DNA from: Promethearchaeota archaeon
Lineage (GTDB): Archaea > Asgardarchaeota > Lokiarchaeia > Sigyniarchaeales > SOKP01
Direction of reading: 5' to 3'
DNA: 64,000 nt
Assembly: GCA_019057795.1 (NCBI GenBank)
Contig: JAHLWS010000082.1
Location: 96,001 to 160,000, forward strand
This document shows, piece by piece, positions 1 through 64,000 of the stretch. Position numbers and translations under genes: made by a program. The notes beneath the pieces were generated by a model. That model was not told where the DNA came from, ran no database searches, and saw nothing but the letters and a program-made list of their open reading frames with translations. The first letter of the stretch is position 1; each line of letters opens with the position of its first letter.

Positions 1-29
1 TAAATAGAATTTTTCAGGAATGATACAAA

Positions 30-1496
30 TTAAATTGATTTGTGCCAAATTTGCATTTTATCTGCCCCCCTATTACTCCACGCAAAATAGGGTATTGCTA
101 TGAATATCTCGTTGTTTGAATTTTTTCCTGTAATGATATTAATTCCTCCTAACAGTTCTGGTTTAAATTTAACAATAAATTCTTGATTTCTTGGGATAAT
201 AGTCTTAAAAATATCGAACTTTTTATTATCTTTCTGTTCTAGACAATAGATTAAAGGGCCGTAAGAAATTGCCGCTCGACCTCTATTATCCTTGATTCTT
301 GGGTCACTTTCAATTAAATTTGGTTTCATTTTAAAAGTAAGCAGGATAATATCGTTATCTAACCAATTTCTTAATATTTCCACATATTTTCCTTTAGAGA
401 GCCCATTAGAATGTTTTATACCATTAACTTTTAGCTCAGCGTCGATGCTCCAATTTGGAATTCTAAGGAATATCGAAAATTTTTGACTTTTGCTTAAATT
501 AAGGTGAATCTCTACCTTCCCTTTCCACGGAAAATGACTTATTTGGTTTATTTTAATTAAATTTGAGCAGAAATTAATATTCATCGCATTGCCAATGTAT
601 TGATGAACCCAAATGCCTTTTTCTGATGTACTATAAATACATTGCCCTAAAGATGAAATTGTACGAGCAACATTAGGGGGGCAGCACGCACAAAGAAACC
701 ATTCTTTCCTTTCATCTTTACCATGCGAAATTAAAGGGTTGTCGTATGTGTATTTTTTACCATCTATAGATTGCCCCACTAACATCGCGTTGTATAACAA
801 TTTCTCGATTAAATCTGCATACTTACAATTACCCGTTATTTGAAGCATCCTCCAGTTCCACATCATGTTTCCAATAGCTGCGCATGTTTCAGAATAGGAA
901 TCTCTATTTCCTAAGGCAAAATCTTTTCTAAAACCTTCGGTACTTCTTTCTGAACCAATTCCTCCCGTAATATACATTCTTGCCTTATACATTTTTAACC
1001 AAATTCTTCTGAGAGATTTCAGTAAAGCGTCTTCACCCGTCTCAGAATAGAGGTCTGCCATACCACAATAAAGATACATCGCTCTTACGGCATGTCCAAC
1101 AGGTTCAAATATGCTCCTCACTGGTTTGTTGGATTGAATGAAATTACCGTTAAAATTTTCGCGAATAATTCTTATAAAATGCTTTATGGTAAGTCCTGAT
1201 ACAAATTCGGCAACTTCACTCTTTTGTATACTCGAAATATCTTTTCCTTTAACTTCTTTTTCGTGCTCTAGATTTTTTTTCTTAGCTAATTTTATAATAT
1301 ATCCCATATTTAGATATTGGTTTAGAATGTATATTTTAAAATTGGAGATTTTACCTCTTCGATTAATGAATTCTTCAGCGAGTTCCAAGTAACTAGATTT
1401 ATTTGTTAATCTGTATAGTTCAATTAGAGCTAATTCGATTTCTTCGTGTCCTGGAACCCCCTTCCTTTTTCCTCCTAAAAATGTTTTTACGAGCAA
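30..1496 (-). CDS. GH127 beta-L-arabinofuranosidase-like glycoside hydrolase, C-terminal part (frameshifted from 1487..1999)
   Basis: GHEEIELAL, GHAVRAMYL, YSETCA and CACCPPN motifs typical of GH127/HypBA1. Confidence 0.85.
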   Translation of the reverse strand: MLVKTFLGGKRKGVPGHEEIELALIELYRLTNKSSYLELAEEFINRRGKISNFKIYILNQYLNMGYIIKLAKKKNLEHEKEVKGKDISSIQKSEVAEFVSGLTIKHFIRIIRENFNGNFIQSNKPVRSIFEPVGHAVRAMYLYCGMADLYSETGEDALLKSLRRIWLKMYKARMYITGGIGSERSTEGFRKDFALGNRDSYSETCAAIGNMMWNWRMLQITGNCKYADLIEKLLYNAMLVGQSIDGKKYTYDNPLISHGKDERKEWFLCACCPPNVARTISSLGQCIYSTSEKGIWVHQYIGNAMNINFCSNLIKINQISHFPWKGKVEIHLNLSKSQKFSIFLRIPNWSIDAELKVNGIKHSNGLSKGKYVEILRNWLDNDIILLTFKMKPNLIESDPRIKDNRGRAAISYGPLIYCLEQKDNKKFDIFKTIIPRNQEFIVKFKPELLGGINIITGKNSNNEIFIAIPYFAWSNRGADKMQIWHKSI

Positions 1497-1999
1497 ATCA
1501 GCAAATTTAATGCTACATTTAATAGCGATTCTTTTCCTGTTGCAATGTTATGGGCTACCGCAGCTTGAATTAAATGACCCGCACAATAAAGTTCGTGCAT
1601 AATATAAAGATTTGTGAACCTCTCTTGAAGAAATCTCGTCGAATAGAAAGTGTTTATGTACCCGTCTTCAATTTGACTTTTGTTTATTAGATCAACGATT
1701 TCACTCGCCTTTAATTCCAAGTCGGGATCGCTGTGTGTGTGTAAAATATAACTCGTTGCCTCCAACCATTTATATAAATCTGAATCATAGTAAAACTCAC
1801 CTATTTGAATTCCTTTTTTAACACCTCCAGCAACTCTAAAATTGTCAATGTGGTGATCTTGCTCTAGTTTTTCATGTTGTAAGTGAATTGACACATCTCT
1901 ATTGATCTTTTGCCTTTTTGACCAAAAATTATCGTTAATTTGAACTTTATAGAATGGAACGTAAGAAAGTTTGTTATAGGGGCGTTTTATTAAGTCCAT
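1487..1999 (-). CDS. GH127 glycoside hydrolase, N-terminal part; -1 frameshift at ~1502-1508 joins it to 30..1496
   Basis: DSDLYKWLEA, DGYINT, HELYCAGHLIQAAVAH motifs; one extra A restores ALKFADLLVKTF. Confidence 0.85.
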   Translation of the reverse strand: MDLIKRPYNKLSYVPFYKVQINDNFWSKRQKINRDVSIHLQHEKLEQDHHIDNFRVAGGVKKGIQIGEFYYDSDLYKWLEATSYILHTHSDPDLELKASEIVDLINKSQIEDGYINTFYSTRFLQERFTNLYIMHELYCAGHLIQAAVAHNIATGKESLLNVALNLLICS

Positions 2000-2029
2000 A
2001 AGTCTAAAAATTAAACATTAATAATTTAA

Positions 2030-3462
2030 TTATTTATTATTCTTTGAACTAGATAACTTTTCTTTTAAACGATCAATTTTCTCTATATGTAAAATACTTA
2101 CTTGTCGTTTCATCTCTTTATATTCCTTACTAGCACCATCAAGCGGATAATACCATAACGAAATTAATCCAACTACAATAAAAATAGCCGGAATTAGCCC
2201 ATCAATAGTTTTATTCCAATAACAGCGCTTGTTGGCTGAGTTTCACCTACTCCTAAATTTTGATTAAAATTAGTAAAAGCGAATATAAATCCTGAAATCA
2301 TCGCGGAAACTGATTGGGCTGGTTTTGTAACAAGCGCATTAATCCCAAAAAACGCGCCTTCTCTTCTCTGTCCCGCGTCTAATTCGTCTTTATCAATGAT
2401 ATCTGCCAATAATGTGTAAACCAACAAAGTTTGACCTGAATAGCCAAATCCAATTATCATAAAAGAAATATTAGCGAAAAGTGCGTCGTTCGAAAAGGTT
2501 ACTAGTATAAAACCAAAAACTACTATTATCGAAAGAATAAATAGCGCTCTTTTATTTCCTTTCTTTTTATTTAGATATAAACCTACGGGATATCCAAAAA
2601 TAGAAAATATAATAAACATTAGTAAAGGGGTCGAACCAAGTATGTTGTCGCTTGACACCCCCAACACGTCAGCCATATAGAACGGTAAATTCGATTGAAT
2701 CGCAAATACTACATAAGTCATCATGAAATTAAATATCACAAAAGTTAAAAATGCCTTATTTTTGAGCGTCGTTTTAGTACAATACCACATATTTAGTTTC
2801 TCTGATTTTTCTGGCAAAAATTCAGGACGTTCTTTAATACCAAATGCTGGAAATGCTAAAAATATCGCCCCAAATATGGCAAGAATCAATACAATATAAT
2901 AGAACGCTGATAAATTTTGAGAAAAAGGAACGGCATCTAAATCAATAAATAATATAGGAAGAAGGTATGTAATGGAAATCCCAAAACCAGAACCTACGCC
3001 CGCAAATAAACTCAATTTAGCGCGCTCGTCTGGATCGATAGTTAACTCTGCCATAAGCGAATTAAAGTTCAAACCAATTATCGTGAAAAAACTATCGTAA
3101 ATAATTAAAGTCGTTAGTAACCAGACGAAATAAACCCATTGTTCGCTAATCGTGGGAGTAGCATATAGTAAAATGAAGCTTAACGATAACAACGGACCGC
3201 CAACCATTAAATACGGGACTCTCCTTCCATATTTAGTGTGGGTTCTATCAGACAACAATCCAAAAAGGGGGTCGTTGACGGCGTTCCATATCAAATAGAC
3301 AAGCCAAGACAAACCCCATAACAAAGGGTTTAAACCGATCATTTTGATGTAAAATATTAGCGTCCACGCCCCAAATAGCCCCGTTGTTAAATTAATCCCG
3401 AACGACCCTAGACCGTAAAAAGTTCTTGTTTTCAGAGAGAGTTTTTTGTATTCGAATCCCAT
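2030..3462 (-). CDS. MFS transporter, GPH/MelB-like sugar family; frameshift at ~2198-2200, last TM helix in -1 frame ending at 2030
   Basis: NAVNDPLFGLLSDRT..GRRVPY and D.DEL..GQRREG motifs; shifted frame continues LIPAIFIVVGLISLWYYPLDG. Confidence 0.85.
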
Positions 3463-4165
3463 TTCTCAAACAACTCTATTTTAAAAATATACTATATAGA
3501 ATTATAAACCGAAATTAAAATATATTCTATTTCTAATGAAAAAAAGTTACAATAGTACTGGTAGCAAAATAATGAAAATTAAGAATAAACTTGTACAAAC
3601 AATTTAATATCTAACGAACTCCATCTCGTCATTGGTATCAGGATCTACTGTCGCCATGATAATCTTTTAATGATTCCAAATTACCTTTTAGATAATTGTT
3701 TAAATTATAATATTTATATTTTCTCCTAAAAATTCAACCTATTTCAAGTATCAGAGTTTTAATGGCAATAACATTTTTTTTCAAATTTATAGCCATTTAA
3801 AATGCCAGTAAACATTCATCTCATGAATATTTAAATCTTATTGCCCAAAATCTTTTAGCTACTAAACAATTTATTGTTTCAGCGTTATAAAACTTAATCA
3901 AACAATATTAGAGTTGACTCCCCAACTAAGTAAACCTCATCATTCGAACTCAATTTTTGATCATATCTTATGATCCGATTTTGCTATTAATTTTTTTTTT
4001 TCTTATCAACAATAATTCTTTTTGTCGACCAAAATTGGATGATAAAATCACTCGGATAAACTACGATCAACCAACACATTTAAATATAAGTAATCCTAAA
4101 TTAAATATAATTACCATCGTAATTATAAAAAAAATATTTAAAAAATTAGTGGAGGAATAAAAATT

Positions 4166-4372
4166 ATGGCAGCATTCGCATGGAGTCCTTTAAGGGCTTT
4201 AATGAAAAAGGCCGGAGCTGAAATCGTAAGTAGAGCCGCAGTTGATAAATTAATGGATTATTTAGAAGAATACGCTAAAGAATTAACTGGTTGTGCTTTA
4301 AGTATTGCTAAACACTCTGGTCGAAAGAAAGTAACTCAAGGCGACATGAAAATCGCAATTAACTTAATTTAA
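4166..4372 (+). CDS. Archaeal histone (HMf-like histone fold)
   Basis: 68 aa, KKAGAEIVS...AKHSGRKKVTQGDM histone-fold signature; GGAGG SD upstream. Confidence 0.92.
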   Translation: MAAFAWSPLRALMKKAGAEIVSRAAVDKLMDYLEEYAKELTGCALSIAKHSGRKKVTQGDMKIAINLI

Positions 4373-4403
4373 AGCGATTTCTTGAAAGCTTAATATTTTC
4401 AAA

Positions 4404-4423
4404 TTTCTTTTTTCTTTTTTTTT
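4404..4423 (+). terminator. T-rich archaeal terminator after histone gene
   Basis: Long T tract ~30 nt after the stop codon. Confidence 0.45.
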
Positions 4424-4450
4424 AATCGTCAACAATACATATTTAATTCG

Positions 4451-4912
4451 TTATATTATTACTTCCTTTTTTTCCGGTCTTTTTTCTGCGTAAAAGAATC
4501 TTCCCGATCCCATGACATCAACGTGTCTAAAGTAAATTTCGTTAAATTCAATTTTTTGAGATTTGATTCCTTCTTGTTCCTTAACTTTTTCAAAATCTTC
4601 TCTGGAATGAGAATTAACGATTTTTTCTACCATTTTGCCTAATTCGGAAGCTAATAGTTCTTCTTCAGATGGGTAAAATTGGCTGAAATCTGCTCCAATT
4701 GCGATATTACCTTTCCGATATCCACCAGGGTTTTTAATAGCTTTCTTAATGTATTTTTTAAAGTATTTTACAATCCTTTTCAAATTTCCAGAGCTCAACT
4801 CTCCAACTTCTGCAAGAATGTCATAGACTTTGCTTGCCCCCCTCAAATAATCTTCAATTGTATCGGGAGTTATTTTTGGTTCGTAATCTGGAAATAAATT
4901 TTTTTCGCTCAT
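4451..4912 (-). CDS. Hypothetical protein
   Basis: 153-aa ORF with host-like composition, no family recognised. Confidence 0.7.
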   Translation of the reverse strand: MSEKNLFPDYEPKITPDTIEDYLRGASKVYDILAEVGELSSGNLKRIVKYFKKYIKKAIKNPGGYRKGNIAIGADFSQFYPSEEELLASELGKMVEKIVNSHSREDFEKVKEQEGIKSQKIEFNEIYFRHVDVMGSGRFFYAEKRPEKKEVII

Positions 4913-5043
4913 ATTTGATTATATTTAAAATCTAAAATAAATTTTTTTCAATTTGCGATATAAAGATTTAAAACCGATTATAATGTTTATTTCTAGAATG
5001 CATTAATTTTTATTACACTTTATTTAGCGGTTGAAGCTTAAAG

Positions 5044-5619
5044 ATGTTAGAACAAGAAGTCCAACCTTATTATATATTTAAGATATGTCTGCTGGGTCAA
5101 GGTGGTGTGGGAAAGACGTGTATATCAAGAAGACTATGCTTTGATGCATTCGACGCAAACACAAGACTCACTATAGGAATTGATTTTTACACTTATGACA
5201 TCCCTCTTGTTGTAGATGGCGATAAAACATATATTCGATTGAGTATATGGGATTTTGGCGGTCAAGAACAGTTTAAAAAAATGTTTAGTTATTATATCAA
5301 TGGAGCAAACGGTATTTTTATGGTATTTAGCCTATTCAACCTTAATAACACTCTACTTGGCTTAGATTGGTGGTACGAGCATCTTATTAAGCAAAAACAA
5401 AAAAATACTCCGAAATTATTAATTGGTTGTAAAAGTGATTTAGCTGGTAGCCTTGGAAAAATAGATGAGTTAGTAATAGAGAATTTTAGGAAGAAACACA
5501 AAAAAGTACTGTTTATTAAGACTTCTGCGAAAGACAATGTTAACATTAAAGAAATGTTTGTAGAGATGATAAAACTAATCATGGATACTAATAATTTTAA
5601 ATACGATAAAATTCTCTAA
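5044..5619 (+). CDS. Rab-like small GTPase
   Basis: G1 GQGGVGKT, G2 TIGIDF, G3 WDFGGQ, G4 GCKSD, G5 TSAK. Confidence 0.9.
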   Translation: MLEQEVQPYYIFKICLLGQGGVGKTCISRRLCFDAFDANTRLTIGIDFYTYDIPLVVDGDKTYIRLSIWDFGGQEQFKKMFSYYINGANGIFMVFSLFNLNNTLLGLDWWYEHLIKQKQKNTPKLLIGCKSDLAGSLGKIDELVIENFRKKHKKVLFIKTSAKDNVNIKEMFVEMIKLIMDTNNFKYDKIL

Positions 5620-5691
5620 AGATACTTTCAAAACAATTTTGAGATTTTTTAGAATTTAGATTTAAACTTTTAATTTGATAGTTTATCTTAA

Positions 5692-6681
5692 CTAAAATAA
5701 TATTAAGATTATACCAATAATCGTCAATATTATTCCTAAAAAGCTTTGTATTGATAATTTCTCCTTATTCACCCAGTAAGTTAGAGGAAGCGAAAATAAT
5801 GGGCTTGTGCTAGCTAATAAAGCCATAACAATGGCACCAGCAGTTCGAGTAGCTTCAGTATATAAATAAGCTCCTAAAGAGGTGCCAATAATTGACGCTA
5901 AAAGCAAAATTAACCATGTCTGAGAGGGTTTTTTTAGAGAAGATAAAGTTTGATTACGATCGGTAGCATTATTTTCTCTCCATACCATTAATATTAAAAT
6001 CGCTAAAGCAAATGGAAAACGAATTACATTACTAATGATTGAAGTAACACCTTCAGCATTTAAAATTAGGTCAATCTGGTTTGTTGCATAGTCAAGAATA
6101 ACTATACCAATAGCCCATCCGAGGGATGCGGCTAAGCTATAGCCAATAGCTTTAATAGAGGTATGCGCTATTATCTCATGTAATTTATTTTTCCATAGGA
6201 AATTTTCTGAATTTGTTTTTAATGAATTATTACTTTCAGCTTTGATTTTATATTTTCCAATAATTATTATCCCCAGTCCAATGAAAATTAGCGACAGAAT
6301 CATCTTTATTTCAAAAGGGCGATTCAGAAAAATTAATGATAGAATAAAAGTAAAAAGAGGAAAAGTCATAGAAACTGCTAAAGCAATTGTCGTACCAAGC
6401 TCTTTTTGTGCTTTAAAATAAGCAGTATCACCGATTACCTGGCCAAAAAGAAAACTAACGAATAAAATTACCCACAATTCCCATGGGAGTAAAAAAAGAT
6501 AAGGAAGGATTCCTAAGACAACGGCAACAAGGAAAAATGTTATAGTGCCGAGAGCAGTACGAAAGAAATTAATAAATGTAGGGCTCGCATAACGCTCTGT
6601 CTTTCGATAGAGCACATTTGATCCTACAAAAGTTAGGACTGCCAAAATTGCTAGTAATTCTCCAACCATAAAACTGCACAT
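5692..6681 (-). CDS. DMT/EamA family transporter
   Basis: About 10 TM helices in two EamA-like repeats, PLFT/PLFS motifs. Confidence 0.8.
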   Translation of the reverse strand: MCSFMVGELLAILAVLTFVGSNVLYRKTERYASPTFINFFRTALGTITFFLVAVVLGILPYLFLLPWELWVILFVSFLFGQVIGDTAYFKAQKELGTTIALAVSMTFPLFTFILSLIFLNRPFEIKMILSLIFIGLGIIIIGKYKIKAESNNSLKTNSENFLWKNKLHEIIAHTSIKAIGYSLAASLGWAIGIVILDYATNQIDLILNAEGVTSIISNVIRFPFALAILILMVWRENNATDRNQTLSSLKKPSQTWLILLLASIIGTSLGAYLYTEATRTAGAIVMALLASTSPLFSLPLTYWVNKEKLSIQSFLGIILTIIGIILILF

Positions 6682-6754
6682 TCTCTAAATTTTTTTTCAA
6701 AAAACTAAAATAAACCTTTTTGAGCAATATTATAAGATTTATTTCCCTTGAACA

Positions 6755-8224
6755 TTAATTAATTTTACCACACAACTGTTCTCTCTTCTGACCATATTTA
6801 TATAAATTTAGGAAAGATTTTGCAGCACTTTCTATTGAGGGATACACTAAAAATCCATCTTCGACTAGCTTATCGTGGAATATTGCTCGAGATTCGCTTG
6901 GGTATTGATGAAGAATAATGATAAAAACTTTTTCTAAGGATTCAGCATACTTTTTTATACCATGTAAATTGTTGTAATAACCCTTAAACCTAGCATCGTT
7001 TAAATCTCTCCAAGCGTCGGTTTCTACTATAATTAGATCGATATCATCATCTATCGCTACTTTGCACACCTCTAGAAATACTTTATCCGCAGTAACCCAT
7101 GGCATATCAAAAGGGTTAGATAAACTACCGATCTTGATAGGGTAAATTTTTTTCAGTTTTTCTAACTTTTCCCCTTCGAACAATGGTAATTCTAAGCCTA
7201 ATTCTGTTAAAGTATCGGTTGCCAATATTCCAAATCCTCCGGACCATAGAACAACTAAAGCGCGTTTACCTGATGGATAGATAACTTTTTTACTTAATTT
7301 TTTAAACTTTTTTATATAATTTGAAAAAAGGTAAGCGTAATCAATCAGCTCATCTAACGACGGTGGTATTTCGATAATCGTTGTTTGGTTAAAAATCGCA
7401 TCCCAAATCTTGCGTTTAGACGCCATTGAGCCGGTATGAGTTAAAACTGCTGTCTGGCCTCGTTCAGTTCTGCCCCCTCGCATAAAAAGTATTGGTTTTT
7501 TTGTATCTTTAAACGCTTTTAGTAACCTTTTCCCTTCATTTTCGTGCAAAGTGGATAAACCTTCGAAGTAAACACAAACCAAATCAGTCTCGTCGTCGTC
7601 GTTGAAATATTGTAGAAGTTCAGAAACTTGTATGTCAATGCAATTACCTATGCTTACTCCTTTTGAAAATCTTAAGTTGTACCTTCGAGAACTAAATTTA
7701 ACCATTTTGGAATGCAAATCTCCCGATTGGAAAATTAAGCTAATATTCCCGATTTCAACTGGAAAGGAGGAGTAATACGCTATTTTTCCGCGTGGGCAAT
7801 ATAACCCCATACAATTTGGTCCTATGCTTCTGGTTCCTGGATAACTCATTATAATTTCTTTTAAATCCCGTTCAATTTTAAGTCCTACTTCGTCAGATTC
7901 TCCAGTTCCAGCAGTAAAAATATGAATATAATTTATTTTCTTTTTAGATAATATATCTTTTAAATTTTGAACTACAAGCTCTCTTCTAATGGATAAAATC
8001 AGTAAGTCTATCGTATCGGCTGGAACATCGTCAATAGATTTATAACATTTTATTCCTAAAAGTTCATCTTCTTTGGGTGAAACTAAGTAAAGTTTTTCTA
8101 AATCAAATCCTTGTCTAATAAAGCCTTCAATAAAAAAAGCAATTTTTGGTTTCGCTTCAAAAATTAATACATTTCTTGGTTTAAATAATAGTTCTAAAGA
8201 ATTTGTATTACTTTTTATTTCCAA
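6755..8224 (-). CDS. Acyl-CoA synthetase (NDP-forming) alpha-subunit-like, CoA-binding protein
   Basis: IGPNCMG, FQSG, SIGNCID, phospho-His THTGS, SGGFG and NPFD motifs. Confidence 0.8.
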   Translation of the reverse strand: MEIKSNTNSLELLFKPRNVLIFEAKPKIAFFIEGFIRQGFDLEKLYLVSPKEDELLGIKCYKSIDDVPADTIDLLILSIRRELVVQNLKDILSKKKINYIHIFTAGTGESDEVGLKIERDLKEIIMSYPGTRSIGPNCMGLYCPRGKIAYYSSFPVEIGNISLIFQSGDLHSKMVKFSSRRYNLRFSKGVSIGNCIDIQVSELLQYFNDDDETDLVCVYFEGLSTLHENEGKRLLKAFKDTKKPILFMRGGRTERGQTAVLTHTGSMASKRKIWDAIFNQTTIIEIPPSLDELIDYAYLFSNYIKKFKKLSKKVIYPSGKRALVVLWSGGFGILATDTLTELGLELPLFEGEKLEKLKKIYPIKIGSLSNPFDMPWVTADKVFLEVCKVAIDDDIDLIIVETDAWRDLNDARFKGYYNNLHGIKKYAESLEKVFIIILHQYPSESRAIFHDKLVEDGFLVYPSIESAAKSFLNLYKYGQKREQLCGKIN

Positions 8225-8819
8225 TGTGTTCCCCTAACTCGTTTGTTAAAAGATTATTACAATTATAGCAGTATTTGGGAACTGAATTAAATACTGTTCC
8301 ACAATTCTGACAAGTTATTTTACTTTGAAGTTCAATAAGCTTTAAGTTTTCTTTTTTTGTTTCTTTACTAAAATGTTTAATGAATTTTAAGATTAACGAT
8401 AACCCTATCGAAATAATTACGATCGTAATACCCAAAATGATTGTTTTTATAATAAGTGAAGGAAAAAGAGCATTAAAATATGTTTCTGAGTACCGGTAAT
8501 AAAAAACATAAAAGAAGAAGTTAGGAAAAAAGAATGCGAGCAAATTCATAGAATAAGCTTTCTTGAAATCGTTAAAAATAAAAATTGGTATTAGTGATAC
8601 TAAAATCCAAGTAAAGTATATGTACATAAAACTAAAGTTATTGTTATACATAATATAATTAGAAAGAAGTTGGATTATCAACTTTCTTTCCATTGAAATT
8701 GAGCTAGTAAACTCGATTTGAGAGTTATATTGAAATATAGACATTAATAAACTTAAAATTAAGATTTGAATAATGAAAAGCACTAATTTACTTTTAAAAT
8801 AATTCTTTATCTTCATCAC
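8208..8819 (-). CDS. Membrane protein with C-terminal zinc ribbon
   Basis: About 4 hydrophobic segments followed by CQNCG..CYNC. Confidence 0.65.
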   Translation of the reverse strand: MMKIKNYFKSKLVLFIIQILILSLLMSIFQYNSQIEFTSSISMERKLIIQLLSNYIMYNNNFSFMYIYFTWILVSLIPIFIFNDFKKAYSMNLLAFFFPNFFFYVFYYRYSETYFNALFPSLIIKTIILGITIVIISIGLSLILKFIKHFSKETKKENLKLIELQSKITCQNCGTVFNSVPKYCYNCNNLLTNELGEHIGNKK

Positions 8820-9005
8820 TAATTAATTAAAAATATCCATAAATTAAACTCTTTGATATAGATTAATAAAAGAAAAGATAAAAAAATGCCTAATCCGAAA
8901 AATTTTTAATATTTGCTTGCTTAAATTCCTTATAGTGCAGAACTTGTTAACTTATTCTTTATTGTATTATATTGTTAATCTAAATTCTAATGGTGATTTG
9001 GGTTT

Positions 9006-11978
9006 ATGAGCTATTCGTTTAGTCGTACTAAATTAATTGATAAAATCAAATTCGGGCTGTTGAGCCCCGATGAGATTAGAAAAATGTCTGCTGCAAGAAT
9101 AATAACAGCCGACACATATGATGAAGATGGACTACCCATACCTAGTGGGCTTATGGACCAACGTTTAGGAACTATTGAGCCAGGACAGAGATGTCAGACT
9201 TGCGGTAACCTCGTAAGTAACTGTATGGGACACTTTGGGCATATAGAACTCGCCCGCCCCGTAATCCATGTCGGATATGCGAAAAAAGTATTGAAAGTTT
9301 TAAGAAGCATCTGTCCAGAATGTTCGAGGTTAATGCTGACAGAAGAAGAAATGGAAGGTTTTAGAGAAGAACAAACAAAACACAGAAAGATTTACTCTGA
9401 AGCGGATGAAGAAGCAACTAAGATGGTATTCAAGCTTGCGCGAAAGGGTAAAATTTGTCCTTATTGTGGAGCTAAAAAGAAGAAGATTGTTATCGAAAAA
9501 CCTACAACTTATTACGAAGAGGAGGAAAATAAGGGTTCTCATAGAATAACTCCTATTGAGATTTTAGAACGCCTTAAAAAAATGACTGATAACGATCTTA
9601 GGATCTTAGGAGTATCTCCTGAAAACGCAAGACTTGAATGGGTTATCTTTACAGTATTGTCTATTCCCCCCGTTTGTGCGAGACCTTCAATTACATTAGA
9701 TAGTGGAATCAGATCTGAAGATGATTTAACTCATAAATTAGTTGATGTTATTCGTATTAATCAAAGATTAAGAGAAAATATTGACGCTGGTGCCCCTCAC
9801 TTAATTGTTGAGGATTTATGGGAATTGCTCCAATATCACATTACTACTTATTTAGATAACCAAGTGTCAGGAATTCCTCCAGCAAGACATCGCTCAGGGA
9901 GGGCATTGAGAACACTCACCCAAAGATTAAAAGGAAAGGAAGGGAGATTTAGAAGCAACCTTAGCGGGAAAAGGGTTGATTTTTCCGCGCGATCAGTAAT
10001 ATCACCATCTCCTTATATCAGTATTAACGAAGTTGGTGTACCAATTGCCATTGCTAAAATCTTAACTATTCCAACTAATGTTAACGATTGGAATATTGAA
10101 GAAATGAAACATTTAGTTTTAAAGGGACCATTAGACCATCCGGGAGCTAACTATATAATTAGAACCGATCGTAGAAGAGTAGACCTGCGATACGTTAAAA
10201 ATCGAGAAATTATTGCTGAAATGCTTGCTCCTGGATTTACTGTTGAGCGCCATTTAGCAGACGGCGATCTGGTATTATTTAATCGACAACCTTCTCTTCA
10301 TAGAATGTCTATTATGGCTCATGAAGTAAAAATCATGGAAGGTAAAACATTCCGATTAAATTTAACAGTTTGTCCACCTTATAATGCTGATTTTGATGGT
10401 GACGAAATGAATTTGCATGTTCCCCAAAGTGAAGAGGCTCGAACGGAAGCTGAATTATTACTCAAGGTTCAAGAGCATATTTTATCTCCACGATTTGGCG
10501 GACCAATTCTTGGAGGAATTCAAGATTTTATTTCTTCAGTTTTTCAGTTTACCAGTTTAAATTCACTTTATAACAAAAAAGATGCTTTAAAGTTATTATA
10601 TTTAGGAGATGTTTTTGAGTCTAAGCCCGATTTTAATTTAGAAGATTTGACTCCCATAACTACAGACCCTGAACCGCTCTACTCCGGAAAACAAATTTTT
10701 AGCACTTTGTTTCCTAACGATTTGAATATAAAAGTCAAATCAAAATTTTGCAAAAAATGCGATGTATGCGAACAAGAAGACTGTCCGTACGACGCCTATG
10801 TCGTAATTAAAAACGGCATATTATTAGCTGGAACAATTGACGAGAATTCATTTGGAGCTATGCAACCTAATAGCATTTTGCAAAGAATAATTAAAGACCA
10901 CGGAAACGCTCGTGGAAGAGCGTTTTTAGATAGCGCTACAAAAATGTTATTGTATGTTATCCGACAAAATGGAATGACAATGGGTTTAGATGAAGTATAT
11001 GTTCATGGAGAAGCTTACGAAAAAATTCAAAAAATATTGGAAGATGCTAACAATGAATCACAAAAATTAATAAAAGCCCTATTCGAAAATGACACCACCG
11101 TTTTAAAAAGAGCCCCTGGACGCTCAATGCGCGAAACGCTAGAACTTAGAATTCGACAAATACTTGCAGAAGCGCGGAAAATGGCTGAAGAAACAGCATC
11201 TGACTATATCGGAGATGAGGCTCATTCTGTAATTATGACAAAATCAGGTGCGAGAGGAAATATATTAAATTTAGGACAAATGTCTGCCGTTGTAGGCCAA
11301 CAAGCGATTAGAGGCGAAAGAATTAATCGAGGATATATTGCAAGAGCACTCCCTCATTTCAAAGTAAATGATTTAAGCCCTCGAGCTCGTGGTTTTGTCG
11401 AATCTTCTTACCGAAAAGGGTTAAAACCAGCGGAATTCTTCTTCCATGCGATGGGTGGGAGAGAGGGCCTTGTAGATACGGCAGTTCGCACATCCACAAG
11501 TGGATATATGCAAAGAAGGCTTGTAAACGCTTTACAAGATATGATAATTGAAAACGATGGGACTGTAAGAAATAGTGACAAAAATATTATTCAGTTTAGA
11601 TATGGTGATGACGGTATAGATCCTATGCATACTGACCATTCTGCAGCTGTTAATCTTGATGTATTACTGCTTAAGGCTAAAGCACTTGATATTAATCAAA
11701 TTCGAGAAGAAATTAAAGAATCGCCAAAACTCAAAACAACAACAAAAAAACCTAAAGCAACAACAAAAAAACCTAAAGCAACAACAAAAAAACCTAAAGC
11801 AACAACAAAATCTAAAAAACCAAATATTAAAAAACAACCCGAACCTGATCAAAAAGATCAAATTCTTAGCGACGAGGAATTAAGGAAATTATATGAAAAA
11901 AACACAGGAAAAAACGCAGAGTGGCGAGGAAAGCTCACAAAAGGATATTTAGAATGGAAGAAAGAAAAATTAGGATAG
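9006..11978 (+). CDS. rpo1N: DNA-directed RNA polymerase subunit Rpo1N (A') with ~100-aa C-terminal extension
   Basis: NADFDGDEMN catalytic loop, GHFGHIEL, GGREGLVDTAVRT. Confidence 0.98.
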   Translation: MSYSFSRTKLIDKIKFGLLSPDEIRKMSAARIITADTYDEDGLPIPSGLMDQRLGTIEPGQRCQTCGNLVSNCMGHFGHIELARPVIHVGYAKKVLKVLRSICPECSRLMLTEEEMEGFREEQTKHRKIYSEADEEATKMVFKLARKGKICPYCGAKKKKIVIEKPTTYYEEEENKGSHRITPIEILERLKKMTDNDLRILGVSPENARLEWVIFTVLSIPPVCARPSITLDSGIRSEDDLTHKLVDVIRINQRLRENIDAGAPHLIVEDLWELLQYHITTYLDNQVSGIPPARHRSGRALRTLTQRLKGKEGRFRSNLSGKRVDFSARSVISPSPYISINEVGVPIAIAKILTIPTNVNDWNIEEMKHLVLKGPLDHPGANYIIRTDRRRVDLRYVKNREIIAEMLAPGFTVERHLADGDLVLFNRQPSLHRMSIMAHEVKIMEGKTFRLNLTVCPPYNADFDGDEMNLHVPQSEEARTEAELLLKVQEHILSPRFGGPILGGIQDFISSVFQFTSLNSLYNKKDALKLLYLGDVFESKPDFNLEDLTPITTDPEPLYSGKQIFSTLFPNDLNIKVKSKFCKKCDVCEQEDCPYDAYVVIKNGILLAGTIDENSFGAMQPNSILQRIIKDHGNARGRAFLDSATKMLLYVIRQNGMTMGLDEVYVHGEAYEKIQKILEDANNESQKLIKALFENDTTVLKRAPGRSMRETLELRIRQILAEARKMAEETASDYIGDEAHSVIMTKSGARGNILNLGQMSAVVGQQAIRGERINRGYIARALPHFKVNDLSPRARGFVESSYRKGLKPAEFFFHAMGGREGLVDTAVRTSTSGYMQRRLVNALQDMIIENDGTVRNSDKNIIQFRYGDDGIDPMHTDHSAAVNLDVLLLKAKALDINQIREEIKESPKLKTTTKKPKATTKKPKATTKKPKATTKSKKPNIKKQPEPDQKDQILSDEELRKLYEKNTGKNAEWRGKLTKGYLEWKKEKLG
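11737..11810 (+). repeat. 21-bp tandem repeat x3.5 (CAACAACAAAAAAACCTAAAG) encoding the heptad ATTKKPK
   Basis: Three exact units at 11737, 11758 and 11779 plus a partial unit. Confidence 0.95.
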
Positions 11979-11986
11979 ATTTTTAA

Positions 11987-13210
<1,224 letters not shown>

Positions 13211-13424
13211 TATACAATATAGCTATACAGCACGAATTATAATCATAACCAACGGTTTTACCGCATTTTAAACACAAAAAAATAAAAACACAAAAAAAAA
13301 AATTTAGAAATCCTTAAGAGTAAGAAATAGGGGAACAAGCGATAAAATTTTATATTATTATGAATTTATTTTATTACTTTATTATTGATAATTAAAACGA
13401 ATACTATTTGAAAAGTCGATATCG

Positions 13425-13802
13425 ATGGCAAGGAAAAGCAAAAAGATGATAGAATCACTGGATTTATCTCGAAAGAAGATTAAAGTATTTGATGTCGATA
13501 CTAATATTAAAGTTGCATATAAGACGGGTACTCTGGTATATGGTAAATCCCAAGTTCTTAGTCAACTAAGGCAAAAATCCTTTAAGATGCTTATCATCGC
13601 AAACAACTGTCCGGCCGAATTAGACGCTCAATTAAGTTATTATAACTCTCTTATGAACAATATTCTCTTCATTCACAGATATCATGGCTCTTCGTGGGAG
13701 TTAGGACTAGCAATGGGCAAACCTTATATGATCTCTATTATTGGAGTCAACGATTTTGGAGATTCAGACTTATTATCTTTAAAAACCAAAAGTAATCAAT
13801 AA
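13425..13802 (+). CDS. rpl30e: 50S ribosomal protein L30e
   Basis: KTG.LVYG, IIANNCP, ELGLAMGKP, GDSD; conserved operon position. Confidence 0.9.
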   Translation: MARKSKKMIESLDLSRKKIKVFDVDTNIKVAYKTGTLVYGKSQVLSQLRQKSFKMLIIANNCPAELDAQLSYYNSLMNNILFIHRYHGSSWELGLAMGKPYMISIIGVNDFGDSDLLSLKTKSNQ

Positions 13803-13806
13803 ATAC

Positions 13807-14295
13807 GTGGAATATAAAAATATGTTACGCAAAAGGATCAAACTAGATCGTCAATCAATGGAATTAATTTCGCTATTTAATAATATCTCCGGTGCGATTA
13901 TTAAAGATTGTTTAATATTTGAATCTCCAGAAAATAATTCTGAGATAATCATTTTTTTAGTTAAAAAAGAAGATGTAGGGAAAGCAATTGGTAAAGCTGG
14001 AGAACATGTGAAGGACCTCATGGCCAAACTTCAAAAAAAGATCGATGTAATCCCTTGGTCAGAAAATCTCGAGCAATTCATTCAATTTATTTTAAATACT
14101 ACTAAGAATTCAATTCAAGTTCAAAATATTGAAATTAAGGAAAGTAGAAACGAAAAGAAAACCGTGATTATTTCCGTGCGACCTCAAGATCGTGGAAAAG
14201 CAATAGGTAAAGAAGGTTCTATGATAAGAAAAATAAAATTGCTTGTGCTCCGCCATTTTGAGATTGATAATGTAATAATCAACACAAAAAATTAA
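13807..14295 (+). CDS. nusA: Archaeal NusA-like transcription factor (two KH domains)
   Basis: GKAIGK.G occurs twice; lies between rpl30e and rps12. Confidence 0.92.
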   Translation: MEYKNMLRKRIKLDRQSMELISLFNNISGAIIKDCLIFESPENNSEIIIFLVKKEDVGKAIGKAGEHVKDLMAKLQKKIDVIPWSENLEQFIQFILNTTKNSIQVQNIEIKESRNEKKTVIISVRPQDRGKAIGKEGSMIRKIKLLVLRHFEIDNVIINTKN

Positions 14296-14396
14296 ATATC
14301 TAATTCTCTAAATTCAAAAATTTTAAGTTTAAAGAGATATTTAAATCATATAATAAATACGTAAGAACAAATATAAAATTTTTAAGGTATCTTTCA

Positions 14397-14831
14397 ATGG
14401 GAAAAACCAAAGGATTGTATGCAGCTCGTAAGCTGAAAATGAATCGTAAGAAATTTCGATGGAGCAAAACAAAGTATAAAAGAAAGAAGCTTAAATTAAA
14501 ACAAAAAGTAGATCCCATGGAAGGCTCACCACAAGCTCTAGGTATCGTACTACAAAAAGTAGGACGAGAAAGCAAACAACCTAACTCAGCTATTCGAAAG
14601 TGCGTACGCGTTCAGTTAAAAAAGAATGGCAAAACTATAACTGCGTTTCTTCCTGGAGATGGGGCTTTGAACTTCATTGATGAACATGATAGAGTGATTG
14701 TGGAAGGAATTGGTGGCGCAAAGGGTCGTGCAGTTGGCGATCTCCCCGGAGTACGATGGCGGGTTGTGAAAGTAAACGACGTATCACTTCAAGCCTTGAT
14801 TGCTGGCAAAGTAGAAAAACCAATGCGATAG
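14397..14831 (+). CDS. rps12: 30S ribosomal protein S12 (uS12)
   Basis: [22 protein letters not shown]. Confidence 0.98.
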
Positions 14832-14841
14832 GTGAATTAAC

Positions 14842-15459
14842 TTGAGTAAAACAAAAAAAGATATTAAATTATTTAATAAATGGTCGTTTAACAACATTGA
14901 AATTAAAGATTGGACTCTTGAACATTACCTAAACTTAAGACCTGTTATCATACCGCACACTGCGGGAAAGCATGAACATAAGCGCTTTTGGAAAACTACT
15001 AAAATATCCATTGTTGAACGATTTGTAAACAGATTACTAGCACCTGGATTCATTGGTAGTAAGATTAAAGGGCATAAGAGCTCGTACGGCTCAGGAAAAA
15101 AAAGTAAATTTTTAAGGAGTTTAGAAGATGCGTTTACTTTGATAGAATTGAATACAGGCGTGAATCCTATCCAAATTTTAATTGAAGCGATTTGCAATAC
15201 GGCTCCAAGAGAAGAAACGACAAAGATTGCTCGAGGTGGAATTTCTTATGCGTCTGCTGTTGACATAGCTCCACAGCGCCGAGTAGATTTAGCAATTAAA
15301 TATTTAGTACAGGCTATTGGTGCAAGATCTCACTCAAACGAACGGCAATTTGCAGCGAATTTGGCTCAAGAATTAATATTAGCTTCGAATGATAGCCAAG
15401 AATCAAGGGCAGTAAAAAGAAAAGACGAAATTGAAAGGATAGCAGTATCAGCACGCTAA
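14842..15459 (+). CDS. rps7: 30S ribosomal protein S7 (uS7)
   Basis: NTAPREE, AVDIAPQRRVD, ERIAVSAR. Confidence 0.97.
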   Translation: MSKTKKDIKLFNKWSFNNIEIKDWTLEHYLNLRPVIIPHTAGKHEHKRFWKTTKISIVERFVNRLLAPGFIGSKIKGHKSSYGSGKKSKFLRSLEDAFTLIELNTGVNPIQILIEAICNTAPREETTKIARGGISYASAVDIAPQRRVDLAIKYLVQAIGARSHSNERQFAANLAQELILASNDSQESRAVKRKDEIERIAVSAR

Positions 15460-15741
15460 AAAACCTTCAATTCGAAAAATTATTTTGTACTCTTTTTATA
15501 AGTTATTTATTATGTACTTAATTTCATTAAAATCGTTTCTCTATGTACTAAAATAATTATAAATCCTCTTTAAAGAGTCAGAACAAGAAATTCTTTTGGA
15601 AAATTAAAAATTATATTGAATTTTATCACCTACATAATATCTATTCTCATTATGGTCTGTAAAATTCCTAATTTTTATATACCTCTTATATAATATTTAG
15701 TTAAGCAGAAATAATAATATTCAAGATTTATTGAACTTAAA

Positions 15742-17733
15742 GTGGATTCCGACAAAAATATTGATGTTCTAGAGAAACAGCTAAAAATACTAGGTCAAAA
15801 AATAAGAATTGACATTTTGAAAAAATTAAATGTCTGTCGTAATCCTTTATCTTATTCAATGCTTCAAAAAGAAGTTTTAGGTGCAAATCCAAACTCAGTT
15901 AATTTCTCTTTTCATTTAAAAGCGCTAAAAAATGGTAATTTAATATCAACTTCCGAGAGTGGTTATACTTTAAGCACATTAGGGAAACAAATTTTAAAAA
16001 ATATCGTATCGATGGAACAAATCCTCAACGATCAAAACAAACAGATTATGATAAGGACTTCTAAATACTCGAAAGAGCCTTTTAATGCGAATAAAATCGA
16101 AGCTTACTTGATTAAGGAAGGAGAGTTGGAGAAATCTTTAGCAATACAAATATCAGAGGAAGTAAAAGAGCGTCTTTCTAAAGCTAACATTGATTACTTA
16201 ACAACACCCTTAATGAGGGAATATATTAACGCGATTCTATTAGAAAATGGGCTAGAAGAAATAAGGCACAAATTAACTCGATTAGGGACTCCTCCTTTTG
16301 AAGCTTTTAGTTTTTTTGACAGAAACTTCAACCCCGAACAGTTTATCTCTAAGTTAGGATCCGATGTGTCTGAGCAATTTCTTTTGTTAAATTTGCTCCC
16401 TAAAAACTTAGCGGACTTATATTTATCAGGAGAGGTAGCTTTGTTAAACTTAAATTATTGGAGTTTAAGACCCTTAGGCTTCTATCTTGACTCAAAATCA
16501 ATAGTAGAGTATATCACCAAGCAGTCTTCGATTAATCTTAATAAATTGGATAATAATGTAGACTTTATTAATTTAATAATGAATTTTTTCGATATCTTAA
16601 CGAAATTCAAGCCTTATTTTTCTGAAGATATATTATTAGGCAATTTTAATAATTCCTTTTTATCTTATTTTAATTCTAACAAAAATACATCAAATATTCT
16701 TAATATCATAATTTCCCAAATTTTAAAACTCAGTAATAGGCAATACGATGAGAAACCTCACCTTTCTTTAGAATTCTCATTTTTGGATAATATTAAAAAG
16801 AATAATGCAGAAAATTCGAAAACTCATTTTTGCAACGACTTTTTAAAGAATTTAATCTATCAAATTAGCCTAAATAATGACCTTATATGTCCTTTAATGC
16901 TATACGATTATTCCGACTTTCTTAGCTCTAAAAGCGAGTCTGATAATTTAATAAAAGTTCTCACTTCAAGTTATCGTAATAATATTATATTCTATAAGAA
17001 CAACCATTCAAACTTGCTCAATTCAACGCTTACAAATGTCCACAAGCAAAATAAAAACGACGAAGAAAGAAATAAAATCGTTTTAGACAAAATTCTGATA
17101 AATTTACATATGATTGCTCAAAAATCTAACCAAAAAGATGACGTTTTTTTCGAAAATTTGCACGAAAAACTAGATTCTGTGTTTGAATTCTTTGTTAGTA
17201 AAAAAAAATTAGTAGATCGAAAATTAAAATCTTCAAATCATTGGAAGAAAATAATTTCCGAATTTTTTGAGCCGAAAAATGGTGATTGGATTGACGAGTC
17301 TTTAAAATCCATTAGTTTTTTTGGCTTAAATGAAGCTGTAAAAACGCATTGTGGTATTGAAATAGATAGAAACGTAAATAGCGAGGTTTTTGCCCAAAAA
17401 GTCTTAAATTTTATAATAGATATTATTGATGAAAATAATCAACGAGAGCATGGAAACTATATTTTTACTCAACCTCATAACGATAATTACCTATTTAATA
17501 AAGATTATAATTATCAACTTAGTTTAGGAGATAAAACTAAACGTTACAACATAGATTTGATTAGAGATGAATCAAAATTATCTTTCGAGAGAAAAATTGA
17601 ACTTCATAAGAAATTCGAAAAAATCCTAGACGGAGGGAGCATTTTTACATGTAATTTAAATAACTTACATTTACTTGAACATATAGAGATTTTAATAAAA
17701 TCAAAATTAAACGCGTTTTCAATTAGAGCTTAA
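15742..17733 (+). CDS. ArsR-type wHTH + ATP-cone + degenerate class III ribonucleotide reductase (NrdD-like) fusion
   Basis: N-terminal wHTH (RIDILK..FSFHLKAL); ATP cone (IRTS..EPFN..KI...YLTTPLMREYIN); NrdD-like INL, FFGLNEAV, ILDGGSI; no radical loop. Confidence 0.75.
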   Translation: MDSDKNIDVLEKQLKILGQKIRIDILKKLNVCRNPLSYSMLQKEVLGANPNSVNFSFHLKALKNGNLISTSESGYTLSTLGKQILKNIVSMEQILNDQNKQIMIRTSKYSKEPFNANKIEAYLIKEGELEKSLAIQISEEVKERLSKANIDYLTTPLMREYINAILLENGLEEIRHKLTRLGTPPFEAFSFFDRNFNPEQFISKLGSDVSEQFLLLNLLPKNLADLYLSGEVALLNLNYWSLRPLGFYLDSKSIVEYITKQSSINLNKLDNNVDFINLIMNFFDILTKFKPYFSEDILLGNFNNSFLSYFNSNKNTSNILNIIISQILKLSNRQYDEKPHLSLEFSFLDNIKKNNAENSKTHFCNDFLKNLIYQISLNNDLICPLMLYDYSDFLSSKSESDNLIKVLTSSYRNNIIFYKNNHSNLLNSTLTNVHKQNKNDEERNKIVLDKILINLHMIAQKSNQKDDVFFENLHEKLDSVFEFFVSKKKLVDRKLKSSNHWKKIISEFFEPKNGDWIDESLKSISFFGLNEAVKTHCGIEIDRNVNSEVFAQKVLNFIIDIIDENNQREHGNYIFTQPHNDNYLFNKDYNYQLSLGDKTKRYNIDLIRDESKLSFERKIELHKKFEKILDGGSIFTCNLNNLHLLEHIEILIKSKLNAFSIRA

Positions 17734-17753
17734 ATTGAAGCGTTTACTACGAA

Positions 17754-18689
17754 TTAATCTGATAAAAGTTCTGCTAAAATAGCCTTTCTCATAGGGATTC
17801 CATAGTACGTTTGTTTGAAGTAAATCGCTTTTGGTGAATCATCAATGTCAGGAGAAATTTCTGTAACTCTGGGTAGAGGATGCATAATTTTAAAATCGTC
17901 TTTAGTTTCCTTTAAATCTTTTTTTGTAAATACATATATATTTTTAACTCTATCGTATTCTTCAATGTCGGCAAACCTCTCTTTCTGAATTCTAGTAATG
18001 TAGAGAACATCCAAAATGTTTAAGATATCTCGATATTTTTCAATTTCTTTATATTTTGCTTGTCGTTGCCGTAAGAATTCCTTATCTCTTTTTCGCATCA
18101 TTAGCTCTTTAGGACTTATGAAATAGATGTTTACATCATAATTTGAAAGTAATATCGACAGAGAATGAACAGTCCTTCCGAATTTTAGGTCGCCCATTAT
18201 CCCAATATTTAAACCGTCTAACTTTTGACACTCTTCGGTAATCGTTAATAAATCTAACAAAGCTTGAGTTGGGTGCTCACCGCTCCCTGATCCCGCGTTT
18301 ATGATTGGTATTTTTGCAAATTTTGTGGCAAGTCTTGCTGATCCTTCTAAATTATGTCTTATAACAATGCCATCGCTATAATTTTCTACGGTTCGAATGG
18401 TGTCTGCGATGCTTTCTCCTTTCTTTATAGAAGAGACATCACCAGAATGGAAGCCAATTACGCTCCCCCCTAATCGATGCATTGCTGATTCAAAACTTAA
18501 ACGAGTCCTAGTCGAGGGTTCAAAAAATAAAGTCGCTAAAATTTTCCCCTTAAGGAGTTCTGAACTTTTCTTATTCTGAATCATTTCCTTGGCTTTTTTT
18601 AAGATATGATCGATATCTTCCCGCGAAAAATCTTTTGCTGATATGATTCCTTCCCTAAATTTCTCTTTGAATGACATAATTCTTAACAA
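17754..18689 (-). CDS. pyrB: Aspartate carbamoyltransferase catalytic subunit
   Basis: FFEPSTRTRLSFE, HPTQALLD, MHPLPR. Confidence 0.97.
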   Translation of the reverse strand: MLRIMSFKEKFREGIISAKDFSREDIDHILKKAKEMIQNKKSSELLKGKILATLFFEPSTRTRLSFESAMHRLGGSVIGFHSGDVSSIKKGESIADTIRTVENYSDGIVIRHNLEGSARLATKFAKIPIINAGSGSGEHPTQALLDLLTITEECQKLDGLNIGIMGDLKFGRTVHSLSILLSNYDVNIYFISPKELMMRKRDKEFLRQRQAKYKEIEKYRDILNILDVLYITRIQKERFADIEEYDRVKNIYVFTKKDLKETKDDFKIMHPLPRVTEISPDIDDSPKAIYFKQTYYGIPMRKAILAELLSD

Positions 18690-18826
18690 AAGTTTTAATA
18701 AAATTAGGTTATTACTACTTAAATTATTTTTTATCTATATCAATAAAAGAGTTATTCAGAACTAATAAAATTTAAAATTTATAAATAATTAATTAGTTTA
18801 ATTTAAAATTTGTAGTTGTTTGAAAA

Positions 18827-19108
18827 ATGAAATTTCCACGTACGATAAATCGGTATTGCCCAAAATGTCGCTCTCATACAAAGCACAACGTGACACTCTA
18901 TAAGAAAGGGAAGGAAAGAGCGATGAACCATGGACGAAGACGCCTAGAAAGAAAGAAAAAGGGCTACGGTAGCTTTCCTAAAGAGATATTTCATAAAAAC
19001 GCGAAAATGAATAAAAGATCTCAGCCAATATTAGAATGTTCTGAATGTGGTAAAAAACAATATTCAAAATCATACCGCGTAAAAAAATTCGAATTACAAG
19101 AAGTATAA
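18827..19108 (+). CDS. rpl44e: 50S ribosomal protein L44e
   Basis: YCPKC..HT.H, GYGS, LECSECG. Confidence 0.95.
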   Translation: MKFPRTINRYCPKCRSHTKHNVTLYKKGKERAMNHGRRRLERKKKGYGSFPKEIFHKNAKMNKRSQPILECSECGKKQYSKSYRVKKFELQEV

Positions 19109-19122
19109 AATTGTGAAAAATT

Positions 19123-19329
19123 ATGCCAAAGAAAAAAAGACCAAAGGATTTAATTCCCTATCCAAAAAGTAGGTTTTTACGTGTAAAATGCCTAAATTGT
19201 GGCAATCAGCAAATAATTTTTGGGTGTTCTTCTACAGATGTGGAATGTTTAGTATGCGGAAAACTATTACTTCAATCTACTGGTGGTAAAGCACGAATTC
19301 TAACCAAGATTTTAGAAGTGCTCTCCTAA
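19123..19329 (+). CDS. rps27e: 30S ribosomal protein S27e
   Basis: [22 protein letters not shown]. Confidence 0.96.
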
Positions 19330-19369
19330 CTAACTTTCACCTTATTTGAGTTTTTATCTATTTATTTGA

Positions 19370-19395
19370 TCGTGAAACCACTCTTATTCTATAAA
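19370..19395 (+). repeat. attL candidate TCGTGAA-ACCACTCT-TATTCTATAAA
   Basis: Shares its 10-bp core with attR; outer arm is complementary to the outer arm of attR. Confidence 0.7.
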
Positions 19396-19726
19396 ATCTC
19401 ATATCAAATATATGAAACATAATTTCAAAACAAAATTTATTAAGAATTGCGAAAAATCAATATTTTTAATTATTTAAGACCAATATATCAATTTTGAGCA
19501 ATCTAAGAATCATAGTTCATTGTATCAAGCAAAATATATTATTTCTATATTAAATAAGAGAAAAGAAGCTATTTTTTAAAAATTAACGAAATTGTTAAAT
19601 GATATAATTATATTATTACAGATTTAAGGGTATCATTACTGTATCTGATATAAATGTATCATAAAAAATCAGCTATGATATTTTTATAACTTAGTTTAAA
19701 TAGATTTTGTAGTAATTATTTGTATA

Positions 19727-20044
19727 ATGTCTGTTCCAGAAAAAATTAGTGAAGTTTTAAAAAAAGAAAGCCGATTGAGTATTGCGGAAATTACTGAAAG
19801 GTTGAATGAAACAAGAAAGAGATTAGTTAGAGAAAGCGTATATAGACTTTTAAAGAGAAAGATTATTGTTAAAGACGGTAAAAAAGGAAAGGCTTATTTA
19901 TATTCACTAAAAGAGAACGCTATAGAACCAAAAATATTATTAAAAGAATTACATTCGATTATGAATAAAAGAATGGATTTTGTTGAAAAACCGAGCGAAA
20001 ATGAAACAAATACTATTAAAATAATTGAGGAAATGCTAAAATAA
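19727..20044 (+). CDS. Winged-helix DNA-binding protein (element)
   Basis: LSIAEITERL..VRESVYRLLKRKII..GKAYLYSL. Confidence 0.7.
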   Translation: MSVPEKISEVLKKESRLSIAEITERLNETRKRLVRESVYRLLKRKIIVKDGKKGKAYLYSLKENAIEPKILLKELHSIMNKRMDFVEKPSENETNTIKIIEEMLK

Positions 20045-20319
20045 TGACCTTGTTAGATAAATTGGAGAAATTCAAAAAAAAAGATTCTCTTCAGGGAGAG
20101 AGAAAGATTTCTACTGAAAGAAAAAAAATTATTATCTCAGAGCAAAAAACCCCGAAATTAGAAAGATTGAATGAAATTCCAAAGATTAACAAAAATCTTG
20201 AATTAATCCTAATAAAAAGCGTTTATGCTAACAGATTCGGTTCTACTACTAATAAATTAAAATCAGATATGCAAAAAGCGATAATAAATGCTTGGAAAAT
20301 AGAATATGAGAAGGGATGA
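20044..20319 (+). CDS. Hypothetical protein (element)
   Basis: Translationally coupled to the upstream gene (TAATG overlap). Confidence 0.6.
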   Translation: MTLLDKLEKFKKKDSLQGERKISTERKKIIISEQKTPKLERLNEIPKINKNLELILIKSVYANRFGSTTNKLKSDMQKAIINAWKIEYEKG

Positions 20320-20548
20320 TTGATTTTTACGTGTTATTACCTCAATTTACGGAAGCATTTAAGAAAAATTTAGAAAAACTGAAAAAATAGTATATTCTTT
20401 TTTTTAAGTTTTTTAGAATAATTAAAGCGTTTTTTAGATGTTTTTGATATTTTTATTGTATATTATACCATATCTAAAATAAAGATTTTTATCGGCTTAA
20501 AATTTTGGAATTTTATAGCATATCTCCGAATATCGTCTAAACTAAATT

Positions 20549-20887
20549 TTAGTAGTTTTCGATATTGAATTTCTTTTTAGATTCTCTGCGGAAACCAGCA
20601 ATGTTTTTTAAATTTTCGCCTCTACCTGTTCCACCGATAACGCATTTCTCAAGCAAACGGTTCTCCCTATCAATAGTTTTTAAATCATCTAATAGGACTT
20701 CCCCCTTTGTATAAGGTTTTGCTTTGTTTTTGGAATAAATTTTGCTCCAATTAGACATCCACGGTACAGTACATTTCTCTGGAGTTAACAGATAATCGGA
20801 ATATGCCTTTGTCTTAGCTCCTGTTTTGGTTAAGGGCTCAGTTCCTGTATCCTTTCTGTATTTTTCTTGAGTTTTTTCTTTGGTCAT
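20549..20887 (-). CDS. Small basic hypothetical protein with motif similar to the Rpo1N C-terminal module
   Basis: Likely start MTKEK at 20887; YRKDTG..GAKTKAYSDY. Confidence 0.6.
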   Translation of the reverse strand: MTKEKTQEKYRKDTGTEPLTKTGAKTKAYSDYLLTPEKCTVPWMSNWSKIYSKNKAKPYTKGEVLLDDLKTIDRENRLLEKCVIGGTGRGENLKNIAGFRRESKKKFNIENY

Positions 20888-21395
20888 TTTTTTCACTTCC
20901 AATATTTTATTTTATTTGTTTTTTGATTTATCATTGTTCAATTACCTATTTAAGTCTTTCTATTCGCTTCCCAGCATTGAGGTTTCAATTTCAGAAAGGC
21001 AAAAAGAGAATTGAGAAAAGCTCTAAGAAGTATGAATATTCCCCGAAAACCAAAAATGATATTCTCAAAAATTTTTATCGGGATGTATGGAAAACCACTA
21101 AGGCAAGAATTAAAAATCGTAGCAATTTAATAGATTTCTGATATAATCTATATAGGTTGTTCAAAACGCTTTTTCAGTATTATTACTAAAAGTTTAAATG
21201 GGTGAAAAACTATCGTTTAAATATGGTTGAAAGCGTTGAAAAATCGGTTTCTGAACGGTTGGAAAATTGAAAAACAACCAATAAAAGTAAAAGGTGTGAA
21301 AATTGCACTTATTACCTTGTTATCAAAACCGACTAAAAAACTTTTTTACAACTAAAAAAACGCAATAAAAAACCCATAAAATAAAGGAATTAAAA

Positions 21396-22259
21396 ATGTT
21401 AAATGAAAATCAAATAAATAAGATTAGAGAAATGCGGGAAAAAGGCTTAACTATTAAGGAAACGGCAAACGCACTTGAAGTTTCAGAATCAAGCGTTAAA
21501 AAATACACTTCAGAAGACTACGAAAAAGATAACGAACTTGATGAGAAAACGGGAAATTCGTTAACGAAACAATTTGATTTAGAAGAATACGATTTTCAAG
21601 ACGACATAGCTCCGTTGGTTTACAAACTAAAAGACCAAGCAAACGAAATAAATGTTACTCTTCACGATTACCTAACCGATATAAGCAATACCATGAACAA
21701 ATTCCTAAGAATAACAAGTAAACCACAATGGTTTTATTATGTGTTTTGCGAATTAGCCAATAGTTTTTCTCTAATAAACGAACACATAGACGCAACAAAA
21801 TTTATGGAAGCCGTTGATAATTGGTATGAAAGGGAAATAGATATGGAAGAGAGCGAGAAGTTTATTATTGATATTGAAACAAAAGCAGAAAAATTAGTTA
21901 AAAACGCTAAAGAAGAATATAATATTTGGCAAGAAAAAATCGACAATGCCCAAAAAGAATACGAAAAAATAACCTCTCTCCATACTGTTATGATAAATAA
22001 TCTATTAGAGAAACCAAATTTAGAGAAACTACAAAAAACAGAAAAGAAGTTAATAGATGCGGAAAATAGACTAAAAGAATTAGAATTATCAAAATTGATT
22101 TTGATAGAAAAATGTAAAATACTCGAACAATCCGATAAAGATAACAAGATTGCCAAAAAAGAAAATATATTGTTAAAAAAAGCGTTTAAAAAACTTAATA
22201 AACTTTTCCCTCAAGAAATAACCGTTATAATCCAAGAGATTGAAAATGAAATCCAATAA
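21396..22259 (+). CDS. N-terminal HTH + coiled-coil protein (element)
   Basis: MREKGLTIKETANALEVSESSVKKY HTH; long heptad-rich C-terminal half. Confidence 0.7.
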   Translation: MLNENQINKIREMREKGLTIKETANALEVSESSVKKYTSEDYEKDNELDEKTGNSLTKQFDLEEYDFQDDIAPLVYKLKDQANEINVTLHDYLTDISNTMNKFLRITSKPQWFYYVFCELANSFSLINEHIDATKFMEAVDNWYEREIDMEESEKFIIDIETKAEKLVKNAKEEYNIWQEKIDNAQKEYEKITSLHTVMINNLLEKPNLEKLQKTEKKLIDAENRLKELELSKLILIEKCKILEQSDKDNKIAKKENILLKKAFKKLNKLFPQEITVIIQEIENEIQ

Positions 22260-22545
22260 TCGTAACGAAAGGAAAAAATTTGTGTTGTCTATCATGAGTT
22301 ATATGGTACATCCATATACTGCAAAAGAGATACACGAATTATGCTCCGTGTCGTTAGGTTCGATATGTTCATCCCTAAAAAGATATTGTTCTCAGGGTTT
22401 ACTAAAAAGAAAAAAAAATAATGCCAAAATATTTGAGTATAATATCACACAAAAAGGAATTGAAAGGTTAGAGTACTTAATGGGGAGTTTAAGTATTAAA
22501 GAGCAAATCCAGTTGTTAGTTCGAGAGAAAATTAGATTGTTATAA
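22240..22545 (+). CDS. Winged-helix DNA-binding protein (element)
   Basis: TAKEIHE..SLKRY..QGLL.R....YNITQKG.ERL. Confidence 0.7.
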   Translation: MKMKSNNRNERKKFVLSIMSYMVHPYTAKEIHELCSVSLGSICSSLKRYCSQGLLKRKKNNAKIFEYNITQKGIERLEYLMGSLSIKEQIQLLVREKIRLL

Positions 22546-22560
22546 CACGCTTATTGCGGA

Positions 22561-22597
22561 AGAGAAAGGGTTTTATGGTCAATTTTTCCCTTTCTCT
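22561..22597 (+). terminator. Hairpin after wHTH gene
   Basis: AGAGAAAGGG / CCCTTTCTCT 10-bp inverted repeat. Confidence 0.45.
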
Positions 22598-22721
22598 ATT
22601 CTCGGTATTTCTAATTTCTATAAAATATGCTTTAAATGAATATTCTTAAATAGTTTTATTCACAATTATTATTTGGATTTGGCATTGACAAAATAATCTT
22701 TAAGCCTTTTTTTTCGCCTTA

Positions 22722-22904
22722 AGGAAGCTCGAAAATTCAATTGTGTTGAACTCCTTCTCTAAAATCGAGCTTCCTAAATTTTTTTCTTTTCATTATTAAT
22801 GTTAATCTATTAAACTTTTCGCTAATTCCTCTCTTCGATTTTTATCGATTTAGTAGAAAAACGCTTAAATAGTTAAAAAACTATTCTAATTCAACACAAT
22901 TGAA
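22722..22904 (+). promoter_or_regulatory. Regulatory region: 11-bp hairpin, paired TTCAA-N5-TTGAA sites, BRE/TATA
   Basis: AGGAAGCTCGA/TCGAGCTTCCT (22722-32, 22765-75); 15-bp IR 22736-50 vs 22890-904; AAAACGC-TTAAATA at ~22858-22871. Confidence 0.55.
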
Positions 22905-24065
22905 AAAAGTGAAGAATCTATTATTCTAAATACCGACAATAATATAATAAAGAGTAATAAAGAGAAATTAGTAAAAATTTTAAAACATCCACCAAGAAAG
23001 TTTCTCTCAATTAAGGAGATAGTAGAAAAAACTGAAATTAACATTAAAAACATCGGAAAATATCTTAAAATCTTAGAAAATGAAGATAAAATAACAATAA
23101 AACACGGAATAACTGATAAACGGAAAAAGCTAATTAAATTTAAACCAAAAAGGGTTCTCTACTTCTTTAAATTTGGAAATAAATACCTACACCATACTCG
23201 CACGAAGCTCAAAAAAGAAGATTTTAAACTTTTGAATATAATAAATGCGAAAGAACCTCAAGATTTAAACCTCCCTAATGATATAGTCAGAATTATAATT
23301 TCCGTATGGGAAAATCAAGAAAAGATTATTGAAGCGGATTTAGTTAATTTTGAAATAGGATTAGGCGGAACTCCGTCCAGAAAGAGAAGTACAATGTGGA
23401 GACCAGAGTTCTTTAATCTTTTCAGTAAACATGCGTTAGAAAAACTTAAATCAAAATATACCATTCACATCTATTCGTTAAAAGAAATCAAATATATGAG
23501 AAATAAAAAAAAATTCCAAAATAAAGCGTATAGACACATCTTTCACGATAAAGAATGGGTTAATTTACTCATAAAAAAAGAAAAGCGTGAAAGATATATC
23601 CCTACTCCGTTTATCTACTACGATTATTTTATATTACGAGTAAATGATATATTACGAATTGAAAATAATGTTATTATTGAACATGAGGGAGAAGAAAACC
23701 AAACAAGGATACCAACAACACGAACGCTTAATATGTCCGTAAAAGCGTTCGAATATTATCATTATATCTATAATTTCATTAGTTTTCACACTACTATTTA
23801 TACTCAAAATGAGCGTGAACCAAATAAAGAACTTATGAGAGAAATGGATATAGTTGTCATGACAAAGGAAATGAATAGAATAGATGATTATTTAGGAATG
23901 CCCACACTCCCAAATTATGAGGACTACATTGACATAATAATTAGTCGTAAGCAAATAATTCCAAAAATTTTATTCGCCCCCCCGCCAAACAATACTACAA
24001 CCCACTCTAATAACATTTTTAAAAAAAAAAGTACTTTCTATTACCCCCATATAAGTATACTATAA
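22899..24065 (+). CDS. wHTH-containing protein of ~388 aa (candidate replication/regulatory protein); true start upstream of 23232
   Basis: Frame open from 22890; hidden N-terminus KEKLVKILK..LSIKEIVEKTEINIKNIGKYLKILENEDKI is a wHTH. Confidence 0.65.
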   Translation: MEKSEESIILNTDNNIIKSNKEKLVKILKHPPRKFLSIKEIVEKTEINIKNIGKYLKILENEDKITIKHGITDKRKKLIKFKPKRVLYFFKFGNKYLHHTRTKLKKEDFKLLNIINAKEPQDLNLPNDIVRIIISVWENQEKIIEADLVNFEIGLGGTPSRKRSTMWRPEFFNLFSKHALEKLKSKYTIHIYSLKEIKYMRNKKKFQNKAYRHIFHDKEWVNLLIKKEKRERYIPTPFIYYDYFILRVNDILRIENNVIIEHEGEENQTRIPTTRTLNMSVKAFEYYHYIYNFISFHTTIYTQNEREPNKELMREMDIVVMTKEMNRIDDYLGMPTLPNYEDYIDIIISRKQIIPKILFAPPPNNTTTHSNNIFKKKSTFYYPHISIL

Positions 24066-24098
24066 TTATATGCTAGGTATCAAAAGTACTTTTTTTTT
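24022..24098. repeat. Long imperfect inverted repeat (cruciform candidate)
   Basis: A9GTACTTT / AAAGTACT9 outer arms; TACC/GGTA and CATATAA/TTATATG inner arms. Confidence 0.6.
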
Positions 24099-24320
24099 CC
24101 TTAAATCTCTTTAAATAAGAGTTTCAAACGCTCTTCTCATATCCGACCTTTTTGTCAAACTCTCAAAAGCCTACGACTATTTCTCCTCTCGTTCCAATTA
24201 CGATAGAAGCCATCTATTCAAGCTCTTAAAAATCAGCGATTAGAACTTCTCTATTCTTAATTTATAACGATTCTAATTTTTAATTTATCTCAAGAGTAAA
24301 ATAATAAGTCTAATTTAATG

Positions 24321-24340
24321 TTTTAAACAATTGTTTAAAA
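24321..24340. repeat. Perfect 20-bp palindrome TTTTAAACAATTGTTTAAAA
   Basis: Read directly from the sequence. Confidence 0.7.
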
Positions 24341-24522
24341 ACGGTTTTTTTTGTTTAAACCTTTGACAAAAAAAGAATAAAAAAATTATTTTAATTTGAG
24401 TTTTTTTATAGCTTCTAATATCTTATCTAATTTCCCTGTAATATGATGAAGATATTCAATCTGTATTACTTGTAATATATTATCATCTAAATCTCCTTTA
24501 GTGAGAATATTTGTGTGTTTTT

Positions 24523-24771
24523 TTAAATAATCTCAATTTCTCTCAGCTCTTCGTATATTTTATCCATCCATATTTTTTGTATTTTTCTTCTTTTTAAATC
24601 TTTTTTTTCTTCTTCTAAAATATTTCTTAATTTATAAGGAGCTTGGTTGAAATATAAGATTAAATATCTAATTAATTTAGATTTATTTATTTTATTATTA
24701 TCGCTAAATATTTTTAACATTCTATCAGTTTCTTCATCCAAACTTAAAGTTACTCTAACAAATTTTTTCAT
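24523..24771 (-). CDS. Ribbon-helix-helix (CopG-like) protein
   Basis: VRVTLSLDEETDRML....NKSKLIRYLI. Confidence 0.75.
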   Translation of the reverse strand: MKKFVRVTLSLDEETDRMLKIFSDNNKINKSKLIRYLILYFNQAPYKLRNILEEEKKDLKRRKIQKIWMDKIYEELREIEII

Positions 24772-25020
24772 TTATTTTTCCTCTATTATTTTATTTATAT
24801 TATATTTAATTAAATATAAGAATGTTTCATAGCTATAAATAGTTGATTAAACTGATTATATATTTATATATTTATATAATTATATAATTATATAACTTTT
24901 CAGTTAATAGATTTAATTCGATTATATTATTGAAAGTTCTTATAGATATTATATTTTTTAAATAAATATAAAACAAAAATAAGAAATAAAAAAAATTATT
25001 TATTATTACATCTTCCGTTC

Positions 25021-25218
25021 TTAAAAAGTAGTGGCAGGAAGTTGTCCATCTATTTGAAGTGATTTAGCCATCGAAAGTAATACATCCATTAATACATAAT
25101 TCTGAGTTGTTATTTGTTTTAAAACATCTAAAATATTTATAATATCAGCAGATTTAGTATTCTTTTTATGATGTTTAATTAAATCTAATGCTTGATAATA
25201 AAATTCTTTATTATCCAT
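25021..25218 (-). CDS. Small hypothetical protein (element)
   Basis: 65-aa ATG ORF with TATA-like sequence upstream. Confidence 0.5.
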   Translation of the reverse strand: MDNKEFYYQALDLIKHHKKNTKSADIINILDVLKQITTQNYVLMDVLLSMAKSLQIDGQLPATTF

Positions 25219-25372
25219 AATAATAAAATTAATTCTATGAGCTTTATAAATATATCAAAATTAACAAAATAAGAAAAGAAATAATTATTTCAATATGAAT
25301 TAAATGGTTCAATTTGTATAGATTGATTCAAACATTTAACCTTAAATACTATTTGTTGTAATAATTATTAAT

Positions 25373-25498
25373 ATGTCAATTGAAAAAGAGAATGCAGAAA
25401 ATTCTGAAATTCTTAAATCATTGATTTTAAGTTATGAGAATATGGAATCTAAATTACTTAGTATCAATGAAGAAATTAAAAAATTAGAAGTGGATTAA
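25373..25498 (+). CDS. 41-aa coiled-coil-like peptide (not in ORF track)
   Basis: MSIEKENAENSEILKSLILSYENMESKLLSINEEIKKLEVD; converges on the integrase remnant. Confidence 0.35.
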   Translation: MSIEKENAENSEILKSLILSYENMESKLLSINEEIKKLEVD

Positions 25499-25507
25499 AA
25501 AAAAAGA

Positions 25508-25678
25508 TTATAATTGAATATCTTGATATGGAAACCATTTATCAAATAATTCAATATATTGTTTATAATTCATCTTTACATAGGATTCCACATTAACATC
25601 TTTAACCTTATGATTTAAAAGAATTTTTCGATCTTCTACTGGGCATCCCATTAATTGTCTGAAAGTATTTAATGTTCT
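25508..25678 (-). pseudogene. 3' remnant of a tyrosine integrase (56 codons)
   Basis: RTLNTFRQLMGCPVEDRKILLNHKVKDVNVESYVKMNYKQYIELFDKWFPYQDIQL, 48/56 aa identical to the C-terminus of 28000..28914. Confidence 0.92.
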
Positions 25679-25970
25679 CTTTTAATCTCATCACCTAATA
25701 ACGTGGAATTTTTTTTTGGAATATCAGTAATCTCTTTCTCAATTGGAAATCATCATAAAGATTCTATCCATTATTGAAAAATGCTGTAATATTTAACAAA
25801 TTAGCTTTTAGGAAAAAAGATATTAAATAGAAATATATATTAATTATAGATAAACATTAATCAAAAATTTTTAAAATTAAGAGATTAAAATTACTTTTTA
25901 AAATATCAAATTATATATGTTTTTAAATAATTATATTTAAAAAATCAATAAAATATCATAAAGAATAGAA

Positions 25971-26708
25971 ATGATTGATTATAATGAAGTTTTCGATAAT
26001 CCATTATTAGTAGAAGTAGTTATTGAAGCTAGATTTCCTCTTTTATTAAAGATTCCTAGAGACATTGCAGATTTTCAAGAAGCTATTAGTGAAGAATTTC
26101 CTGAAACAAATATAATTTATGATAAAAAAATATTTTTTGATTCAAAAGAAGGTTCAGAAGAAATTAGTGAAAAAGCATGGGAATTCGTAAATCCTGAAAA
26201 TAAGACAAAATGCCAAGTTTTTAATCATAGATTCTCTCTATTTTCTAATACATATAAATCATGGGAAGGATATGAATCAAAAGAGGGATTTCTTGATATT
26301 TTAAAATTTAGTTTGAATAATTTTATAAAAGTATATGGTATCAAAAAATTCAACCGTTTAGGTTTAAGATATATTAACAAAATTGAATTAGAAGAAAAAA
26401 ATTCTAAGTGGTTTAAGAAATATTTCATTCCTTTATTTAATCACGATAAATATAGGATTGAAGATCTTTCTCAGAATTCAGTGCGTTTAAGAGTAAAAAA
26501 ACCGAATTCAGCAGAATTAACAATAATGAGTGGTTTTTTAAAACAAGATAATAAAGATTATTATATGTTAGATTTTGATGCTTATTCTCTTAATATTTTA
26601 CAAGAAAATCTATATGAAACTCTTGAAAAATTACATGAGACTATATTAAAAGAATTCCATTCACTAATAACAGGAGATTGTAGAAAAAAAATGAGAGGTG
26701 AAATTTAA
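25971..26708 (+). CDS. TIGR04255-like protein
   Basis: PL.VEVVIEARF, RLGLRYINKI, LDFDAY motifs. Confidence 0.75.
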   Translation: MIDYNEVFDNPLLVEVVIEARFPLLLKIPRDIADFQEAISEEFPETNIIYDKKIFFDSKEGSEEISEKAWEFVNPENKTKCQVFNHRFSLFSNTYKSWEGYESKEGFLDILKFSLNNFIKVYGIKKFNRLGLRYINKIELEEKNSKWFKKYFIPLFNHDKYRIEDLSQNSVRLRVKKPNSAELTIMSGFLKQDNKDYYMLDFDAYSLNILQENLYETLEKLHETILKEFHSLITGDCRKKMRGEI

Positions 26709-27343
26709 TTTTAAAGACAATACATACAAGAAGAATAATTAAACCATCTGCCGAGAAGGGAATTACTGGACAAAAAGATATTCCTGAATGGGCTGATGTT
26801 ACTAAACTGTTAAAAAGAAGAGAGACTAAAAGTGAAGCGTGGCATGTTTCTTCATATAAAACTATTGCTTCATTAGGGGATATTAAATCTGCGGGATTTT
26901 CTATAGAGGTTTTCCCTGAAGAGAGTGCTTATGTCAGATTGACTCATATTATTAGACCATCTAAATCTCAAGAATTTGAAGGATCTACTCCTGAATTTGA
27001 GCCTTTTCCAGTTATAGATTTATCAGATACTGAATATGTTTGGATAGACATAGAAGAAGCCGATTTTTTTAATGAAATTGATTTTTTAAATCATCAATTA
27101 TATGAAAAAGAGGAAATTATAAAAGATCTTGAAATTCAAGTCAAAGTATATAAAAATAAATTAAAGAGATATAAAAGAAAAATCCCCAAATTTGAAAAAT
27201 TGAATCGAATAATTAAAATTAAAAATAAAATTATATCTAAGCTTGAGAAAGATATTATTGTTTATAAGGAGAATATAGATCGGTTTACTATAGACTTTTC
27301 CTTACCAGAAGGTTATTATGGTAATGAAGAGTTTAATGAATAA
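26708..27343 (+). CDS. Hypothetical protein (low-complexity N-terminus + coiled coil); probable non-canonical start near 26708
   Basis: Frame open from 26702, GAGGTGA SD at ~26695-26701; ORF-track start 26939 looks internal. Confidence 0.6.
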   Translation: MLKTIHTRRIIKPSAEKGITGQKDIPEWADVTKLLKRRETKSEAWHVSSYKTIASLGDIKSAGFSIEVFPEESAYVRLTHIIRPSKSQEFEGSTPEFEPFPVIDLSDTEYVWIDIEEADFFNEIDFLNHQLYEKEEIIKDLEIQVKVYKNKLKRYKRKIPKFEKLNRIIKIKNKIISKLEKDIIVYKENIDRFTIDFSLPEGYYGNEEFNE

Positions 27344-27357
27344 TAGGCGAAATTTGT

Positions 27358-27996
27358 ATGGATTTAATAAAAAGTACTCCATTTCCAGATATATTTTGTG
27401 AACCAGAAAAGAAGAATCATATTTTTCAAGGAGATATAATAAAATATACAAATTATATAAATACAAAACAAGAAAATCTAGGATTTATAATTTTATCAAA
27501 TTCCTGTGATTTAGAAAATTTAAAAAATAAAACAATAATATCTATTGCCCCAATATTTCCTTTTAATTTTGTTTTTGACGATATGCTCAGTGAAGCGTTT
27601 AATAGAACTAAAAAGAAAGTGGAAACATTAAAATCTTCTAAGGAAGTAATAGAACACTTTACAAATTTAGTTAGTCAATATATTTATGATGAATCAAATT
27701 ATAAGAAAAAGTATACATTTCTTATTTCTCCTTTATCTAAATTCGAAAATAATCCAACAATTGCTCATATAGAACATATAACCTCAATAAAAATAACAGA
27801 ATTGAAAATAATTCTTCAAAATAGAATAATATCAATTAAACCACCATGGAGAGAAAAATTGGCATTCAAAACAGGATATATATATAATAGAATCGCAACA
27901 TATACCCCTAAATTCAAAGATATAAAGAAATGGTGGATTTCTACATATAATGAAATTTTTGAAATTAAGAAAAAGGAATTGAAAAAATTCATATAA
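27358..27996 (+). CDS. Hypothetical protein with PemK/MazF-like signature (putative toxin)
   Basis: FQGDII...ILSNSCDL...ISIAPI pattern. Confidence 0.5.
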   Translation: MDLIKSTPFPDIFCEPEKKNHIFQGDIIKYTNYINTKQENLGFIILSNSCDLENLKNKTIISIAPIFPFNFVFDDMLSEAFNRTKKKVETLKSSKEVIEHFTNLVSQYIYDESNYKKKYTFLISPLSKFENNPTIAHIEHITSIKITELKIILQNRIISIKPPWREKLAFKTGYIYNRIATYTPKFKDIKKWWISTYNEIFEIKKKELKKFI

Positions 27997-27999
27997 AAT

Positions 28000-28914
28000 T
28001 CAGAGGTTTATATCTTGGTATGGATACCACCTATCATATAACTCTATAAATTGCTTATAATTCAACTTCACATAAGATTCTACATTTACATCTTTAACCT
28101 TATGGTTTAGCAGTATTTTTCGGTCTTCATTTGGACAACCCATTAATTTTCTGAAAGTATTTAATGTTCTCCTGAATGTATGACATGTAATTGTTTTCTT
28201 TATTTCTAAATCATCTAAAACATGCTTTAAATAAGCATTAAACTGTCTTTCTGTATATCTCTTAGATTGAGTTGATAAAAATAACGCTTTTGTTTTAACA
28301 TTTTTTAATTTGCGTTCTTTAAGATAAAGTTTTAGAAATTTAGCTAACTCTTTAGAAATATAATATACCTTTTTTCCTGTTTTACCCATTGTTTTAATAA
28401 ATCTCTTTTCCAAATTTATTTCATTGTAATCAATATTTATTAATTCTCCTTTTCGCATTCCTGTTTCAGAAAAAATCCTAAATATGAGATAATATTTGAA
28501 ATGTCGTAATTTTAAATAATCTAAAATATCTTTTACTTCCTCTTTAGTCATTACAATATCTTTATTTGTTTCAGGTTCTTTATGATTAATCCCATTCCAA
28601 TTAATTGAATGTTTAGGTATAATGACAATAAATTTATATTTTCTATAATATTCCATGCAAAAGTTAAGAAAGCTAATTATTAATGTCCATTTTGTCTTTT
28701 TTGTTCCTAAGCTGATTGTTTCAAGATGTTTTAAATAATCAAAATAATCTATAAGAATATCTGTATTAATATCAAAGATATGTCCTTTATGACCAAAATA
28801 TTTAGGATTAAAAAAATAGTTTAATGATGATTTTCTTGTTTTAACTGATTGATTAGAATGTCTATAATGATTAAGATATTTGCTTATTATTGTATTATTC
28901 ATAGGTTTATTCAT
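28000..28914 (-). CDS. Tyrosine recombinase/integrase
   Basis: ETGMRKGEL (R), GKTG (K), HTFRR (HxxR), LLNH, ESY catalytic Tyr. Confidence 0.95.
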   Translation of the reverse strand: MNKPMNNTIISKYLNHYRHSNQSVKTRKSSLNYFFNPKYFGHKGHIFDINTDILIDYFDYLKHLETISLGTKKTKWTLIISFLNFCMEYYRKYKFIVIIPKHSINWNGINHKEPETNKDIVMTKEEVKDILDYLKLRHFKYYLIFRIFSETGMRKGELINIDYNEINLEKRFIKTMGKTGKKVYYISKELAKFLKLYLKERKLKNVKTKALFLSTQSKRYTERQFNAYLKHVLDDLEIKKTITCHTFRRTLNTFRKLMGCPNEDRKILLNHKVKDVNVESYVKLNYKQFIELYDRWYPYQDINL

Positions 28915-29411
28915 TTCAGTTTATACCTCCCTCTTGGTGTCAGTTCAATTAATCCTTCTTCATGTAATTCAGTAATTATAGAAAATACAATTTCTTTATC
29001 CAAATTAGTTTTTTCAATTATTTCTTTTGGGTTTAATGTATTATGAGCTTTCAATAAATTAATTATAGTATCTTTTGCTGTAGAATCTGCTTTTATTGAG
29101 AATTTCTTAATCAATCTTAAAGTATTATTCATTTCGTTAATCTTATTTGTTCTTTCTAAGGTTAATTCTTGTAATTCCATAATCTTTTTAGTATTCTGAG
29201 TTAATTGTTCTAATATTACAGGATTAAACTGAAAATTTGATGTAGTTTGAAATAATTCGGGGTTCTCTAATTTCCGAACATAATCAAAGATAGCTATGCG
29301 ACAAAAATCAGACATACTAGTATGCTTTTCTTTAGCTAAATCGTTGATTTTATCTTTCTCATCCTGACTCAGAGAAATCTGAATAAAAATTCTTTTATTT
29401 CCATTTGACAT
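28911..29411 (-). CDS. RHH + C-terminal wHTH protein coupled to the integrase (regulator/directionality factor candidate)
   Basis: IQISLSQDEK...SMSDFCR RHH; LNPKEIIEKTNL..GRYKL wHTH; 4-bp overlap with int. Confidence 0.75.
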   Translation of the reverse strand: MSNGNKRIFIQISLSQDEKDKINDLAKEKHTSMSDFCRIAIFDYVRKLENPELFQTTSNFQFNPVILEQLTQNTKKIMELQELTLERTNKINEMNNTLRLIKKFSIKADSTAKDTIINLLKAHNTLNPKEIIEKTNLDKEIVFSIITELHEEGLIELTPRGRYKLK

Positions 29412-29459
29412 TTTTTTTAAACTCTAAAATTAATTTTTATTATAATAATAGCAACACAC

Positions 29460-29505
29460 TCATATAAATGTTATGAAAATTTATATGATAACCACTCTTT
29501 CACGA
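29460..29505 (+). repeat. attR candidate TTTATATGATA-ACCACTCT-TTCACGA with adjacent 10-bp IR (TCATATAAAT/ATTTATATGA)
   Basis: Read directly; the IR overlaps the TATA-like box of the RHH-int operon. Confidence 0.7.
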
Positions 29506-29535
29506 ACTTAGATCATATATTAAAAATATTTTAGT

Positions 29536-30549
29536 TTAGTCGAAATACGTCTTTACAGCGTGTACAAAAGATTTTATGTTTTTTATAGGTGTGTCTCCAG
29601 TAATTTCACATCCTGGTGCGACTATAAAGCGTGGATCACCTCTACTTGCATTTAAAGCTGCGTGAACTGCTACTTCAATTTCTTTTGGTGTGCCAGATGG
29701 AAGTAATTTAACATGATCAATATTTCCAGCCACACCTATCTTATGATCAAACAATTCTTGGGTTTTAGTAATGTCAACATATGGTCCAATGCTCAATGTA
29801 TTTAACCTATCAATTTTTTTAAGATAAGGCGCAACAACATTTAGATGTGACGTTATCTTTCCACACATATGAAGGATATTATAGTCATACACATTAAGGA
29901 TCTCAGGTAGATAATCTATACTGAATTCTTTTACATGAGTAGGTCTCAACATCTGAAGATCATGTTCACAGATTACAAAGATTGTTGCTCCAGCTTCTTT
30001 CAAAACAGAAATGTACTCCTTAATTATTTCAATAGTTCGTTTGACTATTTGGTGTACAAAATTAGGGTTTTTTACTAGCCTTCTTATCAAAGCTTTATAA
30101 GGCATTAGCTGTAAGCTAAAAGTTATTGGTCCCGTCATGAAAGCTGCTACAGGGACATTAGCTTCCTCGGCAAGAATTCGCGTGCCTTCAATCAAAACTC
30201 TTGTACTTTCTGTTAACATGAAATCTGGTATTTCTAATCTTTCTAAATCACTCTCTGATTCAATCACATATTTGGTAATCCAGGGGTTTTTATTAGGCGG
30301 ATAAGTAACTTCTGCCCCACAAGCTTCGGCAACCGGCCAGCTTGGTTCAACCTGAATTGTTGTTATATCATAACCATACAAATCCAATGCTTTTAGGTGA
30401 GCATTTGCAGCTTTTTTCGCATCCTTATACATACTATTATAAGTCAGCCTATTTATGATCCCCGCATGATCCCCGATTTGGGGAAATACTGGTGGTCGAT
30501 CAACTGAACGACCTTTCAAAGCAGCAAAAATACGATCAAATGAATCCAT
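29536..30549 (-). CDS. UroD/MtaA-family methylcobalamin-dependent methyltransferase-like protein
   Basis: DRPPV, AEACGA, ILHMCG, AGNID, APGCEI. Confidence 0.85.
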   Translation of the reverse strand: MDSFDRIFAALKGRSVDRPPVFPQIGDHAGIINRLTYNSMYKDAKKAANAHLKALDLYGYDITTIQVEPSWPVAEACGAEVTYPPNKNPWITKYVIESESDLERLEIPDFMLTESTRVLIEGTRILAEEANVPVAAFMTGPITFSLQLMPYKALIRRLVKNPNFVHQIVKRTIEIIKEYISVLKEAGATIFVICEHDLQMLRPTHVKEFSIDYLPEILNVYDYNILHMCGKITSHLNVVAPYLKKIDRLNTLSIGPYVDITKTQELFDHKIGVAGNIDHVKLLPSGTPKEIEVAVHAALNASRGDPRFIVAPGCEITGDTPIKNIKSFVHAVKTYFD

Positions 30550-30658
30550 TATGTATAATATTCACTTTAATTTATAAAAATAAAAATTAGAGACTAAATA
30601 AATCTAATATTTTTAAATAATTAAATATAAAATATTCTGAAGTTTTCTACTTCTGAAG

Positions 30659-31219
30659 ATGCCATTCTTTCAAATAAAATATGACGATGTTTATTTTGAT
30701 CCTAAAGTTCAGGAGATGTGTATTTCACCTAGTTTTAAGTGTCCTTTTTATGAGCATTCGTGGAGTTGTCCTCCAAATTCACCTTATCTTGAAAAAGCTA
30801 TGTCAACTTACACAGAATTTTATTTAATCTACTCTACATTTGATCTAGAAGAATACATAAAGAAAGAAAAGGAAAAGACAAACAGATCAGAATTTTTCAT
30901 TAAAAACACATTTTTGCTCACCAAAAGTTTCGAATTAAATGATTTGGAAACTGAATTCGATAAATTCTTAACCCAATATAATAAAAAGTATAAAAAACGA
31001 CTTCTTTTGTACGATGGGACATGTAAATACTGTAAAATTCAAAACGCGGGAAATTGCACCTTTGATTCTGGCGAACCATGCCGTTTTCCAAGAATGATAA
31101 GATATTCTATGGAAGCTGTAGGGATTGAAGTTATAAGGACAGTACTTGAACTGAATTTGGATGTTAAGTATCCCTCCAATAAATATTCATTTAGATTTGG
31201 CTTAGTTTGCTTTAAATAA
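30659..31219 (+). CDS. DUF2284-like metal-binding protein
   Basis: C..Y..SWSCPP, GTCKYC, CRFP...YSMEAVGI. Confidence 0.8.
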   Translation: MPFFQIKYDDVYFDPKVQEMCISPSFKCPFYEHSWSCPPNSPYLEKAMSTYTEFYLIYSTFDLEEYIKKEKEKTNRSEFFIKNTFLLTKSFELNDLETEFDKFLTQYNKKYKKRLLLYDGTCKYCKIQNAGNCTFDSGEPCRFPRMIRYSMEAVGIEVIRTVLELNLDVKYPSNKYSFRFGLVCFK

Positions 31220-31242
31220 AAAAAAAAATAAAATTAAAGTAA

Positions 31243-32511
31243 TTAATATTTTCCGTATTCCATTACAGCTTCAGTCATCGCTTTTACGTTTTCTACTTTC
31301 GCGTCGCCCATTCCATTAAATTCGGTTGTTACTATGTAACCCCCGCCAGGTTTGTACTTGTTTATCGTTTCTTTCATGTGATCTTTGACCTGTTGGGGCG
31401 TTCCACTAATGAGAAGTGATGAAAGGATGCCACCAGCGATACAATATTTATCTCCTACAACTTCTTTTACTTTTGATAGGTCTGTTTTATCAAACCAAAG
31501 AATTACTTTCCCTTCCGGAAGTTCCGTAAGAGTGTCTAATAAATGATCCATACGGCCTTGGAAGCATAAAAGAGGCGTAAAATCTGCTTCAATTAATTCG
31601 TTGACAATTCTTTTTATATAAGGGAAATGGAATTCCCTATATTGTTCAGGTGATAAATATGTATTATACCACGTCGGGCAGAACACCCTACGAGAGCCTG
31701 TTGTTTGCTTTGAGATAGCACCTGTCAATTTCCCCACCGCTGCTAGTACGCCAGTTAAGGCATCACAAGCTGCTTTGACTTTCTCGGGCATTCTATAGAG
31801 ATCTAATGTAAGTTTATCAAAATCTCTTAACCATGCTCCAATAAAATCTAATGGATTTGGAGTCAAAGCTAAATACCATGGAAGCCAAGCCTCTTCTTTC
31901 ATTTTCCCAATAAATTCCCCGAAAAAAGCTGGAAATTTAGCAAGTTCTTGACCCATCTTTAATAAAGTACCTACTCCTGTTGGAGAATCTAAATTTGCTA
32001 AATTCTTATATGCTCTCGGCACAACGGTTTTCATGAGAAATTCAAAGGGTTGCTCTATAAGGCTATCGTATTCATCATCGTTCATAACGGGCTTGTCCAT
32101 AACGAATTGTGATTCAACATTTTTTCCTACTTCTCTACCTGGATTTGAAGAGTAAACATCAGCTAAAATATCGTGTGATGCACCTCCAGCTAGAACGGAA
32201 GAGACAGCAACTCCTATAGCTAAATCGGCATCATATCCTGCTAACGCTAGTCCCAGAGGTACGCTTTCAAATGATCGAAGGGAATTATATCCATCCCAGT
32301 TAAAATCTCTAGCGAATTTAGCCATGACTTCTATGTATTTATTATTATCATGGAACATATCCTCATAACTTACTCCAGCATATTTTGCGGGAAAATAAGT
32401 CGTGTTTATCGCTATAGGAACTCTATCCGGTTCTTTTGCTGCTGCTGCGGTTTCTAATCTCTCTAATTTCGCTTTATAAATTTCTTCAGCATTGTCCATT
32501 ATTCTAGGCAC
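31243..32511 (-). CDS. Uroporphyrinogen decarboxylase-family (methyltransferase-like) protein
   Basis: EPDRVP, DLYRMPEKV, CIAGG...GTP, PGGGYI. Confidence 0.85.
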   Translation of the reverse strand: MPRIMDNAEEIYKAKLERLETAAAAKEPDRVPIAINTTYFPAKYAGVSYEDMFHDNNKYIEVMAKFARDFNWDGYNSLRSFESVPLGLALAGYDADLAIGVAVSSVLAGGASHDILADVYSSNPGREVGKNVESQFVMDKPVMNDDEYDSLIEQPFEFLMKTVVPRAYKNLANLDSPTGVGTLLKMGQELAKFPAFFGEFIGKMKEEAWLPWYLALTPNPLDFIGAWLRDFDKLTLDLYRMPEKVKAACDALTGVLAAVGKLTGAISKQTTGSRRVFCPTWYNTYLSPEQYREFHFPYIKRIVNELIEADFTPLLCFQGRMDHLLDTLTELPEGKVILWFDKTDLSKVKEVVGDKYCIAGGILSSLLISGTPQQVKDHMKETINKYKPGGGYIVTTEFNGMGDAKVENVKAMTEAVMEYGKY

Positions 32512-33127
32512 CTCCTACCCAATTTTTGATTATTTTTACACCATCTATTACATCATTAACCCAAGCATCCGCCCCTACATAATCACAAACACTCTGATCC
32601 GTCCGTTCTCCTCCAATTATGACTTTTACTTTCTCTCTTAAATTACCACTTGCAATTGTTTCTATAGCATTCTTCATAGGCTCTATTGATAATGTAAGCA
32701 ACCCACTCATACCTACAACAAGTGGATTATGTTCTTTAATCGCATCTACAAATTTCTGAGCGGGAACATCTACACCTAAATCAATAACCTCAAAACCTTC
32801 AGCTTTTAAGAAGTTAATTGCTATATCTTTCCCTATATTATGTATGTCTCCCTCTACTGTTCCTATGACTACCTTTCCCAAACTTTCAGTAGCAGCTCCA
32901 ACTAATTTTGGCATTAATAGTTCCATAGCTTGATTGAAAATCTCTCCTGCCATAATTAGGTCTGTTAAAAATATTGTATCACCAGATCCTTTGCCTATCT
33001 CTGTCATACCTATTCTACATGCTTCCAAAACTTTGATGGGATCTTCACCAGCATCAAGTTTTTCTTTTACTAATTTTAAAACCTTTTCTTCCTCTAAATT
33101 TGTAATTGCTTCAGATATTTCATTCAT
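32504..33127 (-). CDS. Corrinoid (B12-binding) protein, MtaC/MttC-like
   Basis: GTVEGDIHNIGK (DxHxxG), DLGVDVP, SGLLT, IIGG. Confidence 0.92.
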   Translation of the reverse strand: MNEISEAITNLEEEKVLKLVKEKLDAGEDPIKVLEACRIGMTEIGKGSGDTIFLTDLIMAGEIFNQAMELLMPKLVGAATESLGKVVIGTVEGDIHNIGKDIAINFLKAEGFEVIDLGVDVPAQKFVDAIKEHNPLVVGMSGLLTLSIEPMKNAIETIASGNLREKVKVIIGGERTDQSVCDYVGADAWVNDVIDGVKIIKNWVGGA

Positions 33128-33373
33128 ACTTATTTTACCTCACTTTAAGTTAATATTATAATACGAAAAAAAGTATTGCATTCGAATTTTTTTTTTAGGC
33201 TTTAAACTTTTTTCTTATATCTCATAAATAGGAAACTTATCCTATTAAATAAATTTTACCAGATTTGAAGTCTAGTTAAACATTTATCAATATTCAATAA
33301 GCTTTGCATAAAAATTGAAGATATTTCCCCAATATCGAGTTTTTTAGAAACTTTTTCAGGAGAATATTAAATT

Positions 33374-33712
33374 TTAGTATTCACGCCAAGTATATTTACA
33401 CTTAATGCATCTAAAAAAAGATGTACTTGGTTCGTCGGCACTTCGAGTTTGTTCTTGCCAAGCCTCTGCTTCTCTATAACCGCATTTTGGACAATCTTGC
33501 TTAACTTTTAGGTGGACAGAAATTTTATCTTCTTCTGAGACAATAATTAGATTTTTTTCTAAAGCTTCTTTTTTTCTATTAATAATCTCGTTAATTTGTT
33601 CTATGCTTTGCTCTAATTCTTTTTGATAACCACACTTACAAGCTAAAGTTGATTTTCCATCCAAAACTTCTTTACGTAAAAGACTTGAACATTCCGGACA
33701 AAATTCGACCAT
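33374..33712 (-). CDS. tfs: Transcription factor S (TFS/RpoM)
   Basis: FCPEC..C.CGY; CPKCG...QTRSADEP...C.KC with intact DE. Confidence 0.93.
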   Translation of the reverse strand: MVEFCPECSSLLRKEVLDGKSTLACKCGYQKELEQSIEQINEIINRKKEALEKNLIIVSEEDKISVHLKVKQDCPKCGYREAEAWQEQTRSADEPSTSFFRCIKCKYTWREY

Positions 33713-33887
33713 TTAATCACAGTTAAACTTATTATTGTTCCTTAACTTTTCTAAATAAGCATATCTAATAAAATTTTTGCTTTTAAAAGATTATTTACTT
33801 TAAGAAATTAGAAATTAACTAATTCTAACAAGTTTGCTATATTTTTTATTGAAAATCAGAATCATTTTAGATAGTTTATGGATAAAA

Positions 33888-34211
33888 TTAAACTAATTTT
33901 AACTCTTTTTTGATTTCATACAGCTTTAGATAATATTCAAAGTTAAGATTACTTTTATCTTGTATAATTTCTGCTTCTACTTCCTTTTCTCCTTCTATCT
34001 TAAAGTTTAACTTACCAATAACATTAATTAGATTATTTATTTGAAAAGGATATTCAACTGCTTGTATATCGACCTTTATTTCTTCAGTTTTATCGTTCAA
34101 AATAATGTAGTCATTTTCAACGATATCCTTAACGTAACCCGTTATTTGAATTCGAATATCGGAGTTTTTTATATCTTTAATCGTCCTTTGAATTGCAACG
34201 TCGCGAACCAT
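33888..34211 (-). CDS. Single OB-fold protein (RPA14/RPA3-like candidate)
   Basis: IKDI...IQITG.V....ILND.T..I.V....INVIG OB pattern. Confidence 0.6.
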   Translation of the reverse strand: MVRDVAIQRTIKDIKNSDIRIQITGYVKDIVENDYIILNDKTEEIKVDIQAVEYPFQINNLINVIGKLNFKIEGEKEVEAEIIQDKSNLNFEYYLKLYEIKKELKLV

Positions 34212-34384
34212 TTTATTAGGAATTTTTTTTTTTTTATATAGATCTAAAAATTTATGGGGGCTATAAATAATTAATTCAAAAATTACAAATAAGTATTATT
34301 AAAGGTCTAATACTGAATTTTATAAATATTGGTAATAAAACAATATTATTATAAATTAGCAATCAATAAAAGTACTGATTAAAT

Positions 34385-35188
34385 ATGTCATTTACTCTTA
34401 GGTTAGATAATAGTAGGATATTAAAGGTAATTACAGAAACGCTTTCAAGTATTATTGATGAAACTGAATTTAAAGTTACTCCTAAGGAATTTATTATTAC
34501 AGCAATGGATCCAAGTCGAATCTGTCTGTTAAAATTGTCTATAAAAAAAGAAAGTTTTGACGATTATAAATGTAGCAAGGAAACTAAAATTGGTTTAAAT
34601 TTAGACGATTTAGATAAAATACTGAAGAGAAGTGCTTCTAACGACTCTCTTGAGATCGATTTTAAAGAGACCGACCAAAAAATCAAAATAAAAATGGAAA
34701 GAGAAGGAAAAAGTCGTTCACGAACTTTCAGTTTAGCTTTAATTGATCTTGATAGGGAAGAAATTCCTATGGAAAACTTGTTAAAAATCGAGTACCCAGC
34801 TAAATGGGTTATAGATACGGATTTTCTTATAGAAGCAATAAAAGACGCTGAAATTTATTCGGAAATACTTAATATGAAAGCTATTAAAGATGAAGGATTA
34901 CTTTTTAGCTCAACGGGACAAATCGGTGAAATGGAGTATAGTATTAGCACAGATGATTTAATTCAGAGTGATATCGAGGAAACTTGTAGTGGAGCGTATA
35001 GTCTTACCTTTTTGAAAGCAATTCTAAAAATGGCTCCGATAACTGAAAAACTAGAGGTATCTTTAAAAACAGATCACCCTTTAAAAATGAGTTTTGGTCT
35101 TTTAGAGGGCGGTGAATTAAGTTATTTCCTCGCGCCTCGTGTCGAAGAAGCTGACTTTGACGACGACGACGATATGGATGAATTCTAA
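34385..35188 (+). CDS. pcn: PCNA sliding clamp
   Basis: AMDPSRI, GLNLDDL.KILKR, YFLAPRVE. Confidence 0.97.
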   Translation: MSFTLRLDNSRILKVITETLSSIIDETEFKVTPKEFIITAMDPSRICLLKLSIKKESFDDYKCSKETKIGLNLDDLDKILKRSASNDSLEIDFKETDQKIKIKMEREGKSRSRTFSLALIDLDREEIPMENLLKIEYPAKWVIDTDFLIEAIKDAEIYSEILNMKAIKDEGLLFSSTGQIGEMEYSISTDDLIQSDIEETCSGAYSLTFLKAILKMAPITEKLEVSLKTDHPLKMSFGLLEGGELSYFLAPRVEEADFDDDDDMDEF

Positions 35189-35312
35189 GATTTTTCCATC
35201 AATTGTTTTGAAAACGATAATAAACCAATTAACTCTTTGCGGTTAAATTGGAAAACTCCTATATCAATTATATGTACTTATTTTATATTTAAAAAGTAAG
35301 GTAAGAGAAGCT

Positions 35313-36527
35313 TTGAGCATACCAACTGATTTAGTAAACCGTTATCCTTGGCTTCCTTCTTTAAAACGTTTTTATTCTGATATTGCCGATAAACTCCCTT
35401 CTGAATTTATTTCTGATATTTTTTCTAAAAGCGATAGTAAGCAAATTTCTGAACATATTCTTATAATTTTTGAATCTGCTTTTAATAATTTGGAAGATAT
35501 CCCGAATTTAAAGGACGAAAACTTGTCTATCCAAGTATATATTTTACTTAATATTTTAGTTTATACCCTAGATAATAAGTTAATAACAAATAGAATCGCG
35601 AATTTGTATTCTAAGGATGCTTATAGCAAGATGGAACGAGATAACAGCGAATCGGCTCTTTACGATATATGTTTAGATTTGGAATTGAGAGTTAATTTTT
35701 ATGATCCTCCCATTAGATATGGAAATAAAATGTTAAAAGATAATCGTGAAAAACAAGTAACTAACTTTACTATTTACTATATTGATTATCTTAAACTTGC
35801 TTCACATTTACGAGATGAATACAGAAAATTAGCCCATAATCCACTAGAAAATGGTTATGTGTACATTAAAAATAGAAGTTTAATGCGTTTGATACAAGAA
35901 TATGTTAGAAATAAAATCCTTATTGAAGAGACGGAAGATAAAGCCTCATTAAAATCATTTCTTGAAGAAGTTCTTAAAATTCAAGAATTTAAAGAACTAT
36001 ATGAAAAAATCAATAGTATTTGGGCAAAGAGAAAAGAAGATTTTGATTTTACATTTAAAATCGATATTACTGGTAAAACTGATATTCTGAAGCTTTATCC
36101 TCCGTGTGTAAAGGAAATCTTAAAAAAAGCTGGGGAAGGACAAAATTTAGTGCATTATGAACGGCTCTTTATAGTTTGGTTTTTACTCGCTTTAGAGTAT
36201 CCAGTTGAAAAAGTTGTAGATGTATTTTCTACTTTACCTGATTTTGATAGAGAAAAAACTAATTATCAAGTAGAATATGCAAAGAAAAAAAAATACGTTC
36301 CATATCAGTGTTCTACTTTACAATCAATTACCCTTTGTATGAAAGAGAAATATAAAGATAAGCTGTGTCAAGAAGGATACGGTTCAAAAGAACTAACTGA
36401 GAGAAAAAAATTAAATCATCCTTTAAATTATGTCAGAATAAAACAATACAGAGATGAGAAAGAAGAAGAATACCTTAAAAATAAGGCAAAAAGAGAACTG
36501 GAGGAATCACAGAAGCAAAATGGTTGA
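35313..36527 (+). CDS. priL: DNA primase large subunit
   Basis: YPPCV, NL.H.ER, PDFD...T.YQV, Fe-S cysteines, HPL.Y. Confidence 0.9.
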   Translation: MSIPTDLVNRYPWLPSLKRFYSDIADKLPSEFISDIFSKSDSKQISEHILIIFESAFNNLEDIPNLKDENLSIQVYILLNILVYTLDNKLITNRIANLYSKDAYSKMERDNSESALYDICLDLELRVNFYDPPIRYGNKMLKDNREKQVTNFTIYYIDYLKLASHLRDEYRKLAHNPLENGYVYIKNRSLMRLIQEYVRNKILIEETEDKASLKSFLEEVLKIQEFKELYEKINSIWAKRKEDFDFTFKIDITGKTDILKLYPPCVKEILKKAGEGQNLVHYERLFIVWFLLALEYPVEKVVDVFSTLPDFDREKTNYQVEYAKKKKYVPYQCSTLQSITLCMKEKYKDKLCQEGYGSKELTERKKLNHPLNYVRIKQYRDEKEEEYLKNKAKRELEESQKQNG

Positions 36528-37803
36528 ATACACATATCTAAAAAGGTTATTTCAAGCCTATTACCAAGAAAAACAATTTGATCTCCCTAAAGTAAGTTCT
36601 TTCAACTTAAGGGAATTTGGTTTAATCCCTTGGGAAAAAAAAGTTTTTATGAAGAGACATATGAGTTTTGATAATCTGGATAATCTAAGATATTATTTAA
36701 TAAAGGATGCTCCAAGACACTTATATTCCAGTGGTTCACTTTATCTAAAACCTGATGCACGAGATATGAATAATAAAGAGTACCAAGGGTGTGATTTTAT
36801 TATTGATATTGATGTCGATCACTTCTATACTCCATGTAAAGATCAACACGATCTATGGACTTGTAAAGATTGTGGAGATGAGGGAACAGGCATGCCGAAA
36901 ATTTGCCCAAAATGTAAGGGTTCAAAGTTTACTAAAGTCAGTTGGGTGTGTGATCAATGTTTAGATGCTGCTAAAAACGAGATTACTAAATTAATTTCTA
37001 ATTATCTTAGCCCCGATTTTGGAATTGAAGAAAAAGATATGAAAATTGCGTTTTCAGGTCACAGAGGATATCACCTTAAAATTGAAAGTGAAGAGCTTAG
37101 AAAACTCACTAGTGAGGAAAGGAGAGAAATTGTAGATTACATCACCGGAGAAAATATAAATTTTGAAATTTTAGGATTAAATGAAAGATCTAACATAATC
37201 TACGGACTGCTGGTGAACAACATTGGATGGTCCCAAAAAATAATGAATAAAGTTATTGAAGTATTAAAACAGCCTAAAAATATAGTAAAAAATATGCTTT
37301 TAGATGAAAATTTATTTGATTTCACGCCATTTTATGTTAGAAGCTTTTTAAACTATAAAGATGATTTCCTAGAGCTAATTACTAAAGGAGAAAGAAATGT
37401 TTGGGCTATTGAAGGCTTTGGTTTAACTAATTGGAAGAAACTCCTAAGAGGAATTGTTAAACAAATAGGAGTTGAATTAGACGAGCCGGTATCAATAGAT
37501 ATACATCGACTCATACGATATCCTGGATCGTTACATGGAAAAACAGGATTTAAAGTTCAAGAAATTGAATTAAATGAACTTGACGGTTTTAACCCTTTAG
37601 ATGAATCTAATGAGAAATTAGATCCAATCGTGTTTAAAAGTAAAAAAAAATTGACCCAAAAATTAGAAATAGTGGAAAATAAATTACCAATCACTAAAAT
37701 CAAGGGTGAATCGTTTGGTCCCTATGTCAAAGGTGAAAAAATAGAAGTTCCTCACCACATTGCAGTATTTTTATTATGTAAAGAAGTTGCTAAAACTATT
37801 TAA
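36520..37803 (+). CDS. priS: DNA primase small subunit (zinc-ribbon insert, C-terminal GINS-B-like domain)
   Basis: REFG, DIDVD, FSGHRGYH, D.HRLIR.PGSLHGKTG; likely start MVEY at 36520. Confidence 0.95.
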   Translation: MVEYTYLKRLFQAYYQEKQFDLPKVSSFNLREFGLIPWEKKVFMKRHMSFDNLDNLRYYLIKDAPRHLYSSGSLYLKPDARDMNNKEYQGCDFIIDIDVDHFYTPCKDQHDLWTCKDCGDEGTGMPKICPKCKGSKFTKVSWVCDQCLDAAKNEITKLISNYLSPDFGIEEKDMKIAFSGHRGYHLKIESEELRKLTSEERREIVDYITGENINFEILGLNERSNIIYGLLVNNIGWSQKIMNKVIEVLKQPKNIVKNMLLDENLFDFTPFYVRSFLNYKDDFLELITKGERNVWAIEGFGLTNWKKLLRGIVKQIGVELDEPVSIDIHRLIRYPGSLHGKTGFKVQEIELNELDGFNPLDESNEKLDPIVFKSKKKLTQKLEIVENKLPITKIKGESFGPYVKGEKIEVPHHIAVFLLCKEVAKTI

Positions 37804-37855
37804 GTTAAAATATTATTAGGTAATATCCTTCATTATATCAATAGATTTAAAAATT

Positions 37856-38554
37856 TTGATGTTCATGAATTTAAAAGCTGATTACAAGAGACTTTATCAA
37901 CATTGGCTTAAGGAATTTGAGCAAACTGCCTTAGCACGCTTAACTCAAGAGGATTTTAATTATTTTAGTAAAATTGTTAAACATATCAAGAAATTTGAGC
38001 TAGAAAATAAACAAAAAGTTAAACTTCAATTATTAAATTCATACAAAGAGAATTTCAATTTTTTATTTACTGATTTCTTAAAAATTCGAGAGTTAAAATT
38101 ATTAAATGCGGCTTTAATACTTCAAGAGATTGATTTTAACGACGTTATAGAAGCAGAAAAGCTTTTCTATCAAAATTTAATTAGTTCCATCAAAGGGTTT
38201 AAAAAGCTTAAGAAAATCGCATTATACGACGATAACGAGTCCCTTGAATTGGAAGAAATTTTTGAAAAAGAAAATGTCATAGTTGAGCCTACACTAGTAG
38301 AAAAAGTTAAAGATGACGAAAAAAATATCGTTCCTATTGATGACATTTCAGAAAAATCAAAAACAATTCAAACTAATCAATCAGCTCAATATAAATACAC
38401 TCTCATTCGATTTATCAGCCCTTCCCCTCCCTTAGTTGGAATCGATGGATTTAATTATGGACCTTTTCAGGAAGATGATATCGCTAATTTACCATATAAA
38501 AACGCGAAAATTCTTATTTATGAGAAATTCGCAGAAAAAATAGATTTAATTTAA
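37856..38554 (+). CDS. GINS subunit Gins51 (Gins15)
   Basis: Helical A domain + B domain VGIDG..YGPF...DIANLP..NA; follows priS. Confidence 0.85.
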   Translation: MMFMNLKADYKRLYQHWLKEFEQTALARLTQEDFNYFSKIVKHIKKFELENKQKVKLQLLNSYKENFNFLFTDFLKIRELKLLNAALILQEIDFNDVIEAEKLFYQNLISSIKGFKKLKKIALYDDNESLELEEIFEKENVIVEPTLVEKVKDDEKNIVPIDDISEKSKTIQTNQSAQYKYTLIRFISPSPPLVGIDGFNYGPFQEDDIANLPYKNAKILIYEKFAEKIDLI

Positions 38555-38742
38555 CTTTTTTCAAACCTTTTCTTAAATTCCTCTTTAAAATATAAAATGC
38601 GATATTTCCCATACTTATCGATTAAAGAAAATTTTGGTGGTTTAGGATTAATCAATTTCCCACCGCAATATCTACATTTAGATTCTGGATTAATCAATCC
38701 ATATCTACTGCAATCGCTACATTTTTGGAGGTATTTTGTCAA
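38551..38742 (-). CDS. nop10: H/ACA RNP protein Nop10
   Basis: C..C..Y...C..CGG...PPKFS..DKYGKYR. Confidence 0.92.
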   Translation of the reverse strand: MTKYLQKCSDCSRYGLINPESKCRYCGGKLINPKPPKFSLIDKYGKYRILYFKEEFKKRFEKS

Positions 38743-38772
38743 CTTTATTACAAATCTCTGTTTATTTAGGTA

Positions 38773-39597
38773 TTAATCTCGTATAAACTCATAATTTCCG
38801 TTATTTTGTAGTGTTAATTTCTCAAGAACCTCTAGTGCATCTGATAGGATATTTTCTGCGTCTAGATAATCTTTAGAGACTACTTCTAATCTATAAAACG
38901 GTGCTCCGATATATGATAAAGTTAACTTTCTCGTCTCCGTTGGAGTATCAACTACTTTTAAAACTTCATTCAATGTTTCTTTAATTTTGTCTACACCATC
39001 TCCACTTGTGTTAACAAGTTTTAATTTTCCAATTATGTTTACTGTGGAGATCTCAACATTCTCATCAACAATTTTCAAGAAAGCTTGTTTGACTTCTTCG
39101 GGAATGTTTTCAAGATCGTCCAAAATCTCTTTCCCTTCTTCTTTAAGAGCTTCAATAGCTTCTTGGTAAAAATCAAACTGTTCTTTTATAGGCCAGCCAA
39201 TGAGCTCGTACGCTTCGCCCATACTTATATCGATACCCTCTGTTTCCGTTAAAAACTGTAGTAAATTTTCGTATTTACTCGCGTATTTATGTTCCTTTAC
39301 TATCAGAGCTTTTTGGGCAGAGTTTACGCGTCTTAAGGATAAATCAATCTGTCCCTTATCAGGTACAACTTTTACAACTCTTAATACGATTCTTTGGTTT
39401 ATTCTCACTATGCTCCTAATGTTTTTAACCCATCTACTCGAAATCTCACTAATATGTATCATTCCTCTTGCGCATTCTTCTGAAGGTAAGCCATCGAAAT
39501 CAGGTAAATCCACGTAAATATACTGATGTTGAATGTCAACAACACGACCCATAATAAAAGCGCCTTCTCGAGGAAACGGGAGTCTATTCTTTACCAT
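38773..39597 (-). CDS. eif2a: Translation initiation factor 2 alpha subunit
   Basis: S1 domain HISEISSRWVKNIR, KGQIDLSLRRV, YIGAP.YR. Confidence 0.95.
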   Translation of the reverse strand: MVKNRLPFPREGAFIMGRVVDIQHQYIYVDLPDFDGLPSEECARGMIHISEISSRWVKNIRSIVRINQRIVLRVVKVVPDKGQIDLSLRRVNSAQKALIVKEHKYASKYENLLQFLTETEGIDISMGEAYELIGWPIKEQFDFYQEAIEALKEEGKEILDDLENIPEEVKQAFLKIVDENVEISTVNIIGKLKLVNTSGDGVDKIKETLNEVLKVVDTPTETRKLTLSYIGAPFYRLEVVSKDYLDAENILSDALEVLEKLTLQNNGNYEFIRD

Positions 39598-39760
39598 AAT
39601 ATCTATCAGATTATTTGAATATTATTTTGATTTATAATAAATTAACAAATTATGACTTTTTACTTTTATTATCTTATTTAATAAAAAAGATTATTTTTTA
39701 TCTCATCTTTTCAAATATATCATAAATATAATTTAAAACTGTTCCTTAAGTGATCTAAAA

Positions 39761-40237
39761 ATACCTAACTGGGTCGTTCATAATAAGTGGGCAAAAATAG
39801 CGGGAATAGACGAATTAATCGCGAATGTCGTCGATATGAACATCGACTACGGGACTACTTGGGCGTTTAATTCTAATAATAACGACCCTAGCAACGACGA
39901 TGAAAGCGTTATCGTCAAACAACTAAAGTTCTTTCATCAAAAAGATTTAGAAAAAAAATATAGCGATAAGAATTTGTATGTAAAAGCTTTTTACTTACAT
40001 CACCTGTTAGATTATTTTAGAGAAACTCGCTTTGATATTTACGATATTGACCTAATTTTTGATAAATTCCTACAAGAAAAAGTTAAAACTCAAATAGTAA
40101 ATAACATAGGGAAAGAAATCAATTTCCAAAAAGAAATTCACCAAATTTTCGATCTTTTAAAAAAAAATAAAAGAGAATTATATTCCGATCTAAGAGGGGA
40201 ATACTTAACAAGGTTAGATAATAAAAAGGAACAATGA
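39761..40237 (+). CDS. Hypothetical His-rich helical protein, possibly metal-binding; probable ATA start at 39761
   Basis: In-frame extension (I/M)PNWVVHNKWAKIAGIDELIANVVD precedes the track ORF; LHHLLD motif. Confidence 0.6.
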   Translation: MPNWVVHNKWAKIAGIDELIANVVDMNIDYGTTWAFNSNNNDPSNDDESVIVKQLKFFHQKDLEKKYSDKNLYVKAFYLHHLLDYFRETRFDIYDIDLIFDKFLQEKVKTQIVNNIGKEINFQKEIHQIFDLLKKNKRELYSDLRGEYLTRLDNKKEQ

Positions 40238-40399
40238 AATTATGACCTAGTACTTTAACCAAGTGCTTTCCTCAGAAATATAACTTTAATTTATAGTAAA
40301 AAATAAATATTCAATATCATTAAAGTAGTTATCATTTAATCTAAAAATGTACAATTCAAAATTAATTCTTAAAAAAAAAAGTTAGGAAATTGATTAAAA

Positions 40400-41710
40400 A
40401 TGCCTACAGATAAAAAACATTTGAATTTAGTCATAATTGGGCACATAGATCACGGTAAGAGCACTTTGATGGGCGCCATGCTCATTAAAAGCGGTGCCAT
40501 TTCAGATAGAGAGGCGCGGGAACTAGAGAAATTAGCAAAAGAATACGATAGAGAATCTTGGTCGTACGCTTATGTGTTTGACAGATTGAAAGAGGAAAGA
40601 CAACGCGGTATTACCATTGATTTAGCGTTTCGAAAGTTTGAAACAAAAACAAAATATTTTACCATAATTGACGCACCTGGACACGCAGATTTCGTAAAGA
40701 ACATGATTACGGGCGCTTCTCAGGCGGACGCCGCCATCTTAGTAATTTCTGGAAAAAAAGGTGAAATGGAAGTTGGTATTGCCGCAAATGGCCAAACTCG
40801 AGAACACGCTTATTTAGCACAGACTTTAGGTGTTAAACAATTAGTCGTTGCTGTCAATAAAGCAGATGTCTACGATTATAGCGAAGAACGTTATAACGAA
40901 GTGAAAGATGCGGCCTCTGATCTTTTGAAAAGCATTGGTTTCCCCGTCAAGAAGATTCCATTCGTTCCAGTCTCGGGCATAAAAGCCGAGAATTTAACGG
41001 AAAAAACCGATAAGCTTTCTTGGTATGACGGTCCAACCTTACTTGAAGCAATCGACAACTTTGAAATACCTGAAAAACCTACTAACAAACCCTTGAGAAT
41101 TCCTATCCAGGACGCTTATAATATTAAGGGTACAGGAGTCGTTCCTGTTGGAAGAGTAGAAACTGGCGTATTAAAGAAAAACGATAAAATTGTAATCATG
41201 CCAACGGGCTTTCAAGGCGAAATAAGAAGCATCGAGATGCATCACGAGGAAATTGATGTAGCAGAACCCGGTGATAATATCGGATTTAGCATTAGAGGTA
41301 TTTCAATGGAAGATGTGGGGCGCGGCGATGTCATGGGTCATCCGAACAATGTTCCAACGGTAGTTACACCAAAAGGGAGCTGGACGGGACAGATTATTGT
41401 TATTTGGCATCCAACCGTAATTGCTCAAGGATATACCCCTGTTGTTCACGCTCATACGGCTCAAGTAGCTGCTAAGTTCGTCGAACTGATTAAAAAGTTA
41501 GATCAGAAGACTGGTGCTGTGATCGAAGATAATCCGAAATTCCTTAAGAAAAACGAAGCCGCTATCGTCAAATTGCAACCGATTAAAAAGCTTTGTATTG
41601 AAAAATACGAAGAGTTCCCCGAACTTGGAAGGTTTGCGGTAAGAGATATGGGTAGAACGGCCTGCGTTGGGATTGTAAAAGACCTAGTGACAGGGGAAAC
41701 AGAGGAATAA
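40400..41710 (+). CDS. tuf: Elongation factor 1-alpha
   Basis: GHIDHGKST, ERQRGITID, DAPGH, NKAD, LGRFAVRDMG. Confidence 0.98.
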   Translation: MPTDKKHLNLVIIGHIDHGKSTLMGAMLIKSGAISDREARELEKLAKEYDRESWSYAYVFDRLKEERQRGITIDLAFRKFETKTKYFTIIDAPGHADFVKNMITGASQADAAILVISGKKGEMEVGIAANGQTREHAYLAQTLGVKQLVVAVNKADVYDYSEERYNEVKDAASDLLKSIGFPVKKIPFVPVSGIKAENLTEKTDKLSWYDGPTLLEAIDNFEIPEKPTNKPLRIPIQDAYNIKGTGVVPVGRVETGVLKKNDKIVIMPTGFQGEIRSIEMHHEEIDVAEPGDNIGFSIRGISMEDVGRGDVMGHPNNVPTVVTPKGSWTGQIIVIWHPTVIAQGYTPVVHAHTAQVAAKFVELIKKLDQKTGAVIEDNPKFLKKNEAAIVKLQPIKKLCIEKYEEFPELGRFAVRDMGRTACVGIVKDLVTGETEE

Positions 41711-41879
41711 AGATTTAACCTTTTTTTGATTTTTTATTTATATCTAATTTTATTTATTTTTTCATTTTTTCTAATTAAACTGATTAAAAAAATTTCATAT
41801 TATGTGAATATTATTTTCTTTTTTGAACAATTGCTTGCCTTTTCTAATTAAGGTAATTTTTGATTAGGAAGGGTTAATT

Positions 41880-42356
41880 TTGTTTTCTACAAAGAAAAAA
41901 ATTTGTTTTATTGGAGAACAGAACGTTGGTAAATCATCACTGCTATCCTTATTACAGGGAAGGGAAGTCCAAAAAGAAAGAATTCCTACGGTGGGATTAG
42001 AAGTAGAAGACTCCATTTTGAACGGTAAAAAGTGCTCAATATGGGATCTAGGCGGACAGAAAAGGTTTAAGTTCATGTGGCAGGATTTCTTGAAAGGTGC
42101 TGGTTTAGCAGTTATAGTATGCGATTCAACCGAGAAAAATGTAAACCAAACTAAGGAGATTTATAATAGGTTTGAACGTACCTTAGGGACTAAAATTATT
42201 GCCATCGCGAATAAACAAGACTTACCTGGTAGGTTAAGTGCTCAAGAAGTTCAGAAGAGGTTAGGAGGGTTAAAGACGTATGGAATGTCTGCTATTCGAC
42301 CTGAATTGCGCGAAAGGATGAAAGAAATTTTAGAATACGAGATAGCTACTTTTTAA
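41880..42356 (+). CDS. Arf/Arl-like small GTPase
   Basis: GEQNVGKS, PTVG, WDLGGQ, ANKQD, SA. Confidence 0.88.
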   Translation: MFSTKKKICFIGEQNVGKSSLLSLLQGREVQKERIPTVGLEVEDSILNGKKCSIWDLGGQKRFKFMWQDFLKGAGLAVIVCDSTEKNVNQTKEIYNRFERTLGTKIIAIANKQDLPGRLSAQEVQKRLGGLKTYGMSAIRPELRERMKEILEYEIATF

Positions 42357-42376
42357 ATTATGTTCTACAGAAAGCT

Positions 42377-42937
42377 TTATAAGGCATTTCCTATTATGTG
42401 GGCTAGTCGAACTGGCTCAGGTATTTTTGAATCAATGCATATTTTTTTTAGCAAGGATTCTACCTCAGAAAATTGAATCCCTTTAGAATGAAAATAAATT
42501 TTGGAGATTCCACCTGCCGTTTCAACAGAAGTTTCATATAAATTACCGGCATTAACTATATTTTGAAGTTTTTCTTTATACCGGCTAGGAAAATTCTTAA
42601 CAATCGCTTTTTTGACAGCTTTAAGATCGACTTTTCTTTCGGTTATAGCTACGATTGGTTTGTTTATTCGCCTGTAAATTTCCTCTAAATCAATAATGTT
42701 AAATCCGCCAAAAGTAATTGTGTCAGTTAAAATGTATTGAATATGTTTTTCGTTTCGTTTAACGAGTTCGATCAAAACTTCTGTAGCGTCGCTTCCATCA
42801 ATTGTTATTTCTTTTTTAACCATACTTACAATCCTAACACCTTGACAGACGATCCCTATTAAATCTGTAGTTTTAGAATGTGATTTGAGGTTAAATCTTG
42901 CATCGTCAAATCCAATTGTTATTGGAAAATTCTTCAT
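42377..42937 (-). CDS. DUF99 family (endonuclease V-like) protein
   Basis: IGFDDA, DG.DAT, ITFGGFNIID, PEPVRLAH. Confidence 0.88.
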   Translation of the reverse strand: MKNFPITIGFDDARFNLKSHSKTTDLIGIVCQGVRIVSMVKKEITIDGSDATEVLIELVKRNEKHIQYILTDTITFGGFNIIDLEEIYRRINKPIVAITERKVDLKAVKKAIVKNFPSRYKEKLQNIVNAGNLYETSVETAGGISKIYFHSKGIQFSEVESLLKKICIDSKIPEPVRLAHIIGNAL

Positions 42938-42939
42938 GC

Positions 42940-43392
42940 TTAATTCTCAGGTAAGAATTTTTTAATGTGATTTAAGAGCTTTGTGAACGCAATCTTGGCG
43001 CTTTCTATTTCGATATGCCTTTCGTATAAATCTCCTGTAAGAGTATCTGCGAGGAAATTTATAATTTCCTTTATCGTCATTTTTTCAATAAACCAGATGT
43101 AAGCAATAATAGCTTCAACGGTGTCTGCGAGATCGTGAGCGTTTGCTCTGTTTTTCGAAAAACTTTTCATCTTTGCGTCTTTTAAAGCTTCTGCCAAAAT
43201 TGTTTTGCTTACCTTCATACCCGTTCGAATAATTTTATTATTTTTGTTATTACGTGTTAAATACATGGATTTAGCAACCGAGTAAGTAAGATTAACAATA
43301 CTATCTCCGATTTTAGCTAGCCCTTTATCAGTTCCTATGGATCTTTGGGTAAGATTAAGGTTTAAATCTTTTAATAAAAAATTATATGCCAT
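42940..43392 (-). CDS. Archaeal ribonuclease III-like protein
   Basis: GLAKIGDSIVNL, LADTVEAIIA. Confidence 0.8.
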   Translation of the reverse strand: MAYNFLLKDLNLNLTQRSIGTDKGLAKIGDSIVNLTYSVAKSMYLTRNNKNNKIIRTGMKVSKTILAEALKDAKMKSFSKNRANAHDLADTVEAIIAYIWFIEKMTIKEIINFLADTLTGDLYERHIEIESAKIAFTKLLNHIKKFLPEN

Positions 43393-43451
43393 TAAGAATA
43401 GATGATCAGTAATTTCTTATAAACTTTTCATAAAACTGAAAAAAAGATTCA

Positions 43452-43958
43452 TTACATAAGTTTTTTAAATAATTTCTGGGTTTCAGCAACTTCATTTCTC
43501 AAAGCATCTATTCCTTTGAGAAAGATTTTTTTTAATTTGTATCCGTCTTCGAGTCTAATAAAAATTTGAGGTGGGGATAAGGCTATTTCCGTAATTTTAT
43601 AAGCCGCAGCTATAACCCCTTCGACCATTAACAAATGTTTTACAAGGATATTACAAAAACCATGCGATTGTCCTTCAAGGGTTAATGTATAATCGTTGTC
43701 GCCTGGACCACTTACTATATTTAATTTTAATATTGTGTGCTCTGGTAGTTCTGGAGCTTGTTCTACTTCTTCTTCTTCTTCCGATTCAACTTTTTCAGTC
43801 TGTTCAGGTGTTTCAGCAAGAGGTGTCTCGTCCTTTTTCACAGATTCACTTGATACATCGGGGTAATGGCTATCTATATCTTCCTTGTCAAATATATCTT
43901 CTTCCTCGTCTTCAAGCTTGCTATCTTCTTCCTTTGGTCCAACTTTTTTTTTTGCCAC
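43452..43958 (-). CDS. rpo11: RNA polymerase subunit Rpo11 (L) with acidic N-terminal extension
   Basis: EGQSHGFCNIL..V.AAAY core; lies near csl4. Confidence 0.8.
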   Translation of the reverse strand: MAKKKVGPKEEDSKLEDEEEDIFDKEDIDSHYPDVSSESVKKDETPLAETPEQTEKVESEEEEEVEQAPELPEHTILKLNIVSGPGDNDYTLTLEGQSHGFCNILVKHLLMVEGVIAAAYKITEIALSPPQIFIRLEDGYKLKKIFLKGIDALRNEVAETQKLFKKLM

Positions 43959-44049
43959 TATATTCTACCAAAATCTGTGAATCTAATTTCTCTAATATAG
44001 AATTAAATAAATGTTTTTTGGTTAATTTTAAAAAAAGGGTTGACTCAAA

Positions 44050-44451
44050 TTAAGGCCACCATTCAGAAGACGGCGTATGAGGAAAATCTTCGCCGTACCA
44101 TAATTCTCCTTCTTTTGCCTTTCTTTCGTAAAACCTGTGGTACTTCTCGTAACATTTAACGCAAAACCACTCCTTCATATGGGAATTAAAGGTCATGTCG
44201 CAGGTTCGGGAGCCGCACAAGACACATACGCAAATGGAGCTATCCCACGCGTATGCTAACTTGCTCTGCTTATCCGATAATTCCCAAACACGCTTCCCGT
44301 CCGCTTCGCTTTCTGTAGGCCTTAAACCTTTTCCTTCGTCCAATAACTTTCTCGTCTCAACGCGCTTAGCTGTAGAAATTACTTCTCTCAAGGCGTTTCG
44401 AAACCTTACCAGTTGAGGGTGCCGGACGGAAATCGTTCTTTTTTTTCTCAT
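44050..44451 (-). CDS. Hypothetical Zn-binding protein
   Basis: C..C...DM......WFC..CY; likely start MRKKR at 44451. Confidence 0.6.
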   Translation of the reverse strand: MRKKRTISVRHPQLVRFRNALREVISTAKRVETRKLLDEGKGLRPTESEADGKRVWELSDKQSKLAYAWDSSICVCVLCGSRTCDMTFNSHMKEWFCVKCYEKYHRFYERKAKEGELWYGEDFPHTPSSEWWP

Positions 44452-44564
44452 CGTTATCCTTACCAAGTAAACTTTCCTATTTAAATCAAACGCCCGCGCT
44501 AATTTTTTAAAAATAAAAATTAAAAGAATTGTATTCCGATAAAAGACTAAAAAGATAAGCAATT

Positions 44565-44786
44565 TTATAAATATCGATTAGCTAACTCTTTTAATCTTTC
44601 AGTTGCTAAATATTGGAGATCTTTAGGGCCAAACAACGAGATTTTTATTGAATTTCCTTCAACTTTACAGTTTAAGGTAAGATAATTTATTTTTTTTTGA
44701 ACTTCTTCAAGAAATTTAATAGTGTTATTTAACTCCCCATTTGAGTTATAAAAGTGTATTACTTTTCTTCCACCACGGCTACCCAA
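44565..44786 (-). CDS. Small conserved-looking protein (DUF2067-like)
   Basis: 73 aa, downstream of csl4. Confidence 0.5.
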   Translation of the reverse strand: MGSRGGRKVIHFYNSNGELNNTIKFLEEVQKKINYLTLNCKVEGNSIKISLFGPKDLQYLATERLKELANRYL

Positions 44787-44815
44787 GAATAAAACCTTTA
44801 AAAAATAGTTCTTTT

Positions 44816-45412
44816 TTAATATCTTAAGTTTTCGGTTACATTTCCGTAATCGTCTGCTAATTTTCTGCTTTCAAGATTTCCACATCTGGGACATCTTAAT
44901 CTATCTAACCCTATCTTCTTAAGAGTTGTTCCACATATTAAGCAATCAGCATGAATAACTCCAAAATTTCTTCCAGAGGTGCTTAATTTATATTCGTTAT
45001 AATTCTGTTCAATTACTTTTGCTCGAATAATATCGGTAGTTTGAAAAGCATCTGAGATCCTCTCAATGTATTTTTTAGATATCTGAGAAACATGAATATT
45101 TCCAAAATAAGAGCTATTAAAATGAATTTTTCCATTGATTGTATGAAAATTAAGGCCCACAGAATACTGTCTTAAAAACAGGGCTGTGCCGATTACCCGA
45201 TCGCCAATCTCTACTGTTTTTCGATTTTCTTCTTGATGGCCCCTTACTTCTATTAATCTTTTGTTCGTATCAATATTGATTATTCCAGTTTTAGTTGCAA
45301 TAATTTGACCCTCTTTTACATAAGTAGACTGTTTATCGGGTAGAAATTCTTCTACAACACCTAAATATTGACCCGTAAGAACGATTTCTTTATTTTTCGC
45401 TGATTCTTTCAT
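44816..45412 (-). CDS. csl4: Exosome RNA-binding protein Csl4
   Basis: GVVEEFLP, IHVSQ, DIIRAKV, C..CG...CPRCG..E.RKLA. Confidence 0.93.
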   Translation of the reverse strand: MKESAKNKEIVLTGQYLGVVEEFLPDKQSTYVKEGQIIATKTGIINIDTNKRLIEVRGHQEENRKTVEIGDRVIGTALFLRQYSVGLNFHTINGKIHFNSSYFGNIHVSQISKKYIERISDAFQTTDIIRAKVIEQNYNEYKLSTSGRNFGVIHADCLICGTTLKKIGLDRLRCPRCGNLESRKLADDYGNVTENLRY

Positions 45413-45498
45413 AATTTTAACAAAAATCTTTTAATTTCCCTATTAAATTATAATTAATTAACACAATTAAGTTTTTTCATAATTTTTCATAAACAGAT

Positions 45499-46137
45499 AT
45501 GAGAAAAAAAGATTTAATTTCGTTAATTCAAAAAACAGAAGTATTTTCTAATCCCAAAATCGAGTTAGAGCAATATTGCACTGATGCGAATAGTGCGGTA
45601 GACATCATATATTTTGCAGGAGTTGAATTTAACGACATAAAAAACCGATTAATAATCGATCTTGGCGCAGGAACTGGCAGACTATCGATCTCTTGCGCGT
45701 ACCTTCAAGCTAAGTATGTTTTAAGCATTGATATAGATTTTGACGCGATAAAGGTTTTAAAAGGAAATGTTAAAGATTTGAACCTTGAAGCTGTAATTTT
45801 ACCTATGTGCGCTGACATTAATAGGTTTGAAATCTCAGCGCATTTATATCCTAAAGAGTTAAATATCACGACAATTATGAACCCGCCTTTTGGAGTGCAA
45901 AAAAAAACCGCTGATAGATTTTTTTTACAAAAAGCCTTTTCTTTCTCGGATGTAGTTTATTCGATTCATTTAGCCAATGAAAAAGTTCATAATTTTATAT
46001 CTAAATTTGTAAGCTCAAAAAACTGGAGTATTAATTACGTATTACCTTTTAATTTAGTTTTAGAAAGGTCTTTTCCGTTCCATACAAAAAAGACAAAAAA
46101 AGTTGCTGTAAATGTTTATAGATTTATTAAAAATTAA
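45499..46137 (+). CDS. METTL5-family N6-adenine RNA methyltransferase
   Basis: PKIELEQY.T, DLGAGTG, MNPPFG, FH. Confidence 0.9.
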   Translation: MRKKDLISLIQKTEVFSNPKIELEQYCTDANSAVDIIYFAGVEFNDIKNRLIIDLGAGTGRLSISCAYLQAKYVLSIDIDFDAIKVLKGNVKDLNLEAVILPMCADINRFEISAHLYPKELNITTIMNPPFGVQKKTADRFFLQKAFSFSDVVYSIHLANEKVHNFISKFVSSKNWSINYVLPFNLVLERSFPFHTKKTKKVAVNVYRFIKN

Positions 46138-46153
46138 AAAAAAATAGACTTAA

Positions 46154-47458
46154 TTATTGAAATTTTTTCCAAGAATCTAATTGTTTAGGATAATTAGCAT
46201 TTGCCCCTAAGAATTCTTCAATTCTTAACAACTGGTTATATTTACAATTTCGATCAGATCTTGCCGTTGCGCCCGTTTTTAATTGTCCTGTACAAAGTCC
46301 AACTGCTAAATCTGCTATGAAGGGATCTTCAGTTTCGCCCGAACGATGGGATACCATAACATTAAATCCATTTTTGAAGGACATTTTTGCAGCATTTATT
46401 GCCTCAGTCAGCGAACCTATTTGATTTACTTTTAATAACAACGCATTTCCCGCTTTTTCTTTAATTGCCCTTTCAAGTATTTTTATATTAGTAACTGTAA
46501 GGTCATCATCTACAATTTGTATTGATTTATCGACTTTAGCAGTTAAATTGGCAAAACCACTAAACGCTTTTTCGTCAAATGGATCCTCTATTGACTTAAA
46601 TGGATAATCTTTAATTAAATCAAGATAATACTGTAACAATTCCCCTTCGGTTAACTTCTTACCGTCAATATTATATGTACCATCCTCAAAAAATTCACTC
46701 GCAGCCGCATCCATTCCTAGGAAAAAATCAGTTCCCATTAAAAAGCCCGCTTCCTCAATTGCTTCTATAATAATATCTACAGCATCTTTAGTTAAGGATA
46801 AGTTCGGGGCGAAGCCACCCTCATCACCCACATTAGTTGCTGAAGGCCCATATTTTTTGGCTAATAACTTCTTTAATGTTTGATACACCTCTGAGACGTT
46901 TTGGATTGCTTGAGCGAAATTTGGTGCTCCTAAGGGTAATATCATAAATTCTTGTATCGATAAATTATTGCCCGCATGTTCCCCCCCATTTATAATATTG
47001 CAGCATGGTAATGGTAATAAGAAATCTTTTCGAGTCTTATGATATGCTAATTCATGGAGATGAGCAAATAATGGTTTCTCAGATATAAGCGCAGCTAACT
47101 TTGCAACAGCTAAAGACACTGAAAGTATTGCATTGGCACCCAAGTTGCTTTTGTTTTCAGTGCCATCAATTGAAAGCATTTCTTTATCTAACTTTTCTTG
47201 TTCCCTCACATCAAATCCGTTTAATTTTTTCCCTAAAATATCGTTAACATTTGATACTGCTTTAGTTACATGTTTACCTAAGAAAGCAACTCCTCCATCT
47301 CTCAATTCAAGAGCCTCTAAAACACCTGTTGATGCGCCTGAAGGAACAGCCGCTCTTGCATAAATCTTACCTACATAAACATCGGTTTCAACTGTCGGAT
47401 TTCCACGCGAATCTAAAATCCAACGAGACTTAATTTCTGTAATTTTAAAGTCAGTCAT
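46154..47458 (-). CDS. eno: Enolase
   Basis: DSRGNPTVE, VPSGASTG, GDEGGFAP, SHRSGETED. Confidence 0.98.
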   Translation of the reverse strand: MTDFKITEIKSRWILDSRGNPTVETDVYVGKIYARAAVPSGASTGVLEALELRDGGVAFLGKHVTKAVSNVNDILGKKLNGFDVREQEKLDKEMLSIDGTENKSNLGANAILSVSLAVAKLAALISEKPLFAHLHELAYHKTRKDFLLPLPCCNIINGGEHAGNNLSIQEFMILPLGAPNFAQAIQNVSEVYQTLKKLLAKKYGPSATNVGDEGGFAPNLSLTKDAVDIIIEAIEEAGFLMGTDFFLGMDAAASEFFEDGTYNIDGKKLTEGELLQYYLDLIKDYPFKSIEDPFDEKAFSGFANLTAKVDKSIQIVDDDLTVTNIKILERAIKEKAGNALLLKVNQIGSLTEAINAAKMSFKNGFNVMVSHRSGETEDPFIADLAVGLCTGQLKTGATARSDRNCKYNQLLRIEEFLGANANYPKQLDSWKKFQ

Positions 47459-47576
47459 TCTAAAAATTCCTATTCTGTTTATTAAAGTTCTGTAATAATA
47501 ATAAATAAAGAAACTTTAATTCTTAATAATATTTTTTTATATATTATTATAAGCTTTATTAGAATTTAGTGTTTAA

Positions 47577-48548
47577 ATGTCAACAGATAACAGACCTTGG
47601 GTAGAAAAGTATAGACCTCGCCTTTTAGGTGATGTCGTTAATCAAAAGGGAATTATAAAGCGTTTACAACAATTTATTAAGGATAAATCGATGCCCCACC
47701 TTATATTTGCTGGTCCAGCAGGTACTGGGAAAACAACTTCTGCTCTAGCAATGGTTAGGGGACTGTATGGTAGAAAAATGGCGATTAATACTACTTTTTT
47801 GGAATTAAATGCAAGCGATGCAAGAGGTATTAATGTTATCAGAACTTACATTAAGGATTTTGCAAAAGCAAAACCTCCGTCTGACATACCGTTCAAAATT
47901 TTAATCTTAGACGAGGCGGACAATATGACGGCGCCTGCTCAGCAAGCACTAAGGAGAACAATGGAAAAATACACAAAAAATTGTAGGATGGTTTTAATTT
48001 GTAACTATTCTAATAAAATTATCCCCCCAATCCAATCTAGATGCGTTGTTTTTAGATTTTCCTCTTTGAATAATGAGGACATTAAAGAGAGAATAAAATA
48101 TATCGCTAATCAAGAACAAATGAGCCTAACACCAGATGGGTTAATTGCTTTAGTAGATGTATCGAAGGGAGACTGTCGTCGAGCTATAAATTACTTGCAA
48201 TCTTGCGGTACAATTTCAAAAAAAATCGATCAAGATATAGTTTTTCGTGTTGCTGGCGAAGTACCATCAGATAAAATAAGAGAAATTTTAAAAACTGCTA
48301 TTGAAGGGCAATTACAATTTTCCTTGAAATTACTTAACGATATCATAAGAGAATACGGTTTGTCGGGCATCAATATTATTAAAAATATACATCGAGAGAT
48401 TTATGACTTACAAATTTCAGAAAACCTGAAAATTGAGCTTTCTAAACTCTTAGCTGAATCGGAATACCGATTAAGCCAAGGAGGTACGGAAGAGATTCAA
48501 TTACAAGCGTTATTAGCCAATATTGTTATGTTGCATGAAATTAAATAA
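47577..48548 (+). CDS. rfcS: Replication factor C small subunit
   Basis: PWVEKYRP, GPAGTGKT, LNASD, LDEAD, IQSRC. Confidence 0.97.
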   Translation: MSTDNRPWVEKYRPRLLGDVVNQKGIIKRLQQFIKDKSMPHLIFAGPAGTGKTTSALAMVRGLYGRKMAINTTFLELNASDARGINVIRTYIKDFAKAKPPSDIPFKILILDEADNMTAPAQQALRRTMEKYTKNCRMVLICNYSNKIIPPIQSRCVVFRFSSLNNEDIKERIKYIANQEQMSLTPDGLIALVDVSKGDCRRAINYLQSCGTISKKIDQDIVFRVAGEVPSDKIREILKTAIEGQLQFSLKLLNDIIREYGLSGINIIKNIHREIYDLQISENLKIELSKLLAESEYRLSQGGTEEIQLQALLANIVMLHEIK

Positions 48549-49373
48549 TTTTTTTTTTAAAGCGAATTTTTGCTCTTGCTCTCTAAAATATTTATCCCTT
48601 CTCTCTTCTGATTTATTATCGATTACGAAACTTACATTATTACCATAGTTGATATCCCACAAGATCAATCCAAAAGGATCAGCAGGTTGATAAGAGATAT
48701 CTTTGGATGGGTCAAATAAATCAATAAATTCTTCATAACTGATTTTACCAAAGCCTACTTCTAAAATCTTAGCTACCATTCGTCTTATTTGTTGCCTTAG
48801 AAAAGCTCTGCTTTTAAAATCGAACATAATAAAATTCCCTTCTATATTAATTGAGGTCGTAATCATATCTCTAATGTATTTTACTTTTTCTTTTCCTGGC
48901 TTAGAAAAATTTTTAAAGTTATGTCGTCCCTCTAGAGCCTTACATACCTTTTTCATCGCCTTAAAATTAACTATGGAGTCATCTTTAAGGATGGCTTTTG
49001 GATATGGCATAATATATTTGTAATGCCTAAACTGTGCGTTATATCTTGAATAAAAGTCTGTTGGAACTTTTGAATAAGCCCAGAGGCCAATATTTTTTGG
49101 CAAAGCAGAATTTATCTCCATCAATATGGGTATTTTTTCAGTAATAAAAGAAAATGTTGATCCTCGAGCTGAAACTAACCTATCGGTTCTGCTTGCCACC
49201 TCGAAACCCGATTTCTTAGATTCATGTATATAATTCTTTTCTTGTAAAGCTGTTAGTAAGCAGTCTTCAATAGTTAAACAATTGGGTTGTCGTTGAGAAC
49301 CGAAATATTCCTCCGCTCCTATGTAATAAAATTTAAAGAGATATCTTGTTTTTTCCATTCCTAATAATTTCAT
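48513..49373 (-). CDS. truA: tRNA pseudouridine(38-40) synthase
   Basis: GSQRQP, ASRTDRLVSA, G.HNF.NF, FLRQQIRRMV. Confidence 0.92.
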   Translation of the reverse strand: MKLLGMEKTRYLFKFYYIGAEEYFGSQRQPNCLTIEDCLLTALQEKNYIHESKKSGFEVASRTDRLVSARGSTFSFITEKIPILMEINSALPKNIGLWAYSKVPTDFYSRYNAQFRHYKYIMPYPKAILKDDSIVNFKAMKKVCKALEGRHNFKNFSKPGKEKVKYIRDMITTSINIEGNFIMFDFKSRAFLRQQIRRMVAKILEVGFGKISYEEFIDLFDPSKDISYQPADPFGLILWDINYGNNVSFVIDNKSEERRDKYFREQEQKFALKKKLFNFMQHNNIG

Positions 49374-49550
49374 CTTTAAAATTATATTAATTTTATGTAT
49401 GAAATCGGAATTTTCAAATAAAATAAACTCATGTTATAATATTGAGATTAATTAATTTATCAAAAAATAATCTTTTAATGGAATTTAACATTTATATTTT
49501 TAAATTTCATATGATAATTTCAGTATATTAAAAGCGTTTAGAAAGAGAAT

Positions 49551-52500
49551 ATGTCCAAAATTTATTCATCATTAAAAAACTCACGAGATCGTTTAAGAGC
49601 GAGTATTACAATAAAATCATATAATGTTTTATTTTTCTCCGCATTGTTTTTAGTTTTATTTTTATCTATTCTCATAAGGTTATCTCCAATTGCATCGGGG
49701 AATTACTTAATTAAAGCTTTTGACCCGTGGATACAATATTACAACGCCGAATACCTATCAACACACTCTGTTTTCGAATATTTTAATTGGATTGATTATA
49801 AAAGTTGGTATCCAGAGGGATACGCTCGTGGAAATCTTAGACCTGGGTTAACATTCACTGTAGTAACTATATTTCAAATAATTAATTCAATTGGGATTCC
49901 AATATCCCTTTATGATGTTTGTTTCTATTTTCCCGCTTTTATGGGCGGAGCTTCTGTTTTAGCGATCTACCTCTTGGGAAAAGAAGTGCTAGACCGAAGA
50001 TGTGGGCTAGTGGCTGCGTTCTTCTTGGCGTTTAATCCGGGGTTTATGCAACGAACAATGGCGGGTTTTTTTGATAATGAAACAATTGGTGTATTTGCAA
50101 CTCTCATGACATTATATTTCTTTGTTAAAACTTTACGAACAGGTAAAATCCTCGATTCCTTTTTGGGTGGTTTATTTTTAGGATATTTAGCCTTGAGTTG
50201 GGGTGGATATAATTTTGTATATTTAATTCTACCCCTGGTATGTGGTATTTTAGTCTTACTCAAAAAGTACGACTCAAATGTCTTAATAGCGTATGCAGGA
50301 ATCGAAGGTGTAGGAATATTAGTTTTTTCATATGGTTCTACTTTCAACTATGCTAGCTTTTTCAATAGTTTGGAACTATTTGGAATTTTTCTTTTTACAA
50401 TATTACTAATCATTTTTCATATGATTCATATAAAGAAAGGTGATTATCCTCGATTATATAACGGCTTATTAGACTTAATAAAATGGGGCTTAATACCGCT
50501 TGTTGTAGTAGGAGGCATAATTATATGGGTGGCACCTGATTTACTTCCATTTGGATTTGGGAATAGATTAATGAGCGTTATAAATCCTTTGGTTCGAGAT
50601 GGTTTGAATCTTGTTTCGTCTGTAGCCGAACACATGCCAAGTTCTTGGAGCGTATTCTACTATAATACTTTAATCCCCCTAATGCTTTTACCCCTTGGGT
50701 TGTTCTTCTTGTTCAAAAGAGGTAACTCTGCGGATTTTTTATTAATAACTTTTATGATTTTGCTCTTTTACTTTACCGGTAGTATGATACGAATAATATT
50801 ATTGTTTGCTCCTGCTGCATGTTTGGTAGGTGCCTACGGATTAGTTAGCGTTTTGAAAATTTTTGGCAGTTTTTTTGGAGAAAAAAGAATGGGAATCAGT
50901 AGGAAACGAAAACGCCAAGTTAAAAGAATGGTAGGGAAATCTGAAATTGGCGCGGTTTACTTTATTGTTGGAATAATGTTATTCGTCCAAGTAATCCATG
51001 CCTCTAATATGGCTACTCTTACACTGTCACAAAGTCAAATTGCACCAGGAGATTTTCATGATTGGGAAGAAACGCTAACCTGGATGAAAACAAACCTTCC
51101 TGGAACGAGCGTTGTCGTGTCGTGGTGGGACTACGGTTATTGGATCACTCCAATAGGAAACATGACTACGGTTAACGATAATGGAACAATTAATGGAACA
51201 CGAATAGGTATGACGGGAATGGCACTAATGCAAACAAACGAGATATATAGCGCCAAAGTTTTTAAAGCACTAAAAGCAGATTATGTCTTAGTCTATTTTG
51301 GAATGCTCTATCCGAATTTAGGCGGTGATGAAGGTAAATGGCCGTGGATGGTAAGGATTTGTAACGATCACTACGAAACCTATAAAAATTATGGCATGGA
51401 GGAGGATAATTGGGCTCCAAATTCTGTGTTTGTTGAAAGCGAATATTTTAACGATACTCTTTCGAAGCCAACAGCAAAATGGTTCGATAGTACACTAGTA
51501 AAATTAATGTTTTCTGGAATTGAAACTGACCCCCCACCAGACCCAAGAAACCCCCGAACCTTTGAGGAGGTTTATCGTCGCGAGATTAACTCGAGAACAG
51601 ATGACGAAGGGAACCTATATGTTACTCACATACCAGAAGATGGAGAATACAATTTTGGAGTATTTAGAGAATTATATTTCTCTACAAACGGGATGGTTAA
51701 ATTATTTAGTCTTGATTATACTGCTTTGGATTCAAGTTTTCAAATAGAAAACCCCGAAGTATTCGATACCGGTTATGCAACTTTCAAGATAAAAAACACA
51801 GGATCGAAAGATTTAACTATTTCCGATGTCAGAATAAATAATATGAGTTATGATTTCGATTTGGGTAAAGGTAGTAGTACACATATACTAAATGCCCTCG
51901 AAAATGACTTGGTTTGGGTTGATATAAAAACAAGCAATCAATCCTTTCAAATTAACGATGTCGTAAAAATTACAGTAGAAGCTGAATCAGTAGCCTTGGA
52001 TGATAAACCTTATATCTTTACAAATAGTACGAACAATTTCTTTGTTGAAGAAGCTAGGGAAGGAGACATAAAAATTAATAAACCTAATAGTAAAGTTGTC
52101 CAAATCAATGCGACTAATAGTGAGATATATCTCGAAGTTGAGAATACTGGAGATGCAACCGTGATCTTGAAAGATTTTTATGTAGATAACGAAAATAATA
52201 CCTTTGTAGATAAGCATTATATATCTGGTTCCCCTATATTAGAACCTGGCCAAAAAGCTTATGTCAAAATAACAAATTCAACAGTTCAGTTTTATCCGTT
52301 CAACGGAACTGAACATAAAATAGGTGTTATTACTCCAAATAACATCAAAGATGAGCTATTATTTACGTCGAATTATGAAGATTTCAAAATTTCAATTGTA
52401 GATGAAAGTAGAATTGCTTCACCTGAAGCCTTAATTGCTACTCACAGCGATTTTAGGAAACATATTCCAATTAATTTTGACAATACTTACGCATATACTT

Positions 52501-53426
52501 ACGATAACGGAACTACTATGGTTAATATTAAAATTAAAAACACTGGAGACATCATATTAGGACTCGAATCGATAAACATAACAAAATCTACTAATTGGAC
52601 GTCTGTTGAAGATTTTATACCATTTAATTTAAACCCTGGTGAAGAGAGAAGCATAAAGGTAATTGCCTCCGATTATTTGGTGGATCTAAATGTAAATGAC
52701 GAGCTCGGAATTATAATCACAGCAAATTTTAATGGCTCTACCAAAGCTTCTGATATTGGATTTGTGCATACAATCATTGACAAACCAGATATACAAATTA
52801 TCGACTATATCGAAAATCAAACTATATCTTATATTGCCGCTAACGAGACAGGTAAAATTTTAATAAAAAACACTGGAGACGAGTCAATAACTTTAGATAA
52901 ATTATATTTAAATATCACAACTATGTTATCATTTGAGAGCGATGTAAATTTTGAATATGGAGATATATCTCTAGATGCTCAAGAATGCGCTTTAGTATCT
53001 TTTAATATTGCGGGGTTGATGTTAAATGCGTCTAATATCGTTAATGTCAATATAACAACTAACACTACTGCTCAAGTTTCCATGGATTTCTCTGCATCTG
53101 TAGATTCTTCCCTTTACGATATAAATATTAACGATGATGGAACAACAGCATCAGATACTCAAAATGTAATAATATCAATAGAAAATAACGGGTTATTCAC
53201 TGTTGAAGTATATTCAGTTTATATTAATGACACATTTATCCCATTGAATAGTTTTACTGAAAGTATATACGAAATCGGAGCGGGCAATTCAATTCAATTT
53301 ACAATAAGCATGGATGATCTCGAAAGTATAATGGAACGTACCATTGGATTAAACGACGTATTAATAATAATAGTCCGAACCAAAGAAGGAGCAGAAGATA
53401 TCCACGAAGAAACTGTAACCTCTTAA
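49551..53426 (+). CDS. aglB: Oligosaccharyltransferase AglB/STT3 with long repeated C-terminal extension
   Basis: AFDPW, DNE, SVAEH, WWDYG, DEGK..WM.RI; five xN(T/N)G beta-rich repeats. Confidence 0.93.
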   Translation: MSKIYSSLKNSRDRLRASITIKSYNVLFFSALFLVLFLSILIRLSPIASGNYLIKAFDPWIQYYNAEYLSTHSVFEYFNWIDYKSWYPEGYARGNLRPGLTFTVVTIFQIINSIGIPISLYDVCFYFPAFMGGASVLAIYLLGKEVLDRRCGLVAAFFLAFNPGFMQRTMAGFFDNETIGVFATLMTLYFFVKTLRTGKILDSFLGGLFLGYLALSWGGYNFVYLILPLVCGILVLLKKYDSNVLIAYAGIEGVGILVFSYGSTFNYASFFNSLELFGIFLFTILLIIFHMIHIKKGDYPRLYNGLLDLIKWGLIPLVVVGGIIIWVAPDLLPFGFGNRLMSVINPLVRDGLNLVSSVAEHMPSSWSVFYYNTLIPLMLLPLGLFFLFKRGNSADFLLITFMILLFYFTGSMIRIILLFAPAACLVGAYGLVSVLKIFGSFFGEKRMGISRKRKRQVKRMVGKSEIGAVYFIVGIMLFVQVIHASNMATLTLSQSQIAPGDFHDWEETLTWMKTNLPGTSVVVSWWDYGYWITPIGNMTTVNDNGTINGTRIGMTGMALMQTNEIYSAKVFKALKADYVLVYFGMLYPNLGGDEGKWPWMVRICNDHYETYKNYGMEEDNWAPNSVFVESEYFNDTLSKPTAKWFDSTLVKLMFSGIETDPPPDPRNPRTFEEVYRREINSRTDDEGNLYVTHIPEDGEYNFGVFRELYFSTNGMVKLFSLDYTALDSSFQIENPEVFDTGYATFKIKNTGSKDLTISDVRINNMSYDFDLGKGSSTHILNALENDLVWVDIKTSNQSFQINDVVKITVEAESVALDDKPYIFTNSTNNFFVEEAREGDIKINKPNSKVVQINATNSEIYLEVENTGDATVILKDFYVDNENNTFVDKHYISGSPILEPGQKAYVKITNSTVQFYPFNGTEHKIGVITPNNIKDELLFTSNYEDFKISIVDESRIASPEALIATHSDFRKHIPINFDNTYAYTYDNGTTMVNIKIKNTGDIILGLESINITKSTNWTSVEDFIPFNLNPGEERSIKVIASDYLVDLNVNDELGIIITANFNGSTKASDIGFVHTIIDKPDIQIIDYIENQTISYIAANETGKILIKNTGDESITLDKLYLNITTMLSFESDVNFEYGDISLDAQECALVSFNIAGLMLNASNIVNVNITTNTTAQVSMDFSASVDSSLYDININDDGTTASDTQNVIISIENNGLFTVEVYSVYINDTFIPLNSFTESIYEIGAGNSIQFTISMDDLESIMERTIGLNDVLIIIVRTKEGAEDIHEETVTS

Positions 53427-53550
53427 TTTTTTTTTATTTATTTTTTAGAAAAAATCATAAGTTATGTTTGATTAAAAAATCTATAGACCTATCGTCTATA
53501 AATTGGATTCAACTTCATCTTAATTAACTTCAAAATTTGGCGCTTAACTT

Positions 53551-55545
53551 ATGATTGCTAAGTTCAAAATTGTTTCTAGCTTTGAACCTTCCGGGGACCA
53601 ACCAGAAGCAATCAAGTCCCTTGCTGGCAATATAAAAAGCGGAAAAAAGTTTCAAACTCTTTTAGGTGCGACAGGTACTGGCAAAACATTTTCTATTGCA
53701 CAAGTCATACAAAAAATCCAAAAACCTACGTTAGTAATGGCACCTAACAAAACATTGGCTGCGCAGTTGTATAATGAACTAAAAGAATTATTCCCCCATA
53801 ATACCGTCCATTATTTTGTTTCATATTACGATTACTACCAACCAGAAGCATATCTTCCGGTAACAGGGATGTACATTGAGAAAGATTTTAGCGTAAATGA
53901 AGAGATTGAAAGGTTAAGATTAGCTGCTACACACGCAATTAGGACCCGAAATGATGTCATAATAGTCGCAACGGTTTCTTGCATTTATGGAATTGGAGAT
54001 CCCAAAGTTTGGACGGCCATCTCTATAAACCTTGAAGTTGGTCAAAGTATTAAGAGAAAAGACATCATCAAGAGATTAATATTAATGAATTATGAGAGAA
54101 AAGATATCGAATTTAAACCAGGGGTCATAAGAGTTAGAGGAGACATAATAGATATCTTTCCAGCTTATTTAGATACTGCTATTCGTATATCCTTATTTGG
54201 AGATGAAATCGAATCTATTCAAGAAATTCATCATGTTTCAAATAATATAATAAAAAATTTATCTAATTGCAGAATTTTTCCCGCAACTCATTTTATTATA
54301 CCAGAAGAAAATAAAGCAAAAGCCTTGGTTTCAATAGAGGAAGAATTAGAAATCCAAATAGCAAAATTCATGAAGGAAAAAAAATACGCTGAAGCGCAAC
54401 GCATTGAGAAAAGAGGAAAATTTGATCTCGAAATGATGAGGGAAATGGGATGGTGTAAGGGAGTAGAAAACTACTCTAGGCACTTAGATGGAAGACCTCC
54501 CGGTAGTCCCCCTATGTGTTTAATCGATTACTTTCCAGAAGACTTTTTAATCGTTGTTGATGAGAGTCATATCACGATTCCGCAAATTCATGGAATGATA
54601 GGTGGAGATAGATCGAGAAAAAAGAATCTTGTGGACTTTGGGTGGAGATTACCATCGGCATATGATAACAGACCTTTAGAATTCGAAGAATGGGAATCAA
54701 AGATAAAGTATATAATTTTTATGAGTGCAACTCCTGGAAATTGGGAGTTAGAAAAGAGTAGTGGCATTTCCGCAGAACAAATAATTAGACCGACTGGATT
54801 AGTTGATCCTGATGTGGAGATTCGTCCTGCAAAAAATCAGATTGATGATCTCCTAGACGAAATTCGAAAGGTGATTAAAAACAAAGGGAGAATTTTAGTA
54901 ACAACTCTTACAAAACGAATGTCAGAAGATATAGCAGAATATTACGCTGAACTTGGTTTAAAGATTGCTTACTTACATTCTGAAGTAGGTACAGTAGAAA
55001 GATTTGAAATATTAAGATCTCTTAGGGATGGTACTTATGATATTATAGTTGGGATTAATCTCCTAAGAGAAGGATTAGATTTGCCTGAAGTACAACTAGT
55101 TGCTATTTTAGATGCAGATAAATTAGGGTTTCTGAGAGATACAAGATCGCTAATTCAAACTATTGGAAGAGCTTCGCGAAACATAGATGGAAGAGCAATT
55201 TTATACGCAGGGAAAATTACCTCCGCGATGAAGGCGGCAATAGACGAAACTAACAGAAGAAGAAAGAAACAAGTAGATTATAACAAAAAAAATAATATTA
55301 CGCCTCAAACGATAAGGAAAAGCATTTTAAATTCACTTTCAGAAGAGAAGGAATTCAAGGAGAAAGAAAAAACCAAATTAAAGAGAAAGATTAAGGATAA
55401 GATTGAAGAGTTAGAAAAAGAAGGAGACAAAGATTTGATTATTCATTATCTTGAAAACAAAATGTTCTTGGCAGCTAAAGAACTTAGGTTTGAAGATGCT
55501 GCTTACTTAAGAGATAAAATAAAGGCAATAAAGGAAGATTATTAA
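53551..55545 (+). CDS. uvrB: Excinuclease ABC subunit B
   Basis: GDQP.AI, GATGTGKT, YYDYYQPEAY, DESH, NLLREGLD, FEDAA.LRD. Confidence 0.98.
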   Translation: MIAKFKIVSSFEPSGDQPEAIKSLAGNIKSGKKFQTLLGATGTGKTFSIAQVIQKIQKPTLVMAPNKTLAAQLYNELKELFPHNTVHYFVSYYDYYQPEAYLPVTGMYIEKDFSVNEEIERLRLAATHAIRTRNDVIIVATVSCIYGIGDPKVWTAISINLEVGQSIKRKDIIKRLILMNYERKDIEFKPGVIRVRGDIIDIFPAYLDTAIRISLFGDEIESIQEIHHVSNNIIKNLSNCRIFPATHFIIPEENKAKALVSIEEELEIQIAKFMKEKKYAEAQRIEKRGKFDLEMMREMGWCKGVENYSRHLDGRPPGSPPMCLIDYFPEDFLIVVDESHITIPQIHGMIGGDRSRKKNLVDFGWRLPSAYDNRPLEFEEWESKIKYIIFMSATPGNWELEKSSGISAEQIIRPTGLVDPDVEIRPAKNQIDDLLDEIRKVIKNKGRILVTTLTKRMSEDIAEYYAELGLKIAYLHSEVGTVERFEILRSLRDGTYDIIVGINLLREGLDLPEVQLVAILDADKLGFLRDTRSLIQTIGRASRNIDGRAILYAGKITSAMKAAIDETNRRRKKQVDYNKKNNITPQTIRKSILNSLSEEKEFKEKEKTKLKRKIKDKIEELEKEGDKDLIIHYLENKMFLAAKELRFEDAAYLRDKIKAIKEDY

Positions 55546-55599
55546 ATAAAAGCGTGAAATTTTTCTTTTATTATGAATTGAAGGTTAATAGGAGCAAAC

Positions 55600-55734
55600 A
55601 TGATCGTAGATTCTATAATTATAAAAGGAGCTAGGCAAAACAACTTAAAAAACATAGATGTTGTAATTCCAAGAAATAAATTAGTAGTAATTACAGGAAT
55701 TAGTGGAAGTGGAAAATCCGAAATAATGATTTAA
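55600..55734 (+). pseudogene. uvrA: 5' fragment of uvrA truncated right after Walker A
   Basis: [40 protein letters not shown] then EIMI*; GGAG SD; directly follows uvrB. Confidence 0.92.
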
Positions 55735-55964
55735 TTACTATCCTAAGGTTTTTCAGAGACTAAAATTTCTTTAAGAGAATCAATATCTTTTTTTAATTTA
55801 AGAATATCTAAAATTTGGTTTAGCTTAGTATCTATAAACAGTTTTTTTATAGGTTGCTTATGCCTAATATATTACATTTATTATTTTAAGTTGACAAATC
55901 GCTTAGTAATGAGATCTATAATTCCATATAATCAACTGTCATTGCGCATTGAATTAAGACTTTT

Positions 55965-57113
55965 TCACAATATGATTATGTTAATAGCGTCCAATAGAGT
56001 TTGTAAGGTTAATTTTAATGGTGGGTAAGTTTCTAAAGCTGAATTAAACAAAATATACATTTTTCTTAACGCTTCAATTTTCTTATTTTTAAGATTTAAA
56101 GATTTAACTGCAAGTAATAACTCGTCCATTTTACTCCGAATATTTAACCTATTGTCACGTAAATCCGACTCATCAATCAGTAATCTTATTTTTGACATTA
56201 TGGTAGATATTTCTGAACCTGAGATATCTTTAAGTTGTTCTTCTCTTTTCGAATTTGAATACGAAGGAATTATACCTAAAACTTCTTTGATTTTTTCTAA
56301 TCTATCAATATCTTCAATTAATATTTTATTATCTGGAAGGTTTCTATAAAGAACTAAAAGATTTTCTAAAGCACGATCGATTTTATCTCTCCAGTTATTT
56401 CTATATTCCTTATCAATTTGCCTAATTATTTGATGGACCGTAAAATTTCCCTTTTTTTGAACTTCCTTTAGAATAGTTATTACTTCTTGATTAATGGATC
56501 CTCCATGATACGGGTAAAATTCTCTATCTTTTAGTATATTTAGTAGACTTATTAGTTGAGAAAAATCTCTGGGTCGGTGTGAAAAGTATAGAGGTTTATG
56601 ATTATTATCAAGAGATGTAAGATATATTTGATAGAGTAATTTTTCGAAAATAAGTCGAAATAAAAATGGTAAAAGCCGATATAAATCATCATCGTATGCA
56701 CATTTATTAATTAGATGTTTTACTCTATCAAATTCAAGAAGATTATAGTCTTTAAAATTAACTAGAATATAAATTTTCGAATTAATTTGACTAATCTTGG
56801 TTTTTTGAAGATTTCGAAACTTTGATTGAAATCCTTCGAACTTACTAATGATTGAGGGTTTTACTTTAATATATATTGGAATACCTCCCGCCATTGTCTT
56901 TCCTTGTTCTATAATCCATTTTGATTTAAGAGAATCTAAACTAACTATAAAATCATTTTCACTGATAGAAAATTGATCTTGGAATTTTCTTTTAATATGT
57001 TCAAAAAAGGTCTTACCATCAATTAAACTTTCAGGTTTTTCCCTATAAGATTTATACAATTCGGCTATTAAAATTTGATTTAGTTCAGTGATAGTCGGTT
57101 GTTTTGAGCTCAT
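55965..57113 (-). CDS. Hypothetical protein with DUF4145/HEPN-like central domain
   Basis: FLFRLIFEKLL ... KKGNFTVH resembles HEPN-type motifs. Confidence 0.45.
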   Translation of the reverse strand: MSSKQPTITELNQILIAELYKSYREKPESLIDGKTFFEHIKRKFQDQFSISENDFIVSLDSLKSKWIIEQGKTMAGGIPIYIKVKPSIISKFEGFQSKFRNLQKTKISQINSKIYILVNFKDYNLLEFDRVKHLINKCAYDDDLYRLLPFLFRLIFEKLLYQIYLTSLDNNHKPLYFSHRPRDFSQLISLLNILKDREFYPYHGGSINQEVITILKEVQKKGNFTVHQIIRQIDKEYRNNWRDKIDRALENLLVLYRNLPDNKILIEDIDRLEKIKEVLGIIPSYSNSKREEQLKDISGSEISTIMSKIRLLIDESDLRDNRLNIRSKMDELLLAVKSLNLKNKKIEALRKMYILFNSALETYPPLKLTLQTLLDAINIIIL

Positions 57114-57571
57114 GATCTATATAAAACATTTAATAATTATGAAGAATGTTTTACTTTATAATAATAATAACATCTAATAGAATGATCAATTTTATCATTA
57201 TTTAAAATTAGATTTTCATCGAAAATATAAATATTGGTTAATTTTTCATAATTTCTTGTACGAATAGAGTTCTATTGATAATTGATATGTAATAAAACTT
57301 TTAGTCTTTTATGGAACACTAATTAAATAATTAGTTATCTTATCTAAGATAAAGAAAGATAAGTTCTTCAACATCTTTCTGAATTAGGTTAACTTTAAAG
57401 CCTTATACAATGATTTTCTTGATTTTTTATTGTCTAAATGATATTAACAATTCTAAGCTAAAAAATTTATTAGATTAAAAACTAATTAATTCTACATTTC
57501 ATTCTTACTATTTATGACGAGATCATCGAGAATAATGGATAAAACAGCAAGTTAATACTATTTTTCAACAT

Positions 57572-58525
57572 TTATATCAATTCTGGTGGTAGTCCTTGTT
57601 TAATTTCCACTCTTTTTCTCATTTCACTCCTACATTCAGGAAAATCTTTTAACATTCTATATGCAATTTCAAATTCTTTATCTATGCAATAAACGAATCG
57701 ATTACAATATCCCACTAATCTTGAATTAACATATACTACATTTTGGTAATCCATTTTATTTTCAAGAGTATCAAGTAAACCAATTATATGATTTTCAATA
57801 TAGGGAGTTGGCTCAACAATATGTAAGCATAAATCAGAATTTATTGGGATGTAAAATTCAAAACCTTTGCAAAGATAACCCATTCCATTTGCTATTAAGT
57901 TATCATACTTTTTCATTTTTTTGTAATATACATTATCCTTCAGAATTGGATGATCTGCGGTGTAAAAGGGTATATATGGATTTGATTCATTTTTTAATAG
58001 ATAAATTCGATAATTAACCATTGTTGGTAAGCATTTTTCAATCAAATTTCTTGTATGAAGAATTTGGCTGTGTTCCATATACATATCACTATATTCTATT
58101 CTAAAGTCTTTTCCTTTATATTGTGGAGCTTTCCTTGGAATGATAGAATGTTGAATGACCGCTTTTGTCAAGCTTTCAGCCATTTGCTTTAATTCATTTC
58201 TTCTCTCTTTTGTCCTTAAATCTTGGGTTATGATCCACGTCATTAAATTAAATCTCTCTTCTTTACTCAACCCAACAACAGATTTATCTTCAATTATCTT
58301 ATTAATTACTTTAATTCCATTTCCTTCTATTACTGATAACCAATCTTCAAAAAATTGTGGATAAAAGTGTTTAATGACCGTAGCATTCTTTATATTTATG
58401 CGAATTGGTTTCGGATTATTCATATTTTTATCAAATTGATATAAAAAAAAAGCATTGTTAATTTTCTTACTGAAATTTTGAAGGAATGCTCGTTGAACTG
58501 TATGATTTCTCTTTGTTTCACTCAT
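57572..58525 (-). CDS. DUF4238-domain protein
   Basis: RNHTVQRAFLQNFS, E.WLS.IE, FYTADHP, YIPI. Confidence 0.75.
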   Translation of the reverse strand: MSETKRNHTVQRAFLQNFSKKINNAFFLYQFDKNMNNPKPIRINIKNATVIKHFYPQFFEDWLSVIEGNGIKVINKIIEDKSVVGLSKEERFNLMTWIITQDLRTKERRNELKQMAESLTKAVIQHSIIPRKAPQYKGKDFRIEYSDMYMEHSQILHTRNLIEKCLPTMVNYRIYLLKNESNPYIPFYTADHPILKDNVYYKKMKKYDNLIANGMGYLCKGFEFYIPINSDLCLHIVEPTPYIENHIIGLLDTLENKMDYQNVVYVNSRLVGYCNRFVYCIDKEFEIAYRMLKDFPECRSEMRKRVEIKQGLPPELI

Positions 58526-59202
58526 TATTTTTCGCTTCTATTTATTTACCCATTTATTGTATTGAATTATTTCCATTCAGTTTTATCTTGATTAATTGTT
58601 TAAATTATTATTATTTTAATATGATTATTATCTTGTTAATTTTTAAATAATAGCAGAGTATTGAAATATCTAATTTTATTATTATTAGTAATAATTAGGT
58701 TATTGTTATTGACTTTAGGTTTTAATATCATTATTTGTTTGATATAATATCATAAGTCACTATTTAATGCAACTGATGTTGATGATTGAGAAAATTGTGC
58801 TTTATAGAATTATTTTAAAGAGTTGCAAAATAAAATTCAAAGCTGACGAAAATTAATTTCGTCAGAAAGATCATTAAGATTTAAATAGAACATAGGTAAT
58901 AACACAACTTAATATTTAAAAAAAGTAATTTTTTATTAAAATGTAAAAAACTAATTTTCCAAATTTGGATTTTTTTCTTATATAGCTCTTGGATAAAGAT
59001 TAATTATGTCTGAGTACTTATCTAGTTGCGATTGTGAATAAACAAATCATTTCTCATAATTCCTTGAAGTTTTGATAATAAAGATTTAAAATTTTTAATA
59101 ATAAGGTTAATTTATAGATTCAATAAAACCCTTATTTTACATATATAAAATAAATAATAAATCATATTGAATAATCAGAATTTACTTATTGCGTGAAAAA
59201 AT

Positions 59203-60717
59203 ATGAAAGAATTTATATTTTCTTTTAATTATACGGGCTATATTTCTACGGGAATTGAAAAAATTGATGAAAAAACACTTACTTTGAATGGATTTAATAT
59301 ATATACTCAAGATTTGGAGTATCCAAAACTATTAAATGAAATAAAAAAAAAATATGGACAAGAGATTGAAATCAATGGTTTCAAATATCTGCAAATTCAA
59401 CACTCTAATATTTATGCTCATTCTCCTACTAATCATTTACTGGTATCTTTCAGACTCAAATGGGAAACCTACACTGATGAGATGTTTGATGCGCTTCAAA
59501 ACAATATGGAAACTATTTTTAACTCGATAAAAGATTGTAATAAAAATTATTTTTTCACTACGAATTTATTTGTTGATTTTCAAATCTCATCATTCATAGA
59601 GAAATATATTACATCAGAATTAATAGACGAGGATTTAAATGTCAGTCCTACATATAGAATTCAAGGGACAGGATTTTTTATTACATTTACCTCTTTTGTT
59701 CATAAAAATTATTCTGAAATTATTAGTAAAGCCATAAAAAGTTTCATAGACAACAAATTTGTTAATCTTATGGGAACAAGAGCTTTAAATGTGAATGAAA
59801 TTAAGTTACATCACCTATCAGAGGGAAATTTTAAAAAATTAGAAGGTTACATGTCTGTGGAATTATTACCTTTTCTCTCTCGACAAATTTCAAATTATAA
59901 TATTAATATTGTACATTTATTGCATACATTTAAGAGTATTTTGTTTGATATGCAAAATTCTATTCAGAATTATGAATATTTAGTCCTAATTGATTTAGAG
60001 AGATATTTTAATGAAATCAGAAATAGTTTAGATGCAAAATTTAGATTATTTCCGAATATGGAATATGGAGATCTCTTTTTTACTGAAAATCCGACAAAAC
60101 TAAATCAAGAAATTCATTCATATAAAAAAAAATTATTTGAACTGCATAAAGTGTATTATCAAGACTTTCAATTATATCGAAATAGCTTAAAAACAGAATT
60201 AAGTAGAATAATGGACAACATTAGATTCTTAATTGGTCAAAAGAGAGATAAAATCAAAATATATTCTAAGTCTAAACTAAAGGGTATTTTAGAAAACTTA
60301 AAGGATGAAAATGAGTTTCAAGATATAATTTATGAGGTTTTACATGATCTGGGTTTTACCGATATAAAAATAAATTGTGGCCGACGTGGACATTCAGAGT
60401 TTGGAAAGGATATTATATTTTCACATAGAAATGTGTTTAAACATCAAGAGTGGGATGCCATAGTCGTTAAAACAGGAAAGATTGATCAACCTGAAGGAAG
60501 GGGAGAAATTCGTAAATATATTCAAGATATAATTGATAAAGGTTCAGAAGCCTTTGATATTCCTTATGAAGATGAAAAGGGTAGAAAATTTCAAATTACA
60601 CGAGTCTTTATTGCCACTAATGATAAAATTACTGATTTTGCCAAACAATCAATAAGGGCTAAAATAGAAGGAAATATATTCTTTATTGAAAAAGACACAT
60701 TATTAGATTTATGTTAG
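59203..60717 (+). CDS. Protein with C-terminal Mrr-like PD-(D/E)XK restriction endonuclease domain
   Basis: E.EFQ.....L..LGF..I.....EFGKDIIF....AIVVK...VFIATN..IT. Confidence 0.7.
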   Translation: MKEFIFSFNYTGYISTGIEKIDEKTLTLNGFNIYTQDLEYPKLLNEIKKKYGQEIEINGFKYLQIQHSNIYAHSPTNHLLVSFRLKWETYTDEMFDALQNNMETIFNSIKDCNKNYFFTTNLFVDFQISSFIEKYITSELIDEDLNVSPTYRIQGTGFFITFTSFVHKNYSEIISKAIKSFIDNKFVNLMGTRALNVNEIKLHHLSEGNFKKLEGYMSVELLPFLSRQISNYNINIVHLLHTFKSILFDMQNSIQNYEYLVLIDLERYFNEIRNSLDAKFRLFPNMEYGDLFFTENPTKLNQEIHSYKKKLFELHKVYYQDFQLYRNSLKTELSRIMDNIRFLIGQKRDKIKIYSKSKLKGILENLKDENEFQDIIYEVLHDLGFTDIKINCGRRGHSEFGKDIIFSHRNVFKHQEWDAIVVKTGKIDQPEGRGEIRKYIQDIIDKGSEAFDIPYEDEKGRKFQITRVFIATNDKITDFAKQSIRAKIEGNIFFIEKDTLLDLC

Positions 60718-60718
60718 T

Positions 60719-60946
60719 TTCAAACTTGATCTGGAATACTTACGATTTTTTCCGCTAGAGATCCATCCTGGAACAGAAATATATAAACAAGCAATATACA
60801 ACCATATAATACAGTCTGAAAAAGAACCTTACTTAAACGATAAAAATTATCCTATATATGAAACATCTTATTTATCCAAGGAATATCTCTTTCAAATACA
60901 GGAAATGGTTGAAAATGTTATTGATGTGCCTTCATTTAAACGATAA
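60719..60946 (+). pseudogene. C-terminal remnant of a radical SAM-like enzyme
   Basis: Start-less frame LDLEYLRFFPLEIHPGTEIYKQA, matching the PGT motif at the end of the radical SAM barrel. Confidence 0.5.
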
Positions 60947-61082
60947 CAATCTTCCGGATTGTGTGTTTAATTTAATCAATTACTTTTCGGGTAGGATAAA
61001 GAAAAAGGGATCATCCTTGGAGAAGGTATTAACATTCTTGGTTTAGATGGATTATCATTTAATTTTAATTTCTAATTTTTGG

Positions 61083-61820
61083 TTAGCGCCCATAAGACCA
61101 TAAAACCATATCGACTTTTCTTGGTGTCCAAAAATCCGTTTTATTTTGAATATTTAATTCATCAGCTTTTCTTTTTAAGATATCGATCAAAATCGCTCCT
61201 TGAGAGGGACTAATGCTTTCAGGATTGATCTCAGTAATTATTTTTCGTTCTGGAAGATCATGAATTTCTAATAATCTCTTCACAACAAATTGATCAACTG
61301 TTCCATAATTAGAAGGGAATAAAATTGATAATAACCCCGAAGCACCGGCAATACCTAATCCCTTTATTTCTGCCGCTTTTCTCAAAGCATATTCGATAGC
61401 TTCATCTTTCAAGCTTAATATTTCATCGCGCAGTAATAATAACTCATCTAATTTATTTTCGATTTCATACTTTCTAAGATGTTTAGTGTTATATGCATAT
61501 ATATTTGCTGCAGTGAATTTCCAGACGAAATATTTGTCTAAGAGAAAGTCATACCATTCTTTAGGGCTCAATTCGTTAATCGTACTAAGTTTTATTTGCT
61601 CTAATTCCTTCGTTAAATCGAAATTAGAAGATTTTATTAAATCCCAGTAATGATTTAAATATTTTCTCCAAATTGTGTCACTTTTTAAGTTCCAAAACTG
61701 CTTAAAGGATAGAGATTCAGTTTCTAACATGCTTATAAGAGTGTGTTTTATCTCCTCCTTGCTTAAACTATCAAAATCTTTTATGATTCTTTCAATAACC
61801 TTTTTTTGTTCTAAATTCAT
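61083..61820 (-). CDS. HhH-motif protein, DNA glycosylase-like
   Basis: IKGLGIAGASGLL...VDQFV...WTPRKVDMVLW. Confidence 0.55.
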   Translation of the reverse strand: MNLEQKKVIERIIKDFDSLSKEEIKHTLISMLETESLSFKQFWNLKSDTIWRKYLNHYWDLIKSSNFDLTKELEQIKLSTINELSPKEWYDFLLDKYFVWKFTAANIYAYNTKHLRKYEIENKLDELLLLRDEILSLKDEAIEYALRKAAEIKGLGIAGASGLLSILFPSNYGTVDQFVVKRLLEIHDLPERKIITEINPESISPSQGAILIDILKRKADELNIQNKTDFWTPRKVDMVLWSYGR

Positions 61821-61965
61821 TTTAACTCCTTAAAATATTAAAAAATTGCTAATTCTTTTAAAATATTCTAATAGAAATCAATCATCAATTTTCATGAAAA
61901 AAAATATGAGTAAATAATTAAAGGTAAGAATAGGGATATATTTTATTGACAAATTTATATTTTTA

Positions 61966-62217
61966 TTGGTAATTTTTTTGAAAAAGTATAATTGCATCTT
62001 CTGTAATCAAGAACTGAATAAAGAGAATAAATCTACTGAACATATTATTCCTCAATGCATGGGAGGAAGACTTAAGTCAAAATTAATTATCTGTCGATCA
62101 TGTAACCGTAAATTTGGGACTGAGTTTGATGAAGCACTTATTGAGAGATATGGGCTTATTTTGCATCTCATACGCTTTTTCAATAAAATCTTCTCAATTT
62201 ACAAATTCAAACTTTAG
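61966..62217 (+). pseudogene. HNH endonuclease (HNH_5-like), probably truncated
   Basis: CIFC..STEHIIPQCMGG...ICRSCNRKFG..D. Confidence 0.7.
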
Positions 62218-62320
62218 CTTTCCCAATTTTTAATAATTACTTGGGGAGAAAATTTATTTAATTTTAGGTGACCTTATTATAAATGAGGAATGATGTCCGA
62301 AAATAAAAACTCAAACAATA

Positions 62321-64000
62321 ATGAATGAAAACCAAAGCTGGAATGAAAAGATAGATAAGTTAAAATTATATGTTAAAAGAATTGGAAATCTTTTATTTCA
62401 AAATAAAGAAGACCAGATAAAAAAAATAAAGAAGAAAATTGAGCAGCTAATACCTAATGCTTACATGATCGAAGATAGGATTATTATAAAGAAAATTATA
62501 AATATTTATAATTCCTTAAGTGAAACAATTTTTAAGAAGATAGCAGAGAATTTAGGACTTGATTTATTAAATTCCTTAATGTATTTACATGAAATAATTC
62601 AGAGTAATACAGTTAGTAAGACTATCCATGAAATTATTCACAAAATTAAAGATTCCGGATATAATCAGAAAGAAATGATAAATTTAAGAAGAATTACAAG
62701 ATATATTTTAAATTTAGAATACACATTAATATCATCAATGGAATATCTCTTGAAATGTCATAAAGAACAAATAATATCTTTTACCAAAAATACAAAAAAT
62801 TCTATTGGTTATATTCTTAAATTCATTGAAGAGTTTTTTAAATATCTATATACAAAAGAGCAACTTTTATGGCTCAAATCCCCTTTTTTAGAAAAGGTAT
62901 CATTAATTCTAGGTCCAGGTCTTTATTATTATTTTAAAATTCTTCATTCAAAAGAAGAAATTAGGGAACTCCATGAAAAGAAATTTGATATATATCTTAA
63001 ATTTGATCTTGAAAATGAAATTCCAGATTTTAATGAACTTATCAACCAATTTTCTGAATTAAAAGAGATTTGGATTTCTAAATTGGGGTACGATGTTGAA
63101 AAATATATATTGGCAGTTCTAAAACTGAATGACTTAATGATAGAAAAATTTAATTGTTTCTTTTCTGAATACCAGAATTTTTTTGTACCAAATATAAAAA
63201 ATGTGAGCGAAAAACATATTGAAGTAATTGATGCTGAATTTAAAAATTATTTAGTAGAGTTAATAGAAAATTACTATAAAAATGCAAGAAACTATAATTG
63301 CATTATTGATCTTAAAGATTTAAGAAGAAAATTTATGAATTATATAAGTAATGATAAGAAAGAAATAGCGAAAATCATCAGAGAACTGTGTATAGATCCT
63401 CAAGAACCATTTATAGCTACATATAATACTTTTGCAAATCGTTTTATTTTTCCTTTGGGGGGAAGTAAGGCATTTTTTTATCCAAATAACACATATGCTG
63501 TTTTAAAAGAAAGATTATATATGGAATTATCCAAAATCGGAGATCCTGAAAAGGAATCCGTACTCCTTAGAGACCTGAAAAGAATTCTTGAGAGCAGAGG
63601 TTATAATGTACATCCATTGTCAGGAATTCCAATGATCGGTCAAAATAAAAAAATAATCGGTGAAATAGACATAATTGCTTATAAGTTAACTACACTTCTA
63701 ATTATCGAATCAAAAATTATACCATATAAAAAAACCTCAGTAACGAGATTAGAGACTATTGATTATACTCTAAAAAACATCTCGAAAAAATTAACTAGAT
63801 TTGATAAAAATATAGAGTATTTTTTTAAATTGTGTAATAATTCCTCTAATTTTTTAAATTATAATCATGAGACATTGGACATTAATCGTTTTAATAGAAT
63901 TAATTTCTTTTTTATTTCGCCTGATATAATTTATAACCCACCTCCTTTTAAGAGAGAGAGAAAAATAGAATTAGTTAATCCCCGATTATTTGAAAGAATG
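62321..64000 (+). CDS. Large protein (>560 aa, runs off window) with PD-(D/E)XK nuclease domain near the edge
   Basis: Stop-free from ATG 62321 to the window end; GEIDIIAYKLTTLLIIESK. Confidence 0.75.
   Translation, partial: MNENQSWNEKIDKLKLYVKRIGNLLFQNKEDQIKKIKKKIEQLIPNAYMIEDRIIIKKIINIYNSLSETIFKKIAENLGLDLLNSLMYLHEIIQSNTVSKTIHEIIHKIKDSGYNQKEMINLRRITRYILNLEYTLISSMEYLLKCHKEQIISFTKNTKNSIGYILKFIEEFFKYLYTKEQLLWLKSPFLEKVSLILGPGLYYYFKILHSKEEIRELHEKKFDIYLKFDLENEIPDFNELINQFSELKEIWISKLGYDVEKYILAVLKLNDLMIEKFNCFFSEYQNFFVPNIKNVSEKHIEVIDAEFKNYLVELIENYYKNARNYNCIIDLKDLRRKFMNYISNDKKEIAKIIRELCIDPQEPFIATYNTFANRFIFPLGGSKAFFYPNNTYAVLKERLYMELSKIGDPEKESVLLRDLKRILESRGYNVHPLSGIPMIGQNKKIIGEIDIIAYKLTTLLIIESKIIPYKKTSVTRLETIDYTLKNISKKLTRFDKNIEYFFKLCNNSSNFLNYNHETLDINRFNRINFFFISPDIIYNPPPFKRERKIELVNPRLFERM

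Follow-up and report, generated by a model that had tools for sequence, protein, structure and literature searches.

A small integrative element inside one copy of a conserved palindrome family in a Loki-type Asgard archaeon

The described systems closest to the locus analysed here are archaeal elements with non-partitioning (pNOB8-type, XerA-like) integrases, including elements with intergenic targets (PMC8371274), and the integrated elements of Atabeyarchaeia (PMC11529989). Like those elements, the one described below is small, keeps its own PF00589 integrase intact after integration, ends in a short exact repeat, uses a non-tRNA target, and carries plasmid-like DNA-binding genes such as those for CopG/RHH proteins. 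Unlike them, it has no recognisable replication gene, and its target, a perfect palindrome of Xer/dif geometry, is one member of a conserved multi-copy family, for which a literature search turned up no earlier report. Inverted arms with a 6-bp centre are shared with Xer/dif sites, IMEX, and the dif modules of Acinetobacter plasmids (PMC6449649, PMC13141974); as in the Acinetobacter modules, many sites per replicon bound variable modules, and blocks change without a recombinase of their own. The sites described here differ from Xer/dif modules in being chromosomal, archaeal, and orthologously placed across genera, and in having perfectly symmetric arms, with no XerC/XerD halves, and occupying elements that bring their own integrase. 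In heterospecific lox/FRT variants and in CTnDOT-type multi-site integration, identical arms are combined with different central overlaps, and the centre decides pairing; the lox variants are engineered, and CTnDOT tolerates mismatched overlaps.

The repeat AACCACTCTT is found at 19376-19385 and 29490-29499, with no other exact copies in the window (the whole 64-kb stretch of DNA that was analysed). The repeats delimit 10,114 bp, one repeat copy counted, and the element corresponds to 19376-29499. Its base composition is foreign, at 25.2% GC versus 31-33% in the flanks. The features that define the boundaries are as follows.

19123-19329, plus strand: rps27e, left host flank (PF01667, E 6.6e-21)
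19370-19391: attL core, consisting of host arm TCGTGAAA (19370-19377), spacer CCACTC (19378-19383), and element arm TTATTCTA (19384-19391); the alignment of relatives reaches 19385
19399-19415: left subterminal palindrome TCATATCAAATATATGA (TCATAT-CAAAT-ATATGA), exactly 15 nt from the spacer
29460-29476: right subterminal palindrome TCATATAAATGTTATGA, exactly 15 nt from the spacer and identical in three elements
29484-29505: attR core, consisting of element arm TATGATAA (29484-29491), spacer CCACTC (29492-29497), and host arm TTTCACGA (29498-29505); homology to G066 and G067 starts from 29490
29536-30549, minus strand: URO-D family (MtaA-like) gene, right host flank (PF01208, E 1.8e-56)

Joining the outer flanks in the window sequence yields TCGTGAA-ACCACTCT-TTCACGA, as the original prediction had it. 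The sequence of that predicted empty site stands, while its division into 7-bp arms and an 8-bp spacer does not: the symmetry extends by one base per side, and the site is better read as TCGTGAAA-CCACTC-TTTCACGA, with the 8-bp arms and 6-bp spacer of Xer/dif geometry. The inner ends, TTTATATGATA and TATTCTATAAA, are complementary at 9 of 11 positions, and TCATAT..ATATGA inverted repeats can be read directly near both ends; both features had been noted earlier. On the minus strand, ahead of the RHH-integrase operon, the right subterminal palindrome overlaps a TATA-like sequence, TTTATATG. The target was correctly placed between rps27e and a uroD-like gene, which match PF01667 and PF01208 and converge, and is indeed not a tRNA, with no tRNA present anywhere in the 64-kb window. 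A 10.1-kb element with its own integrase thus exactly interrupts a small palindrome in the DNA of a Loki-type Asgard archaeon.

The uninterrupted site exists in relatives. In 15 related genomes, intact TCGTGAAA-CCACTC-TTTCACGA lies after rps27e, either immediately or with an inserted GNAT gene in between. At thirteen loci, either the alignment to the window runs as far as base 19385 or the 22-mer is found intact after rps27e; the intergenic flanks are otherwise unalignable. In two genomes, G066 and G067, rps27e and the intact site are followed by uroD, DUF2284, and second uroD genes; the uroD neighbour of the site is 95-96% identical in amino acid sequence to the URO-D gene of the window, and homology to the window ends or starts exactly at 29490. 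Both boundaries fall exactly where they had been predicted, and it is the existence of this site in relatives, rather than statistics on the repeat alone, that shows that the repeat is not due to chance. None of the 41 other genomes of the genus has the element, so that the insertion is, by this comparison, recent.

The right end of the element is occupied by two overlapping genes.

28000-28914, minus strand: intact tyrosine integrase of 304 aa (PF00589, E 3e-22; alignment with XerA 5HXY; invariant columns)
28911-29411, minus strand: protein with RHH (RHH_1, above cut-off) and MarR-type winged-helix (wHTH) domains, related to pRN1 ORF56 (2K9I); overlaps the integrase start by 4 nt; its counterpart in the G005 element is 54% identical

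The integrase scores 79.5 bits against PF00589 (Pfam cut-off 27.1), and residues R154, H245, R248, H271, and Y281, which align with the catalytic residues of XerA 5HXY, are invariant in 26 homologues. XerA is the top NCBIfam match and XerA 5HXY the top solved structure; the score is below the XerA equivalog cut-off (NF040815; 79.7 bits versus 220), and the genome encodes a better XerA candidate (G000:C56). An SSV-type (partitioning, "suicidal") integrase was ruled out: the gene is not split, and 578 bp, with the RHH gene among them, separate its start from the att core upstream. About 250 homologous integrases were recovered in a homologue search, and this integrase clade was found in only 16 of 154 genomes. 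An integrase search of genome contigs for related loci gave no matches, and no related integrase was found in IMG/VR viral contigs with either a single-protein query or a 26-sequence alignment; in metagenome contigs, two short contigs were recovered, neither with a usable att site.

The remainder of the element contains the following features.

19727-20044, plus strand: 105-aa winged-helix protein (weak HTH_9, Penicillinase_R, and ArsR matches, all below cut-off)
20044-20319, plus strand: 91-aa ORF, no family match
20549-20902, minus strand: 117-aa ORF, no family match
20988-21244: ~260 nt, 74-82% identical to C3:1937-2192, a contig of the same genome
21396-22259, plus strand: 287-aa protein with an N-terminal resolvase-type HTH (PF02796, E 1e-6) and a long lysine/glutamate-rich tail
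22240-22545, plus strand: 101-aa winged-helix protein, weakly Lrs14/MarR-like
22890-24065, plus strand: 391-codon open frame, first canonical start at 23232 (277 aa)
24523-24771, minus strand: 82-aa ribbon-helix-helix protein (PF12651, E 1e-3, just below cut-off)
24855-24895: five tandem ATTATATA copies in a stretch of 18-20% GC
25518-25679, minus strand: integrase 3'-end remnant of 162 bp (residues ~245-304), 85% identical in nucleotide sequence to 28010-28171, with a sharp inner boundary
25971-26708, plus strand: TIGR04255 family protein (E 2.4e-29, above cut-off), first gene of a three-gene cargo cassette
26939-27343, plus strand: lysine/glutamate-rich ORF, 134 aa from the first canonical start
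27358-27996, plus strand: 212-aa protein, phrog_4575 (unknown function)

Searches with Pfam, NCBIfam, PHROGs, and PADLOC agreed with the original prediction that capsid and conjugation genes are lacking, and revealed no terminase, transfer, or replication-initiator gene; the element retains orphan genes. The TIGR04255 cassette matched no defence family in PADLOC, no Rfam family was found in the 64-kb window, and the genome contains no CRISPR-spacer-like matches to the element. Two proteins from the 19.7-24.3 kb part (the 287-aa protein and the product of the 391-codon frame) have no homologue in any of the 134 other genomes of the family, whether the integrase is present or not; occurrence of this part in strains that lack the integrase, which would have contradicted a single element, was thus not observed. 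The N-terminal 114 codons of the 391-codon frame are winged-helix-like and contain no ATG, GTG, or TTG, and a Protein Atlas search with the 277-aa ORF gave nothing above noise. The frame is an orphan and possibly decaying. The element looks composite because of the integrase remnant, and it may be decaying, since its left 6 kb consist of orphan genes, one of them without a canonical start.

The target is not a one-off gap between rps27e and uroD; it belongs to a conserved multi-copy palindrome family used by related elements. The pattern CGTGAAA-N6-TTTCACG has 12 further copies in the source genome (expectation ~0.01), all of them intergenic and all with a spacer of 6. The pattern is present in 127 of 135 genomes of the archaeal family (reversed-pattern controls gave ~0), at ~13 copies per genome with identical arms and individual 6-bp spacers. 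The palindromes are conserved at orthologous places across genera, and host copies show strict conservation of the outer arm bases, TCGT, which the elements' own arms do not share. No excess of compensatory arm variants was detected, leaving selection on hairpin structure alone unsupported. Neighbouring genes have no common function and occur in every orientation, including convergent pairs, and promoter operators of a regulon were rejected on this ground. That the arms stay strictly conserved even where the integrase is missing implies, as far as comparison of genomes can tell, that a host protein binds them. When genomes 86-94% identical were compared, synteny broke within ~100 nt of the palindrome at ~10 of 12 informative loci, and control stretches of 10-12 kb were unbroken. 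Assemblies branch at palindromes, and integrase-free indels abut them; at the far ends of such insertions no second half-site was found in C52, C34, C38, and C70, with C33, which has a 19-bp repeat, as the exception. Archaeal dif is defined by inverted repeats around a 6-nt spacer (PMC8371274) and has the signature TAA-N6-TTA (PMC11840125). The palindromes share this geometry (inverted repeats, 8 to 11-bp arms, 6-nt spacer) and depart from archaeal dif in reading GAAA-N6-TTTC and in being present in ~13 copies rather than as a single functional one. The attP of the element, for its part, does read TAA-N6-TTA.

Five related elements, with integrases 51-75% identical, occupy other palindrome copies with other spacers. 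The G005 element has the spacer TCCCGA, and its intact site is syntenic in G000 and G009; the G051 element has the spacer GTTCAG. The integrases of these two are 87% identical and their element arms near-identical, yet they occupy different palindrome copies. A further element of the source genome (G000:C22) is bounded by a 14-bp repeat, and its rebuilt site is intact in five congeners; the others are in G104 and G091. Scans with the conserved element-arm pattern returned only three known elements and chance matches. Both junctions are known only for the element at 19376-29499 and for C22, and in these two, unlike in CTnDOT, one junction has the same overlap as the other; in elements with a single known junction, the spacer could be host-derived even if the integrase tolerates mismatched spacers.

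The segment 19376-29499 is very probably a mobile element integrated by its own XerA-like integrase through site-specific recombination with the host palindrome. This reading is based on the boundaries, the intact empty site of relatives, the intact integrase with its catalytic residues, and the foreign composition. The integrase (28000-28914) would act conservatively on an attP core, TATGATAA-CCACTC-TTATTCTA, with a TCATA..TATGA palindrome 15 nt away on either side, and on the host palindrome TCGTGAAA-CCACTC-TTTCACGA downstream of rps27e, with strand exchange predicted within the 6-bp spacer common to the two sites, or at its edges. The co-transcribed RHH-wHTH protein may bind the subterminal palindrome that overlaps the operon promoter, and may thereby control how the integrase is expressed and perhaps in which direction the reaction runs. 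Integrases of this clade use several of the ~13 palindromes. Because tyrosine recombinases need identical overlap regions, the likeliest rule is recognition through the arms and addressing through the spacer. For the family as a whole we tentatively propose, at somewhat less than even confidence, that ~5-14 strictly conserved, dif-shaped palindromes per genome, each with a GC-rich 6-bp spacer private to it, are kept as addressable recombination pads: the integrase clade would read the arms and pick a pad by the 6-bp overlap of attP, an element could retarget by a six-base change, and the pads would also be where strains exchange integrase-free gene blocks, pointing to a maintaining host recombinase or chromosome-organising protein.

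The element itself would be a mosaic, with the three-gene TIGR04255 cassette between the working integrase gene and the displaced integrase 3' end. A less probable, though serious, alternative is that two related elements were integrated successively at one palindrome, and that a deletion then took the middle att site together with the RHH-wHTH gene and the integrase N-terminus of the left element, leaving a 6.3-kb integrase-less remnant (19386-25680) fused to a 3.8-kb element (25681-29489). The sharply bounded second integrase 3' end would fit such a history, as would the left and right gene sets, which do not overlap, and the integrase-adjacent cargo, which is different in every relative. 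Neither a middle att site nor any more integrase sequence remains, however, and the 15-nt distance between palindrome and spacer is the same at either end, a symmetry that a single attP would be expected to show. The rps27e/GNAT locus of G066, moreover, has the same layout of whole gene, cassette, and displaced 3' end without a second element, which favours insertion of a cassette into the integrase 3' end over a tandem fusion. Whichever way it was assembled, the element is unlikely to be a fixed relic that can no longer excise: orphan genes, a frame without a start codon, the leftover integrase fragment, and the lack of any circle in the integrase searches of IMG/VR and metagenome contigs speak for inactivity, but the full-length integrase has every residue that is invariant in its family, the att cores at the two ends are perfect, and the insertion, missing from the other 41 genomes of the genus, appears recent.

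As for the palindromes, they could be sites of a host recombinase (XerA, a dif-like set), with the host enzyme driving integration as in bacterial IMEX and the element integrase being secondary. Their dif-matching geometry (PMC8371274), their presence in far more genomes than the integrase clade, the integrase-free indels that adjoin them, and the TCGT outer bases, strict in host arms and not common to element arms, are all consistent with this. We nevertheless consider it improbable, for all elements found in palindromes carry an integrase of one clade, and the archaeal dif signature (PMC11840125) is missing. IMEX have no recombinase of their own, and this element encodes an intact one. Alternatively, the palindromes could be binding sites of a host DNA-binding protein, or RNA hairpins, with no role in recombination, conserved symmetric sites that elements merely exploit, and the nearby indels would be ordinary intergenic turnover. 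Strict arms without compensatory variants do suggest sequence-specific recognition by a protein, and site positions are kept across genera; against this, the functionally unrelated neighbours in all orientations make a promoter operator unlikely, and the synteny breaks, seen beside palindromes and not in the control stretches, together with assembly branching, also count against this reading. On balance we regard this second possibility as rather doubtful, though less so than the first.

Taken alone, the element is ordinary, one more small integrative element of Asgard archaea. What is new is the conserved multi-copy set of Xer-type palindromes, occupied at different copies by related elements. 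The target matters more than the element, as the palindromes mark the places at which DNA enters and leaves these genomes. If true, the arms and spacer rule would be the natural equivalent of heterospecific lox sites, which are engineered, and would explain how related integrases spread over several sites without protein change. The 20-mer pattern would then also be a simple handle for finding integrated elements and variable islands when Asgard assemblies are fragmented, and the palindromes would serve as defined landing sites if a genetic system were developed for these organisms.

Direct reading of the window gave the left junction (19368-19396) as gatcgtgaAACCACTCTTattctataaaa and the right junction (29482-29509) as tatatgatAACCACTCTTtcacgaactt. 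The 10-mer repeated at the two junctions has no further exact copy in the 64-kb window. Joining the outer flanks produces a palindrome, as originally predicted, with a spacer put at 8 bp. Since the bases bordering that spacer, an A on the left and a T on the right, also pair, the preferred parse of the rebuilt host site has 8-bp arms and a 6-bp centre, TCGTGAAA-CCACTC-TTTCACGA. This geometry is shared with Xer/dif-type cores, in which two inverted repeats surround a 6-nt spacer (PMC8371274). The joined inner ends read TATGATAA-CCACTC-TTATTCTA. A TCATA..TATGA palindrome lies at each element end (19399-19415 and 29460-29476), in both cases at a distance of exactly 15 nt to the spacer, and the rebuilt attP is therefore symmetric over ~70 bp.

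The source genome of the window is a 4.95-Mb MAG of a Loki-type Asgard archaeon (hereafter G000). When its rpl44e-rps27e flank was used as a query in 40 relatives, the uninterrupted 22-mer was found after rps27e at 13 loci. It follows rps27e directly in more distant congeners, while in G005, G009, and G020 a GNAT-like gene (~1.1 kb) is inserted between rps27e and the intact 22-mer; the remaining intergenic DNA around it was unalignable at the 13 loci. Two genomes located by pattern search, G066 and G067, retain the right-hand neighbours (uroD, DUF2284, and a second uroD; protein identity 84-96%), and in nucleotide alignments with the window, base 29490 is the exact point where their homology ends or starts. 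The integrase is missing from other genomes of the genus, except for two with related elements elsewhere. Thus, the empty site expected for a 10.1-kb element lodged between rps27e and a uroD-like gene was matched base for base by the intact sites and the G066/G067 boundary, and the insertion is recent. Of the genes in window 29500-33360 (uroD-like, DUF2284, second URO-D), G066 and G067 have the full set and G005 and G009 a part; G020, G014, and G024 lack them, and in these three the gene at 33370 comes immediately after the palindrome.

The repeats enclose 10,104 bp with a GC content of 25.2%, vs 31-33% in the 10 kb on each side. The element encodes:

28000-28914, minus strand: tyrosine integrase, 304 aa, at the right end (PF00589, E 3e-22)
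28911-29411, minus strand: ribbon-helix-helix (RHH) plus winged-helix (wHTH) gene, 166 aa, overlapping the integrase start
Remaining genes: small HTH, wHTH, and RHH proteins; orphans; a three-gene cassette with a TIGR04255 protein first

Across 26 homologues, the integrase has invariant catalytic residues (R, H-x-x-R, H, and Y). Its top NCBIfam model is archaeal XerA, at a score far under the cut-off, and its top solved-structure match is XerA 5HXY. The N-terminus of the RHH-wHTH protein is similar to the pRN1 copy-control protein ORF56. The content, orphans and cassette apart, agrees with the original prediction of mostly HTH/RHH proteins and no recognisable capsid, packaging, or conjugation gene; family searches of the element genes matched none of these three, and no replication or known defence families. 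For two of the larger left-hand proteins, the 134 other family genomes yielded 0 homologues.

At window 22890-24065, there is an open frame of 391 codons, the first 114 of which are winged-helix-like and lack ATG, GTG, or TTG; the start could be unusual or decayed, or a splice could have gone unseen. About 260 nt (20988-21244) are common to G000:C3:1937-2192 (74-82% identity), part of a 7-kb contig of G000 whose ends lack a terminal overlap; the contig may be a further mobile element with a regulatory region in common with the window element. Five tandem copies of ATTATATA occupy 24855-24895, where the element is at its most AT-rich (18-20% GC); they are a possible unwinding or origin-like region.

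The stretch 25518-25679 repeats the last ~55 integrase codons at 85% identity and has a sharp inner edge. The TIGR04255 cassette sits between this 3' remnant and the working integrase gene, and a Loki's Castle relative (84% integrase identity) has unrelated genes at the cassette position. Two tandem elements fused through deletion would fit this arrangement. We lean to the insertion of a cassette carrying a replacement integrase 3' end, because the rps27e-GNAT locus of G066 has the identical layout of whole gene, cassette, and displaced 3' end. In that locus (L182, from G066:C170; 809-916 and 2097-2153), rps27e is followed by the GNAT-like gene, a second copy of the last ~19 rps27e codons, and the palindrome; the second rps27e end is a gene-end duplication left by cassette insertion. 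No rps27e remnant was seen in G005, G009, and G020, which do have the GNAT gene.

A whole-genome search of G000 with the rebuilt site, mismatches allowed, returned only matches with perfect arms and differing centres. There are 12 further copies of CGTGAAA-N6-TTTCACG in G000 (expectation ~0.01), and all copies are intergenic; with other spacer lengths, 0 to 15, these arms occur zero times. Arm variants with 1-2 mismatches were not commoner at this spacing than at others, so conservation is of the exact arm sequence. The 13 spacers, no two of them alike, have a GC content of 56% vs 31% genome-wide. The pattern was present in 41/41 other genomes of the genus (3-14 copies each), in 127/135 genomes of the family, and only sporadically outside it; the reversed-pattern control gave 0 or 1. 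The same spacers recur from genome to genome at orthologous places; at the rps27e site, most genomes have CCACTC, some have CCACCC or CCCCTC, and one has GGCTTG. Genes beside the palindromes have no function in common, and divergent, tandem, and convergent arrangements all occur. The bacterial parS consensus contains both CGTGAAA and TTTCACG, in the order opposite to that of the palindromes and with no spacer, a likeness that is a lead towards a host binding protein and not a finding.

tRNA genes or tRNA-like 3' ends lie 45-90 nt upstream of several palindromes, or 0.5-1.4 kb upstream where insertions have occurred. Cases of such adjacency are:

G000:C38:86750-86781, on a contig of G000
G020:C153, ~90 nt from the site
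Locus L096, 10454-10525

The only ARAGORN call at these ends was tRNA-Gly(TCC); the others may be intron-containing tRNAs.

Related elements occupy other palindromes of the family. In G005, an integrase 72% identical to that of the window is followed by AAGAGAATAA-TCCCGA-TTTCACGA, and an intact TCCCGA palindrome is found in the syntenic region of G000 and G009. In G051, an integrase 75% identical to that of the window is followed by AAAGGAATAA-GTTCAG-TTTCACGA, and the GTTCAG palindrome is intact in G009, next to the right flank seen in G051. Between these two elements, integrase identity is 87% and the element arms are nearly alike, including the CATATAAATGTTATGA motif; the spacers have nothing in common. 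The second integrase of G000 (contig G000:C22; 51% identical to the first) resides in a 16.4-kb element bounded by a 14-bp repeat, TAAAAGAAACGTTT. Five congeners retain the rebuilt target of this element, GATCGTAAAA-GAAACG-TTTCACGA, in intact form. A CGTGAAA arm is likewise found at the junction of elements from two other genera (G104, G091). No such arm was seen beside other, more distant integrases of the family, and the association is therefore that of one subclade, not of all homologues. The bases flanking the spacer that host and element arms have in common are R-W-A-A / N6 / T-T-W-Y, and do not include the host arm's outer TCGT; we take this to mean that the integrase would read the inner arm bases, while something in the host would keep the whole arm. 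At G000:C70:30106-34995, 4.9 kb are present where G009 has the GTTCAG palindrome and G051 a related element; no palindrome or half-site is left there.

The 3-kb loci around palindromes in the three closest genomes (86-94% identical DNA) were compared with G000. Among the 12 informative loci, ~10 have an indel or replacement of 0.5-5 kb that starts within ~100 nt of the palindrome, and in at least four of these ~10 the break starts 0-2 nt from the outer edge of the arm. Apart from one small exception, control stretches of 10-12 kb from the same genomes were collinear. Many palindromes are found at the ends of contigs in fragmented assemblies, where the two contigs of a pair share an overlap the length of the assembler's k-mer across the site, so the assembly graph branches at palindromes. 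Most inserted blocks lack an integrase and a second half-site. One integrase-free block of 5.1 kb (G000:C33:2714-7870, locus L194), which holds nuclease-like and other defence-like genes and is itself next to a DUF262-like gene, is bounded by a full palindrome, TCGTGAAA-CGGTTA-TTTCACGA, and by a 19-bp repeat, ACGGTTATTTCACGAAAAT, that copies the palindrome's spacer and right arm. These comparisons of genomes support recombination activity at the palindromes beyond integrase-bearing elements.

For the window element, the boundaries, the target, the integrity of the integrase, and the use of other palindromes by its relatives are established. From the established tyrosine recombinase mechanism, cleavage would occur at the spacer edges and recombining sites would need identical spacers; in the two elements with both ends known, the spacer is identical at both junctions. 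At 50-60 nt upstream of the RHH gene, a TATA-like box coincides in part with the right subterminal palindrome; this position suggests that the RHH-wHTH protein may regulate its own expression and perhaps also act as a directionality factor.

The element belongs to a known class, the archaeal integrative elements with non-partitioning XerA-like integrases. No description of such a target system was found in PMC8371274, PMC11529989, PMC8813620, PMC11840125, or a 2026 preprint, and its nearest analogues are the Xer-dependent dif modules of Acinetobacter plasmids (PMC6449649). The target is a family-wide set of palindromes with identical arms and individual addresses, common to related integrases, and the genomes vary at these palindromes.

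Follow-up and report, generated by a model that had tools for sequence, protein, structure and literature searches.

The locus lies in a 64,000-nt stretch of the assembly of a Promethearchaeota archaeon (Lokiarchaeia; Sigyniarchaeales; SOKP01; GCA_019057795.1, contig JAHLWS010000082.1, positions 96,001-160,000, forward strand), referred to here as the window. To our knowledge, mobile elements of Asgard archaea are barely characterized. The integrated element described here is 10.1 kb long and fully delimited, with att sites at both ends and empty sites in sister genomes. It is bounded by two AACCACTCTT repeats (Table 1), and the exact 10-mer is found only at 19376 and 29490. Comparison with the empty palindromic target in two genomes of the same genus, G111 (L055) and G130 (L054), located the att core at two places, 78 nt before the start of an RHH gene and at the opposite end of the element. 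The RHH-proximal junction reads TGATAA-CCACTC-TTTCACG and the distal junction CGTGAAA-CCACTC-TTATTCTAT; the canonical sites are attB = CGTGAAA-N6-TTTCACG and attP = TGATAA-N6-TTATTC with the overlap CCACTC. The integrase of the element is an ordinary, non-partitioning tyrosine integrase with its att site upstream of its RHH-winged-HTH partner gene. A split integrase of the SSV type was ruled out by the empty-site comparison, the gene being whole when integrated. No tRNA lies within the window; a tRNA adjoins some of the relatives' loci (L051, L039).

The integrase matched PF00589 (Phage_integrase) with 79.5 bits against a cutoff of 27.1 over residues 121-284, and H245, R248, H271 and Y281 were invariant in an alignment with 10 homologues. 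The RHH-winged-HTH gene is found upstream of the integrase gene in relatives, too. Mosaicism is visible over the whole length of the integrase genes in this family. Behind the integrase gene, three genes on the opposite strand converge on it. The product of cargoA matched TIGR04255 with 102.9 bits (cutoff 30) over profile positions 2-251 of 252, and this was the sole family match of the three, the Pfam search giving none for any of them. In the open frame of cargoB, the first ATG, GTG or TTG occurs only at 26939. None of the three matched the anti-phage defence models of PADLOC.

Table 1. Features of the integrated element; positions count from the first letter of the window.
Feature	Position	Strand	Basis
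att core (AACCACTCTT), distal element end	19376..19385	+	empty-site comparison
41-aa ORF adjoining the stranded tail	25373..25498	+	matches downstream of the integrase gene in L181, L182, L150, L086, L089, L091
Repeat copy 2 (C2), stranded 57-codon integrase tail	25508..25679	-	open frame, stops before it
Probable crossover interval in C2	25557..25583	-	L181 informative sites
88-nt spacer between cassette left end and stranded tail	25680..25767	.	flank alignments
Conserved 2.2-kb cassette unit	25768..28036	+	blastn boundaries and flank alignments
cargoA, TIGR04255 family protein	25971..26708	+	NCBIfam TIGR04255
cargoB	26702..27343	+	reading frame uninterrupted from the cargoA stop, where the tblastn alignments of all relatives also start
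cargoC, 212 aa, converges on the integrase gene	27358..27996	+	no known family
Intact tyrosine integrase, 304 aa	28000..28914	-	PF00589, E 3e-22
Repeat copy 1 (C1), 3' end of the intact integrase gene, core to stop	28000..28171	-	direct-repeat comparison
Probable crossover interval in C1, codons ~281-289, from the Tyr codon	28049..28075	-	L181 informative sites
RHH and winged-HTH gene, conserved integrase partner	28911..29411	-	Pfam RHH_1/NikA-like and MarR/HTH_24 matches
att core (AACCACTCTT), RHH-proximal element end	29490..29499	+	empty-site comparison with G111 (L055) and G130 (L054)

Repeated integrase tails and the TIGR04255 cassette

On the minus strand, the order is intact integrase gene, three convergent genes and a stranded tail of 57 integrase codons, and the geometry described in an earlier note on this DNA was confirmed. 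The two tails form a direct repeat (28171-28010 and 25679-25518) with a start-to-start spacing of 2,492 bp. The homology between C1 and C2 begins abruptly at GAGAACATT, just past the HTFR codons, and identity peaks toward this 5' side: 32 of the first 33 nt are identical (the core), including 22 exact nt at the edge, followed by ~82% and then ~71%. Beyond the core, 100 of 124 nt (80.6%) are identical, and the tail peptides share 48 of 57 residues. As the earlier note had observed, both tails keep the LNH histidine and the tyrosine, the stranded one retaining H271 and Y281 without H245/R248, and each abuts a convergent gene: cargoC ends 3 nt from the integrase stop, and the 41-aa ORF ends 9 nt from the stop of the stranded tail. 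The 41-aa gene is the usual neighbour of the integrase gene in relatives with 70-92% integrase identity.

A 21-nt word of the core occurs twice in the window against an expectation of 0.02, and near-identity of this kind is rare, with one of 345 similarly diverged pairs of family tails having at most one mismatch over the 33 nt (mean 8). The core had been proposed as a special site. Across the family, its nucleotide conservation is 0.785, as compared with 0.75-0.80 for the remaining tail, and the core is not conserved beyond coding constraint. It lacks both the canonical att arms and the CCACTC overlap, and it has nothing in common with the real att site.

The cassette is a conserved unit common to at least five other metagenome contexts at ~82% nucleotide identity. 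Its left end is fixed, and its right end runs into the last integrase codons. In the L165-, L169-, L174-, L176/177- and L178-type contexts, it adjoins integrase 3' remnants of ~4, 11, 4, 22 and 6 codons, all without the core. Units of a truncated tail and the cassette therefore exist, and cargo travelling with an integrase remnant, as had been suggested, is seen beyond this locus. Among the contigs examined, a full integrase gene adjoins the TIGR04255 cassette in this element only; SRR30888638 contains this arrangement as well. Homologues of cargoC (60-92% identity) always lie within the same three-gene unit; a search of 161 genomes of the class returned only three partial cargoC matches, viral contigs matched neither the donor tail nor cargoC, and the proteins flanking the cassette on other contigs had no family matches. 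Neither a circle nor a donor with a 57-codon remnant was found, the scans of viral contigs being empty. The spacer ends in ATTCTAT (25761-25767), identical to the first 7 nt of the distal terminus of the element; neither the att region nor any other locus matched it significantly, blastn-short giving poly-T noise only.

A cassette-free allele and the probable position of the crossover

The predicted empty allele, in which the 5' part of the integrase gene is fused to the tail ending at 25508 and its flank, was indeed found on a 94%-identical metagenome contig, L181. Positions 11-1531 of L181 correspond to window 29529-28010 at 94.5% identity, covering host flank, att site, RHH gene and integrase gene, and positions 1370-1747 and 1845-1926 match window 25679-25302 and 25273-25192 at 90-93%. 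The L181 tail agrees with C1 at 14 of 14 informative sites up to tail nt 98 and then with C2 at 14 of 15 from nt 104 (exact test on [[14,0],[1,14]], p ~2e-7). Such a switch points to one crossover ~100 nt beyond the core on its 3' side, at the Tyr codon or immediately after it. Judged from the aligned alleles, the comparison shows that the cassette block was gained or lost by recombination between the two integrase tails, and it supports reading the 2,492-bp block as a discrete indel bounded by these tails, in the geometry of an insertion. The earlier claim of a block inserted in the integrase gene at the HxxR codons thus stands for the discrete block between integrase tails, but not for the position, as the probable crossover intervals lie further 3' (Table 1).

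The polarity of the change is less clear. Outgroup tails are C1-like in their 5' part and C2-like in their 3' part (consensus 9:5 versus 3:11, p = 0.054; p = 0.039 for the G119-like clade), and the closest two full-length outgroups, L084 and L085, show no switch. With polarity weakly resolved and no switch in these two, L181 could have lost the cassette secondarily, by deletion between the repeats. The evidence from L181 comes from one short metagenome contig, and an assembly jump across the repeats keeps some residual probability, although the switch contains no exact block that would be long enough for such a jump. When the 5' part of the integrase gene and the tails were compared separately with relatives, L084 and L085 were closest to both the 5' part and C1. 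Informative-site tests gave a hint of mosaicism near the core (p 0.01-0.05), to be read against many tests and integrase genes that are mosaic throughout the family.

Possible routes of cassette acquisition

In Campbell-type insertion, a circle sharing a stretch with its target integrates by one crossover, leaving direct repeats that are each a reciprocal chimera, and the empty allele returns once deletion between these repeats has removed the insert. The window and L181 show this pattern, the empty allele being a chimera of the two flanking repeats with a single switch between them. We consider a single crossover of this type between integrase tails, driven by homology, the most likely way in which the cassette came to lie behind the resident integrase gene, and we hold this reading with about as much confidence as doubt. 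The donor would have been circular, with the cassette beside the 5'-truncated remnant of a related integrase gene, and one reciprocal crossover between this remnant and the resident 3' end, probably carried out by host homologous recombination rather than by the integrase, would have placed the cassette directly behind the integrase gene. The block put in would comprise an integrase 3' end, the three-gene cassette and the 88-nt spacer, and the stranded copy would be the reciprocal product, with a donor 5' part and a resident 3' part. The earlier note had the catalytic C-terminus swapped. With the crossover at the Tyr codon or just beyond it, the donor would contribute no more than roughly the last 16-24 codons, and the intact integrase would therefore keep its own HxxR, LNH histidine and tyrosine. 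The difference from the textbook case is that the shared stretch belongs to the integrase gene of the element itself, at its 3' end, so that the recombinase would stay intact and receive a foreign C-terminal end, and that the homology is very short and diverged. The identity gradient, highest at the 5' side, is as expected for a homology-guided event, but the shared 172 nt at ~80% identity, with a longest exact run of 22 nt, are a poor substrate for homologous recombination and count against it. That insertion, and not deletion, underlies the presence or absence of the cassette is the probable reading, toward which the outgroup polarity, the conserved linkage of the integrase and 41-aa genes, and the full integrase with cassette unique to this element lean.

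Tandem accretion followed by deletion is a serious alternative, though a less probable one. An element with RHH, integrase and cassette (E_A) would have integrated beside one with RHH, integrase and body (E_B) at one att site, and a deletion would have taken the distal end of E_A, the internal att and the RHH gene and integrase 5' part of E_B, leaving the stranded tail; a later homologous deletion between the tails would have produced L181. The frequency of tandem arrays and of decayed integrases in the family makes this alternative a well-founded one. Four contigs (L034, L035, L107 and L111) carry full modules in tandem, and on L026 and L121 an intact integrase gene is followed by a 5'-truncated second one (from ~q215 after a 28-nt gap, and from q236 or earlier after a 0.5-kb gap, respectively), with differing breakpoints and spacing that are hard to derive from cassette insertion. 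The 5'-truncated integrase genes of relatives start at many positions (q27, 34, 46, 78, 102, 112, 120, 180, 185, 200, 221, 230, 234, 250, 254 and 261; range q27 to q262), and orphan tails adjoin att-type arms on L039 and L159. The tracking of the integrase 5' part by C1 among full-length relatives (L084 and L085 for both) and the ATTCTAT at the left boundary of the cassette also fit, and in bacterial elements, integration, CIME decay and accretion are an established three-step scheme (PMC5704250). However, no AACCACTCTT-like site with at most one mismatch lies in 25508-25970, the segment 25680-25970 aligned to the reconstructed attP no better than shuffles did (Smith-Waterman; 30% of shuffles reach the score), and no remnant of the RHH-upstream region lies between the cassette and the stranded tail. 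Resemblances picked up by eye (CTCTTTCTC, CCACG-TTATTA and TTCCACG) were judged not significant and dropped. Moreover, accretion leaves the 32/33 block at the remnant's edge unexplained, outgroup polarity and the linkage to the 41-aa gene lean the other way, and no other contig carries a full integrase gene beside the TIGR04255 cassette.

A homologous crossover of two complete related elements inside the integrase gene, with later deletion of the second RHH-integrase 5' module, would account for the chimeric integrase, for the reciprocity of the two tails and for canonical att sites at the outer ends, and suits the mosaicism of the family. We regard it as very improbable, as a further deletion with its endpoint precisely at the remnant's edge would be required, and no trace of the second module is left. 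About as improbable is the route favoured by the earlier note, in which the integrase recombines the 33-bp core at the HxxR codons and circles that lack an integrase and consist of the core, a replacement tail and cargo are loaded site-specifically and recurrently, in an integron-like manner. The near-identity of the core exactly at the homology edge would suit this route, as would an enrichment of well-defined remnant starts at q234-q262 (the window, L159, L038, L039 and L040), an N-terminal fragment on L018 ending at q241, and the direct fusion on L039 of the tail with an att-type arm (CGTGAAA), a hint that the integrase may sometimes act near there. However, the crossover in the empty allele lies ~100 nt 3' of the core, the att site lies upstream of the RHH gene, the core is conserved like the rest of the tail and bears no att features, and cassettes elsewhere have no core. 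Nor do remnants recur at the RTLNTFR codons as had been expected; they begin at many codons, with breakpoints spread over ~80 nt and beyond. An integron-like route catalysed by the integrase is therefore unsupported.

The pair of filled and empty alleles indicates that cargo can move in or out via the 3' end of the integrase gene without inactivating the enzyme. Under the preferred Campbell-type insertion, the integrase 3' end might even act as a portable homology arm by which cargo blocks without an integrase hop recurrently, throughout the family, into related integrase genes and out as circles; we find this generalization rather doubtful. Each such hop may load cargo right behind the integrase gene and exchange the C-terminal end of the recombinase. 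If recurrent, the route would explain the free swapping of bodies among small elements, the integrase remnants littering their neighbourhoods and the spread of the TIGR04255 module. If it was a single homologous event, the locus is instructive yet an ordinary case of mosaic evolution.

Comparison with known systems

The element e14 and phage 21 integrate in the 3' end of icd in E. coli and bring a replacement end, carrying their own integrase and using a defined att site in the target. The order at the present locus is alike: the 5' part of a gene, a replacement 3' end, the insert and the stranded original 3' end, with the gene functional and the differences between the two ends mostly synonymous. 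In contrast, the block here has no recombinase, its target is an integrase gene, and a site-specific core is unsupported. The likeness to integrons is that cargo is added beside a tyrosine recombinase gene, but the locus has no attI/attC-like or conserved recombination site, and the cassette comprises three genes with a 5' region of its own and inserts within the recombinase coding sequence.

In ICE/IME families, elements stack at one att site, one decays to a CIME, and the composite moves by the surviving integrase (PMC5704250). Tandem arrays and decayed integrases are likewise frequent in this archaeal family. The locus differs in having no internal att between its parts and in the existence of a cassette-free allele with a clean intragenic crossover. 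Partitioning ("suicidal") archaeal integrases of the SSV type (PMC7253208) have attP inside the integrase gene, so that integration splits it. What they share with the present case is an archaeal tyrosine integrase and fragments of its gene that remain in the chromosome. Unlike that type, the present enzyme has its att site upstream of the RHH gene, and its own gene stays whole upon integration.

Duplicated integrase 3' end and the cassette

The two copies of the integrase (int) 3' end, copy 1 closing the intact gene and copy 2 stranded beyond a three-gene cassette (cargoA to cargoC), form a direct repeat with a spacing of 2,492 bp, and the homology sets in abruptly directly past the HTFR codons. 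The first 33 nt of both copies, termed the core, share 32 of 33 nt (22 nt of them exact). Beyond the core, the tails are 80.6% identical in nucleotides, and 48 of the 57 residues of the tail peptides are identical. We re-derived the ORFs, the repeat, the tail and the identities, and the factual description of the locus in the earlier note was correct in all its elements. Conservation does not account for the 32/33 block, because the same 33 nt carry a mean of 8 differences in 345 similarly diverged tail pairs of the family, only one of which has one difference or none, and because column conservation across the family is the same in the core (0.785) as in the rest of the tail.

Features of the integrase locus (window coordinates)
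Feature	Position	Strand	Remarks
RHH+wHTH gene (RHH gene)	29411-28911	-	upstream of int
Tyrosine integrase (int), 304 aa	28914-28000	-	PF00589, E 3e-22
cargoA	25971-26708	+	convergent on int; TIGR04255 family protein
cargoB	26702-27343	+	convergent on int
cargoC	27358-27996	+	convergent on int
Second copy of int 3' end	25679-25508	-	57 open codons; stop codons before; end at 25508

Neither cargoB nor cargoC had a match in Pfam, NCBIfam or PADLOC. Homologues of cargoC (60-92% identical) lie without exception inside the same three-gene unit, and the unit as DNA (window ~25768-28036) recurs with ~82% nucleotide identity in at least five other contexts with unrelated flanks. Its left end is fixed, and its right end enters every time the last codons of an integrase on the opposite strand (~22 codons in contig L177, 11 in L169, 6 in L178 and 4 each in L165 and L174). 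The int codons always found at this end show a long-standing linkage of the cassette to the int 3' end, and units of a truncated int tail plus cassette do exist. The copies in other contexts lack the core, so the core is not needed for their placement. In cargoB, the first ATG, GTG or TTG is at 26939, the frame stays open all the way back to the cargoA stop, and protein similarity in all relatives starts exactly at that stop; a non-canonical start or coupled translation is suggested.

A cassette-free allele

The closest integrase in a large protein collection, P0013 (92% aa identity), is encoded on L181, a single 2.1-kb JGI metagenome contig. Positions 11-1531 of L181 match window 29529-28010 at 94.5% identity; as the match spans the host flank, the attachment site (att), the RHH gene and int, L181 carries this element, integrated at the corresponding site of a related host. 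Positions 1370-1747 and 1845-1926 match window 25679-25302 and 25273-25192 at 90-93% identity. In L181, the int 5' part thus runs on into the stranded-tail flank without the cassette, which is the empty allele predicted in the earlier note.

Informative sites are those at which L181 shares the base of one window copy and not of the other. Through tail nt 98, L181 goes with copy 1 at all 14 of these; from tail nt 104 onward, it goes with copy 2 at 14 of 15 (exact test, ~2e-7 by our own arithmetic, tests on related sequences not being independent). From this switch, we infer that a single crossover links the filled and empty alleles, within window 28049-28075 / 25557-25583, at or just past the Tyr281 codon. 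The exchange had been proposed at the core, at the HxxR codons, with a swap of the catalytic C-terminus. The switch lies instead ~100 nt 3' of the core, only the last 16-24 int codons differ between the alleles, and the catalytic residues are not exchanged.

In either direction, recombination between the two int tails moves the cassette in or out of the int gene and leaves the enzyme intact. The event is a variation on already known processes, of which Campbell-type insertion and the replacement of a gene 3' end as at icd are among the closest. Accretion and CIME formation also belong there (PMC5704250). The locus matters chiefly for Asgard elements and as a clean pair of filled and empty alleles.

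The 10.1-kb element and its attachment site

The region of ~19-29.5 kb in the window is low in G+C. The two host genes that flank it are 10.85 kb apart in the window; in two genomes of the same genus, their orthologues are neighbours, with 0.74 kb between them in G111 and 1.8 kb in G130. The exact junctions were taken from the alignment with the empty sites of same-genus genomes; the empty site, CGTGAAA-CCACTC-TTTCACG, is a palindrome with a 6-nt centre. These junctions, together with AACCACTCTT at 19376-19385 and 29490-29499 and at no other place in the window as an exact match, show that the entire 10.1 kb is a single integrated element. Its att site is located 78 nt upstream of the start of the RHH gene, and int remains unbroken in the integrated state; the element is not of the SSV type. 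Relatives share the plan CGTGAAA-N6-TTATTC/TTATCA upstream of the RHH gene, with varying 6-nt centres.

A related element on L093 (int ~77% aa; L093:1-170 versus window 19320-19385 and 29440-29550) occupies the same palindromic attB in a related host, in reverse orientation. Read in the RHH sense, the centre is CCACTC in L093 and GAGTGG in the window, inverted relative to the RHH gene; together with the reversed element, this suggests that integration takes its direction from the asymmetric centre alone. At the same locus in G130 (L054:2115-3233), another insert of 1.1 kb with one ORF immediately adjoins an intact attB palindrome. The element also encodes a protein (window 21396-22259) with an HTH_7 resolvase-type N-terminus and a long coiled-coil-like remainder, without a recombinase domain.

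Insertion or loss of the cassette

MAGs of Promethearchaeota (Loki-type) and metagenomes from sediments contain homologues of int; the RHH-int module alone is conserved among them, and the element bodies differ. On another contig of the same genome, a second family integrase (G000:C22:51504-52394, L045; 51% aa) has no extra tail nearby. Complete modules stand in tandem on four contigs (L034, L035, L107 and L111); the two modules on L034 are 90% identical, 12 kb apart and with unrelated bodies, and on L111 (103-1344) the second int begins 34 nt past the first int stop. At two further loci, an intact int is followed by a 5'-truncated one. In L026 the truncated gene starts at about codon 215, 28 nt past the first stop; in L121 it starts no later than codon 236 and lies 0.5 kb downstream. 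Orphan or truncated int genes start at codons 27, 34, 46, 78, 102, 112, 120, 180, 185, 200, 221, 230, 234, 250, 254 and 261. The expectation that remnants recurrently start at one codon thus failed, as even the excess at codons 234-262 is scattered over ~80 nt. Two orphan tails adjoin att-type arms, one lying 1 nt past a CGTGAAA that follows a tRNA 3' end by 55 nt (L039:10350-10446), the other ~25 nt past TTTCACG, with a complete CGTGAAA-CCTTGA-TTTCACG and a second TTTCACG arm just upstream (L159:7840-8000), which suggests that att often serves as the anchor for deletions of the module.

We give about half of the probability to insertion by a homology-guided single crossover, in which a circle with the cassette and a truncated int tail would enter an L181-like element. 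It is favoured by outgroup tails, whose 5' part sides with copy 1 and 3' part with copy 2 (consensus 9:5 versus 3:11, p = 0.054; one outgroup clade with the same switch, p = 0.039, such tests on related sequences not being independent), and by the 41-aa gene adjoining the stranded tail, the normal int neighbour in relatives down to 70% identity. Moreover, a full int beside the cassette was found on no other contig, and no internal att remnant between the cassette and the stranded tail. The last point, the outgroup tails and the 41-aa gene lean against accretion followed by deletion, with the block later lost in the L181 line by recombination between the repeats. This account, which we consider possible though distinctly less probable, draws on the abundant tandems and decayed int genes of the family, on L026 and L121, hardly explicable otherwise, on the nearest full-length outgroups, which lack the switch, and on ATTCTAT at the cassette left boundary, a motif with which the distal terminus of the element also begins.

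A cointegrate formed by two complete elements seems very unlikely, and integrase-catalysed recombination at the core, the model of the earlier note, marginally more so, given the distance of the crossover from the core, the lack of att-type arms and of the CCACTC centre in the core, and the coreless cassette copies elsewhere. Many motif comparisons, done by eye, were non-significant.

The 41-aa ORF (window 25373-25498) and int lie on opposite strands in the window and on contigs L181 and L159, and they share a strand in L182 (1792-1903), L150 (541-648), L086, L089 and L091. This ORF could represent a short segment that inverts or has been re-inserted.
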